Shown piece by piece: positions 1 to 64,000 of a stretch of 64,000 nucleotides of DNA. A program made the position numbers and the translations under genes. The first letter of the stretch is position 1. Every line of letters begins with the position of its first letter. Source of the stretch: Malacoraja senta (taxonomy: Eukaryota); NCBI GenBank assembly GCA_038087875.1, contig CM075992.1, forward strand, positions 10,976,001 to 11,040,000, written 5' to 3'. The notes beneath the pieces are model-generated. The model worked only from the letters and a program-made list of their open reading frames with translations, did no database searches and was not told where the DNA came from.

Positions 1-336
1 GACATATAAGATTAGTAAGGATTTGGACACGCTAGAGGCAGGAAACATATCTCCAATGCTGGGGGAGTCCAGAACCAGGGGCCACAGTTTAAGAATAAGT
101 GGTAGGCCATTTAGAACGGTGAGTTGTGAATCTGTGGAATTCTCTGCCTCAGAAGGCAGTGGAGGCTAATTCTCTGGAGAGAGAGATAGATAGAGCTCTT
201 AAAGATAGCAGAGTCAAGGGATATGGGGAGAAGGCAGGAATGGGGTAATAATTATGGATGATCAGCCATGTCACAGTGAATGGTGGTGCTGGATCGAAGG
301 GCCGAATGGCATAATCCTGCACCTATTGTCTATTGT
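1..336 (+). mobile_element. CR1/HER1-type LINE 3' end
   Basis: ORF2 C-terminal sequence ([19 protein letters not shown]), conserved 3' UTR and CTATTGT tail; same family as 48647-49153. Confidence 0.85.
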
Positions 337-464
337 TTATTTCATGAAATATATATCTTTTTGGGGTTATTTTACTGATTATGTGTTAGAAAAATTCTAA
401 GCTTCTGTTATGTAAACTACCAGCAGAAAGCTTGAGAATCACTTTCAATTTATTGAAAAAGCAG

Positions 465-979
465 GAGCTTCAGGGGGAGTTGCCCCTTGAACTCCCACCG
501 GGGCGCTGCCCCTGGACCCCTCTGAGGGCCTAGCCAGCCTCCTGGACCACCTGCCAATACTTCCTACTTTTTTCTGGAGGTGAATATCATGCTTAGTCCA
601 CATTGCTCAAAATTTTGGGGTCTACTGTATCAGAAGGGGTTTAAATTTTTTTTTTTAATAATATAGTGTAATTCAATACAAAATAATAGTTAAAATAAAA
701 ACTAAAAGGTTATTAAAGTATCATGTAGGCTAGACGTAAATGAAAAAAAGTTCAAATTAAGGATGTTTCTAAATTTATTTTTTCTATAAAATAATTATAA
801 ATAATTTAAAACACTATTAACATTTATGACAGAAATTAAAATTTGTGGTGATCTGTCATGGAACAACCCCATTTAAGAAGATAACAGTGGTTACCCAGAT
901 CTCATTGCTGGTTGCGATTGCAAAGGGGCCCCTATAATAGTTCAAGCTTCAGGGCCTCAAAAATGTAGGTCCTCCACTG
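465..979. mobile_element. Degraded non-autonomous DNA transposon remnant (hAT-like right end)
   Basis: Ends ...AGGTCCTCCACTG (CAGTGG-type terminus) with a GC-rich internal module at ~468-556; no partner TIR found. Confidence 0.35.
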
Positions 980-1084
980 TGTAGGATAGTGCTGGTATAT
1001 GGGGTGATCACTGGCCGGCGTGGACTCGATGCGCTGAAGGCCCCGTTGCCATGCTGTATCTCTAAAGTCTAAAATCAAAAGTAG

Positions 1085-1500
1085 GTAGTTGAAGGAGGTG
1101 CAAAAAAAGCATTCAAAAGACACTTAGTGTTCATGGATATAAAAAGTTTAGAGGGATATAGGACAAACATGGGTAAATGTCGACAACCAATATACACTGC
1201 ATCTTGGGCAGCATGGATGAGTTGGGCCAAAGGGCATGTTTCTGCGCTGTATGACTCTATATTTTGCCAAAATGCAACACCTCATACTTATCTGCATTAA
1301 ACTCTATTTGCCATTCCTTGGTCCACTTATCCAGCTGTTCAAGATACTATCGTAATTTTTGATGACCATCTTCACTGTCTACGACCACCTACTTTTGTGT
1401 AATTTGCAAACTTACTAATCATGCCTTGCATGTTTTCATCCAAATCATTGCTATAAACCACAAATAACAATGGGCCCAACACCAATCCTTGAGGCTCAAC
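1085..1500. mobile_element. Old CR1 fragments (3' end on +, RT piece on -)
   Basis: 3' UTR-like gggccaaagggc...tatgactct; minus strand reads ISKFANYTK. Confidence 0.6.
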
Positions 1501-1644
1501 ATGAGTCACAGGCATTTCTGAATCAACTGCAATAATCTACAAGATGGTGTAGTGTGATGGCGATCTTTTGTGACGATATCACCAATACACTGAAGTAAAC
1601 AGGAAAGCTGTGAAATGCTCTTTACATCCTCTGATAAAAGCAAT

Positions 1645-1750
1645 GTATTGGAGGAACTCAGCAGCTCGGGCAGCATCTGTGGAGGGAATGAAGACGACAT
1701 TTCAGGTCGGGTGTGACAAAGGGTCCTGACCTGAAATGTCATCTGTCCAT
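1645..1750. repeat. Degraded fold-back Penelope pLTR piece
   Basis: gaactcagc...cagcatctgtggag followed by gacatttcaggtc / gacctgaaatgtc inverted pair. Confidence 0.55.
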
Positions 1751-2009
1751 CACATTCTTACTTCATTAATTAAAAAGATCATGGGATGTCAGGAAGTGAG
1801 TTGCTTGCCACAGAATACCCAGGCTTTGACCTGCACTTATGGTTGGTTGAGTTGGGTTTCATGTTGGCAGTGATATCCAGGGTTTGGACTACAGGGGACT
1901 CAATGACAGTACTATTGACTGTTAAGGGTAGCTGTTTAGACTCTCAACCTGAAGTTTATCACATGTTTCTTTATGGAGTCTGTGCCAGTTTGTATAACAA
2001 TCGCATTCC

Positions 2010-2250
2010 CCACTAATTTTCTCTGTAACCTGTGCTCCTCACCTTCCTATTAACTTGAGCTAGATCCTAACACTTGCCTACACAGGGTAATTTACAGTGG
2101 ACAATTAACAAACAACCTTGCATGCCTTCAGGATGTGGGTGAAAATTGGAGCACCCCGGCAAACACCCAATCACAAGGAGAGTAAGCAAACTCCACACAG
2201 CAGGTGGGCAGAGCTGAGAAGCAGTAGCTCTACTTGCTGCACTGCTGTGA
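2010..2250 (-). mobile_element. Degraded tRNA-derived V-SINE (HE1-like)
   Basis: Reverse complement of V-domain (tggagtttgc...gggtgctccaattttcacccacatcc). Confidence 0.6.
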
Positions 2251-2299
2251 TCTTTGCCTTGCATTTTCTATGAACATATGTTATTTGCTACTTATGAGG

Positions 2300-3060
2300 G
2301 TTTAGTTCGGGCAGAATTTGTAAAGTATATCCAGGACGGATTGGTGAAACAGTATGTAGATTTCCAACTGTGAAACGGGTTGTAAATATTGAACCTTATA
2401 GTGTGAAATGAGCCTGGCCAGGTGATCGAGATTTCGGTGGGGGAGGATATTCAGAAAACTGACTATTTTTCAATACGTTTTAAGGTTAGTTGTGCATAAG
2501 GGTAAGACCGAACCTTGGGTGAAAATGCTAAACTGGGAAAAGAAAAAGTATTAGGCAGGAACTGGGGAAAGTAAATTAAGGGTGTTTGAGAGTAAATCCA
2601 CCTCGGACATGGAGAGTTCATTTGATGGCCACCTGGTTAGAGCTTAGGATGAGCATGTCTCTGTGATGATGAAATATAAGGATAGCAATGTTTGGAAACC
2701 TTTGATGGCAAGTGATATTGTAAGTTTAGTCTAATAGGAAGCTTAGGTAAGGTTTAGGAAGCTGAAATTAGGCAAGGTGTTTAGAGAATATAAAAGTGGT
2801 AAGAATTAAGAAATTAGGAGGGAAAAATGGAAATATACTTGACGAGAAGAATTAAGGGGAATTACAAAGCATTTTATACATATATTAGGAGCAAGAGGTA
2901 GCAAGTGAGAGTAGGTCCACTTTATGACCAAAGAGGGAATTTATGTGTGGAGTCAGAGAAAGTGTATGAGGTCCTTAATGAATACGTTGCGTCGGTCTTC
3001 AGTAAGGAGAAGGACATGGATGATAATGAGAACAGGGGGAAGGGTTGATATTAGGGGACA
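2300..3060 (+). mobile_element. Degraded CR1 ORF2 fragment (endonuclease end/linker)
   Basis: Motifs LNWEK, KAFYTYIRSKR, EVLNEYVASVFSKE with many disablements. Confidence 0.65.
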
Positions 3061-3077
3061 TAGAACAGTATAACCCT

Positions 3078-4566
3078 TATCCAATTTATTCCCATTTATC
3101 AGCAGGGCTGTGGCACAGAAGATGCTGTTGCCTCCTTAGTTCATATTATCTCTAAACATTTAGACAAGCCCAACACCTATGCAAGAGCCCTCTTTCTAGA
3201 TTTTTCGTCAGCTTTCAACACAATTCAATCAGACATTTTGGTGTAAAAAATAGACCAGCAGAAACTAAATCCCTATCTGATTCACTGGTATGCTTCTTTT
3301 CTCACTAACACAGTACAGATAGTAAAGGTGAATAAAACCCTTTCATCTGCCATCACAACCAACGTCGGGGCACCCCAGGGTTGTATGAGTTCAGCTATGC
3401 TGTTTACCTTTTATACTGATTATTGTCGTACAGATACACCTAATCAATATATTCTAAAGTACTCAGATGATACAGTTCTATTATCTCTTTTAAGTAACTC
3501 AGACAACCCGGGCTGCACCAACTTGGCGTGAGCAAATTGGTCGAGTGGACTGAAAATAATGTTCTTGAGATTAACATAAAGAAAACAGAAGAGATTGTAT
3601 TTGGCTCACCATCTGACTCATAAAGTTTCACTTGTTACCAATAACAAAAAATTAGGAGCAGGTGTCTTCATTTAAATACTTGGGTGTAACGATAGACTAT
3701 CAGTTATCATGGAATAACCACATTGATAAGATTTGCAATAAGACAAAACAAATAATCTGGTTTGGTACACAAAAATGCTGGAGAAACTCAGCAGGTGCAG
3801 CAGCATCTATGGAGCGAAGGAAATAGGCAACGTTTTGGCCCGAAACGTTGCCTATTTCCTTCGCTCCATAGATGCTGCTGCACCCGCTGAGTTTCTCCAG
3901 CATTTTTGTGTACCTTCGATATTCCAGCATCTGCAGTTCCTTCTTAAACAAAGAATCTGGTTTCTCCGCCGACTAAGATCATTCAGAGCAAGTAAACAAA
4001 TCCTTTTATTATTTTTTCCTGCCACGATAATGAGTGTTTTGCAGTATTGTAACACTACTTGGTACAAGAGTCTGTCTGCTACTTCTAAATCCAAACTGCT
4101 CCAACAAATAAAAATTTGCTCAAAGATTGTAGGTCAACCACTACAAAAATTGTATCTATCATTCTACCTTAAAAACATACTAAGGATGGCCATTAACATT
4201 TCCTCCGACAACAACCACGTTCTGAATAGTGAGTACAATTTGTTACCATCAAACCGGAGATATAAGGTTCCAAAATTTAATAAGGTTAGAATGAGGGGCT
4301 CTTTTGTGCACCAGTCAATCCTTGAACTAAACACGGCGCTTAAGCCCAGATCAAACGTATGCTGACGGGCCATAAATGTGGTCTTCTGTTATTGTAATTA
4401 TTGTCTTGTCGAATGTTGGTATTTTGGGATCCTGTCTTGATATCTTGATGCGTACCTTCTTTCGCCCCTCTTGTCTTTTTTGTGATGCTGTAAATGGAGC
4501 TTCTGTGATGCAAAACAAATTTCAGACTTGCTCTGACAATAAAGTATTATCGTATCGTATTGTATC
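3078..4566 (+). mobile_element. Rex1/Babar-type LINE, 5'-truncated RT pseudogene
   Basis: HLDKPNTYARALFLDFSSAFNTI, GAPQGC, KYSDDT, QRIWFLRRLRSF; AATAAA followed by (TATCG)n tail. Confidence 0.85.
3764..3945 (+). mobile_element. Fold-back Penelope-pLTR-derived insertion with 18-bp TSD
   Basis: Near-perfect palindrome 3764-3914; TSD AAACAAA(T/G)AATCTGGTTT at 3746-3763 and 3946-3963. Confidence 0.8.
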
Positions 4567-4574
4567 AGCGAATT

Positions 4575-5605
4575 GTCAATATTCCTGCATTCTCTGCCTG
4601 TTCATGTGCCTGTGTAAATCTCTTCAGTGTTGCTGTTGTATCTACTTCAATCCCCTCCCTGTCAGCATGATCCTAGCATCCATAATTTTCTGTCTAAAAC
4701 AATTGCCTCACCCATTTCCATTAAACTTTGCCTTTCTTACCTTAATGATATGCTCTCTAGCATTTGACATTTTCATTCTGGGAGAAAGACTCAGACTATC
4801 TACCCTATCTCTGTTTCCCTCATAACTTCATGAAACTCTACCTCTGACGGTCCATGGAACATAGTTCAAGTCATCCAATCTCACCTATAGTTAATACATC
4901 TTCATTCAAATAACAGTTGTCAACCTCTTCTTCACCCTCTCAAAGCCTCCACATCCTTCCTGTAAGGAGCAACCAGGTCTCACATAATACTCCAAATATG
5001 ACCTAACAAAAGCTGAATATGACTTCCTGACTTTGATTCTCAATGCCGCCGAGCGATGAAGGCAAGTTTGCTCCTTAACTTTTTCCCAAGCTATAAGTTA
5101 TGTGCCACATTCAATAAGTTAGGTACTTGCAACCGAAGATACCTCTGTTTGTCAATGTTCCCAAGGTCCTGCCATTTATTGTGTACTTATAAGATCATAA
5201 ACATAGGAGCAGAATTAGACTATTTTACCCATCGAGTTTGCACTGCATTCAATCATGGCAGATCCATTTTTCCCTCCCAACCCCATTTTCCAGCCTTCTC
5301 CCGTAACCTTTGACACATTTACAGTACTTATTGAGAACCTATTAATCTCCTCTTTAAAAATACCCAATGACTTGGCCTCCACTGCTGTCTGTGCAATGAA
5401 ATCCACAGATTCACCTGTGGCTAAAGAAATTCTTCTTCAATTCCATTCTAAAGTACTCCTTTTATTCTGAGGCTGTGCTCCTCGTCCTAGACTCTCCCAT
5501 TAGTGGAAACATGCACTGTATCCACTCTCTCTGGGCCTTTCCTTCTTCGGTAGGTTTCAATGAGATTTTGTCTCGTCCGCCTAAACTCCAGTGAGTAATT
5601 AGGCT
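4575..5605 (-). mobile_element. Two CR1 3' fragments
   Basis: Minus strand MFPLMGESRTR, TAVEAKSLGIFK and CR1 3' UTRs. Confidence 0.7.
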
Positions 5606-6220
5606 TCCAACCCTCCAATATGGGAACTGCAATATGTCAAATTTTGGAAACACAAAATCATTCCATTAACCCATTGCGACTTCTGTTTACTTGTTTCCGT
5701 GTTGGATGACTATGGTTCTATAGGTTGTTCTTTTTTACTTGATCAATAATTACCAGATGGGTAGTGATGGCAGTGAGTGGAATGATCTGTTCCTCTTGTG
5801 GGATGAGGGACACCAGAGAGGTCTTGTGCTCTGCCAACCTAGTGTGTATGAAGTGTGTCCTCTGGGAGCACACGGATTGTTATGGCAATTGTACTCATTG
5901 AGGAGCGGGCAGAGTGGCACCATGACCAGCTTGAATATACAGCAGGGAGAGTCGCAGTGTCGGCAGGCCAGGTGACAGCAAGTGCTATAGTCAGTGATCG
6001 TGATAGAGAATCAGCCATGATCACATCAACGGATGGAATATTCCCCAGGGCTGAATGGCCTCCTCATGCTATCTACTCCCTTTCAAATTGCCTTCCCATG
6101 TAAGTAGTTGCCAGCCAACTTACAAATCGAGTGAGTGTGGGGAATTGCCCTTCCTCAGGTCTCCCTCAGGGCCGCCCTTGCCTTCTCTCATTCATAGAGT
6201 CATATGGTATGGAAACAAGC

Positions 6221-6420
6221 NNNNNNNNNNNNNNNNNNNNNNNNNNNNNNNNNNNNNNNNNNNNNNNNNNNNNNNNNNNNNNNNNNNNNNNNNNNNNNNN
6301 NNNNNNNNNNNNNNNNNNNNNNNNNNNNNNNNNNNNNNNNNNNNNNNNNNNNNNNNNNNNNNNNNNNNNNNNNNNNNNNNNNNNNNNNNNNNNNNNNNNN
6401 NNNNNNNNNNNNNNNNNNNN
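6221..6420. other. Assembly gap (200 N)
   Basis: Run of N. Confidence 1.
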
Positions 6421-6452
6421 CAAATCCCAGAAACTATTCAGGAGCTGAAACT

Positions 6453-9086
6453 CTACTGGCGCGACAAGGCGTCAGCCAAGACATTATCCTTGCCACGGAT
6501 ATGCCTGACCTCCAGGTTGTAGTCTTGCAGCTGCAAACTCCAGCTCATTAACCGCCGGTTCTTATTCTTAATACTTTTCAAAAATACCAACGGATTATGA
6601 TCCATGAGTACGATGACAGGGACATTCGAGGAGCCAACATAAACCTCGAAATGATTCAACCTCGAAATTATTAAAATAGCAAGGGCTTCTTTCTCAATGG
6701 TGGAGTACCACTTCTGATGACGATTAAACTTCTTAGAGAAGTACGAAACTGGATGCTCCACCCCATCTGAATCATCCTGTAGAAGAACTCCCCCAACCCC
6801 ACGATCAGTAGCATCCACTGCCAGCTTAAATGGACGCTCAAAATCAGGTGCCGCAAGCACAGGTGCGCGCACCAGAAAACTTTTAGTATGATCAAAGGCT
6901 TGTTGACACTCTGCGGACCACACAAAAGCTACCTTCGGACTCAGCAAATCCGTCAAAGGGGTAGCCACCGTAGAGAAGTTTGGACAGAATCCTCTATAGT
7001 ACCCAACCATAGCCAGATACCTACGGAGTTCAGTCCACGAGGTAGGAGCAGGAAATGCGACAATATGCCCCACCTTTTTCTTGAGAGTACGAACCTGACC
7101 CCGGCCCACCACCTTACCCAGATACGTTACCGTGGCCTGGCCAAACTCACACTTCCCCAGATTGATCGTTAGTTTTGCCTCCCCTAGACGATGAAATACC
7201 TCCTTCAGATGATCGATGTGTTCGATCCACGACCTGGAGCACACAACCAAATCATCAAGGTATGCCTCACAGAAGGACAAACCAGACAATACAATGTTCA
7301 CCAACCGTTGGAAGGTTGCCGGCGCATTGCGCATCCCAAATGCCATTACTGTGTACTGAAGAAAGTTATCAGGCGTAACGAACGCAGAGATCTCCCTCGC
7401 CCGCCTAGTCAAAGGAACTTGCCAATACCCTTTTTTACTTGATCCAATAATTACCAGATGGGTAGTGATGGCAGTGAGTGGAATGATCTGTTCCTCTTGT
7501 CCAACTAACAAGTCCAACTTAGACACAAAAGATGCACTTCCCACAAGATCCACGCAATCCTCCATTCGTGGGAGAGGATAGCAATCCGGCTTAGTTACAC
7601 CATTCACTTTCCGAAAGTCCATGCAAAACCTGTCCTCCCCATTAGCCTTCGTAGCCAGTGGACACGGAGAACTCCACGGACTACAACTAGGTTCAGCAAT
7701 GCCATGCCGCAGCAGACAGTCAACCTGACTCCCTAGACGATGACGCCTGTCAGGGTTGACCCGATACGGATGCTGTTTAATTGGCGCAGCACCGGCCACG
7801 TCAATGTCATGCTGCAGCACAGACGTCTGAGAAGGCACGTCCGAGAACAGTGACCCATTTGACTCCACCAAAGCAAGCAGATCACCCCGCTGACTTTCAG
7901 TCAAATGAGACAACCGCAAGAGAAGCGACTCCAAAGCCTCAGAGTTACACAGCCTTCCCTGCGTCACTGCCACAGACAACCGTGCCTCACACACATCACC
8001 ACCCGTGTCAGGGGGCAGCACTGCTGCAGCCAAAACAGGCTTAGACAAAACCGAAGGACACAGCACCTCCCCATCAACCTCCACAGGCTCCTGCTCATGG
8101 TACTGTTTCATCATGTTGACATGACAGAGCTGAGTCTTACGCCTTCGATCAGGGGTACCAATAACATAATCCCTTTCACCAACCTTCTTAACCACCTGAT
8201 AGGGTCCGCTATACCGAGCCTGCAGACTGGAACCAGGAATAGGCAACAACACCAGGACCTTATCCCCTGGAGAAAAATTCCTACTAGAAGCCTTCCTGTC
8301 GAACCACCCCTTCATCCTAGACTGAGCAGAAGCAAGATTACCCATTGCCAGTTCGCATGCCCTCTTCAGTCTAGACCGAAAGGTACAGACGTGGTCTAAA
8401 ATACTACGTTTTGTATCCTCCTGCAACCATTTCTCCTTTAGGACCCTCAACGGACCACGTACAGTATGCGCGAACACCAGGTCAGCAGGACTGAACCCTA
8501 AAGACTCCTGCACGACCTCATGCACCGCAAACATAACTAGATGAACCACCTCATCCCAGTCTTTTTCAAACTCCAGGCAGTAAGTCCTCAACATAGATTT
8601 CAAAGTCTGGTGAAACCTCTCGAGAGCTCCCTGGCTCTCAGGGTGATACGCATTGGAGTAACAATGCTTAATATCTAACAACTTCATTACCTGACCAAAA
8701 ACCTTCGACATGAAGTTGGAACCTTGGTCACTCTGCACAACCTTGGGCAAACCGAACAACGAAAAAAAATTAGTGAGAGACTTCACAATGGTAGGGGCAG
8801 TAATTCTACGGAAAGGGACCACCTCCGGAAAGCGGGTAGACGCACACATAAATGTCAATAAAAACTTGTTGCCCACCCTTGTCCGAGGTAGAGGACCCAC
8901 ACAATCAACTAAAATCCGCTCAAACGGCTCACCGACCACAGAGATTGGATATAAAGGCGCAGGAACAATCGACTGGTTCGGCTTTCCTGCCACCTGGCAA
9001 ATGTGACAACACCTGCACTGCTGTTTCACGTCCTTTTTCAACCCTGGCCAAAAAAAATTCCGTAAGATACGGTCATACGTCTTATT
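6453..9086 (-). CDS. Gmr1-like pol, open segment: integrase, then RT, then RNase H
   Basis: 862-aa ORF: CCHICQ, VDCVGP, SDQGSNF, ESQGALERFH (INT); DFRKVN, AFGMRNAPATFQR, YLDD (RT); LAVDA, IEKEALA, DHNPL, NVLADALSR (RH). Confidence 0.9.
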   Translation of the reverse strand, partial: NKTYDRILRNFFWPGLKKDVKQQCRCCHICQVAGKPNQSIVPAPLYPISVVGEPFERILVDCVGPLPRTRVGNKFLLTFMCASTRFPEVVPFRRITAPTIVKSLTNFFSLFGLPKVVQSDQGSNFMSKVFGQVMKLLDIKHCYSNAYHPESQGALERFHQTLKSMLRTYCLEFEKDWDEVVHLVMFAVHEVVQESLGFSPADLVFAHTVRGPLRVLKEKWLQEDTKRSILDHVCTFRSRLKRACELAMGNLASAQSRMKGWFDRKASSRNFSPGDKVLVLLPIPGSSLQARYSGPYQVVKKVGERDYVIGTPDRRRKTQLCHVNMMKQYHEQEPVEVDGEVLCPSVLSKPVLAAAVLPPDTGGDVCEARLSVAVTQGRLCNSEALESLLLRLSHLTESQRGDLLALVESNGSLFSDVPSQTSVLQHDIDVAGAAPIKQHPYRVNPDRRHRLGSQVDCLLRHGIAEPSCSPWSSPCPLATKANGEDRFCMDFRKVNGVTKPDCYPLPRMEDCVDLVGSASFVSKLDLLVGQEEQIIPLTAITTHLVIIGSSKKGYWQVPLTRRAREISAFVTPDNFLQYTVMAFGMRNAPATFQRLVNIVLSGLSFCEAYLDDLVVCSRSWIEHIDHLKEVFHRLGEAKLTINLGKCEFGQATVTYLGKVVGRGQVRTLKKKVGHIVAFPAPTSWTELRRYLAMVGYYRGFCPNFSTVATPLTDLLSPKVAFVWSAECQQAFDHTKSFLVRAPVLAAPDFERPFKLAVDATDRGVGGVLLQDDSDGVEHPVSYFSKKFNRHQKWYSTIEKEALAILIISRLNHFEVYVGSSNVPVIVLMDHNPLVFLKSIKNKNRRLMSWSLQLQDYNLEVRHIRGKDNVLADALSRQ

Positions 9087-10470
9087 TTTTTTTTTTTTTT
9101 TTTTTTTTTAATTTTTATTTATTAGAAGTACATTACATTACAACCACATACATTAATACTCGTCATTTATATCTTCTTACAATTAATGTACTCCCTTTAT
9201 TTATTTTTTTACACTAGAGAAAGAAAAGATTGAAAGAGAGAAGAAAGTGAAGGAAAAAGTGCAAGTGTAGAAAATGTAACAACAAAAAAGGACGAAGACC
9301 GTATAAGAGCGAAATTAAAAACAAAAAGAAAAAGAGTTAAGAAATAGGCCCTAAGAAAAGAAAAGAGAAAGAGAAAAAAAGAAAAACAAATGTTTTTTTT
9401 TTGAGCATCACGTAAATAGGACATACCAACTCTTCAACTATCATCCCCCCTTACCCGACCTCAATTTTTTTATTTTTTTAAAGTACTTTTGCACCCTATG
9501 TTTGTAATAATTCTATAAATGCAGACCACGTCAGGTGGAAGTGATCTGGTTTACCTGCTAGGAGGAGTCTTATCTCTTCAAGGTGTAATGTTTCAAACAT
9601 ATTTGAAATCCACATATTTATAGTTGGTATTGGAGCCTTCTTCCAAAATTTTAGAATTAGCTTTTTTCCAGTTATTAACCCATAATCCATTAATTTCTTT
9701 TGAAACACATTTAGTTCTGGATCATCTTCCGTTATTCCGAAGATAATCCATTCTGCTTTGGGTATCAGTCTTGTTTTAAATAACTTTGTAAAGATTTCAA
9801 AAATTTCATTCCAAAATTTTTGAATTTTTGTACAGAAGACAAATGAGTGCGCTATAGTTGCTTCTTGGGATTGACATTTATCACAAATAGATGATACGTT
9901 TGGGAAAATTTTATGAATTTTAGTTTTCGAATAATATAATCTATGTAAAATTTTAAATTGTATTAAAGTGTGTCTTACATTAATCGAGCATTTATGCACT
10001 TTTAATAAGTATTCATTCCAACTTTCCTTTGAAATTTTAATAGCTAACTCTTGTTCCCAGTCTCTTCTGATACCCTCCGTAGATGGTATTTGTGCATTTA
10101 AGATAATATTGTACAAATATGATATTAAGTTTGCTGATTCCGCTTTTATCTGCATTGCCTCGTCCAGTACATCTGCTGGGTTATTATGATGATCTTTTAT
10201 ATATTTTTTCAAATAGTCGCATATTTGAAAGTATTTAAAATATTGATTATTTCCGAGTTTATATTTTATTTGTAATTGTTGAAATGAAAGTAATTTTCCA
10301 GTTTCATACAAGTCACCAAGCGTTTTAATTCCTAGTCTATCCCATTGTGTATAAGCTTTATCTATAATAGAAGGACTAAACGAAGGGTTATTGACTATAG
10401 GTAATAAAAGTGATAAGTTTCTTAATTTTAAATTTTGTTTTATTTGTTTCCAAATACGGATTGTACTATT
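9087..10470 (-). mobile_element. 5'-truncated L1 inserted in the Gypsy integrase zinc finger
   Basis: Poly-T at 9085-9109; ORF2 C-terminus with CDKC...HSFVFC; TSD GTCTTATT at 9079-9086 and 10471-10478; removal restores HLGVNKTYDRILRNFFWPG. Confidence 0.92.
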
Positions 10471-11300
10471 GTCTTATTGACCCCCAAATGTCCACCCAGA
10501 GGACCATCATGAGCCAAACAGAGTATCTCGTCCCTATACCGACGAGGTATTACAATCTGATCAACCACGCTCCAATCATCATGCCCAGATATATCCAAGG
10601 GAGACCACTTTCGCATCAGTAAGCCCTCCCTTAGAAAATACCCCTTTGCTGTGGAATCCATATCCCCTTCAGGCACCGCGCAGTGGAACAGATCAGATAA
10701 ACCTGGATCACTCTTTTGCTCCTCAACCAGCCGGTCACGTGACAGCGACACCGGCCCATTTCTAGACACTATCCCATCTTGTTATGTAGAAACACCCTTC
10801 ACAACACAGGATCCCTCATCCTGATCCCCAAAAATGCTCTCACTCAGGTCCACTACATCCCCAAACTTCGCCTGGCTCTTAGCCATAGCCCAAGCTGCGA
10901 AGACCCTCGGATGCTGCATAGCCAATCTATCAGGACTCTGCACCATCGGAACAGCCGTCACCCCAGGAGTAACTAAAACTCTACCTCCTGCCAAGTCATT
11001 CCCCAAAATTACTGGAACTCCCCCAACGGGAAAACACGGCCGTAACATAACAGTTACCCGGCCTGATACCAACTCGGACTCGAGACTCATGGTATGCAAA
11101 GGCACTACCATGCCATCCATCCCGAATCCTACCACAGGGATACTTGACCCAACCGATGATTCCCCAGAAAATGGCAGTACACTATCCAATATAAAGGACT
11201 GAGTAGCACCAGTATCACGCAAGATGGATACTGGAACTCTTATCACCCCCATCCTCCAGAGAAACAAAACCATTCATGATGAACGCAGAATAATTCCTAC
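10471..11300 (-). pseudogene. Gmr1-like protease and integrase N-terminus
   Basis: ILRDTGATQSFI, VILGNDL, LAHDGPLGGHLG; interrupted by stop/frameshift. Confidence 0.85.
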
Positions 11301-12424
11301 ACTCATCAGACTCAGGCACCTCAGGTACCACAGGTGCCTTCTGTGTACCCACCAAAGCCACAGGCTTTGCATTTTTCTGCTTCAGAACGGGACACGCCTT
11401 TAACATGTGCCCTCTCCCTCTACAATAGTAGCACACAGGACCTTCGTTAGTCCTAAAATTTCCGTCAACCTTATTAGCTTGGACCTCCCCCTGTATCAAC
11501 GTGCTGCCACTTGCAGGCACAGAATCACCTTTGATACTGCCACCGGCGACTCCACCACGATCAACCGGCCGTGCACCAAAACTATAGGATCGCCCAACAA
11601 AATCAGTTTTATGAGTCAACATATACTCATCAGCCAACACCGCGGCCTTAGACAACTCATTCACCTTCTGCTCATTAAGGTAAGTAGTAACCCTCTCAGG
11701 GAGACAGTTCTTAAAGTCTTCCATAATCATCAAGGCCCGCAGTTGCCCAATATCCTTCACTCCTTGAGAAGCGCACCGCCTGTCAAAAAGTGCCTCCTTC
11801 TCCCTAGCAAACTCCACATAAGTCTGACTCAAACTTCCTAAAGCGCCGGAATTTCTGCCGGTACGCCTCTGGAACTAATTCATAAGCCCTTAATACTGCA
11901 GACTTCACACACTCATAGTCCAGACTGCTTTCAACAGACAAAGACGAGTACACCTCCCGTGCTTTACCCACAAGGTCACACTGCAATAGCAAGGTCCACA
12001 CTTCCCTAGGCCACTTCAAGGACAAAGCCACCCGTTCAAACACTGTGAAAAACTTGTCCTCATCCTTCTCGCTAAAGGGGGGAACCAGGCAGATGTTCTT
12101 GCTCATATCAAACTCCCGTTCCCTAGAAGAAACCCGGGAGGCATCCAATTCCTTCTCCCGCAGCCTAATCTCTGCCCTCTTGGTTTCCTCCTCAGCCCTC
12201 TTGGTTTCCTCCTCAGCCCCACGCAGCTGAATCTCTGCTCTTTTGGTCTCCTCCTCTCTCATTGCCAGCTCTAACTCCTTCAACCTAATGACTGCCTCCA
12301 TGTCCTGACCAGGCTGAACAGATGGTGTGGGACTGTCTGCACCACCAGGCAAAACCCCACCCTCCACCAACGCAGCCCACAACACCGATTTAATGGACTG
12401 AATGTGGGTTAATAGGCACTTCAT
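11300..12424 (-). pseudogene. Gmr1-like gag (coiled coil, capsid/SCAN-related region, CCHC knuckle), frameshifted
   Basis: EEETKRAE repeats; GKAREVY...AVLRAYELVPEAYRQKFR; CYYCRGRGHMLKAC. Confidence 0.85.
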
Positions 12425-12667
12425 AGTTCTCTGCCAGAATAATCAAATGCTCCTTCGTACATCTATCAAACAACTCCCGACTAGGAGCCTCAATAAAGTC
12501 CTTCCCTTTAAACTCCATATTAAATGTAGCACCAAACCACCAGCTAAACCCTGGGCACCAATGCTACCACAAACAGGGAAGAAAATTTCCCTCACAACAC
12601 AGACTTCCTTAGTCACCAGAAGCCTACCAAAAAAAAAACCCAAAACGTCTAGGGTCCTCAAAACTTA

Positions 12668-12680
12668 GGACAAGCCCCCA
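12668..12680 (-). promoter_or_regulatory. Primer binding site, tRNA-Pro
   Basis: TGGGGGCTTGTCC 3 nt after the LTR; complementary to the tRNA-Pro 3' end GGACGAGCCCCCA with 1 mismatch. Confidence 0.8.
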
Positions 12681-12683
12681 TTT

Positions 12684-13266
12684 TGTTACGACTCCCGAAT
12701 GCAGGTACTTCAGAGCCGCGTAACATAATTCAAAAACCAGGTTCAAGTTCAAAAATAGTTTTAATTATTCAATGGAACACAAAACCCAAACCTGATTCAA
12801 ACAACCCAGTCAGGGATATGGATGGACTGACAAACAATTTAACAGTGCTCCAGCCAGCCACGTGATGGACCGTCGAACCGGAGACTCTAAAACCTGCCTA
12901 AAGAGATATAACCCTGAAACAAAATACACGAAAACACTAAGATCTGCCCTTATCCGTCCCAATTCAATATTTGTTAATAAGTAATGGTGAAAGGACACAA
13001 AGTTCTATGCCAGGTGGCCAGGCCTTCCGCAGCTCACTCCAGCAGTCAGCTCACAAGTCAGAGTCGACGAAGAAGAGCCAGAATCCTGAGAGACTCTGGT
13101 ATTTAAGCTTCAGATGAGTCACCCGTCACCTGACGCAGCTTGGCCAATCGGGTACAGGAGCCTTTTAACACTTTGATTCCAGACTCACAGCCACAAGGCC
13201 TGCACTCGGGAAAGAAACAGAGAAAGGTAAGTACATAGCATTCACCAGGGGGGGAAGCGCCTAACA
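12684..13266 (-). repeat. 5' LTR (583 bp)
   Basis: TGTTA...TAACA inverted termini, adjacent PBS, sharp junction to L1 sequence. Confidence 0.85.
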
Positions 13267-16200
13267 AGGCTCAATAACAATCAGTGACCATGCGCCCATA
13301 ATTCTCATCCTGGAGCTAGGAAAAGAAAAGTGCTTTATATACTGGAGAGCAAACATTTCTTTACTGACCGATACTGTAGTGACTCAGGAAATTAGGAACT
13401 GTATTGAAGAGTAATTTGACAACAATGATAACAGTGAAGTAACACCATCCACTCTTTGGGATGGAGCAAAAGCAATAATAAGGGGTAAAATGATCGAAAT
13501 ATCGAGTAAAGTAAGAAAGAATAGGCTGAAGAAGCAATCTGACCTTGAAAGTAAAATAAAGGTATTAGAAGTAGAACATAAAAATAACAATAAAAATAAG
13601 AATCTTTTAAATGAACTAAAACAAAAAAGACATGAGTTAGAAGAGCTTTTAACATGCAAAGCGGAAGGAGCCCTGCGATTTCTAAACCAAAAATACTACA
13701 AGAAGGGAAATAGGGCTAGTCGCCTTTTGGCAATTCAGCTGCGCAAGGAGCAAGCTAATCGAGTGGTTTCCAAAGTTTCACACCCGACCTCTAGAAATTT
13801 AGTTTCACAACCACGAGAAATTGCAGAAGCGTTTGCATCCTTTTTTGAACAACTATACGACTCTCCTGAAATCATAGCTAAGGAGGAAAAGATTAGAACT
13901 TTCTTTTCTGGATTAAATAAACCCTTTCCCAAGAAGAAGCGATAAATATGACAACTCAAATAGAAGAGCAGGAAATAAAAGAAGTCATAAAACAATTAAA
14001 GAATAACAAGTCCCCGGGGACTGTTGGGATTTCGTGAGAGTTTTATAAGTGTTACAAGGACGAGCTCTCTCCGATTTTGGCCAGAGTCTATAATTATGCC
14101 TTGTCTGAAGGTAACCCACCTAAATCATGGGCTGAGGCTATAATTTCTGTCATCCATAAGGAAGGGAAAGATCCCACTAGATGCAAAGTCTATAGACCGA
14201 TAAGTCTCCTATGTAATGACCAAAAGATACTTAGCTCTATATTAACTAAGAATCCAAAAAATTATAACACAACTGATACATCCTGACCAAACAGGGTAGA
14301 CAGGGAGGCAATAATATCAGGCGTGTCCTTAACATCATGGCATGTGCAAAAAGGAAGCATCAGACTTCAATGTTACTCAGTTTAGATGCCCAAAAGGCTT
14401 TCGACAGAGTGGATTGGGTCTATCTTGAACATACATTAGATAAGATGGGGTTCCACACAAAATTTATAAATTGGGTGAAAGTACTATATTTAAATCCAAA
14501 GTCAAGAGTGAGGGTGCATGGGTGTTGCTCTGAGTTTTTTTAATTGAAGCGGGGAGTTAGACAGGGGGACAGTTTGAGTCCCCTGCTCTTTGATTTATGT
14601 TTAGAGCCGCTCGCTGAAACCATTAGGCAAGAGGATCATATAGAGGGTATTAAAGATGATAGGGCGGTGGAATATATAATTTCATTATTTGCGGATGATG
14701 TCATGCTGTATGTGAGCAATCCTATTTCCTCAGTGCCTCGCCTAATGCAAGTCTTAAAGGAATATGGAGTAGTATCTGGTTATAAAATAAATGATTCAAA
14801 ATCGGAAGCAATGATGCTGTCAGGTATATGGCCTTCGCAACTAAATGATCTGGTCAGGTTTCATTGGTCTAGGGAGGGTTTCAGATACCTAGGCATTGTC
14901 ATTACCCCCTCCATTTCAACACTTTGAAGCTAACTATGGAAAGCTACTAAAGGGGATAAAGGCAGATATGCTCAGATGGGAGATTCTCCCTCTATCTCTA
15001 ATAGGACCCTGATAGCATGGATAACAAATGATAAGGAAATGGGGTGGGTGAATATAGAGCAAAATTCATACCCCAGTACTGCCCTGGCAGGGCTCCCATT
15101 CCTAAGTCAAGCAAACTGGAAGAAATTAAAAACAGATAATTAATGGATTAAATTCACAATGAAAACTTGGCTGGTTAGAAAGCAACTAAATCTCTTCAAT
15201 TCTATATCTAGAGTACTGAAGATAGCTGCTATTCCTGATTTTATACCCAGCAAAATTGACAATGGTTTCAGAAATTGGGCGGACAAAGAGCTCACCACTG
15301 TGGATCGGCTTTTTTGTGGGGAAGTTTTGAAATCATATGAGCATCTTCAGAAAGAATTTGGTTTGTCAGGGACGGACTTTTTTAGATATCTCCAAATACG
15401 GCATTACCTGCAGACACACGTAGATTGGGAGCAGATATGTAAATCACCTTCTAATTTGGAAAGATCTTCCTGTTGACATTGGAGAGAGCGATAAAAAAAA
15501 ATCTGATATCCCACTTATATAAAGGACTTCAAGATTATGTAAAAGGAAACACTATAGAAACGAAACAGAAATGGGAATTGGAAATGAATATTATTATTAC
15601 TGACGAAACGTGGGAAAAGACATGTCTTTTGGGTCATAAGTTAACAAACAGCCCCGCCAGGAGGGAGTTTGATTGGAAAACTAGAATGAGAGTATTTAAG
15701 ACTCCTCTTATGTTAGCAAGATACAGCAACACCTCAGATCTATGCTGGAGACAATGCGGGAAGATTGGTGATCATACCCATATTTTGGGGGATTGTCCCA
15801 AATTGTATCAATATTGGAGAGATATTCAGGCGGAGATTAAGCTAATTTTGGGGGTGGATCTACCTCTGGAGCCGGCATGCTTCATACTAGATGAGACTCC
15901 AGAAAATATAGATACCAAAAATCAGACATACTTGCTTGGGGTGTTGCTGTTGATTGCAAAGAAGATGATTACAGTGTCATGGAGAAATGTAAAGCCACCA
16001 AATGTTCAACAGTGGAGAGAAAGACTGAAAAGTGTATATTTGATGGAAAGTATAACAGCTAAACTCCAGTTAAGGACTGATGCTTTCAACATTATGTGGA
16101 CTACATTATATTACTACAACTGCCAAGACTGATTAAGGACACGATTTCTCCATAGCCCCAGTGGAGGGGAGGAGTTTGATTGGTACTGTATACGCGTATT

Positions 16201-16513
16201 TGGAACCATATGTACAGACATGATTGTGACTGTTTATTAGTCCATACATAGGGGCGATCAATGACAAAATAAATTCTTCAACTGGCATACAAGTGTCTGG
16301 TTTAACATAACGGGTGACTATATATTAAGTAGAATTAAATATGATGAGCTTGCGTGGGTGCCTGTGAATCTGATGCTTCTGCGACAGAACTCTAGGATGA
16401 TCTGATGTGATGGTGACAGCTGCTGTGTGATTTGTATATCTTGTTTGTATGTGTACTTTGTCTTGTTAATAAATGTTCAGTGCAAAAAAAATAAAAATAA
16501 ACAAACAAAAAAA
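13267..16513 (+). mobile_element. L1/Tx1-clade LINE ORF2 pseudogene
   Basis: ISDHAP (EN end), YRPISLL, LDAQKAFDRV, GVRQGDSLSP, FADD, CWRQC...HILGDC, AATAAA and A-rich tail. Confidence 0.9.
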
Positions 16514-16531
16514 TCTTTTGAATACTGTTAT

Positions 16532-17568
16532 TAGGTATGTTACAAAACTTACCTTCAGTCGCGCTGTAATTCTGCCACTGGCCGTGTGCGCGATTTTGGC
16601 GCCTTTAAGGGGGGGCGGGGTTAAAACACGGGTTTCTCCTCCCTTGTCCTGGTTAATATTTTGTTGGAGTACAAGCGTTGGCTGAAGAATCGTTCCTAGT
16701 GGCGATTTGTGTATTTTTTATTTTTATTAAATCGTCAATGTCAGCGCTAGAGTCATTTTAAAAGCAGCTCCTGAAGCGTCAACGCCGATAACGGGGACGG
16801 ATTTTACACACGGGACAAGTAAACGAAAGTGGTTTCTTTAAATGTATAAAAGTGCTTCTTAAGAAGCCTTTAATTCACATTTTTTCATGCGACACGGTGA
16901 TTTTATTCCCCGAATTAACGGCAGTATTTTTCATGCCAATACGGGGTTAAATTCACCGCAAATCAACGTTCCAAAAGATCGCGTTCCAGAAATCCTCTCA
17001 CAAGATGATTTAAATGCCCATTAATTTACAGGTATTAAACATTCAATTCCTTCCATTTGGCCTGTAAATTCATGAAAATGAGATTTAAAAATTATGTTAT
17101 ATTGTGAATTATTGTGTGAATGTTATTTGGATACTTAGGCTATTTAAAAATGTTAATCTATTCTTGAGAAATTGATAGATGTTTAGATCTAGTAATTGAA
17201 TTTTGTAATTAGCTACAATTCGGTAACTAACTAATTATATGCTTTACTTTCACGTCTTCTAAGTAAGATTGTTTCATGTTTGTTTCAGAATGCTTCAAAC
17301 TATAATAACTGAAAATTTCTTTCAGTTATCTTAATTTTTAAGAAAGTTATGGGCTTTTAACTCCTCGATCACAGCTTTTGTGTTAAGTCAATGGAAAAGC
17401 AATAGGGAACAAGATGGTAATTTCCGAGTATGAAAATGGCCATAACTTCTTTAATACTGAAGATATGAAAGTGAATTAGGTGTCAAATTAAACTTCTTTT
17501 TATGCTTTATCTGATGGGATAAATTGCAGACTTTATTTTTAAAATCTCAAAATGTTGTAACATTGCTA
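16532..17568. mobile_element. Unclassified non-autonomous DNA element with short TIRs and 7-bp TSD
   Basis: TAGGTATGTTACAA ... TTGTAACATTGCTA (12/14 inverted match); CTGTTAT on both sides. Confidence 0.7.
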
Positions 17569-17722
17569 CTGTTATAGTATCTGCCTCAACGACCTCCTCT
17601 GGCAGGTTGTTCCATATACCCACCACCCACTAAAATAGTTGCCCCTCAGTTCCCTATTAAATCTTGCTCCTTTCACCTATGGCTTGGTTTTTGATTCCCC
17701 TACCTTTGGTAAAAGACACTGT

Positions 17723-17832
17723 GCCCCACTGTGCATCCTAGCTATGCCCCTAGTCATTTCCACACATGAATAATAGCTTCCTACCATCCAAGGAATAGTC
17801 CTACACATTCCAACATTTGGATTCACTATCTT
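17723..17832 (+). repeat. ~110-bp direct repeat, left copy (right copy ~19769-19880; partial third copy ~19900-19997)
   Basis: gccccactgtgcatcc...cactatctt repeated on both sides of the mini-L1. Confidence 0.85.
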
Positions 17833-19773
17833 TTTATTTTTTATTTTTTTATTAATTTATTTTTATTGGAAGCAATTGTACATCCTATCGATAAATCGCT
17901 CGGCATCGACCATCTACCATTATACAATTATTGTACAGCTTCATTTTTTTCAAATGTTATCATAACGAACACACAATAGACAGAAAACAAAAAACACCAA
18001 TAAAAGAAGAAAAAAAAACAAGAAAAAAAACGAGTGGGGGGCAGCCAGAATATCAATCAGAATGCAAGATCAAAATTCGCTCAGATTAAAGACATAGCAC
18101 AGCAGCAAAATAAACAGATCAGACAATTATGCCTCTTCAAGCAAAATCAAAAATGGTTTCCACACCTTCAAAAAATAATTTTGTAAATTCCCTTTGTTAA
18201 AACGAATCTGTTCCATCTTAGCAATAGAAAGCATTTCGTTGAGCCACCTCTTAAAACATGGGGAGAGTGGGGACTTCCAATTCAGTAATATTATTGTTTA
18301 CGCTGCAACCATACCTGCACTAAGAATCTGCTTCTGGTGGGAAGGAAGGGCTCTTGTATTGTCAGAGCAACCAAAAATAGCCAGATTACAATCAAGCGGA
18401 ATATTTATTCGACATTGTTTGGAAAGACAGTTAAATATGTCACTCCAGAAATTACTTAATACTGGACAGTGCCAAAATAAATGTGATAGTGATCCTTCTG
18501 CAGTACCACATCTGTCATACATGGAGGAAACGGATTCAAAAATCTTGTTAAGTTTGGTTTTAGAATAATGTAGTCTATGCAAGACTTTAAATTGAATTAA
18601 TCTGTATCTAGAACTAATAGAGCAACTCTGTATACCGGACAAACCTTCCTCCCACAGTTCATTTGACACAGGAGTGCCCAATTCTGCAGCCCAGGCCTCC
18701 CTGAGATGACCAGCTTCAACTGGTGTCGTAAAGGCAGTTACAAAGCGGGAGATCAAGTGTTTAGAGTCAGGCTGTGAGAGAAGTAGATCATAAAAAATGT
18801 GACTTTTTGGTTTGACTATGAATTCTGGGATACACTCCGGTACAAAACGCGACCCCTTTTAATTACATGACCAATACCCTTCACATTCCATGAGACTAAA
18901 GTTAAGTTGTTATTAATGCTGCTATGTGCAGTACTGTCATGTACTGACATTATCCCTGAGACAAAGACGATCTGGCATTCCTCCAAAAAAAACACAAAAG
19001 ACAATAAAAAACACATAAACACCACACATTGCGATGCAAAATACCACACTCACACAACCCCCTAAACATATTCCCTACCCACCCACAGAGTGCCTCCCCA
19101 ACGAAGCACGGGTGTCCCTCTAAGCTTGGGACCGCTAAAGAAGTTTCCAAGAAGTTTCAGTATCAGAGCCTCGATGAATTCCGTCGGTTTATCCCCTCTA
19201 GCTCAGGTATGCCGATAATTTTAATATTATTGCGGCGTGACCGACCCTCGAGGTCCTCCACCTTGAGCTTGAGTGCGCTGTTCTCATCCTTCAGGCCGGA
19301 GAATGACTTTTCCAGGAAGCTAATGCGGCTTTCTTGCTCCTCCACCTGCTCCTCGATAAACTCTACCTTCTCCAACAGTTCCTTTTGGGAGCTTTGTACT
19401 GCCTGAAGAGTCTGCTCCAACTTATCAAACCTGACATTAATGTGTTTGAGTATCTTATCGGAGACCTTCTCCCAGATCAGCGGCAAGTCATCGACGTCGT
19501 CACCACCTGTAACTTGACCCGGAGCTCGACTGGGGGAGCTGCCGCTAGCATTGCTAGCATTAACATTAGCTGAAGCTAGTCGGAGCGACTCAGTGTCTTA
19601 CATTTCTTGTGAGCATGACGTCCCGAAAAACCAGTTTAGCCGGACCTCTACTGTGTCAGGAAAGTTCCCGAGGCAGGTGAAAAAAAAATGTGAGGCTATA
19701 AAAATAACAAATATAAAGACTGGCACGGAGGAGCCTCTGGAAGCACGTCTACTTCATGCTCACTAGCGCCCCC
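17831..19773 (-). mobile_element. Internally deleted (non-autonomous) L1 retaining both ends
   Basis: GGGGGCGC 5' end; ORF1 N-terminus (LEGRSRRNNIKIIGIPE); ORF2 start (LVSWNVKG) joined to ORF2 C-terminus (IQFKVLHRLH, HLFWHCP); A-rich tail. Confidence 0.85.
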
Positions 19774-20409
19774 ACTGTGCATCCTATCTATGCCCCTAGT
19801 CATTTTCCACACATAAATAATAGCTTCCTACCATCCAAGGAAATAGTCCTACACATTCCAACATTTGGATTCACTATCTTGAGTGCTGGCTTTCTTTATT
19901 TTCCACACATGAATAATAGCTTCCTACCATCCAAGGAATAGTCCTACACATTCCAACATTTTGGATTCACTATCTTGAATGCCTGGCTTCTTTATTCATG
20001 TCAACTCTCACAAGTTGATAATTTATACGTGTGGCCTACTTGCTCCTATCCTTCAGTGCAAGCCTTCAGCAATGTCTTCACCTAAGCACCTCTTTGTCTT
20101 GGTTTCAAAGCATGGGCCATACACACACGCTCCAACTGTCCTTCTTGCAGCTGAACGAACATTGTTAAGTACATGTTGTAAATCCTGCTCCATACAATAC
20201 TAATATTTCCCCAGGATGAGCCAGTGTCATTATCTCCAGTTCCACAATTCCATTTCACACAACTGCTTCTCTCGAAAGGGAGTTCAACGAAAGGGCATCC
20301 ATCTGCATCTGTGATGTTTATAACAAAAGCCATGACTTACCTCTTGTCAGTGACGAATTGCAATGCCAGCACCCTGCATTTGTGTTGCATCTCTTCTGCC
20401 TGCACATGA

Positions 20410-21080
20410 TCCATATCCTCTAATACATTCATATACATGGACATTTCCTGAGTGCCTCTTAAATACCACTATCGTATCTTCCTCCCCCACCACCCCAGGC
20501 AGCGTGTTCCAGCCATTCACCACTCTCTGTGCAAAATGCTTGCCTCCAATATGTCCAAACTTTGCCCCCTCATTCTTTAATATTATGCACTCTAATCTTT
20601 GATAATTCCACCTGGGAATGAGGTTTTGATTATCTGGCCTTTTAATGCCTCTTGTAATTTTTTATAGTCCTACTATGTCTCCTCACAACCCCTGTTGCTC
20701 TGTAGAAAGCTATCTACGTTTTTCCAAACTCTCCTAGTAGTTAATACCACCTAATCCATGCAGCATTCTGATAAACCTCTCCTGCACAGTCTCCTGGGCC
20801 CCATGTGTTTCTTGTAATGGAGTGACTAGAACTGCATGCAATACTCCAAAATTGGCCCAACAAATGTCCTACAATGCTGCAACGTGACTTTGCCTTTTAT
20901 ACTTAATGCCCCGACCAGTGAAGGTAAGCATATTTTACTATTCTATATGATGCCTCCGTCAGGGTCCCATGGACCCAAACATCCCTCCATACATCAATGC
21001 TGTAAGGGATTTACCATTAACGATACATTTGACTTCCCAGGGTGCAATAGCTCACATTTGCTTGGATTAAACATTTTACC
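20410..21080 (-). mobile_element. Old CR1 3' fragment
   Basis: Minus strand VGPILEYCMQF and CR1 3'-end motifs. Confidence 0.65.
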
Positions 21081-21094
21081 ACCCATTTTTGTAG

Positions 21095-21430
21095 GTTTAG
21101 TTTAGTTGAGTTTAGTTTAGTTTAGTGGAGAGATACAGAGTGGAAACAGGCCCTTTGGCCCACTGGGTCTGCGCCGACCAGCGATCCTCGCATATTAACA
21201 TTATCCTATCACCCACTAGGGACAATTTTTCTGTTTACCAAGCTAATTAACGTACATACCTGTACGTCTTTGGAGTGTGGGAGGAAACCGAAGATCTCGG
21301 AAGAAAACCCACGCAGGTCACGGGGAGAACGTATAATTCTGTACAGACAGCACCCGTAGTTGGGATCAAACTCGGGTTTCCAGTGCTGCATTCACTGTAA
21401 GGCAGCAACTCTAGTGCTGCACCACCACCA
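21095..21430 (-). mobile_element. tRNA-derived V-SINE (HE1-like), near full length
   Basis: A/B-box-like head (ggtggtgcagc...gagtttgatccc), V-domain, (TAAAC)n tail. Confidence 0.85.
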
Positions 21431-21625
21431 AATTGAGTTTGGTGGCCTGCACTCCTGCTGAAATGCTGTGAAATGAGTTTGGTGGCGTGCACTGCCTGAA
21501 ATGCTGTGAATTGAGTTTGGTGGCCTGCACTCTGCCCGAAATGCTGTGAAATTGAGTTGGTGGCCTGCAGTCTGTCCGAAATGCTGTGAAATTGAGTTTG
21601 GTGGCCTGCACTCTGCTTGAAATGG
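21431..21625 (+). repeat. Minisatellite, ~40-bp unit, ~5 copies
   Basis: aattgagtttggtggcctgcactctgccgaaatgctgtga repeated. Confidence 0.9.
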
Positions 21626-21649
21626 AATTTCAAGAATAGCCGTGAGTGA

Positions 21650-21922
21650 ACTGCCACCCACCAGCCCTGAGTGACTGACCTGCCAGCCCACCAGAGTTGA
21701 GTGACAGCTGCCAGCCCACCAGCCCTGAGTGACTGAGCTGCCAGCCCGCCAGCTCTGAGTGACTGAGCTGCCAGCCCGCCAGCCCTGAGTGACAGAGCTG
21801 CCAGCCCACCAGTCCTGAGTGAGCTGCCAGCCCCCAGCCCTGAGTGACTGCGCTTCCAGCCCACCAGGCCTGAGTGACTGAAATGCCAGCCCACCAGGCC
21901 TGAGTGACTGAGCTGCCAGCCC
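21650..21922 (+). repeat. Minisatellite, ~30-bp unit, ~9 copies
   Basis: ctgccagcccaccagccctgagtgactgag repeated. Confidence 0.9.
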
Positions 21923-22562
21923 AAGAATCCATTCGGCCCACAATGTCCATACTAGCCCTCTGAAAACCAATCCCTTCGGCCCACAATACACATACTAGCG
22001 CCTCCCAGAAAGCCCCCTCCCCTCCCACTGGCCACCAATATTGGAATTGGTGGAGAGGTGGAATATTGCGTGTGAACATAGGACCCAACGGGTCCCACTT
22101 AGTCTAGTATATATATAACAAAAAGAACAGAGGTCCCAGCACAGCACAGATCCCTGCGGAACTCCGCTGGTCAGAAAACATCCTTCCACTACAACCCTCT
22201 GCCTTCCTACGAGTAAGGCGAGTTCTGAATCTAAATTATCAAATCACAATGGATGCCGTACTTCTTAATCTTCGGGATCAACGTACCAATGTTTCCAGAA
22301 TTGCTCTATTCTTGTCGAGAATAGTGAGGTCTTATTAGTTCACTAATAAGTCATAATTATCATAGTCATTACAGTATAATATCAACAAACGTAAAGCAGT
22401 CATATTTCCCTGTCATAGGTTGGTCAGTGCACCAGTAAATAGTGAGCTGTCTCTGTTTTCACCGAAAACAGACGAGAACCAACTGTGGTTAACCAGCGTT
22501 CGGAGTATTGTGTGCAGTTCTGGTTAATCCATGACAGGAAGGATGTGGAGGCTTTGAAGAGG

Positions 22563-22757
22563 GTTTAGTTTAGTTTGCATGGAAACAGGCCTTTCGGCCC
22601 ACCGAGTCATGCCGGCCAACGATCACCCATACACCAGTTCTATCCTACACTCCAGGGACAATTTATATGCCAATTAACCAACAAACCTGCATGTCTTTAG
22701 GATGTTGGAGGAAACCGGAGCACCTGGAGAAAACCCGTGTGATCACAGGGAGAAGGG
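22563..22757 (-). mobile_element. V-SINE 3' part inserted in a CR1
   Basis: (TAAAC)n tail and V-domain. Confidence 0.7.
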
Positions 22758-23341
22758 TACAGAAGACGTGTACCACAACTGTTTAAAGGTATTAGTTATA
22801 AGGAGATTTTGGACAAACTTGTCTTCTCTGGAGCATCAGAGGTTGATATGAAAGACAGAAACTTTGTTTAAGATGGAAATAGGGAGAATCAAGGGCATTA
22901 TCATCCAGTGAGCCTCGTGTCAGTGGTAGCGAAGCTATTAGGTTCTTCGGGATTGCATTTACTCCCATTTAGAACATAATGGGTTAATTAGAAACAGTCA
23001 GCACAGCTTTGTCCATGGCAGGTCATGTCTTACTAACTTAATCAGGTTTTTTGGAGGACTTGATTAAGCAAAACAAAACGTTTGCCCAGAAATTCATCTC
23101 TAGTCATAGAACATAGGTTTTAGGTGAAGGGGAAAAGATATATAGGATTCTGAAGGATAACATTTTCACACAAAGGATGGTGGATGTATGGAACTAGCTG
23201 CCAGAGGAGGTAGTTGAGTCAGGGATTATCCCAACATTTAAGAAACAGTTAGATAGGTACATGGATAGGACAGGTTTGGAGGGATTTGGACCAAAAGCTG
23301 CCAGGTGGGACTAGTGTAGCTGGAACTTTGTTGGCTGGTGT

Positions 23342-23890
23342 TGAATGGTGCCACAACAACAATCATGCTCTCAACGTTATCAAAACCATGAGCAGATTGT
23401 TGACTTCAGAAGGGAACACCAAAGATTCATGAACCTGCCTAAACTGACAATGCAACAGTGGAAAGTGTCAACAGCTTCAAATGTTTGGGTGTGTTTATCT
23501 CTGATGATTTGTCCTGGGCTCAGCATGTTGATGCAAACATAAAGAAAGCTTATCAACATCTCTACTTTCTTAAAGGTTTGAGGAGATTTGGCATGTTTTT
23601 GGCAACTCCATTGAACATCTACGGGTGGGTAGAGAGCACAGCGATTGGTTGTAATACGTCAACTCAAATACCCAAGAATGTGGTGTTCACTGCCTGGTCC
23701 ATTAGTAATATTGACCTCCCCACCATCAAAGGGATCTACAGGAATTGCTACCTCAAAAAGGTTGCTAATATAATTAAAAATCTCCACCACCCTGGTCAGG
23801 CTCTCATCTCACTGCTACCATTTGGAAAAACGTAGAGAAGACTGTTAACCACGACCTCCAGATTCAAGAGCAGCTAGTTCCGATCAATCT
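23342..23890 (+). mobile_element. Rex1/Babar LINE C-terminal fragment
   Basis: FKCLGVFISDDLSW, KKAYQHLYFLKGLRRFG, HPGQALISLLP. Confidence 0.8.
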
Positions 23891-26519
23891 TAAAATTTGT
23901 GGAGTTTGGAAATTTAACAAAATGAAACACTGGAAATTTGAAACTTAAACAGAAAATCCTAGAAATACTCAAAGTCAAATATCATCTGTGGAGAGAGAGA
24001 AATAGAATTTGGAAAGCAAAATACCTGAAGAAAGAATGTAGATCTGAAATTTTAGATCTGTTTCTCTTTGCACGGCTGCTGCCTGATCTACTGAGTATTG
24101 TCAGCTTTTTCTGTTTTATAGACTTTGGAAAGAATGAAGAGGAGGTTTACGAGGAGGATGCCTGGAATTGAGGGTATGTGCGACAAGGAGAGGTTGGATT
24201 AATGATTGACGAGCATTTGACGGCACTGGGCCTGCACTTGCTGGAGTTTAGAAGAATGAGGGAGAACCTCATTGAAGCTTACCGAACAGTGAAAGGCCTG
24301 GATAGAGTGGATGTGGAGAAGATGTTTCCACGAGTCTAGGACTAGAGGGCACGGCCTCAGAATAAAATGACGTACCTTGAGAAAGATGAGAAGTTCTTTT
24401 GGTCAGTGGGGAGTGAATCTGTGGAATTCATTGCCACAGAAGGCATTGGATATTTTTAAGGTAGAGATTGACAGATTCTTCATAGTAAGGGTGTCAAAGC
24501 TTAGAGGGAGAAGGCAAGAGAATGGGTTGGGAGGGAAAGATAGATCAGGCATGATTGAATGGTGGAGTAGACTCCATGGGCCGAATGGCCTAAGTGTGCT
24601 GCTATGAATGATGAACTTATGACAGACTTGCATTATTTTCTTTGGAATGCCAGAAGTTGAGGATAGACCTGATAGAAGTATATAAATATGAGAAGCATAG
24701 TTAGAGTAGACTGTCAGAACCCTTTTCTCCAGGATTGAAATATCAAATATTAAAGGAAATAGCTTTAAGGTGAAAGGAGCAAAGATTAAAGGAGATTTAC
24801 AGGGCAAGTTTTTTCACAAGGGTGGCAATTGCCCTGAACTGGCTGCTGGGTGGTGATGGAGGCAGGTACCTCAATGCTTTCAAGAGATTTTTGGATAGGT
24901 ACATGAAAATGCAGAGAATGGAGGGATAGAGATTATGTGCAGGCAGTTAAGAGTTGGTCTGGCATTATGTTCACATTTGTGGGCCGAAGAGTCTGTTTCT
25001 GTGCTCTTCAGTTCGATGATCTGTATGTTGCTAGAACAAGATGATAGGGTTGTGATTGGTTTTGTATGTAGCATAGGGTTATTTTGACCAGAAAGGTTTA
25101 CGAGGATGTTACTGCGTCTGGATGGCTTAAGTTATAGAAGAGGCTGTGGTATTTTCCCTGGAGTGTAGGGTATTGAGGGGTGATCTTATAGAGGTTTATA
25201 AAGTCGTGACGGGCATAGAAAAGTGGTTATAGCTTTTTCCCAAGGATGGAGTTTAAAATTTAGGGGGATAGTTTTAAGGTAAGAGGGAACAACTTAAATG
25301 GACCTGAGGGACAACCTAGCACACAGAGAGTAGTGTGTATATGGAAAGGGAGTAGTTGAGGCAGTTACAATTACAACATGATGTAAGTTTAAAGACATTT
25401 AGACAGCTACATAGATAGGAAGGTTTTGGAGCGATATGGCCAGGCCGCAGGCAAGGGGGACTAGTTTGGTTCAACAACTTTTTGTCAAGGACCATTTTGG
25501 CCAAAATACTTGTTTTTGTGCTGTACAACTCAGTGACTCCAGAATCTGACATAGACGAGGGGAATTGCAGACAGGAAGACTTAGGAACTTGGAAATTAAA
25601 GAGTATTGTGGACGGTTGCTATTACAATTGGAGGACAGGCTGGACATCCTCAGGCGTATGAGGGTAGATAAATCTCCTGGGCCTGATCAGATATATTTAA
25701 AACACTGTGGGATGCTGGAGAAGAACTTGCAAGAGCCCTGGCTGAAATATGTGAATCATCAGACATAGTTGAGTTGTTGGAAGCCATGAGGGTGGCTAAT
25801 ATTGTGCCTCTATTAAGAAGGCCTGCAAATAAAAACCTAAACACTACGCCTAACCTCAGTTGTAGACAAGTTACTGAGAGAATTCGGAAGAATAAGATAT
25901 ATATGCATTTGGAAATATAAAGTTGATTTTGACTGTGTTTTTGATGATGTATCTGAGAAGGTTAATGAGGGTAGGGCCGTTGACATATCTATATGGACCA
26001 GCAATAATAATGTTCAGCATTGTAGGTTGCTATGGAAGGTTTCATCCAAGAGGTCCAGGGAGAGTTGGCTGACTGGATATAGAATTGGCTTCATGGAAGG
26101 AAGTGGAGGTTGGTGGTGGAAGGTGGTTTTTGAACTGGAGTCTTATGACCAGTGGCGTGCACCAGGGTTCGGTGCTGGGGCCATTGATGTTTGTATCTAT
26201 ATCAACTGATTTAGGTAAGGCATGCGGTTTGCGGGTGCCATTAAAATCGATGGTGTTGTAGGTGATTATAGTTATCAAGTGTCAAAGAACACAAATCAAG
26301 AGAGTCAAGAGTCGTGTTTAATTATCATATGTACCAAAACAAAACAATGAAATTCTTACTTGCAGCAGTCAAAAAATTTGGAAAGACAGTTAAAGATAAT
26401 AAAAAATAACAAAAAGTTCAATAAAAAGAAAACAAAACAATATTTTGCATAAAACAAAAGCTCAAAATCTCTTGTGAAATCAAGACATTTAATCGTATTT
26501 CATAATTCAAGACATTCAT

Positions 26520-27177
26520 AACCTTTTGACTCCTACAGCTATCTAGACTACACTTCCCATCCTGCCACCTGCAAAGACTCTATCCGCTACTCCCAATTCC
26601 TCCGTCTACGCCGCATTTACACACAAGATGAAGTGGGACATACCACGACGTCCTCATTCTTTAGGATCGGGGTTTCCATCATAGATGAGGCCCTCACAGG
26701 GTCTCTTTGGTATCCCGCATCTCCTCTCTTGCTCCCCCTCCCCCCAGTCACAACGGGACAGTCCCCATAGTCCTCACATTTAACCACATCAGCTGTAGCC
26801 TACAGTACACAATCCTGCAACATTTTCGCCACCTCCAATGGGATCCCACCACTAGCCACATCTTCCATCTCCACCCCTTTCTGCTTCCCACAGAGACTGT
26901 TCCCACCACAACTCCCTGGTTAACTCATCCCTTCCCACCCTTCCCACCCCCTCCCCAGGTACTTCCCCTGCCAACACCTGTCCCTATACCTCCTACCTAG
27001 ACTCCATCCAAGGACCCCCGACATTGTTTTCAGGGTGAGGCAGAGGTTCACTTGCACCTCCTCCAATTCACTTGCACCTCCTCCAACCTCATCTACTGTA
27101 TCCGCTGTTCCAGCTGTGGACTCCCGTGTATCGGCAAGGCCAAGCGCAGGCTCGGTGATCGTGTTGCTGAACACCTC
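26520..27177 (+). mobile_element. Penelope-like element fragment (RT C-terminus and GIY-YIG endonuclease start)
   Basis: YLDYTSHPATCKDSIRYSQFLRLRRI; FTCTSSNLIYCIRCSSCG..IGKAKRRLGDRVAEH. Confidence 0.85.
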
Positions 27178-27199
27178 CAGTATTTTTTTGTCTTATTTT

Positions 27200-27620
27200 G
27201 TATAAAATCATGACCGGAATAGATAGGGTAAATTCACAGATTGTTTTTAACCCAGAGTAGGAGTATCGAGAACTAGAAATCTTAGTTTAAGTAGAGAAGG
27301 GAAAGAGTTAATAGATAGTTTAGTTTAGTTTAGTGTCACGTGTACCGAGGTGCAGTAAACCTGAGTGGCAACTTTTTTCACATAGAGGATAGTGGATAAA
27401 CGGAATGAGCTCACGATTCATTTCAATTATACTTTATTGCCACCAGGGCAGAGGCAGGTACAATGGTAACATTTAAAATATATTTGGAAGGTACACAAGC
27501 AGGGAAAAGTTAGAGGGATATAGATCAAATGTTGGCAAATGGGATTAGGTTAGATGGGGAATTTTTATCAGCATGGGCTGAGTTGGATCAAATGGCCTGT
27601 TTCCCTGCTGTATGACTCTG
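27200..27620 (+). mobile_element. Old CR1 3' end
   Basis: CR1 3' motifs ending ctgtatgactct. Confidence 0.6.
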
Positions 27621-28165
27621 TGATCATACTAGGCTGTGTCTGTACAATAAATTCCATGCAATTCATATGAAGTCCTTTGTTTCATAACTAGGCTGTAGCA
27701 GGCAACCTGTTGTATGATCACAATTTAAGTATAATAGGGGCTAGGAAACTTTCAACTGCTGCTCTGTCTCCATTTCTAGAGCTGTGTTGGTGTCTACCGA
27801 GGTGTGATTTTGAACAATTCTGCTCTTACAGCTTTATATATATGGTCTATTTTTAGAGACAGGAAAAGTGACGTTAGCATTCCAAGCCATACACTAAACG
27901 AAACTTGTTACATGCTGTGAAATCTTATAAATCGCTTTGAGGCTGACAGGAAAGAGAGAAGTGCCAAAATACATGTACTAAACCAGATCCTTTTATGACT
28001 GCAGGATGTCGCAATGCTTATCAGATCAACAGCACAAATCCGCATACATGTAGTACTTCTAATGTATGGAATCATCTCTACATCACTTCACAGTAGGATG
28101 AATGAGGTTTTACACACAAGTTCTCACAAATTTTGGGACAAATGGTCAAAGAAGTTGGATTTCAT

Positions 28166-30525
28166 GTCAAGTCAAGTCAAGAGAGTTTTTATCATGTGTC
28201 CAGATAGGACAATGAAATTCTTGCTTGCTGCAACACAACAGAATATTGTAGGCATAAATACAGATCAGATCAGTGTGTCCATATACCATAGAATATATAT
28301 ACACACACGTAAATAAACCGATGAAGTGCAATAGGCTGTTATAGTTCAGAGTTTGTATGAAGTTGTGTTTAATAGTCTGATGGCTGTGGGGAAGTAGCTG
28401 TTCCTGAACCTGGATGTTGCAGATTTCAGGCTCCTGTACCTTCTACCTGATGACAGCGGAGAGATGAGTGTGTGGCCAGAATGGTGTGGTCCTTGATGAT
28501 GCTGGCAGCCTTTTTGAGGTAGTGGACTGTGATAGATCCCCTCAATAGTAGGGAGGTTCAGAACCGATGATGGACTGGGCAGTGTTTACAACTTTTTCAG
28601 CCTTTTCCGCTCCTGGACGCTCAGTTTGCCGTACCAAGCCACGATGCAACCGGTCAGCATACTCTCTACTGTGCACCTGTAGAAGTTCGAGAGAGTCCTC
28701 CTTGACATACCGACTCTCCGTAATCTTCTCAGGAAGTAGAGACGCTGATGTGCTTTCTTTATGATTGCATCAGTGTTCTGGAACCAGGAGAGATCTTCGG
28801 AAATATGCACGCCCATGAATTTGAAGTTCTTGACCCTTTCCACCATCGACCCGTTCATATAAATGTGACTGTGGGTCCCCATCCTACCCCTTCCAAAGTC
28901 CACAATCAGTTCCTTGGTTTTGCTGGTGTTGAGAGCGAGGTTATTGTGGTGGCACCATTTGGTCAATCAGTCGATCTCACTTCTATACTCTGACTCGTCC
29001 CCATCAGTGATACGTCATACAGCAGTGGTGTCGTCGGCGAACTTGATGATGGAGTTCGCACTATGTCGGGCTACGCAGTCATGAGTATAGAGAGAGTAAA
29101 GCTGGGGGCTGAGCACACAGCATTGAGGTGCTCCCGTGCTGATTGTTATCGAGATTGACACATTTCCACCAATATGGACAGACTGGTCTGTGAATGAGGA
29201 AGTCGAGGATCCAATTGCAGAGGGATGCGCAGAGACCCAGATCTGAGAGCTTGTTAACCAGCTTGGAGGGGATGATGGTGTTAAATGCCGAGCTGTAGTC
29301 AATGAATAACAGCCTGACATATGAGTTTTTGTTGTCCAAGTGGTCCAGAGCGGAGAGAGATCGCATCCACCGTTGATCTGTTGTGGCGGTAGGCAAACTG
29401 CAGTGGGTCCAGGTTTTTGTCGAGATACGAGTTGATTTGCGCCATGATCAGCCTCTCAAAGCACTTCATCACCACAGACGCTAGTGCCACTGGTCGAGAG
29501 TCATTGAGGCACATCACCTTGCTCATCTTGGGCACCGCTATTATTGATGGCCTTTAAAGGAGGTGGGAACCTCAGACCTCAGAAGTCAGAGGTTGAAAAT
29601 GTCCGTAAAAGCTCTAGCCAGTTGGTCCGCACAATTTTTTAAAACACGGCCGGGTATAGCATCAGGTCCAGGCGCTTTCCGATCGTTCACCCGTCTGAAG
29701 CATCTTCTGACGTCGGCCTCTGTGCCTGTGATCGAAATACCATCACAGCGAATGGGGGCTCGGGAAGGCACATCAGTGTTCTCCCTATCAAAGCGTGTGT
29801 AAAACGCATTAAGCTCGTCAGGGAGTGATGCTTCGCTGACATTTGAGCTGCCTCCTGATTTTGCCTTGTAGGTGGTGATGGCATTCAAGTCCTGCCACAG
29901 TTGCTGAACATCCGTTTCCTCCTCCAGCTTGGAGCAGAAGTCTCTTTTGGCCCTTTTGATGGCCTTACCAAGGTTGTATCTGGACTTCTTGTAGACCTCT
30001 GTATTTCCAGACCTGAATGCCCGGGATCTGGTCTTCAGAAGAATGCGGATCTCATGGTTCATCCAAGGCTTCTGGTTAGGAAACACTCAGAAAGGTTTTT
30101 GTTGGGATGCAGTCCTCGACACATTTCTTTATGAAGTCTGTAGCGACTGTGGCATATTCATTCAGGTCTGTTGCCGAGTCCCTGAACATTGCCCAGTCTA
30201 CAGACTCCTAACAATCCTGGAGTTGTTCCTCTGCCCCCTTCCCCCCCCCCCCCTGACCAGCTCTGACAGTCCTTACCTCTGGGGGTGCGCTCTTCAATTG
30301 CTGCCTGTAGGCAGGAAGAAGCAGCACCGCAGTATGGTTGGATTTACTGTGAGGGCGAGGGATAGAGCGATAGGCATCCTTGATGGTCGTGTAGCAGTGG
30401 TCGAGGGTGTTTGGTCCTCTGGTGCTGCAGGAGACATGTTAGTGGAAGTTAGGGAGCGATTTCTTAAGGTTGGCTTTGTTGAAATCCTCGGCTATGGTGG
30501 TAAATGCCTTTGGGTACGGTGCTGG
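28166..30525 (-). mobile_element. Rex1/Babar LINE (EN remnant and RT), degraded
   Basis: [49 protein letters not shown]; (CTTGA)n tail. Confidence 0.92.
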
Positions 30526-30619
30526 AAAAGAGATGAAGATGATTAGAGATGCACTGTGATCTAGAAGTCATGTAAAGTTGAAAAAGGTTGCAGTGTGGAA
30601 TGAAGGCCTTAGAAAGCTA

Positions 30620-30935
30620 CACTTTAGTTTAGTTTTGTTCTGAAATACAGCATGAAAACAGGCCCTTTGGCCCACCGAGTCCATGATGATCATCAATTCA
30701 CACTAGTTCTATGTTATCCCACTTTCGCATCCGTTCCCTAGATGAATGGATTAGGGGTAATTTACAGAGGATAGTTATTCGACAAACTCCACACTTTTGG
30801 GATGTGTGAGGAAACTGGTGCACCCAGAGGATAGCCAAATGGTCACAGGGAGAAAGTGCAAACTCCACAAAGACAGCACCCGAGATCACGATTGAACTTG
30901 GTTTCACTGGAGCTGTGAGGCAGCAGCTCTACCAG
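30620..30935 (-). mobile_element. V-SINE
   Basis: Head ggtagagctgctgcctcacagc...agttcaatc, V-domain and tail. Confidence 0.8.
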
Positions 30936-30937
30936 CT

Positions 30938-31848
30938 GGTAGACACAAAATGCTGTAGTAACTCAGCGAGGCAGGCAGCAAATCTGGGGAGAAGAAAGGG
31001 GTGAGTTTCGGTTCAAGACCCTGCTGCAGACTGATGTCGGGAGTGGGTGCGACAAAGATAGACAGTAAGACTGGTGGGAGAACTGGGAAGGGGAGGGGAT
31101 GGAGAGAGAGGGAAAGCAAGAACTATTTGTACAGAGAAGGTTCACCAGACTGATTCCTGGGATGTCAGGACTTTCATATGAAGAAAGACTGGAGAGACTC
31201 GCCTTGTACTCGCTAGAATTTAGAAGATTGAGGGGGGATCTTATAGAAACTTACAATATTCTTAAGGGGTTGGACAGGCTAGATGCAGGCTGTTCCCGAT
31301 GTTGGGGAAGTCCAGGACAAGGGGTCACAGTTTAAGGATAAGGGGAAATCTTTTAGGACTGAGAAAAACATTTTTCACACAGAGAGTGGTGAATCTCTGG
31401 AATTCTCTGCCAAAGAAGGTAGTTGAGGCCAGTTCATTGGTTATATTTAAGAGGGAGTTAGATGTGGCCCTTGTGGCTAAAGGGATCAGGGGGTATGGAG
31501 AGAAGGCATGTACTGGATACTGAGTTGGATGATCAGCCATGATCATATTGAATGGCGGTGCAGGCTCGACGGGCCGAATGGCCCACTCCTGCACCTATTT
31601 TCTATGTTTCTATGTTTCTATTTGAAGTTAGAGAAGCCAATGTTCATAATGCTGGGGTGTAAGCTACCCAAGCGAAATATGAGGTGCTGCTCCTCCAATT
31701 TGCGCTGGGCCTCACTCTGACAATGAAGGAGGCCCAGGACAGAAAGGTCAGATTGGGAATGGGAGGGTGAATTGAAGTGCTAAGCCACCGGGAGATCAGG
31801 TAGGTTAAGGCGGACTGAGTGGAGGTGTTCTGTGAAACCAGCTGAGCC
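30938..31848 (-). mobile_element. Penelope 3' end (GIY-YIG C-terminus and pLTR), interrupted by CR1
   Basis: Minus strand AQRKLEEQHLIFRLGSLHPSIMNIGFSNF; pLTR with decayed hammerhead motif. Confidence 0.85.
31130..31617 (+). mobile_element. Young 5'-truncated CR1
   Basis: [20 protein letters not shown]; (TTCTATG)n tail; TSD CTATTTG at 31123-31129 and 31618-31624. Confidence 0.9.
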
Positions 31849-32194
31849 ACTATGCTGCTTTAAATGATTTAATATCGGAATGGGAACCTTTGTATTTTAT
31901 TCGGTCCACAAGATGAGATTTCATGGATGTACATAAGTATTGGAGGACATTAACAATGTGTCTGTCACTGTACTCAGCCCATTTATATTGCTTGCTAAGC
32001 ACCTTGCATGAGGAATACAACATTAGGCACATTTGTACTGTTTTATTTCCCATTTCCCATCTGCATCACTGCTCAGCTTCCCATCTCTCAAAGCGACCAA
32101 ACTACGACCTCCTCAGGTGCCTCCAGGTAGTATTAACTGGAAATCATCCTTCTTAGGCAGTCCCTTGGAATGACCCATTGCCATTACATAAATC

Positions 32195-32620
32195 ATAGAA
32201 AAGGGCACCACAGGAACAGACCCTTCGGCCCACAAATCTGTACTGTGTAAGATGTTAAATTCAATCTACATGTATGTGATCCAAATCCTTCTATTCCCTG
32301 CATATTCATGTACTTATCTGAAATCCTCTTATGCACCACTATCATAGCTGCCTCCACCGACATTCTGGCAGCGCGTTCCAAGTACCCAATAATATTTGTG
32401 TTCAAAACGTGGCCCACCCACCTTGTTTAAACTTTCCCCCCATCATCTTAAAACTATGCCCTCCAGCATTTGACATGTTCACCCAAGCTAAATGGTTCTG
32501 CCTGTCTATCCTGTCTATGCCCCTGATAATGTCATATACGTCTATCCAGTCTCTGCTCAACCAACTTTTCAAGTCTGTCCAAGCTCTCCTTATATGTAAT
32601 ACTCTTTAATCCAGGCAGCA
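32195..32620 (-). mobile_element. Old CR1 3' end
   Basis: CR1 3' UTR on the minus strand. Confidence 0.6.
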
Positions 32621-33622
32621 CTAGTGGGGTACCGCAAGGCTCGGTGCTGGGACCGCAGCTATTTACAATATACATCAATGATTTGGATGAAGGGAATCAA
32701 AGTAACATTAGCAAATTTGCAGATGACACAAAGCTGGGTGGCAGTGTGAACTGTGAGGAGGATGCTATGAGAATGCAGGGTGACTTGGACAGGTTGGGGG
32801 AGTGGGCAGATGCATGGCAGATGAAGTTTAATGCGTATAAATGTGAGGTTATCTACTTTGGTAGCAAAAATGGGAAGGCATCTAAATGGCATCAAGTTGG
32901 GAAAAGGGGAAGTACAACAGGGTCTGGGAGTCCTTGTACATCAGTTTATGAAAGTAAGCATGCAGGTACAGCAGGCAGTGAAGAAAGTGAATGGCATGTT
33001 GGCCTTTATAACAAGAGGAATCGAATATTGGAGCAAAGAGGTCCTTCTGCGGTTGTAAAGAGCCCTAGTGAGACCACACCTGGAGTATTGTGTGCAGTTT
33101 TGGTCCCCTAATTTGAGGAAGGACATTCTTGCTATTGAGGGAATGCAGCGTAGATTTACAAGGTTAATTCCCGGGATGGCGGGACTGTCATATGCTGAGA
33201 GAATGGAGCAGCTGGACTTGTACACTCTGGAGTTTAGAAGGATGAGAGGGGATCTCATTGAAACATATAAGATTGTTAAGGGTTTGGACACACTAGTGGC
33301 AGGAAACATGTTCCCAATGTTGGGGGAGTCCAAAACCAGGGGCCACTGTTTAAGAATATGGAGTAAGCCATTTAGAACGGAGACGAGGAAACACTTTTTC
33401 TCACAGAGAGTGTTGAGTCTGTGGAATTCTCTGCCTCAGAGGGCGGTGGAGGCAGGTTCACTGGATGCTTTCAAGAGAGAGAGAGCTAGATAGCGGAGTC
33501 AGGGGATATGGGGAGAAGGCAGGATCGGGGTACTGATTGGGGCTGATCAGCCATGATCACATTGAATGGCGGTGCTGGCTCGAAGGACCGAATGGCCTAC
33601 TCCTGCACCTATTGTCTATTGT
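32620..33622 (+). mobile_element. 5'-truncated CR1 (RT C-half)
   Basis: SGVPQGSVLGP, SKFADDTK, RPHLEYCVQFW; CTATTGT tail. Confidence 0.92.
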
Positions 33623-33863
33623 GTACACCAGGCTTCAATGTGGCCTGTTGTATGGATTCAAGATTCCCAGCAGTTGGGGATGATGTTGCATTCCTTAAAG
33701 AGATTTTAAGAACAATATTAAATATATTCCTCTGTTCATAGAAATTCCCTGAACGTCACAGAGCTCAGAATGGAGTCTGTGTTTCAAGCGTCTGCTTTGT
33801 GCACACAACTAATGAAGTATCTCACCACTAAGATTTAGAACTTAAGCAGAATTAGCATCAGAC

Positions 33864-35150
33864 ATAGATAAAGCATTTATACAATGGGAAAGAATGGGAA
33901 TTAAAACGCTCGAAGATCTGTATGAATTAGAAAAATTACTATCATTCCAACAACTACAACTGAAATATAATTTGAAAAATAATCAATATTTTAAATATAT
34001 ACAAATCTGTGACTATTTGAAATCACACACAAAAGATTATTATAATATGCCTTCCGACTTACTAGATGAAGCAATGAAGACAAAGGCGGAATCAGTTAAT
34101 TTAATATCATACTTATATAATATCATCTTAAATATAGAAATACCCACAACAGATGGAATTAGAAGAGATTGGGAACAAGATCTAGGTATAAAAATTTCAA
34201 AAGAAAGCTGGGATAATCATTTATTACAGGTGCATAAATGCTCGATCAACGTACGACATACGCTTATCCAATTTAAAACATTACATAGATTATATTATTC
34301 AAAAACCAAACTAAATAAAATCTTTCCTAACGTCTCATCAATCTGTGATAAATGTATATGTCAAGAAGCTACCATAGCACATTCTTTTGTTTTTTGTACA
34401 AAAATCCAAAAATTCTGGTTTGAAATATTTGATATTTTTTCAAAATTAATCAAAATAAAACTGGTACCAAAACCAGAATGGATTATTTTTGGAATATCGG
34501 AAGGTATTCCTGAATTAAACGTGTATCAGAAGAATTTACTCAATTATGGGCTAATAATGGGAAAAAAGCTTATACTTAAATTCTGGAAAAATGCGCCCAC
34601 ACCAACAATAAAAATGTGGACATCAAATATGTTGGAAACATTACATCTGGAAGAGATGAGATTCCTCCTAGTAGGTAAAGTAGATCAATTTCAAAAGACG
34701 TGGTCTGCGTTTTTGGACCTATTACAAGCATGAGGTGCAATAGTAATTTAGAAAAACAAATAAATAAATAAAAGGTATCTGGACCTGGTAATGGGAGGTA
34801 AAATAAACACAGACTTGGTTGGTAGTTCCTTCTCTATGAAGTATAGTATAAGAGTTATAATAGAGCGATTGTTCCTTCTTTCTTTCTCTTTTTTTTTCTA
34901 GGGTCTATTTTCTAACTTTACTTCCTTCTCTAACCGCTTCTCTAAGGGGCTTTCTTTTCCCAACACTCTTTTGCACTTCACAACCTTTGCGCACTTTCTT
35001 CACTTTTCTTACTTCTTTCTTTTTCTTTCTTAAAGTTTAAAAAAATGAAGCGGTACAAAAAATGTATTAATATATACGTGTTGTACATTACTGTAATCTA
35101 CCGTACTTCTAAAAAATAAAAAATAAAAAAAAAAATAAAAAAAAAAAAAA
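33864..35150 (+). mobile_element. 5'-truncated L1
   Basis: 279-aa ORF2 C-terminus (CDKC...HSFVFC), 3' UTR, long poly-A; short possible TSD AGAC(A). Confidence 0.9.
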
Positions 35151-35317
35151 AGACACTAGAACTTTTTTAAAATTTGGCTTGTGGTGTTTTCAATTTCTAG
35201 TTAGTCAGGGGTGACAAGAAGACTGGACCAAGTAACTGGATGTGGGACAGTGCCATAGAGCCATTGATCCATGACTCACATCAAAGACAGGTGAATTGAA
35301 GATATCTTTGAAGTTAA

Positions 35318-35446
35318 AACAAGGAATCACAGATGCTTGTTTACCAAGGATAGACAGAAAATGCTGAAGTAACTCATTGGGTCGGGCAGAATCCATAGAG
35401 AACATGGATAGGTGACATTTCGGATCAGGAATATTTTTCAGACTGA
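35318..35446 (-). repeat. Penelope pLTR fragment
   Basis: Same pLTR motif as at 30938-31040 and 63150-63290. Confidence 0.65.
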
Positions 35447-35519
35447 AGATCTTTCAAGCATTAGTCTTCGAGAAAAGAAACTTGTACTGAGAGTTGCCAA
35501 TAGCACAACATTGTTTAAT

Positions 35520-38500
35520 TTTCTGGGAGAATGCTGGTGCTTCTGTCCAGGTGCAGCTCCTGAATAAAATGTTGGGGAACTGGAGCACCAGTTGGATGAC
35601 CTCAGGGCCATCTGGGAAAACAAGAGTTTCCTGAACAAGACCTACAGTGAGGTTGTCACACCAAGGATACAGGAAGAGCAAAGGTGGGTGACTGTGAGAA
35701 AGAGGAGTAAACGTGGAGTGCTGGAGACCCCGGTGGCTGTACCTACTGAAAACAGGTCCACCCTCTTGGGAACAGATGACACAACAAGATTGAGTGGTAG
35801 CCAGGGCTGTGATTCCAACCCTCGTGCCAAGGCTCAACGGAGGAGTGACATCAGGCTGAGCCATAGTGGTGGGAGACTCCATCGTCAGAGGTGCAGATAG
35901 AAGATTCTGCGGCAGCATGTGAGTCTCCAGGATGGTGTGTTGCCTCCTTGGTGCCAGGACATCTTGGCGCGGCTGCATGGCATCCTCAAGAGTGCGGGGG
36001 AGCAGCCGGAGGTTGTTGGGCATGTTGGCACAAATGTTATAGGTTGGAAGAGGAAGGAGGTTCTGCAACAAGAATTTACAGAATTGGGTGGAAGACTGAA
36101 AAGCAGGATCTGCAGGGTAATAATCTCAGGCTTGCCTCCAGTTCCTCGTGCTAGTGAAGGTAAGAATAGGAAGAGAGGGGAAATGAATGTGTGGCTGAGG
36201 AGTTGATGCAGGGGGCAGGTATTCATATTTGTGGATCATTGAGATCTCTTCCTAGCGGGAAGGTTTGCATATGCTACAAGGGAGGGTTTAAACTAGATTG
36301 GCAGGGGGGTGGTATCTCGTGCCGGACAGAAGCACATGAGAGGCTAGAAGTTGGTGTGGAGGGTGGTGTGGGAAAGGTTACTTGACAGGATAGGCACGTG
36401 AAAAGTGGAGAACAAGGATTTAACCTGCATGTATTTTAATACAAGGGGCCTGACAGGTAAGACAAATGAGCTTAGGCCATGGATAGGTACGAGCGACCGG
36501 AAAATTGTAGCCATGACTGAAACCTGGTTAATGGAGGAGCAGGACTGGCAGCTGAATGTTCTGGGGTACAGGAGCTTCAGGAGAGACAGTGGTGAGGGAA
36601 AGAGGAGGGGGGGTCGCATTGTTGGTTGAGGAGGATGTCACGGCTGTGTTCAGAGGTGACATTACGGACGGTTCGTCTAATCAGGCTATACGGGTGGTGC
36701 TGAGGAATAAGAAAGGGATGATCACCTTGTTGGGGTGTGTAGCACAGACCCCCGAATAGTCAATGGGAATTAGAAGAGCAAATGTGCCGGGAGATTGCGG
36801 CCAGATGCAGGTCAAATAAGGTTGTTGTAGGAGGGGATTTTAACTTTGCCAATATAAACTGGGCAAATCATAGCGTGAAGGGTTCAGATGGGGTGTAGTT
36901 CATAGCATGAAGGGTGCAAATGGGGTACAATTCCTCAAAAGTGTTCAGGAGAGTTTTCTTAAGCTGTATGTGGAGGCCACCACATGTGAGAGGGCAATGC
37001 TGGATCTAGTATTGGGAAATTGGGAAGGGCAAGTTAATGAAGTGTGTGTTTAAGGAGCCTTTTGGGACCAGTGACCACAGTTCGATTAGGTTTAAGATAG
37101 TTATGGATAAGGACGGAGAAGGTCCCCGTGTTAAAATGCTCAACTGGGGTAAGGCCAACTTTGAGGGTATGAGAGAAGGTCTCGCTCAAGTTGGCTGGAG
37201 CAGGTTATTGGAGGTGAAAAGAACATCGGCCAAGTGGGATGTCTTTAAAAGTGTACTGTAGAAAGCTCAGGATGTGTACGTGCCCGTTAGAGAGAAGGGC
37301 AAATCAGGCAAACGTAAGGAAGCTTGGCTGACAAGGGAAATTGAGACGTTAGTCAAAAACAAGAAGGATGCATGGGACAGGTACAGGCAGGGCCAGATTT
37401 AGATGAAGAGAGGCCCTAGGCTATTCCACTTGTGAGGCCCCTCCCAATTCCCCACCCCCATGACGAGAGGAAGATGGAAGAGTCCACCAGATTGACACTG
37501 ATGTGCAGCCGAGCATGGCCAATGAGATAAGGGCTGGAAAGCTGCGCTTTTTATTTATTGCCAGTGCTAGTGTCGAGCTAGTATCGGCTTAAAACATTAT
37601 TATTCTGAAATGGAGGGCAAGGAAAATTACTGAAGTGTTGTTTAGAGACTACAGTGCGTTGTGACAGCATATGTAAGAAAGGCCTATGACAGTGTCAAAG
37701 ATATTATACACGAGGCCCGTATGAAGCTTTTCAAAAAGGGGGGCGGAATGGCAGGATTACAAAAAATTTATGTGAAATAAGTGCACGCAGCGCATATCAC
37801 AAGCGCGAAGCTCCAAGACCCTTGCGGCCAGGGTCCAGGGCCCGCTTAACGGTCCTGGAAGCTCTGGGGTTTTAGATGCTCTCTGGTGCATTATGAGCCT
37901 TCTTTTGGAGTATTTTTGCACCAAATTTATGACCAATATTTCAGAAATAATTTTGGTTGAGTCAAGAGTAATGAGTGGTTGGAGTGGGATGATTGGGATC
38001 ATTGTTGTATACATTTTTTTAAATCAACAATTGAAGCTGTCCTGGTTTTAATAATCAAGTTGTACTGTAAAATGTTATAAAGGAGCATGCAAACACTGCA
38101 AATATAATACTGTAAGTTTTTGCAGTAAATAAAACCTTTTTTTAGAAAATGTTTTGTGTGTTGATTTGATTGCCTGTTACTGTTCGACTGTGTTAGTGTG
38201 TGCACATTAAAAATATGATGCAAAATGAAAGTCGCAAACAATGGAATACATATTTTTCAGTATTGTTATCAAGGAAAAGAAAGCAGTTCCAATTGTTTGA
38301 TATTATTCATATGGAGGAGAAAATATAATTACTCTAAAACCTACGTTAATTTTGCAATCTAACTTAAGATAATCCCCCTTTCCCTCTCCCCCCTCCTCCT
38401 TCCCCCTCCACCTCTCTCTCTCTCCCCCTCTCTCTCTCTCCTCCTCCCCTCCCTCTCTCTCCCCCCTCTGTCTCAACCCTCCCTTTCCCCCTCTCACATT

Positions 38501-39224
38501 CCCCCCTCTCTCTCCCTCCCTCCCCCTCTCTCTCCCTCCCACGCAGCAAGGCTCCGGCTCCGCACCGCAGACACCGTAGCCACCCCCCCTCCCCGGGCCG
38601 GAGAAACGGGGACTGCCGCAACGCAATATTCCTCTACTTACCTGGAGTAGACACCTAGGATCTTTGGTAGGCATGAGGCATCGAGGTGATTGTGTGGAGT
38701 GCCAATGGCGATCTGAACCCGCCGGGGCCCATTGCGCACACGCGGAGAGACAGCATCATTTTGCTTCACTCGGATGGTCTCAATTTTTTTCCCCCAAACT
38801 TCCAGCGGGCCGGAATCAGAATTTCGGGTAATTTCCGTCAAAGGGGAAACGCTGATAGCGCTCCAATTTTTTATTTCTCGGGATTTTGTTTACTCTGGGA
38901 AAAAAACACCTTGGCCTGAGGCCCCCTAGATTTTGAGGCCCTAGGCTTCAGCCTATGAAGCCTATAGGTAAATCCGGCCCTGCCTAGGCCCTCCTAGATT
39001 TCAAGGCCCTAAGCTCAAGCTTGTGAAGCTTATACGTAAATCCGGCCCTGGGTATAGGCAGCTGGGATCAAGTACATCTCTGGAGGAGTTTCGGCAACAA
39101 AGGAGTAAACTAAAAAAGGAAATCAGAAGGGCAAAAAAGGGACCAGGAGATAGCTCTGACAGGTAGCAATAAGGACAATCCCAAAAGATTTTATAAATAC
39201 ATAAGGGGGAAAAGGTAACTAGAG
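35520..39224 (+). mobile_element. CR1 5' part: ORF1 (SGNH-esterase-like) and ORF2 endonuclease, degraded
   Basis: VVGDSIVRG, HVGTN, IISGLPP (ORF1); YFNTRGL, AMTETWL, GDFNF, GTSDH (APE); interrupted by a hAT element. Confidence 0.85.
37388..39050. mobile_element. Non-autonomous hAT-type transposon with duplicated right end
   Basis: TIR CAGGGCC(A/G)GATTTA; 8-bp TSD GGTA(C/T)AGG at 37380-37387 and 39051-39058. Confidence 0.85.
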
Positions 39225-39613
39225 CACTGGCAGGCAGGTTTGCTGGGTTTAAACTAAATAGCAGGAGGGAGGAGTTGACAAATTGGGAGTATAAGGATGG
39301 ACTTAAAGGGGAAGAGAGTACAGGAAAAGTTACAAAGGTCACCCGAATTCGTGGGACGTAAATTTCAAGATGGGATAAGAGAGTAACGTCAGGATGAAAT
39401 GGGAACCGTTGTGAGAGGGGAGGTGTATACCAAATTAAAAGTGTTGTATATGAATACGCGAAGTATAACAAATAAAGTGGATGAGCTTGAGGCACAGTTA
39501 GAAATTGGTAACTACTGTATGATGTTGTGGGAATTACAGAGACATGGCTGCAAGAGGATCGGAGCTGGGAACTGAATATTCAGGGGTATACGTCCTATCG
39601 AAAAGACAGACAA

Positions 39614-41576
39614 TAAATTGGAATAAAAGTGAAATTATGTCAATAAAACCGAAAGATTCAACACATCTTTTAATATTCCCTTTTAAAATAGCTACAGAAA
39701 AATTTAAATACTTGGGAATCAAAATTACTAGAACATATCAAGGTATGTTTAAGGCAAATTTTGATCCCCTACTTAATAAATTAAACACACTAATTAAATT
39801 CTGGAAAACGCTCCCGATGTCTTTAATAGGCCGAATAAATGCAATAAAAATGATCTTTCTACCACAAATTTTATACTTATTTCAATCGATTCCTATATAC
39901 TTACCAAAGAAGTTTTTTTTAAAACTTGACTCAGATATCACTAATTTTATATGGGACTATAAATCACATAGAATACAAAAAACTCACCTGAATAAACCTA
40001 AAGTATTAGGGGGTTTAGCACTACCTAATTTTATGTATTATTATTGGTCAGTAAATATTACAAATATGATTCAACTGATGGATAACTCCGCCCAGCAAGT
40101 GGACTGGATTGTAATGGAGAAAGAGGATTGCTCCTCTGGAAACATTGGAGCGATCCTCCTCTCTCCAATGAAACTGAATAATATAAATTATAATAAGAAC
40201 CCAATTATTCATAGCACAATCCGAATTTGGAAACAAATAAAACAAAATTTAAAATTAAGAAATTTATCACTTTTATCACCCATAGTTAATAACCCTTTGT
40301 TTAATCCCTCTATTATAGATAAAGCTTTTACACATTGGGATAGACTAGGAATTAAAACGTTCGGTGACTTGTATGAAACTGGAAAATTACTTTCATTTCA
40401 ACAATTACAAATAAAATATAAACTCGGAAATAATCAATATTTTAAATATTTTCAAATATGCGACTATTTGAAAAAATATACAAAAGATCATTATAATAAC
40501 GCAGCAGATGTATTGGATGAGGTAATGCAGATAAAAGCTGAATCAGTAAACTTAATATCATATTTGTATAATATTATCTTAAATGTAGAAATACCATCTA
40601 CGGAGCGTATCAGAAGAGACTGGGAACATGAGTTAGCTATTAAAATTTCAAAGGAAAGTTGGAATGAACACTTATTAAACGTGCATAAATGTTCGATTAA
40701 TGTAAGACACACTTTAATACAATTTAAAATTTTACATAGATTATATTATTCCAAAACTAAAATTCATAAAATTTTCCCAAATGTATCATCCATTTGTGAT
40801 AAATGTCAATCCCAAGAAGCTACTATAGTGCACTCATTTGTTTTCTGTACAAAAATTCAAAAATTTTGGAATGACATTTTCGAAATCTTTACAAAATTAT
40901 TTAAAATAAAACTGATACCCAAAGCAGAATGGATTATCTTCGGAATAACAGAAGATGGTCCAGAACTAAATGTGTTTCAAAAGAAACTAATAGACTATGG
41001 GTTAATAACTGGAAAAAAGCTAATCCTAAAATTTTGGAAGAAGGCTCCAATACCAACTATAAACATGTGGATTTCAAATATGTTCGAAACATTATACCTA
41101 GAAGAGATAAGACTCCTCCTGGCAGGTAAACCAGATCACTTCCACCTGACGTGGTCTGCATTTATAGAATTATTACAAATATAGGGTGCAAAGGTACCTT
41201 AAAAAAATTGAGGTCAGGTAAGGGGGGATGATAGTTGAAGACTTGGTATGTCCCATTTGCGTAATGCTCATAAAAACTATTTGTTTCTCTCTTTTTCCTC
41301 TTTCTCTTTCTCCTTCTTTTCTAGGGTCTATTTCTTAATTCTTTTTCTTTTGATTTTAATTTTGTTCTTATAGGGTCTTCGTTCTTTCTTGTTGTCACAT
41401 TTTCAACACTCTCACTTTTTCCTTCACTTTCTTCTTTCTTTCAATCTTATCCTTTCCTTTTACTAGTGTAAAATACAAACGGAGTACATTAATTGTAAGA
41501 AGACATAAGTGACGAGTACTAATGTATGTGGTTGTAATGTAATGTACTTCTAATAAATAAAAAATAAAAAATAAAA
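39614..41576 (+). mobile_element. Young 5'-truncated L1 with open ORF2 C-terminus
   Basis: Uninterrupted frame to stop at 41184; A-rich tail; TSD GAAAAGACAGACAA at 39600-39613 and 41577-41590. Confidence 0.93.
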
Positions 41577-41624
41577 GAAAAGACAGACAAGGGGGCAGAG
41601 GGGGTGGGGTAGCTCTGATGGTAA

Positions 41625-42142
41625 AGGGCCTGTCCCACGGGCATGCGACTCCATGCGGCAAGCACGACCTAACCGGAAGCGGGGGCCGCGCGGAGGTCGA
41701 GTGATCCCCGTACAGGGCCGGTCCCACCAGCATGCGGCTGCATGCGGCAAGCGCTACCAAACCGGAAGCGGGGGCCGCGCGGAGGTCGAGTGATGTTTAG
41801 ACGGTGCGTACGGCGTTGAGGCGGTGCGCACGGCCTCGATGCGGCTGCGTCCGGCGTCGAGGCGGTGCGCACGGCCGTCGAGGCGGTGCGCACGGCCGTT
41901 GATTCGGCGCGCACGGCCTCGATGCGGCTGCGGGGCGGCAGGCCGTTGCCGCACGGAATTTTTGAACAGTGTCAGTTTTTCGGAGCACCGCGCGATGTCG
42001 GGACCAGTTCCGCACAACTCCATACGGCTCCGGCGATTGAAGTGGGACCGGTCCCGCGACCTCCGCGTGGCCCCCGCACGGCCCCCGCTTGCGGTTAGGT
42101 CGCGCTTGCCGCATGGGGTCGCATGCCCGTGGGACAGGCCCT
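41625..42142. mobile_element. PIF/Harbinger-type MITE
   Basis: Long TIRs starting AGGGCCTGTCCCAC; TAA TSD; internal GC-rich tandem repeats. Confidence 0.88.
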
Positions 42143-42588
42143 TAAGGAATGAAATTCAGTCCTTTGCGAAGGGTGACATAGAAGCAGATGTAGAGTCATC
42201 GTGGATTGAACTGAAAAATTGTAAGGGTAAAATACCCTAGTTATGAGAGTTATCTACAGGCCCCGAAACAGAAGCCTGGAGATAGGGTGAAAGTTGCATC
42301 AGGAGTTAAAATTAGCATGTAATAATGGTAATGCTGCAGTGGTTCTGTGAGATATTAACATGCAGGTAGACTGGGAAAATCAGGCTGGTACTGGACCCCA
42401 AAATACAGAGCTTGTAAAGTGCCTCCGAGATGGATTCGTAGAGCAGCTTGTACTGGAGCCTAACCGGAAGCGGGGGCCGCGCGGAGGTCGAGTGTAGTGG
42501 AGCCTACCAGGAGAAGGCAATTCTGGATCTAGTGTTGTGTTTTGAACCAGATTTGATAAGGGAACTCAAGGAAAAGATACCATTAGGA

Positions 42589-43022
42589 CAGAGGTCGGCA
42601 ACCTACGGCCCCCGGGCCGATTGCGGCAAGTAACCCGAAATCAACCGGCCCGCAGGCGTTTTTTTTTTCCCGTATTCATCCGGCCCGAAGGCGGGTTTTT
42701 TTCCCCGTATTCATCAGGCCCGCAGACTTCCGTCATCACCGGTACCTCCCGGGCCCGAGGCCGCGGCGCCCTGGCGCGGTGACGCAAGGAGGCCTGCGCT
42801 GGCAGCCGTAATGGCTGAGCGGCTGAGCCCCGAGCTCTAGCTGTACTGCATCCTGCGCAAAGCCGCCGGCTTGGCTGTGCATTCTCTGAACAAGTGACTT
42901 GATGTCTGCTATCCGGAGGGGGATGGGGGCGGGATCCATGTGTACATGTGATAGATGTGGCCCGCCATCAGCTCACAGACATGCGTCCTGGCCCCTATGC
43001 TGAACAAGAATGCCGACCCCTG
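42589..43022. mobile_element. hAT (Charlie-like) MITE
   Basis: CAG(A/G)GGTCGGCA termini; 8-bp TSD (C/T)ATTAGGA. Confidence 0.88.
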
Positions 43023-43061
43023 TATTAGGAGGTAGTGACCATAACATGGCAATTTGAGAGG

Positions 43062-43900
43062 GACCATATCATCGGGTGGCGCCGTGTGCAGCAGCTTCGC
43101 CAGTTGTTTGTCTGTCCTTTCACCCTTTTTGTTATTATTAGTCTGTCATAAAGTAGGTTTCTGGAGGTTTATTAGTATTTTTTAGGTGGAGGGGGGGGAA
43201 GAGGGGAAACCGTTTTTCAGTCACTTTCTGGTCGAGGATGCATCTTTTCTCCGAGTCACATCTTCGCACCGCCCCCCCCCCCCCGCCTCGCGGCCTACCA
43301 TCTGGATTGGCGCGGTCTTGCCTGCCGGAGACCTGGTAGAGCTTCAGCAGCGGGCGCAGTGCTGAATTCCATCGTGGAGCGGGCGATGCCTTACCGGGGA
43401 TCGCCGTGTTGGAGCTCCGGCGTCTTGGGCCTGCTGATTAACACCATGGAGTTGTGGTTTGCGGAGCTTCTAGCTGCGGGCAGCGCTGACTCTCACATCG
43501 CGAAGTTGCCAGTGTTGAATCTCCACCCAGCTAGGCCTGTGGAATTCGGGAGCCGTGGTCTCCAGTAAGAAGTGGCCGATTTGGAAACTCCAAGCTGCTG
43601 AGAGTGTTCTTCCGTTCCGACGTCGGAGTTCCAATCATCCCGGCGAGAGGGTCTGAGCATCGGGCCGCCGTAGCGGCGACTGCGGGGGGCTCAAAGGCCC
43701 AGACCACGGGTGAACAAGGAGGAAGATGACTGAACTTTATTGCCTTCCCTCACAGTGGGAAACGTTGATTCCGCTGTGTGGGGATGTTTATGTTAAACTC
43801 TTTAGTGTATTGTGCTCTTTTTTATTCGTATGGCTGTATGGTAATTCAAATCTCACTGTACCAATTGGTGCATGTGACAATAAATGTAACTTGAACTTGA
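43062..43900 (+). mobile_element. Non-coding retroposon with Rex1/Babar-like 3' end
   Basis: Ends ...catgtgacAATAAAtgt(aacttg)n; imperfect TSD aa(t)ttgaga. Confidence 0.65.
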
Positions 43901-43952
43901 AATTGAGAAGGTAAGATCAGAAGTGTCAGAATTACAGTTGAACAAAGGGGAC

Positions 43953-46900
43953 GACTTCCGGTAGCGACATGGAACACTAAGGGCGCTGCATTGAGCTCCT
44001 CTCCCGTAAAATTAGCTAAAAAGACGTTTTAAAGTCGGGACCGATTTTAAAAAACTTACCGGAGCTGCTTGGCGTAGCATGAGGGTGACGTCGTCAGAAA
44101 GCGACGCTAAAATCGGGTGTTTAACGGTAAAAAACGGGACTTTTAAATGAGAAGAGAGAAAAGCTCACGAGCACCTAAGAAGATCACTATAAGTCCAGCT
44201 TGAGAAAGTTTTGGATACTCTGCAAACGACAGAAGAAGGCTCAGAAGAAGAGTCTTACAGCCAAGGATCTGTGTTTGAAATGGCTGCAAAAGGAGAAAAG
44301 AAGGAGAAGGAGGTAAAGCAAATGCTTTTAGATATAACTGCTACAATCAATACGACACTGGGAAAGATGCAGAGTATGGAGTCTAATATGGAGAATAATA
44401 AGCAGAGTATGGAGACTAATATTGAGATAATTTCTCAAAAAATTGATAGTGCTTGTGGTGAGTTAAAGGAGCTGAACAAGCAATATAAGGAGTTTGATAA
44501 AAAATTTAACTCAGAATGTGCTAGAATCAAAAATGACAATAATAAGAAATTTACTGATGTAAATGATAATATTGGAGATATTGATGAGAGAATGGAAGAG
44601 ATGGAAAAAAACATGAAATCACGTAAGTAAAGAGTTTGAAAAAATCAAAGAAATCTGAAGAAGAAAAACTTGCAAGAATGACTGACAAAAATGTCTGGAC
44701 TTGGAAGCGAGATCGAGAAGGCAGAATTTGAGAATTGTTGGAGTAAGAGAAGGGCGAGAGGGACATGGATCTCAAACACATACTTTCGTTGCTGACTTAC
44801 TCAAAGATGTTTTTAAACTGCCGGAAGAATCAAGAATAGATATCGTTCACCGAGTTGGACGGGTTTCAAGAGACACAAATGCTCCTCCAAGACAGATAAT
44901 TGTGAAATTTCTGGACATCTCTTCAGTGGAATTTAAATTGAATAAGATTAACCATGGGGAGAAGCTGACATATCGTGGGGATAATATTCGATTTTTCCGT
45001 GATTATCCTAGTAATTTTTCCGTGATCATCCATAATATGATAATGTTACTGAAATTTAAACTTAACCGAATTTTATCGGCAAGAGTAATAAGACTATTCC
45101 AAATTACAAAACAGGAACATTTTGAGTTTGGTGACAAACCACATAAGCTTTTAACTCGTCAATTGAAATAACAAGAAAAGGAAAATACTATAACTAAAAT
45201 TAAATCAGAGAAAGGTGAATTATTAATACTACCTAACAATAGATTTGCACAATTTTATCAAAATTTATATGCATCTAAAACTAAAATAGAAGATAGTAAA
45301 ATTTAAAAAAATTTAGATAACTGTAATCTTCCAAAACTTGATCTTTTGGAACAAGAGGAACTTGGAGCTCAAATTACAATTGAAGAAATAGGTGAAACAA
45401 TAAAATCGCAGAAAAATGGTAAAACACCGGGACCAGATGATTTTAGTAATGAATTTTATAAACATTTCATGAGATAACGACTCCTTATTTATTTAATTTA
45501 TATACTCATGCTTTTAAAGAAAATAAACTACCTGAAACATTAGCAGAATCAACTATTACGCTTATTCCAAAAAAAGATAAAGATTTAGACGATCCGGGCT
45601 CATATAGAGCTATATCACTTTTAAATACAGACCAGAAAATTTTAGCAAAGACTTTAGCAAGAAGATTAAGCAAATATATTAGTAAACTGATAAATCCTGA
45701 TTAAACGGGGTTTATACCTAAAAGATATTCATTTAATAATTTGAGACGCCTGTTTAACATAATATACTCACATAAAAGGGAGGAAGAAGATATATCAATT
45801 ATTTCTCTGGACGCAGAGAAAGCATTTGATCAGGTACAGTGGCAATACTTATATAAAGTACTGCAAAAATTTAATATGGGAGAGAATTTTATTACATGGG
45901 TAAAACTATTATATGATAAACCGATGGCAAGAATATTAACTAATAATATGTTATCTCAAAAAATTCAATAGGCAGGGATGTGCGTTATCACCCCTGCTAT
46001 TTGCCCTTATGATAGAGCCTTTGGCTGAAAGTATAAGAATTCATCCGAATATTCATGGCTACAACACTAGGGACTCAAATAATAAAATTTCATTATATGC
46101 AGATAATATACTTTTATATATTACAAAGTCACAAACGAGTATACCAAATTTATTAAATTTAATAGAGAAATTCGGGTCCTTTTCTGGATATAGAATAAAC
46201 TGGAATAAAAGTGAAATTATGACGTTAAAATCTCAAGAATCCACACACTTATTGGTTCCCCTTTAAAATTGCAGAAAAATTTAAATATTTGGTTATTCAA
46301 ATTACGAGAAATATAAAGCATTATTCAACGCTAATTTTATACCTTTACTAAATAAACTCAATATGTTGATTACATTTTGGAAAACACTTTCTTTATCATT
46401 AATAGGTACAATAAATGCTATAAGAATGATCTTTCTACCACAATTATTATACCTATTTCAATCTATACCATTATATATACCAAAATACTTCTTTAAAAAA
46501 TTAGACTCTAATATTACCAATTTTATTTGGGATTATAGATCACATAGAATTTTAAAAAAACATTTATGTAAATCAAAAGATGTCGGGGGACTCTCACTCC
46601 CGAATTTTTTGTATTATTATTGGGCAGTGCATACTTAGAATATAATTTATTGGTTGGACAGTTCTACCCAACAGACAGAATGGATAAGAATGGAGAAAGA
46701 GGATTGTTTCCCTTGTAATATAGGAACGAGCCTCTTCTCTCCAAAAAAACGGAACAACACAATATATAAGAAGAACCCAATTATACACGATACAATAAGA
46801 ATTTGGAAACAAATAAAATTATCCTTAAAATTAAGAAATGTATCATTGTTAACGCCTATAGCGAATAACCCTTTATTTAAACCATCTCTTATTGATAAAA

Positions 46901-48107
46901 CATATAACCAATGGGAAAGTTTAGGAATTAAAATGATCGGGGATATGTATGAAATGGGAAATCTATTGTCATTCCAACAATTACAATTTAAATTTAAATT
47001 GAAAAATAACCAATATTTTAAATATCTTCAGATTTGCGATTTCATGAAGAAATACATACAAGGATATCAAAAAGTAACTTTTGACTTATTGGAAGAAGCA
47101 ATGAATATTAAAGCTGACTCACAAAAATTAATATCATATTTATATATTAGTATTTTAAATATAGATTTACCATCGACAGAGGTACCTAGAGAGGAGTGGG
47201 AATGGGAATTAATGATAAAAATTACGAAGGTTACATGGGAAAAGTATTTGATATATATACACAAATGTTCGATTAATGCAAGACATAATCTAATTCAATT
47301 TAAAATTTCACATAGATTATATTATTCAAAAACAAGACTGAATAAATTCTATCCAAATATATCCCCCATTTGTGATAAATGTCTATCCCAAAATGCAACT
47401 ATAACACGCTCTTTTGTTTCCTGCATAAAACTTTATAGATTTTGGAGTGATATTTTTGATATATTTATAAAACTATTTAAGATAAGAATGGAACCTAATA
47501 CTGAAATGATTATATTTGGAGTAATGGAAGATGGGAATAAATTGAACTTATCACAACATTTATTTTTAAATTATGGTTTAATAATAGCAAAAAAACGAAT
47601 ACTTAAATTTTGGAAAAATACACCAATACCAACGCTTAAAATGTGGATCGCAAGCATGTTGGACACCGCACATCTTGAAGAAATGCGATTCCTCCTAATA
47701 GAAAAATCAGACCAATTCTTAACGAGTTGGTCTCCATTTGTTGTCTTTTTGGAATCATATGGTGCAACATAATTGTAGAAACTAATTGTTTCAGGACTGG
47801 GTGGGGGATGGTCAAGATTATAAATAATGATCTTATTTATTTTTATTTTTATTTTTTATTCTCTTTTTCCTACTCTCTTTTCTTCAACTTTCTTCTTTCA
47901 CTCTCTTTTTTTCTTTTCCACACACTATATATCTCACGTGTTTCTATTCTTTATTATCTAATTTCTTTTTCTATTTTTCTTTATTATAATAAATAAAAAA
48001 AAGAAGATGTACATAAAATGTATTATGCAAATATATATTTGGCACTTTGGTGCCATATGACTGTACTCACTTCTAATAAAATAAAATATTAAAAAATAAA
48101 AAATAAA
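43953..48107 (+). mobile_element. L1 with both ends; ORF1 C-terminus and endonuclease deleted
   Basis: GACTTCCGG 5' end; ORF1 LEARSRRQNLRIVGV; RT LDAEKAFD, YADN; A-rich tail; TSD GAACAAAGGGGAC at 43940-43952 and 48108-48120. Confidence 0.92.
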
Positions 48108-48646
48108 GAACAAAGGGGACAATGTTGGCATGAGGGAGGTGCTGGTCAAGTTGACTGGAAAGGGACCCTAGCAGGGATGACGGTGGAACAGCAATGGCAG
48201 TTGTTTCTGGGAATATGATGGAATTGATAGCTTTGTGGCCAAGTTTGCAGATGATATGAAGATATGTGGAGAGGCAGGTAGTGTTGAGAAAGCAGGGAGG
48301 TTCCAATGGGCATTGCGATGGCAAATGGAATACAGTGTAACAAAGTGTATGGTAATGCACTTTGGTAGAATGAATACAAGTGTAGAGTGCGTTCTAAATG
48401 AGTAGAGGATTCAGAAATCAGTAGTGCAAAGAGACTTGGGAGTGCTTGTGAAAGATTCTCAAAAGGTTAATTTGCAGGTTGAGTCTGCGGTAAGGAAGAA
48501 AAATGCAACACTAGCATTCATTTTGAGTGGACTAAAATATAAAAGCAAGGATGTATTGCTGAAGCTTTTTAGGGCACCAGTATCTCTCTTTGTAGAACAG
48601 TTTTGGGCCCTATACCTAAGATAGGTACCTGAGAATTCTTACTTTT

Positions 48647-49153
48647 GAGGGAGTGCAGCGTAGGTTCACAAGGTTAATTCCCGGGATGGCGGGACTGTCA
48701 TATGCTGAGAAAATGGAGCAGCTGGGCTTGTATACTCTGGAATTTAGAAGGATGAGAGGAAATTTTATTGAAATATATAAGATTATTAAGGGTTTGGACA
48801 TGCTAGAGGCAAGAAACATGTTCCCGATGTTGGGGGAGTCCAGAACCAGGGGCCACAGTTTAAGGGATAAGCCATTTAGAACTGGAATGAGGAAACACTT
48901 TTTCACACAGAGAGTTGTGAGTCTGTGGAATTCTCTGCCTCAGAGGGCGGTGGAGGCCGGTTCTCTGGATACTTTCAAGAGAGAGCTAGATAGGGCTCTT
49001 AAAGATAGCGGAGTCAGGAGATATGGGGAGAAGGCAGGAACAGGGTACTGATTGTGGATGATCAGCCATGATCAAATTGAATGGCGGTGCTGGCTCGAAG
49101 GGCCGAATGGCCTAATCCTGCACCTATGGTCTATTGTCTATTGTCTATTGTCT
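48647..49153 (+). mobile_element. Young 5'-truncated CR1
   Basis: 132-aa ORF2 C-terminus ending EKAGTGY*; (CTATTGT)n tail. Confidence 0.9.
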
Positions 49154-49278
49154 AAAGGATGTGCTGTTTTCGGAGAGCGTCCAGCGGAGGTTTACAACAA
49201 AGGTTTCGGGATGATTAAGTTATCGTATTAAGATATTTTGATGGCTCTGGACCTGTACTCACTGGTGTTTAGAAGGAT

Positions 49279-50891
49279 ACATAGATACATAGATACATAG
49301 AAAATAGGTGCAGGAGTAGGCCATTCGGCCCTTCGAGCCTGCACCGCCATTCAATATGATCATGGCTGATCATCCATCTCAGTATCCCGTACCTGCCTTC
49401 TCTCCATACCCCCTGATCCCTTTAGCCACAAGGGCCACATCTAACACCCTCTTAAATATAGCCAATGAACTGGCGTCAACTACCCTCTGTGGCAGAGAGT
49501 TCCAGAGATTCACCACTCTCTGTGTGAAAAAGTTTTTCCTCATCTCGGTCTTAAAGGATTTCCCCCTAATCCTTAAGCTGTGACCCCTTGTCCTGGACTT
49601 CCCCAACATCGGGAACAATCTTCCTGCATCTAGCCTGTCCAACCCCCTAAGAATTTTGTACGTTTCTATAAGATCCCCTCTCAATCTCCTAAATTCTAGC
49701 GAGTATAAGCCAAGTCTATCCAGTCTTTCTTCATATGAAAGTCCTGACATCCCAGGAATCAGTCTGGTGAACCTTCTCTGCACTCCCTCTATGGCTATAA
49801 TGTCCTTCCTCAGATTTGGAGACCAAAACTGTACGCAATACTACAGGTGTGGTCTCACCAAGACCCTGTACAACTGCAGTAGAACCTCCCTGCTCCTATA
49901 CTCAAATCCTCTTGCTATGAAGGCCAACATACCATTCGCTTTCTTCACTGCCTGCTGCACCTGCATGCCTACTTTCAATGACTGGTGTACCATGACACCC
50001 AGGTCTCACTGCACCTCCCCATTTCCTAATCGGCCACCATTTAGATAATAGTCTGCCTTCCCGTTTTTGCCACCAAAGTGGATAACCTCACATTTATCCA
50101 CATTATACTGCATCTGCCAAACATTTGCCCACTCCCCCAGCCTATCCAAGTCACCTTGTAGTCTCCTAGCATCCTCCTCACAGCTAACACTGCCCCCCAG
50201 CTTAGTGTCATCCGCAAACTTGGAGATGTTGCTTTCAATTCCCTCGTCCAGATCATTAATATAAATTGTAAATAGCTGGGGTCCCAGCACTGAGCCTTGC
50301 GGTACCCCACTAGTCACTGCCTGCCATTGTGAAAAGGACCCGTTTACTCCTACTCTTTGCTTCCTGTTTGCCAGCCAGTTCTCTATCCACATCAATACTG
50401 AACCCCCAATACCGTGTGATTTAAGCTTGTATCCTAATCTCTTATGTGGTACCTTGTCGAAAGCCTTCTGAAAGTCCAGATACAACACATCCACTGGTTC
50501 TCCCCTATCCACTCTACTAGTTACATCCTCGAAAAATTCTATAAGATTCGTCAGACACGATTTACCTTTCGTAAATCCATGCTGACTTTGTCCAATGATT
50601 TCACCACTTTCCAAATGTGCTGCTATCCCATCTTTAATAACTGACTCTAGCAGTTTCCCCACTACCGATGTTAGACTAACTGGTCTGTAATTCCCCGTTT
50701 TCTCTCTCCCTCCCTTCTTAAAAAGTGGGGTTACGTTTGCTACCCTCCAATCCTCAGGAACTACTCCAGAATCTAAAGAATTTTGAAAAATTATCACTAA
50801 TGCATCCACTATTTCTGGAGCTACTTCCTTAAGTACTCTGGGATGCAGCCTATCTGGCCCTGGTGATTTATCGGCCTTTAATCCATTCAAT
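49279..50891 (-). mobile_element. Young CR1 with nearly intact RT
   Basis: DKSPGPD, YRPVSLTS, DFQKAFDKV, FADD; tail (TATCTATG)n; TSD GAAGGAT at 49272-49278 and 50892-50898. Confidence 0.93.
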
Positions 50892-51833
50892 GAAGGATGA
50901 AGGGAGAATCTCATTTAAATCTACCAGATAATAAAAGATAATTGAGTGAATGTGGAAAGAATGTATCCAGTAATGGGAGAGTCTAGAACCAGAGGGCACA
51001 GCCTCAAAATAATAGGCTTTACCTTTAGAATGGAGATAAGGAGGAATTTATTTAGCCGGAGAGTGGTGAATCTGTGGAATTCATTGCCACAGACAGCTGT
51101 GGAAGCCAAGACATTGGATATTTTTCAAGTGGTGATCGAGAGGCTCTATTAGGAAGAGCATCAACGGTTATGGGGAGAAGGCAGATTAGGGCTGAGAGGG
51201 AAAAATGGATCACCCATGACTGAATGGCAGAGTAGACTCAATAAACTGAACGGCCTAATTCTGCTTTCTTGACTTCTGGGTCCTGATCCAAAATGTCATC
51301 TGTCCATTCCCTCCACAGATACTGCCTGACCTTCAGCACTTTGTTTTTTTCTCTATTCTGTATCCAATTGGCTTGCTGACCTCTGATTCCATGTCATCTA
51401 TTCTGGATTGTTAGGTACATATTTTCCAAGTTGCTCTCTTTATTTTTCAAACTAGCATGTTGAAATGCTTTGGCTTCTCCTGAAAGGCAGTGCACACTTT
51501 ATCTGATAAATGGCACCATCAAAAATGCTGCACTCTCTATAATACTCACGAATGTCGGTCTGGATTGTGTGACGTTAAATAATGTTTTAAAACGGTTGTA
51601 AATGCCAAGGCATTGTGATAACCTCAATCACAGAATAAATGGAAACCATGTGTGTTGGCAAGGGATAGGTATGGATTCACATGAACGCAGTTAGGAGATG
51701 AAAATAGGAAAGTTGAAAGATGCTGTTGTGCCTGATCAAGCAATGTAAAGGATAAGACCATGGTCTCCTTTACATTATCTGCCAAATCTGTGTGACGGAA
51801 GGCCTTGTTAGAGTTTGGGGTTTATTTGTAAAA

Positions 51834-52685
51834 AATAAGCGAATTTGGTATGCCCAGGTCATAGGTCACTCGCTATAAGCATTCTCGGCAACTGTGGTGC
51901 TGCGTTGTATGCAGGCCTGCGTTTCTTCCATGGGCGGGGTCGGGCCCGGGTCTCCGGTGCTGCGGGCACTGTTGAGTTGCTGCTGGGCCATCCCGTCCCC
52001 TCCCGGGTGTCCCGTTCCTGTCCGGTGGCGGCCCCGGACTTGCAGCCAGTGCAGGCTCTGGCGGGCCGGCGGGCCGGTGACCATCGGCTGCGCCTCTCGT
52101 GGCACGGCTCCGTCTTGTACTTGAGGTGGCCGCTGAGGGAGCGCAGCTCAGCCAGGTCATGGGCGAACTGGCACTTGTCGCCGTAGCGGCCCATCGGGGA
52201 GCGGGTTCCTCTGGAGTTGGAGCGGGGTTGGGCTGGAGTTGGCGCTTCTTCTCCACGCTGTCTATGTGTCTGTGGGCCGCTGTTGCTCCAAGCCACTGGC
52301 CCGTCAGTCCGGGGTCGCCACGGACGTCTCCGGCTGCCTCCGGGCAGATATGGGGACGGGGGGACGGTGGCGGGGGTCCAGTGGCGGTTCGGCAGCACTT
52401 GCGGCGCCGTGGACCCGAGTTCGATCCTGGCTGCGGATGAGGCGTGGGTCTATGTGCGCAGAGCAGCCGACAATGTCTCTCCGCCAGTCTCCCCCCTCCC
52501 CCACTCGCATCTGCCCCCTCTCCTCTCGCTGTTACACCTCGCTCTTTACACATAAATCATGAATAAAAATTAGAATTTATACACAGTTTCTCCAGCCAGC
52601 GCTTCGTTCGCTTTTTCTTATAGCGAGTGACCTTTGACAAATCCCATAATTCCTTGTGTTTTTCGGAACACTGAACTTGCTTATT
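51834..52685. mobile_element. Unclassified non-autonomous element with terminal and subterminal inverted repeats, carrying GC-rich cargo
   Basis: AATAAGCGAATT / AACTTGCTTATT ends; 21/22 inverted repeat at 51858-51879 and 52617-52638. Confidence 0.7.
52099..52188 (-). pseudogene. Captured fragment of a ZFP36/TIS11-family tandem CCCH zinc finger
   Basis: RYGDKCQFAHDLAELRSLSGHLKYKTEPCH resembles the family motif YGxKCQFAHGxxELRxLxRHPKYKTELC; paralogue not assignable by eye. Confidence 0.85.
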
Positions 52686-53029
52686 GTATGAGGGAAGTGC
52701 AGTGATGGGCTCAAAATATAACTTACTTGCTGACAGATGTCAATGCAAGATGGAACAGGGTGATGCTAAAATAAATGGAAACAAGAACTGATTGTTATTT
52801 TACTTCGGAGTCACGTGAGTGACTACGTGAAGAAGCCCATCCAGCCGCACGTGCGTCATTACGTCAGGCGCATTGGTGCTGGCGGCCGGTTGGAGCAGCA
52901 GAGCTCCTCCAGCGGGTAAGTTTAAAACACCTCAAGGTAAGTGAAACTTAGACTTGAGGTCGCTTTCTGAGTCGGTGGTTGTTTGTGGTCGACTATGCAG
53001 AAAGCAACAAGGTGAAGGCGAGGCGACCC

Positions 53030-53900
53030 ATGTCGAAAAGTGTAGAGGACCGCGGGAGTGCGGTTACCGAGGGCCCGCCTAGTTCACCAACTTTGTCGCA
53101 AGCAGAGCTTGCAAATGCAGACTCGTTGCATGGGAGCAGCGCTGACGCGCCGGTAGGGCGTAAGGCCACATTTAAGTCTGCCAGGCTAAATACCCAGAGT
53201 CGGGCTAGGAGGTTTTACCTCCAGAAAAGTCCGTTCCCTCACGGCTCTCACAATTAGAGCACCTAATGGAGAGTTGGCTCGAGAAAGACTCACTCCGGGA
53301 GAAGGAGTGGAGTTCTCGCCAGGCGATTGGAGAGCCTGTGCCAACAGTGCCAGAAATAGGACTGCATAATCACCCCTTCATGGAAGAAGAGGGTTTGCTG
53401 GGTCAGAATTATGCTGATACCAAGGAAATGGCTGATCATAGCCCAATGGGTGAAGGGCAAAAGGTCTTTGTACCTAATTTGGCTGCTAAATTTGCAGTCC
53501 CCAGAGAAGCTGGGGAGACATTGTGGGAAGAATTGGCTATGACAATTAATTTATATGCTCTCCCATCAGCTCAAGTGCCGATGGTCAATCAGGTTATATG
53601 GGGCCAAATGGGGGTTGCAATGAGAGCACAAGAATTGAAGCTCCAGAGGGTGCTTAAATTACTAGCTATAGGTATCACTGCGTTCGCCAGAATGGTGGAA
53701 GAGGGGCAGTTGACTGAGGTTCATCAGGACGCTCTGGGGCTTTTGTGCAGTGCACATTTTGAAATAAACAGCCTTAGAAAGAGTGCCATACGCCCCGCCA
53801 TTCACCCAAAATTTGCAGCACTGCAAACCAAATAATGTGCAGTTAACTAAATCTGTTGTTTGGGGAGGACCTCGCAAAGCGCGTCAAAGAAATGAATGAA
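53030..53900 (+). pseudogene. DIRS gag-like ORF
   Basis: VPMVNQVIW...DALGLLCSAHFEINSLRKSAIRP, located upstream of RT. Confidence 0.7.
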
Positions 53901-54169
53901 GAGGCAAAAACTGTGGGCCTCATTAAAGTGCCAACAACCAGCAGGATGGGCAAAAGGATTTTCCCTTATTGACGGGGTGCCTGTCACAGGGACTGGTGAA
54001 GGGACCAGTCGTTCATTTGCGAACACAAGAACATGGTATCCTGCCACAGGCACAAATGCTAAGATGAATTTCCCTACGAGGGGCCGGGGGCAACAAGCTC
54101 ATTGAGGAAATGGGCAGGTAAGAGACTTTGCTCCTGAAGGAAATAAATTAAGTGGGAAAGATGTTCAAA

Positions 54170-55530
54170 TAGGTGGCAGGTTACAACCTGTTTCTTAAAG
54201 AATGGCAGGAGATAACATCAGATCCATTTGTTTTGGGCAGTATAGAGGGGTTTCGAATTGAATTTTACCCTACTGTGTGTCCGTCCACTCAGCATGTCCC
54301 ACATCGGAAACTAGTGTTTTCTATGTTTCTATGTTTCTATCCCATCAGTTTGTGTCAAGCATTTTTCCTAGGTCTAAAAAGGCTGGGGGTTGTAAAATCA
54401 TTCTGGACCTGACGAGCCTGAACCCTTTTGTGCAGTATAGACATTTCAAGATGGAAACTTTTTCTACTGCTAAGCTGGTTTCCAAAGGGTGTTTTATGAC
54501 AAGCATAGATCTCAAGGATGCTTATTACTCATGGTCTGTTCATTGTGATGATAGGAGATATTTGAAATTTAGCTGGATGAGGTAATTGTGGCAATTCAAA
54601 GCACTGCCTAATGGGTTAACCTCAGCTCCGGGATTGTTTACCAAATTGTTGAAACCAATTCTTGGCTTACTCCGAACTCAGGGTCATGTGATAATGGCTT
54701 ATTTGGATGATATTTTTATTGTAGGGAACTCTCGGAGGGCAGCTAAATCGTCTGTATCAAGTGTTAAACTCACTTTTGAGCAGTTGGGGTTCGTTATCCA
54801 TCCAGATAAATCCAAATTAACACCAGTTAAAGTTATTGATTACTTGGGCTTCACCATTCACTCAGATCACATGTTAGTGACTTTGCCGAGTGATAAGAGA
54901 CAGCAGTTAATGAAGAATGTGTTAAGTTTGTTGAAGAACAATTACCTTCAATTAGACAGGTGGCAAAGTTGATTGACAAGCTGGTGGCTGCTTTTCCAGC
55001 AGTGCAGTTTGGGCCTCTGCATTATCAACAATTACAACGAGCAAAAGAACAAGCATTGAGAGAACATACAGGCCATTTTGACAGGCCTATGAAGTTGCCA
55101 ACAGATGCCATTTCTGAGATACAATGGTGGATTATGAATGTTGCAACTAGCTCCAGGAAGGTTTTGGTTGACCCACCTTCTATAGTTTTACAGACTGATG
55201 TCAGTGGCCTAGGTTGGGGTGCTACTGATATGGGTTCCAGCTGTGGAGGCAGATGGAATTGTGATGAGGCATCCCTTCTACAATTACGAGGGATCAATTA
55301 TTTGGAGCTTCTGGGAACATTTTATGGGCTTAAAGCTTATTGTTTTACCAAAAGTCAAGTGCATGTACAGGTTCAAATTGATAACACTACAGCAGTAGCA
55401 TATCTGAATCATATGGGTGGAGTCAAATCGAAACTTGTGATAGGTTGGCTATTCAGATCTGGAGTTGGTGTATTGACAGAAACATTTGGATTTCAGCAAT
55501 CCATTTACCTGGTTGATTCAACATAGTCGC
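54170..55530 (+). pseudogene. DIRS RT and RNase H
   Basis: IDLKDAY, LPNGLTSAP, YLDD; QTDVSGLGWG, INYLELL, IDNTTAVAYLN; frameshifts. Confidence 0.88.
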
Positions 55531-55970
55531 AGACACAAGGTCACGACAATTCAATGACAATATAGAATGGATGTTGAATCATGACATATTTGAAAATGTT
55601 GTTGCTCGTTTTGGGATACCAGATATCGATTTGTTTGCATCCAGACTGAACCATCAGTTGCCTAAATATGTTTCATGGGAACCAGATCCTGGGGCAGCAG
55701 CAGTTGATGCTTTCTCGGTGCACTGGGGTGAAATGTTTATATATATATATATTTCCTCCATTCTGTCTCGTCAGTCGATGCCTGCAAAAAATCAAGCAGG
55801 AGTATTGGTGGTACCCGACTGGCCTACTCAGCCATGGTATGCTCATGTTTTGCAGATGGCTACTGAGCCTCACATGATTGTTCCCAAAACAGAAACCTAC
55901 TGGTGAATCCTGTAACTGGAGATCAGCATCCTTTACATGATCGTATTGATCTGTTAATTTGCAAATTCTA
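55530..55970 (+). pseudogene. DIRS Dam/N6-adenine-methyltransferase-like domain
   Basis: DIDLFASRLN, VDAF..W, YIFPPF, VPDWPTQPWY. Confidence 0.8.
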
Positions 55971-55974
55971 AGGA

Positions 55975-56926
55975 GACCATACCTGGGGAGAGGACTATCC
56001 GAGCGCACCGTGGATGTTATCACTGCGGCCTGGAGGGATAGTACCCAAAGCAGTACATCTCTGCGATAAGAAAGTGGGAGGTTTCTGTTTACAGCAGAAT
56101 ATTTCATATCAAAATGCATGCATCCCAGGTGTGCTAGAGTTTTTGTCAACTCTCTATTTCGATCTAAAGTTAAGCTATAGTGCTATCAACACAGCCACGT
56201 CTTCATATTTACCCATAATTACATGCAGTGGGGACACATCCGTTAGTCTCTAGATTCATGAAAGGAGTTTTTAATTCCAATCCTAAACCCAGGTATTCGG
56301 TTATCTGGAATGTGAGCGAAGTTCGAATGCTGCTTTTGCCAGTGGGCTCCTGTCACAGTCCTATCTCTAGCCAAACTCACGATGAAGGTGGTCATGCTTA
56401 TGGCATTGGTATCAGCACAACGTGTGCAGACATTACAGATGCTGCATCTAGACAGCATGGAGGTATCAAAAGATGCCATCATTTTTTATGTTTATGATCT
56501 GCTCAAGCAGAGTAGAATAGGGGCGACAGGATGTAAGATTATCTTTTCGGCATACCCCAAGGATTCCCGCCTGTGTGTAGTGTCATGTTTGTCCCATTAC
56601 ATTGAGGTTACCCGAACTTTAAGGGGAATACGTGAAGAGTCAGCATTGTTCATTAGTCACAAAAAAACACACAATAAGGTGTCGGTGCAAACTATCTCAA
56701 GGTGGCTAAAGCAGGTTCTGGTAAACGCTGGGATTGACACTGATAATTTTTAATCTCATTCCACCAGGGCGGCAGCAATTCAGCGGCCAGGGCGATGGAC
56801 ATTCCTATAGACCATATCCTCGTGGCTGCAGGATGGTCCAGTGAACTAATGTTCCAAAGGTTTTATCATAAGCCAATTACAAGGCTGGGAGTTTTTGCCA
56901 ATTCTGTTTTAAGTTCAGTTATATAG
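55975..56926 (+). pseudogene. DIRS tyrosine recombinase
   Basis: LMALVSAQRVQTL, LKQSR, TISRW, HSTRAAA, AAGWS, FQRFY. Confidence 0.88.
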
Positions 56927-57624
56927 TTTCCCCTGGAGGGGAGTTGAGGAGTTACGATGAGGGACTACGTGCCCTCCGCTCCCAGCCCTCATAAATGTCA
57001 TCTGGTAGTTCTAGTCTTCTTTTATCTTACTATTATACTTCAGTCACTATTACCTGTGATTTCACACCGCTGCTTTGAAGATTGACGCACGTGCGGCTGG
57101 ACAGGCTTCTTCACGTAGTCCCTCATCGTAACTCCTCATAAAATAAAGATCAAACTTCAAACTGGTAAGTTCTCGTTTAATCTTACTATTTTAACAACAA
57201 TATGTTCAAATTAGGATGTTCTCAACACGGGGAAAGAAAGGTCACAGCTAGATGAAACATACGGAAAAAAGGGGAAATTCTCTTCTGTATTTGGCAATAA
57301 TGTCATTATAAGGAAATGTTGCCACCGTTTAAAGAGGGAAATTGACTAATTTCTGTGAAATTACAGAGCTTTTGTGATCCACTTTTGCAAAAAAAAGGGT
57401 GTTGTCACTGTGCAAAGGTCAGTACTATCACTTTCGGAGGCTTCCGGCATGTTGGCTGATATCAAAAACACCACAACTAGATTGAAGAAACTGATTCTAT
57501 CGCCCAGTGCTGAAGTCCTGCCCATGAAAGACTAGGCAGGAGTGAGCGGCCTGACTGTTTAAGGTGAAGATAGGGAGTAACACTCAGATATTGCCTTGAT
57601 CGACATTCCATTACAGTTGGTGCG

Positions 57625-57920
57625 TTAAATTGCTTGCAGCTCCAGAGACCTGGGTTTGATCCTAGCTATGGGGTGCTATCTGTACGGAGTTTGTACATTC
57701 TCCCCATGACCGCTTTGGTTTTCTCCAAGATCTTGGGCTTCCTCCCACATGCCAAAGACATACAGGTTTGTAGGTAAATTGGCTTGGCATAACTGTAAAT
57801 TGTCCCTAGTGTGTGTGACGGATAGTGTTAATAAGCGGTGATCGCTGATTGGTACAGACCCGGTGGGCGGAAGGGCCTGTTTCCATGCTGTGTCTCTAAA
57901 CTAAACTAAATTAAACTAAA
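57625..57920 (+). mobile_element. V-SINE
   Basis: B-box-like gggtttgatcc, V-domain, (TAAAC)n tail. Confidence 0.85.
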
Positions 57921-59308
57921 ATTATCATGGCAGGTATTTTTAGGCCAGCCAAACAAACATGTCCAAATAAAAGGTGATGCTGGTTTACAAAGAAAAATAA
58001 CTGAGTGGGTCAGGCACATCTCTGGAGAACATGGATAGATGATGCTTCAGTTTGGGACCCTTCAGACTAATGAAATGCTGCAAGATAATATTGTGCCTTG
58101 TGCACACAAGACTTATTAAACTCAATGGAACCAATCTTTAGAAGCAGAATACAGATTGTATTTATTCAAGGATAAGCTTTTCCAGACAGTAACTCCTATG
58201 CAGGCCTGGAACCCCCGCGCATGCATGGACTTTATTCAGTCATTAAAGGCACATTACACATATCATAACATCCCCCTTTTTCCAAAAGTGAAAAATGTAC
58301 AATGTATGCTCACTTGGCAAATATCTGACCAAGTGAGAAAAGAACACTTTTTTTTTAAAGTAAAAGTTCCTTTCCTTCTCATTATCTTATTTACATAAAC
58401 TTGCAACCCTATACAGACATAATAATTGATAAGAACAAAATCAATGGGTCACATAGTCTCTGAGATACTTTGGCGGTCTCACTGCTCGACTTGAGCAAGT
58501 TTTCACTGTTTCGTTTATGTCAACCTCATTTTTTTGGTCATTTCGCTCAGTAGCTGTTTCATCTTCAGTATGCGCTGGCTGCTGCTTCAACGCCTGTGTC
58601 GTGTTAGCTGTGGTCGGTGTAGTAGACTCGCCCTGGTCTTTGATGGTGTGGCCGTGCTTCGTGTGTTGACACTGCGACTTGTTCGTCTGTGGATTTTCGC
58701 GGATCTTGCGGAGATGTACACGATTGCGACGGTATATGCCAGATGGGCTCTGAACCGCATATGAACGCTCGTCAAGCTGGCTAGAAATGATGGCTTTCTC
58801 CAAACTCTTCTTTCCTTGTACGAGGGGTTGCATTCGCACTGTCGCCCTCATGAAGTGTGGAAAGGTGTTCAGCTGACTTCTTGTAATTGTCAGCTTGCTG
58901 CTGAACGCGCTGCTTCATGTGTTCATGCTCGTACACAACTCTGGGTTCAAGTAGTCTCGCTGTCGTCGGCAAAAGTGTACGAGTGTGATGATATATGAGG
59001 TGCTGAGCGGGTCTTGTGCTCAGCCCTTGCGAAGGCGTATTACATTGATCCAACATCGCTGGTTCGGGGTCAGATCGTGATTTGCTGCTCTGCGTCATGA
59101 TTCGCTTTGCAGTTTTGACGGCTGATTCTGCCTTCCCATTCGCTCTGCTGCACAGGTGCTCAAAATACCATTCCTTTGTGAACTGGCGAAATGCGACCGA
59201 TGTGTACTGCGCCCGTTATCGCTCACAACTTGTGTCGGGCTGCCGTATCTCGTCAAATGAGCTTTCCACTTGCGAATCACGGTTGGACTGCTCTTGTCTC
59301 TCAGTTGC

Positions 59309-60261
59309 TTTTTTTTTAAAGAAAAGCAAGAAAAGAAAAAAGTAAAAGTGAAAAGATAGTGTGAAGGAGAACAAGAGAAAGTCCCCTAAACTACCAAAGT
59401 AGTGTAGCAGAAAGATAGAGGAATAAAAAAAGGTAAAAATTGAGATATACCTTGCCCCCTCGCCCCCCTCCCCCTCCCCCCCCTCCTCCTCACCCAACCT
59501 AGCATCGGATTTAAATTTGAATTTGTGTTTCACCATACTATTGTAAGAATTCAGTAAAGGATGTCTTAAGGAATTGATCTGGTTTTTCCGCCAAGACAAG
59601 CCTAATGTTTTCCAAATTTAGTGTCTCGGACATATCTGTGATTCACATCTTCACTGTAGGGAGTGTTGTCTGTTTCCAAAATTTAAGTATTCATTTTTTC
59701 GCCGTTATTAGGCCATAGTTAAGGAAACGTCTTTGAAATATCGTTAGCATAGAACAGGCCTCTGACATACCTAATGTGATCAGTTTTATATCGGGGTCCA
59801 ATTTAGTTTTAAGTATTTTGGAAAAGGTATCAAAAATTCTCCTCCAGAAGTTTTGTAACTTTGTGCAGGAAGCAAAAGAATGGGTTATAGTCGCTTCTTG
59901 GAGGAGACATTTATCACAAATAGGAGAGACATCTGGGAAGATCTTTTTCAATTTAGACTTTGAGTAATAGAGTCTGTGCAGTATTTTAAATTATATCAGG
60001 GAGTGCCTAACATTAAGAGAACTGTAATGTATATATAAAAGGATTTCCTCCCAACTATCCATTGAAATTGTTAAACCCAATTCGTCTTCCCATGCTCGCC
60101 TAATTATTTCTGAAGATGGGATATGTGCAGTTAAAAGGGTATTGTAAAAATAGGATATTAACTGACTTGTATCCGCCTTTCTATTCATGCATTCGTCTAA
60201 TATATCTGGGCCCATAGAATGACAGTCTTGCGTGTGTGTTTTCACATAGTCTCGGATTTGA
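59309..60261 (-). mobile_element. 5'-truncated L1 within the Gypsy integrase
   Basis: LQIRDYV, CDKC...HSFASC; AGTTGC on both sides. Confidence 0.8.
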
Positions 60262-60756
60262 AGTTGCAATGATAGTCTACGGTGATGAGATAATCTTTCC
60301 CCTTCCATTTAAAGAGATCTGTGCCGACATTCTACCATGGCCTAGTCGGTTGCTCATGACTCATGAGCGTCTCTTTTTGCGGCACACATCACACGTAGCA
60401 AAATACTGCTTGCTGTCACTACTCATGCCAGGCCAGAATAGGCAATCGCATGCTCGTCGTAGGCAACCTTCGATGCCTAGATGTGAAGAGTGTATCTTTT
60501 CTTTCATGTCCCTTAAACTTATCGGTATGATCACGCGATCTCCCTTGAAGATCAAACCATCTTGGACTGCGAGCTCATCCCTATAGCTGTAATAAGGCGT
60601 GAGCTGCTCTGGCAGCTTATTGCATTCACTGGGGCCAACCACTGATGATGACGCGTTTCAGCATCTGTAGCGTGTCTACTTTCGCTGTTTCATCGCGAAT
60701 TTGCTCGAGACGCTCATCTCGAATTGGCTAGTGTGATACCATTACTTCCTCGAATT

Positions 60757-60897
60757 GGGTTGGGAGATTGCAACCTTCACGTGGTCCGCCCTGTTTCAAC
60801 TAATGCAATCAACCTGGCATGCACAATCAAATAAGATCAAATAGAACAAGTTGTCTTGCAAATTTAGGCTGTGCACGCCATACACAAGAGGAAGAAG
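60757..60897 (+). mobile_element. 141-bp retroposon with GAA tail and 13-bp TSD
   Basis: ACTTCCTCGAATT at 60744-60756 and 60898-60910; ends aagaggaagaag. Confidence 0.8.
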
Positions 60898-61931
60898 ACT
60901 TCCTCGAATTATTGCTCTCTGCTCGGAGTACCGCTAACTGCACGCGACAGTGTATCCGCAAGGTACATGAGCTTCCCCTTGACAGCAGCTGATGTCGAAA
61001 TCATAGCTCTGTAGGTGGAGTAGCATTCCTTGATGACGCTTCGGTGCATTCTCTAGTGTCTTCTTCGTTATCATTTCAAGCGGCTTGTGATCGCTGATCA
61101 CGCTGGTGAAAACGACCAAATGTGTATTGATGGAAACGCTCCATTGCAAATATCACAGCGATCATTTCCTTCTCAATCGAGGCATATCGCGATTCGGTAT
61201 CGGTTATTGCTCTGCTCACATACCCGATGGGACGTCCCTTTTGGAGCAAAGCTGCCCCCAGTCCCTTGTTGCTCTCATCAAATTGAATTGTCAGCTCCTC
61301 CTTGGAATTGTAGTACGCTAAGATCGGTGCTTCAGATACCATCTGTCTTATCTTGGACATCGCATTGTCCTGCTCAGCAGACAACTCCCATGCTATCTAG
61401 TCTCGTCAGCTGTCTGATGGGCTCAAGGGTAGAAAACGGCTCAGGTAGTTGACAAATTCAACTAGCCTCTGCACACCTTGTACATCTGAGGGTGCTGGCA
61501 TATTGGCGACCTTTTTGGGGTCGGGTTGCAGTCCTCAGTTTTCAGAGCAAGTGAACAACGGTCAATTTTTACACCATCTTTTTAATGCTCCCTGTGTGTT
61601 ATCCTTGGGTTTCCAGGCAAGAGTGTTCTGTACTTCAGCCCTCTCCTGCAGATTCTTGCGGATTTGGTGCTGTGCTCATTTTCAGTCAAAACCTGCCCTT
61701 GCTCTTCTGGGACAGTAGATAATAATCGATTCAATCCACCTCTTTAGTATAAAAATTATACATGTTTTCAAACATTAACAAGAGTGCATTGATTTAAACA
61801 ATATGTGACCTTGCTTCTGTGTATGGGATTCAGGACAACAACCCTTTTAATAAGTGGAGACAAGATACAACATGCTGGAGAAACTCAGTGGGTCAGCCAA
61901 TATCTGTGGAGGGAATGGACAGACAATGTTT

Positions 61932-62095
61932 CACAGCCTCACAGCACCAGGGACCAGGTTTGATCCTGACCTTGGGTGCTGTCTGTCTGGAGTTTGCACA
62001 TTCTCCCTGTGGCTTTCCTCTGGGTACTCCGGTTTCCTCCCACATCCCAAAGACGTGCAGGTTTGTAGGTTAATTGGCCTCTGTAAATTGTTGGC
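61932..62095 (+). mobile_element. V-SINE 5' part
   Basis: gcctcacagcaccagggaccaggtttgatcctg head and V-domain. Confidence 0.8.
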
Positions 62096-62124
62096 CAAAT
62101 GCAAATTGGCGGAACAGCATCTCA

Positions 62125-62890
62125 TTGAGTCATAGAGTGATACAGAGTGGAAACAGGCCCTTCGGCCCAACTTGCCCACACCGACCAACATGTCCCAGCA
62201 TCACTCGTCCCACCTGCCTGCGTTTGGTCCCTATCCCTTCAAACTTGTCCTATCCATGTACCTGTCTAACTGTTTCTTAAATGTTGGGATAGTCCCAGCC
62301 TCAACTACCTCCTCTGGCAGCTTGTTTCATACACCCACCACCCTTTGAGGGAAAAAGTTACCCCACAGAATCCTATTAAATCTTTTCCCCTTCACCTTAA
62401 ACCTTTGTCCTCTGGTCCTTGTTTCCCCTACTCTGGGCAAGAGATTCTGTGCATGTACCCGATTTATTCCTCTGATGATTTTATACACCTCTATAAGATA
62501 ACCCCTCATCCTCCTGCACTCCAAGGAATTGAGACTCACCCTACTCAACCTCTCCCTCTAGCTCAGACCCTCTAGTCCTGGCAACATCCTCGTAAATCTT
62601 CTCTGAACCCTTTCAAGCTTGACAATATCTTTCCAAAAACATGGTGCCCAGAACTGAACACAGTACTCTAAATGCGATCTCATCAACGTTTTATACAACT
62701 GCAACATGACCACCCAATACTCAATACTCTGACCGATGATGGACAATGTGCCAAAAGCCTTTTTGACCACCTTGTCTTCCTGCGACTCGACCTTCAAGCA
62801 ACCATGCACCTGCACTCCTAGATCCCTCTGCTCTACAACACTCCCCAGAGGCCTACCATTCACTGCGTAGGTCCGGCCCTTGTTAGAAAT
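62125..62890 (-). mobile_element. 5'-truncated CR1
   Basis: QRDLGVQVH, HLEYCVQFWAP, QRRFTRMLPG. Confidence 0.88.
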
Positions 62891-62892
62891 CC

Positions 62893-63288
62893 CCATATTT
62901 TGCTTGGGCAGCTTAAAAGCCAGCGGTATGAGATTTGATTTCTCTAACTTCAAGTAACCCTGGTTTTCCCTGTGTCTCCATCCCTCCCCCACTCTAGCTT
63001 CACTGTTCTTCTGATTAATGTTACTGTTTGTATGCCTCGTTGTTACCTTCCCCTCAGTCATCAATGAACCAATGTACATTTCCTTGAACATTGTCTGCTT
63101 TGATCTGTCCTTTTCACACCTTACATGCTCTTTGTACCCTTCCCCTGGCTCTCAGTCTGAAGAAGGGTCTCGACCCAAAACATCACCCATTCCTTCTCTC
63201 CAGAGGTGCTGCCTGTCCCACTGAGTTACTCCAGTATTTTGTGTCTACCTTCGATTTAAACCAGCATCTGCAGTTCTTTCCTACACAT
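62893..63288 (+). mobile_element. Penelope 3' end with pLTR
   Basis: IFCLGSLKASGMRFDFSNFK* then pLTR containing CTGAAGAAGGGTCTCGACCC. Confidence 0.85.
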
Positions 63289-63420
63289 TAAATGAGTAAC
63301 TACTGTTTCCATGGATCGAATCATCCAGTAAGCTTTAAAATTTTGGGTGTAGATAACTAAACTTTGCAGATTCAGTGGCATATTGTTGCTGCCAAGACAT
63401 ATATTTGCTGCTTCTGAATA

Positions 63421-63620
63421 NNNNNNNNNNNNNNNNNNNNNNNNNNNNNNNNNNNNNNNNNNNNNNNNNNNNNNNNNNNNNNNNNNNNNNNNNNNNNNNN
63501 NNNNNNNNNNNNNNNNNNNNNNNNNNNNNNNNNNNNNNNNNNNNNNNNNNNNNNNNNNNNNNNNNNNNNNNNNNNNNNNNNNNNNNNNNNNNNNNNNNNN
63601 NNNNNNNNNNNNNNNNNNNN
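63421..63620. other. Assembly gap (200 N)
   Basis: Run of N. Confidence 1.
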
Positions 63621-64000
63621 GACACCTGTGTTGAGAGTTATTGTGGAGGATGTGTTTTTACCTCTCCCTACTGATCATGCTCTGGGTCAGAAGTCGAGGA
63701 TCAAGTGGCAGAGGAGTGTATATAAAATGTAGGATTAATGGAGGTGGGCGGTTGATTGTTGCACGGACTCAAGGGCCCGTTTCTCTGCTGTATGACTAAC
63801 TCTAACTGGTGTATGACTAACTTTAACAGCTCTCAGCAGTTTTCTTCATCACATATTTGAGGAGCTGCTGAACCTTTCTGTTAATGTTGTCAATTGGCAA
63901 AGCATTAACCATAATCATTCTCCTTTGCAGCTCTGTGGGAACAGAAATAATGTATGGACATGGATTCTTCCAATATCTGACCCTGTTCTGGTTGTTTTTG

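Follow-up and report, generated by a model that had tools for sequence, protein, structure and literature searches.

A non-autonomous ISL2EU element family of skates carrying a captured piece of a zfp36-like gene

The ZFP36-fragment element at positions 51837-52682 of the window (the whole 64,000-nt stretch of DNA that was analysed) is most probably, at a rough probability of 0.8, a deleted non-autonomous ISL2EU copy of a family in which the 3' part of a host zfp36-like gene was likely captured once, by template switching, and which was likely spread, with the gene piece as a neutral passenger, by the DDE transposase of a partner element. The features that define a Pack-TIR were found, namely host sequence between ends with terminal inverted repeats (TIRs), a parent gene (L059) without TIRs, and 93 flank-distinct loci. 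The cargo loci have shared ends, fixed junctions and one host source gene, which bears out the proposal of an earlier note on this DNA that the element belongs to a Pack-type, multi-copy, gene-fragment-capturing family.

Layout of the window copy and its captured fragment

The element is the sole copy in the window and corresponds to the CpG-rich island in AT-richer flanks described earlier, having 62% GC and a CpG observed/expected ratio of 0.83 against 41% and 0.27 in the left 1 kb. Its parts are as follows.

51835..51836, no strand: left AT target-site duplication (TSD), with the outer A at 51834; from the sequence, family flank counts and empty paralogous sites with a single AT
51837..51854, plus: left TIR of the non-autonomous ISL2EU element, from which 13 bp are missing in the window copy; loose-end consensus at 51850
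51858..51879, plus: left subterminal inverted repeat, 22 nt, present also in transposase-coding relatives
51837..51930, plus: left end homologous to the autonomous-type ISL2EU element L103 (85%)
51931..52098, no strand: GC-rich left scaffold, common to the ZFP36 and retro-tail subfamilies
52099..52190, minus: captured zfp36-like exon 2 remnant (host L059:1865-1953, 92%) with the end of CCCH finger 1, linker and finger 2 lead-in; capture junction with 4-bp microhomology on the 52190 side, deletion breakpoint on the 52099 side
52192..52194, minus: ATG that comes from the scaffold and lies in the cargo reading frame; the sister subfamily has mostly ACG here
52191..52596, no strand: GC-rich right scaffold, a partly inverted, diverged copy of the left scaffold; some of its pieces occur also in an unrelated hAT-like family
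52597..52682, plus: right end homologous to L103 and L090 (86%), with the subterminal inverted repeat at 52617-52638 and the terminal inverted repeat ending at 52682
52683..52684, no strand: right AT target-site duplication, with the outer T at 52685; from empty sites and sequence

The 22-nt subterminal repeats (51858-51879 and 52617-52638) are 95% complementary, in agreement with the earlier description. The terminal repeats reported at 51834-51854 and 52665-52685 are also present, and their shortness is due to the 13-bp deletion in the left end of this copy. The statement that there was no clear TSD has to be withdrawn, as the 2-bp AT duplication at 51835-51836 and 52683-52684 had been counted inside the inverted repeats. 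By its scaffold the window copy is of the long form, minus everything beyond the finger 2 lead-in. Long-form copies also hold an 83-bp stretch that L059 lacks.

The minus-strand ZFP36 peptide RYGDKCQFAH...KYKTEPC was recognised correctly and matches tristetraprolin (1m9o, E 3e-9) and BRF2 (1rgo, 2.6e-8). When the 90-nt piece was compared with host genes, it was found to be 92% identical to L059, against 78-79% for two Tis11B_N paralogues. L059 is a zfp36-like gene of two exons that has a TATA box and lacks TIRs. The capture itself was larger than the 90 nt first proposed, since fuller copies hold 590-670 bp of host exon 2 that begin midway through finger 1 and run beyond the stop codon. Of 93 copies, 59 have host base 1865, in mid finger 1, as the first cargo base; the last one, downstream of the stop codon, is host base 2457 in 55 and 2536 in 6. 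The abrupt stop of similarity on both sides of the window piece thus has two origins: that at 52190 is a capture junction, and that at 52099 is a secondary internal deletion. Because the cargo lies wholly within one exon, a DNA and a cDNA template would look alike. Between host gene and cargo consensus there are 8 synonymous against 2 non-synonymous differences, which is what continued constraint on the host gene would produce. The assembled L059 exon 2 has a -1 and a +1 indel, at 1893 and about 2057, both in C runs, which scramble finger 2; these are likely assembly errors, because the near-identical protein P0003 is intact.

Capture, spread and decay of the family

In a sister subfamily the same slot is filled by about 280 bp instead of the zfp36 cargo, an insert that presumably contains a common elasmobranch retroelement-tail motif. 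The sister scaffold runs on with GCCG, which are also the first four cargo bases and make up the 4-bp microhomology, and about 8 filler bases are found at the opposite cargo end of the long form. This pattern is consistent with template switching, the mechanism that we infer, and is similar to the FoSTeST model given for Ssk-FB4 in the accessible text of Tan et al. 2021 (PMC8277862), in which one breakpoint shows microhomology and the other filler. An ancestor, either scaffold-only or bearing the retro-tail (the direction of the swap is not polarised), would have replaced the contents of its central slot, in the course of repair or replication, with about 670 bp of host exon 2, using the 4-bp microhomology at one end and gaining a few filler bases at the other. 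The ends of 90-165 bp that had been kept would then have served a partner transposase as substrates in trans, giving a burst of amplification before several skate species split, and later deletions would have given the short-UTR, compressed and window forms.

The inverted repeats are indeed multi-copy, the exact left-end 23-mer being present 462 times in the genome and its reversed control 0 times. When the genome was searched with DNA, 40 of 2689 candidates were scored and held 84 matches; the search with a 32-residue peptide gave 141 places among 150 scored, and the scaffold-cargo junction was found at 152 places with at most 2 mismatches. Zfp36 sequence is carried by 13 of the first 30 loci with the left-end 23-mer, two of the 13 being duplicates of one locus. 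The 152 junctions, together with the junction being present in 6 of these 13 cargo-bearing TIR loci and the exact end being kept in 24 of 83 protein-sampled copies, suggest a total of roughly 300-700 copies, a figure extrapolated from small samples.

Further derivatives were seen around the family. In the retro-tail subfamily one insertion with the same flanks recurs on many small scaffolds (L009, L011, L013-L020, L022, L024, L025 and L028), which is a case of segmental or higher-order repeat amplification. In the fold-back derivatives L178, L189, L174, L191 and L165 the right half is an inverted left end plus scaffold. The sister elements L167, L179, L188 and L171 have further inserts, one of them common to L167 and L179, which are possibly other captured host DNA. 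A second non-autonomous family (L240-L258) is hAT-like, about 640 bp long and has an 8-bp TSD in 13 of 17 copies; it gave 3375 first-look candidates and has GC-rich scaffold pieces in common with the Pack family. At L058:818-2047 (G000:C1:65.05 Mb) a chimera joins the left 440 bp of this hAT-like family to long-form zfp36 cargo. That the cargo was passed on to other classes of transposon was considered and rejected: zfp36 sequence was present in 0 of 19 sampled hAT-like copies, only the chimera would fit, and the compressed copies, in which three host pieces are joined, still have the ISL2EU TIR at 22 of 23 loci.

The insertion and its internal deletion are older than the splits from two related species, organisms B and C, because contigs of both bridge the ends of the element and those of C also the deletion. 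The B contigs cover the left flank and the adjoining part of the element, with 28 other letters in 582, and the C contigs run across the deletion junction and the right end with 21 in 254 and 15 in 167; none of the contigs listed joins both flanks across the element. Words of copy L049 were present at a fraction of 0.21-0.34 in nineteen runs from 8 organisms. Three of the nineteen runs were compared directly, against the window copy. The run X1 is identical to the window and maybe not independent. None of the runs listed is on record as RNA; X20, which may be RNA, contains short pieces of the family. The Leucoraja RefSeq model P0006 can be aligned, with changes of frame, to the family consensus over a stretch that starts at the scaffold ATG and reaches into the left scaffold. 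It is a Pack copy annotated as a gene, which explains a spurious ‘ZFP36-like’ model in skate annotation.

The copies are likely neutral passengers in decay, as judged from their substitutions. The consensus frame is open over 172 codons, from the scaffold ATG to the host stop, and the non-CpG dN/dS among copies is 1.01 (bootstrap 0.91-1.08) with five shared variants removed; with CpG sites kept it is 0.90 after this removal, and the value before removal is 0.83 (0.79-0.88). The values of 0.83 and 0.90 and a deficit of stops (38 observed versus 47 expected) may reflect weak constraint on some copies, in a sample that was chosen largely by protein similarity and favours intact copies. Frameshifts are absent from 8 of 77 near-full copies (7 distinct loci), of which L053 alone keeps the ATG as well and is free of stops, although assembly indels may inflate the frameshift count, the host gene itself showing a -1 and a +1. 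The ATG is retained in 65 of 79 copies. An 11-bp frameshift present in 29 of 81 is scattered across a poorly resolved star tree, in which terminal branches amount to 7.4 and internal ones to 0.5, and the median non-CpG distance to the consensus is 4.5%.

The family might act in trans, through read-through or piRNA-cluster transcripts of many copies from which antisense or small RNAs arise that lower the expression of the zfp36-like gene or cause its methylation, which we regard as improbable. Such small-RNA cross-talk is possible because all 93 copies keep at least one perfect 21-mer to the host (mean 56), and the antisense orientation of the cargo relative to the partner's transposase, the existence of fold-back scaffold derivatives, and the transcription of many Pack-TIRs, for which the same regulatory route is proposed in the available text of Tan et al. 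2021 (PMC8277862), would be in line with it. However, the cargo motif is on both strands in none of the loci examined, the cargo copies are old, being about 8% diverged, and none of the observations requires selection for RNA output. The question of ‘epigenetic conflict’ known from plants, that is whether captured fragments silence their donor gene, becomes testable here in a vertebrate.

It is very unlikely that a single copy or a handful of copies produce a truncated ZFP36 of 172 residues, starting at the scaffold ATG, with a broken finger 1, a whole finger 2 and an intact C-terminal NOT1-binding motif, which would be a CCR4-NOT competitor. Both fingers are needed for RNA binding. The open consensus frame, the frequent retention of the ATG, the intact L053 and the modelling of P0006 as a protein in RefSeq would suit such a product, as would Not1 binding by the C-terminal domain of ZFP36-type proteins, described in the accessible part of PMC5031192. 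Against this, the rates are neutral, about nine of ten copies are frameshifted, P0006 is itself frameshifted, and one intact frame is expected by chance given the copy number; the scaffold ATG, too, is likely a product of CpG decay, because of the ACG found there in most of the sister subfamily.

The ISL2EU vehicle and its transposase

ISL2EU (IS4EU) elements are characterised by an AT TSD in an A|AT|T target site and by a THAP-HTH-DDE gene plus a YqaJ gene, and the GG with which their TIRs start is a tendency and no rule, as far as the accessible text of Han et al. 2015 (PMC4482050) goes. On the sequence evidence of TSD, target site and coding partners, the vehicle of the zfp36 cargo is assigned to ISL2EU (PHIS superfamily). 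AT is present at both ends in 56 of 68 complete cargo copies, and the next base outward is A in 53 and T in 52 of the 68 (22 of 28 each in a second count); these 68 were drawn from 120 loci examined, 103 with cargo, or 93 after removal of shared flanks, at least one duplicate remaining. For 5 distinct insertions of copies nested in other repeats, the uninterrupted paralogues carry a single AT, which in the case of the L026 insertion is seen in 11 of 16 printed paralogue rows. The target site reads A|AT|T, the ISL2EU signature. Short TIRs, the two coding genes and the autonomous size of about 5 kb are further points of likeness, while the skate family differs in TIRs that start with AA (they begin AAGCG, the usual GG being absent) and in the extra subterminal inverted repeats.

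Other vehicles were tried and rejected. Spy, a PHIS group without TSD and with an AAA|TTT target, disagrees with flanks that are unbiased beyond the outer A/T. An AA|TT site without TSD would spell identical letters, and against it stand the fixed inner AT, the varying outer bases and the YqaJ gene of the partner. Longer or different TSDs, TA-type Tc1/mariner elements and a Helentron were dropped on the flank counts and empty sites.

Cryptons use a tyrosine recombinase and have no DDE-type TSD. The Crypton-like vehicle put forward in the earlier note had in its favour the combination of terminal and asymmetric subterminal inverted repeats, which resembles Crypton ends, a likeness for which no support was found in the literature. 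It can scarcely be right, because the empty sites show the AT duplication and the same ends flank DDE_Tnp_4 and YqaJ genes. The view that zfp36 was copied in the ordinary way, as a processed pseudogene or by segmental duplication, and that the inverted repeats arose by chance would account for intron-free exon sequence. It deserves next to no credit, since the homology is confined within the TIRs, its breakpoints are fixed, poly(A) is absent, a TIR is present in 89 of 93 copies and the scaffold in the remaining 4, and the flanks are unrelated.

The ISL2EU assignment is matched by coding elements, and the autonomous partner that had been suggested as a check was found in decayed form. Family TIR or subterminal repeats surround the match at 7 of 23 HTH_Tnp_4 loci. 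The 5.4-kb partner element L103 is 81-92% identical to Pack copies over about 110 bp at the left end and 90-165 bp at the right, and has a decayed transposase on the plus strand and a decayed YqaJ gene on the minus strand (PF09588, E 2.3e-9). Both L103 and L090 share the family ends and match the protein of L087, an intact homologue with THAP, HTH_Tnp_4 and DDE_Tnp_4 domains (Pfam); the D, D and E motifs of the partner transposase are present. The closest named relatives of this transposase outside skates are THAP-DDE proteins of oyster, sea urchins, amphioxus and fish, at 38-54%. An autonomous copy with both genes intact was not found among the partner-transposase matches in the genome, and these ends are absent from L088 and L089, which represent different ISL2EU families.

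The L087 gene (L087:4150-5733; G000:C4:41095150-41096730) is the only full-length, stop-free partner transposase among 55 matches, and intact 527-aa homologues are found in Leucoraja erinacea and Amblyraja radiata, with 15 and 16 residue differences and at least 4 RefSeq accessions each. At the L087 locus YqaJ is broken, TIRs were looked for and not found, a sister Pack element lies in the left end, and a GC-rich stretch lies upstream. Compared with the family consensus, dN/dS is 0.86, which gives no sign of constraint, and 36 of 42 changes are common to Leucoraja. L087 is a candidate domesticated ISL2EU transposase. The broader proposal that several hundred copies of the 3' half of zfp36, an immediate-early gene of mRNA decay, feed back on the gene, as piRNA/antisense guides or as a finger-broken NOT1 decoy, with the transposase domesticated as well, seems improbable to us. 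Among the best 120 relatives of the L087 protein all named cartilaginous fishes are skates, and the next relative is an oyster protein at 54%, a distribution that would be compatible with horizontal entry into skates. The Rhinoraja ‘SETDB1-like’ model P0124 contains a stretch 64% identical to the transposase over half its length and could be either a fused model or an exonised copy.

Relation to known systems and neighbouring sequences

Pack-MULE and Pack-TYPE elements of plants have GC-rich genic cargo, are non-autonomous and have an interior that is successively rearranged. They hold many cargoes at low copy and belong to a different superfamily, whereas the skate family holds one cargo many times in a vertebrate host. 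Multicopy Pack-TIRs of animals resemble the skate family in having the ends of a TIR element around a piece of host gene and in re-transposition to unlinked sites. In the accessible text of Tan et al. 2021 (PMC8277862), 370 Pack-TIRs are given for 100 animals, 4 of them multicopy, the examples being hAT-N8_XT with the CAPSL 5' UTR and Ssk-FB4, with 3-4 copies against at least 152 in the skate family; Ssk-FB4 is expressed and selected, whereas the skate zfp36 cargo looks neutral. In the part of the supplement of that paper which was accessible, the 21 PIF-Harbinger rows are Harbinger-type, with no IS4EU, ISL2EU or skate. Capture of host genes is a further difference from ISL2EU as described in the available text of Han et al. 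2015 (PMC4482050).

ISL2EU was not detected in elephant shark in the accessible portion of Etchegaray 2022 (PMC9179366), and no cartilaginous fish stands among the ISL2EU rows of Table S2 in PMC4482050 for the 18 of 25 families listed, so far as that table is accessible. The present family extends the range of ISL2EU to skates. No report of a ZFP36-carrying ISL2EU family was found in the literature, although repeat libraries (Repbase, Dfam) may have an entry, and the word ‘zfp36’ is absent from the available text of PMC10115646. What is new, without an earlier report found, is a Pack-TIR on an ISL2EU vehicle at such copy number. A single captured coding fragment has here been amplified hundred-fold beyond the cases of Tan et al., with a readable capture junction and the sister slot preserved, and its neutral copies form a dated record of an ancestral zfp36 exon.

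The window is otherwise repeat-rich, with N runs at 6221-6420 and 63421-63620. Ordinary retroelement frames are an LTR-type pol with the integrase ahead of the reverse transcriptase (6456-9107, minus), an L1 ORF1 piece (44686-45168, plus) and a LINE reverse transcriptase (50009-50914, minus). About 120 bp to the right of the zfp36-carrying element lies a GC-richer element (52800-56200), with three frames without a Pfam match, which we take to be DIRS-like.
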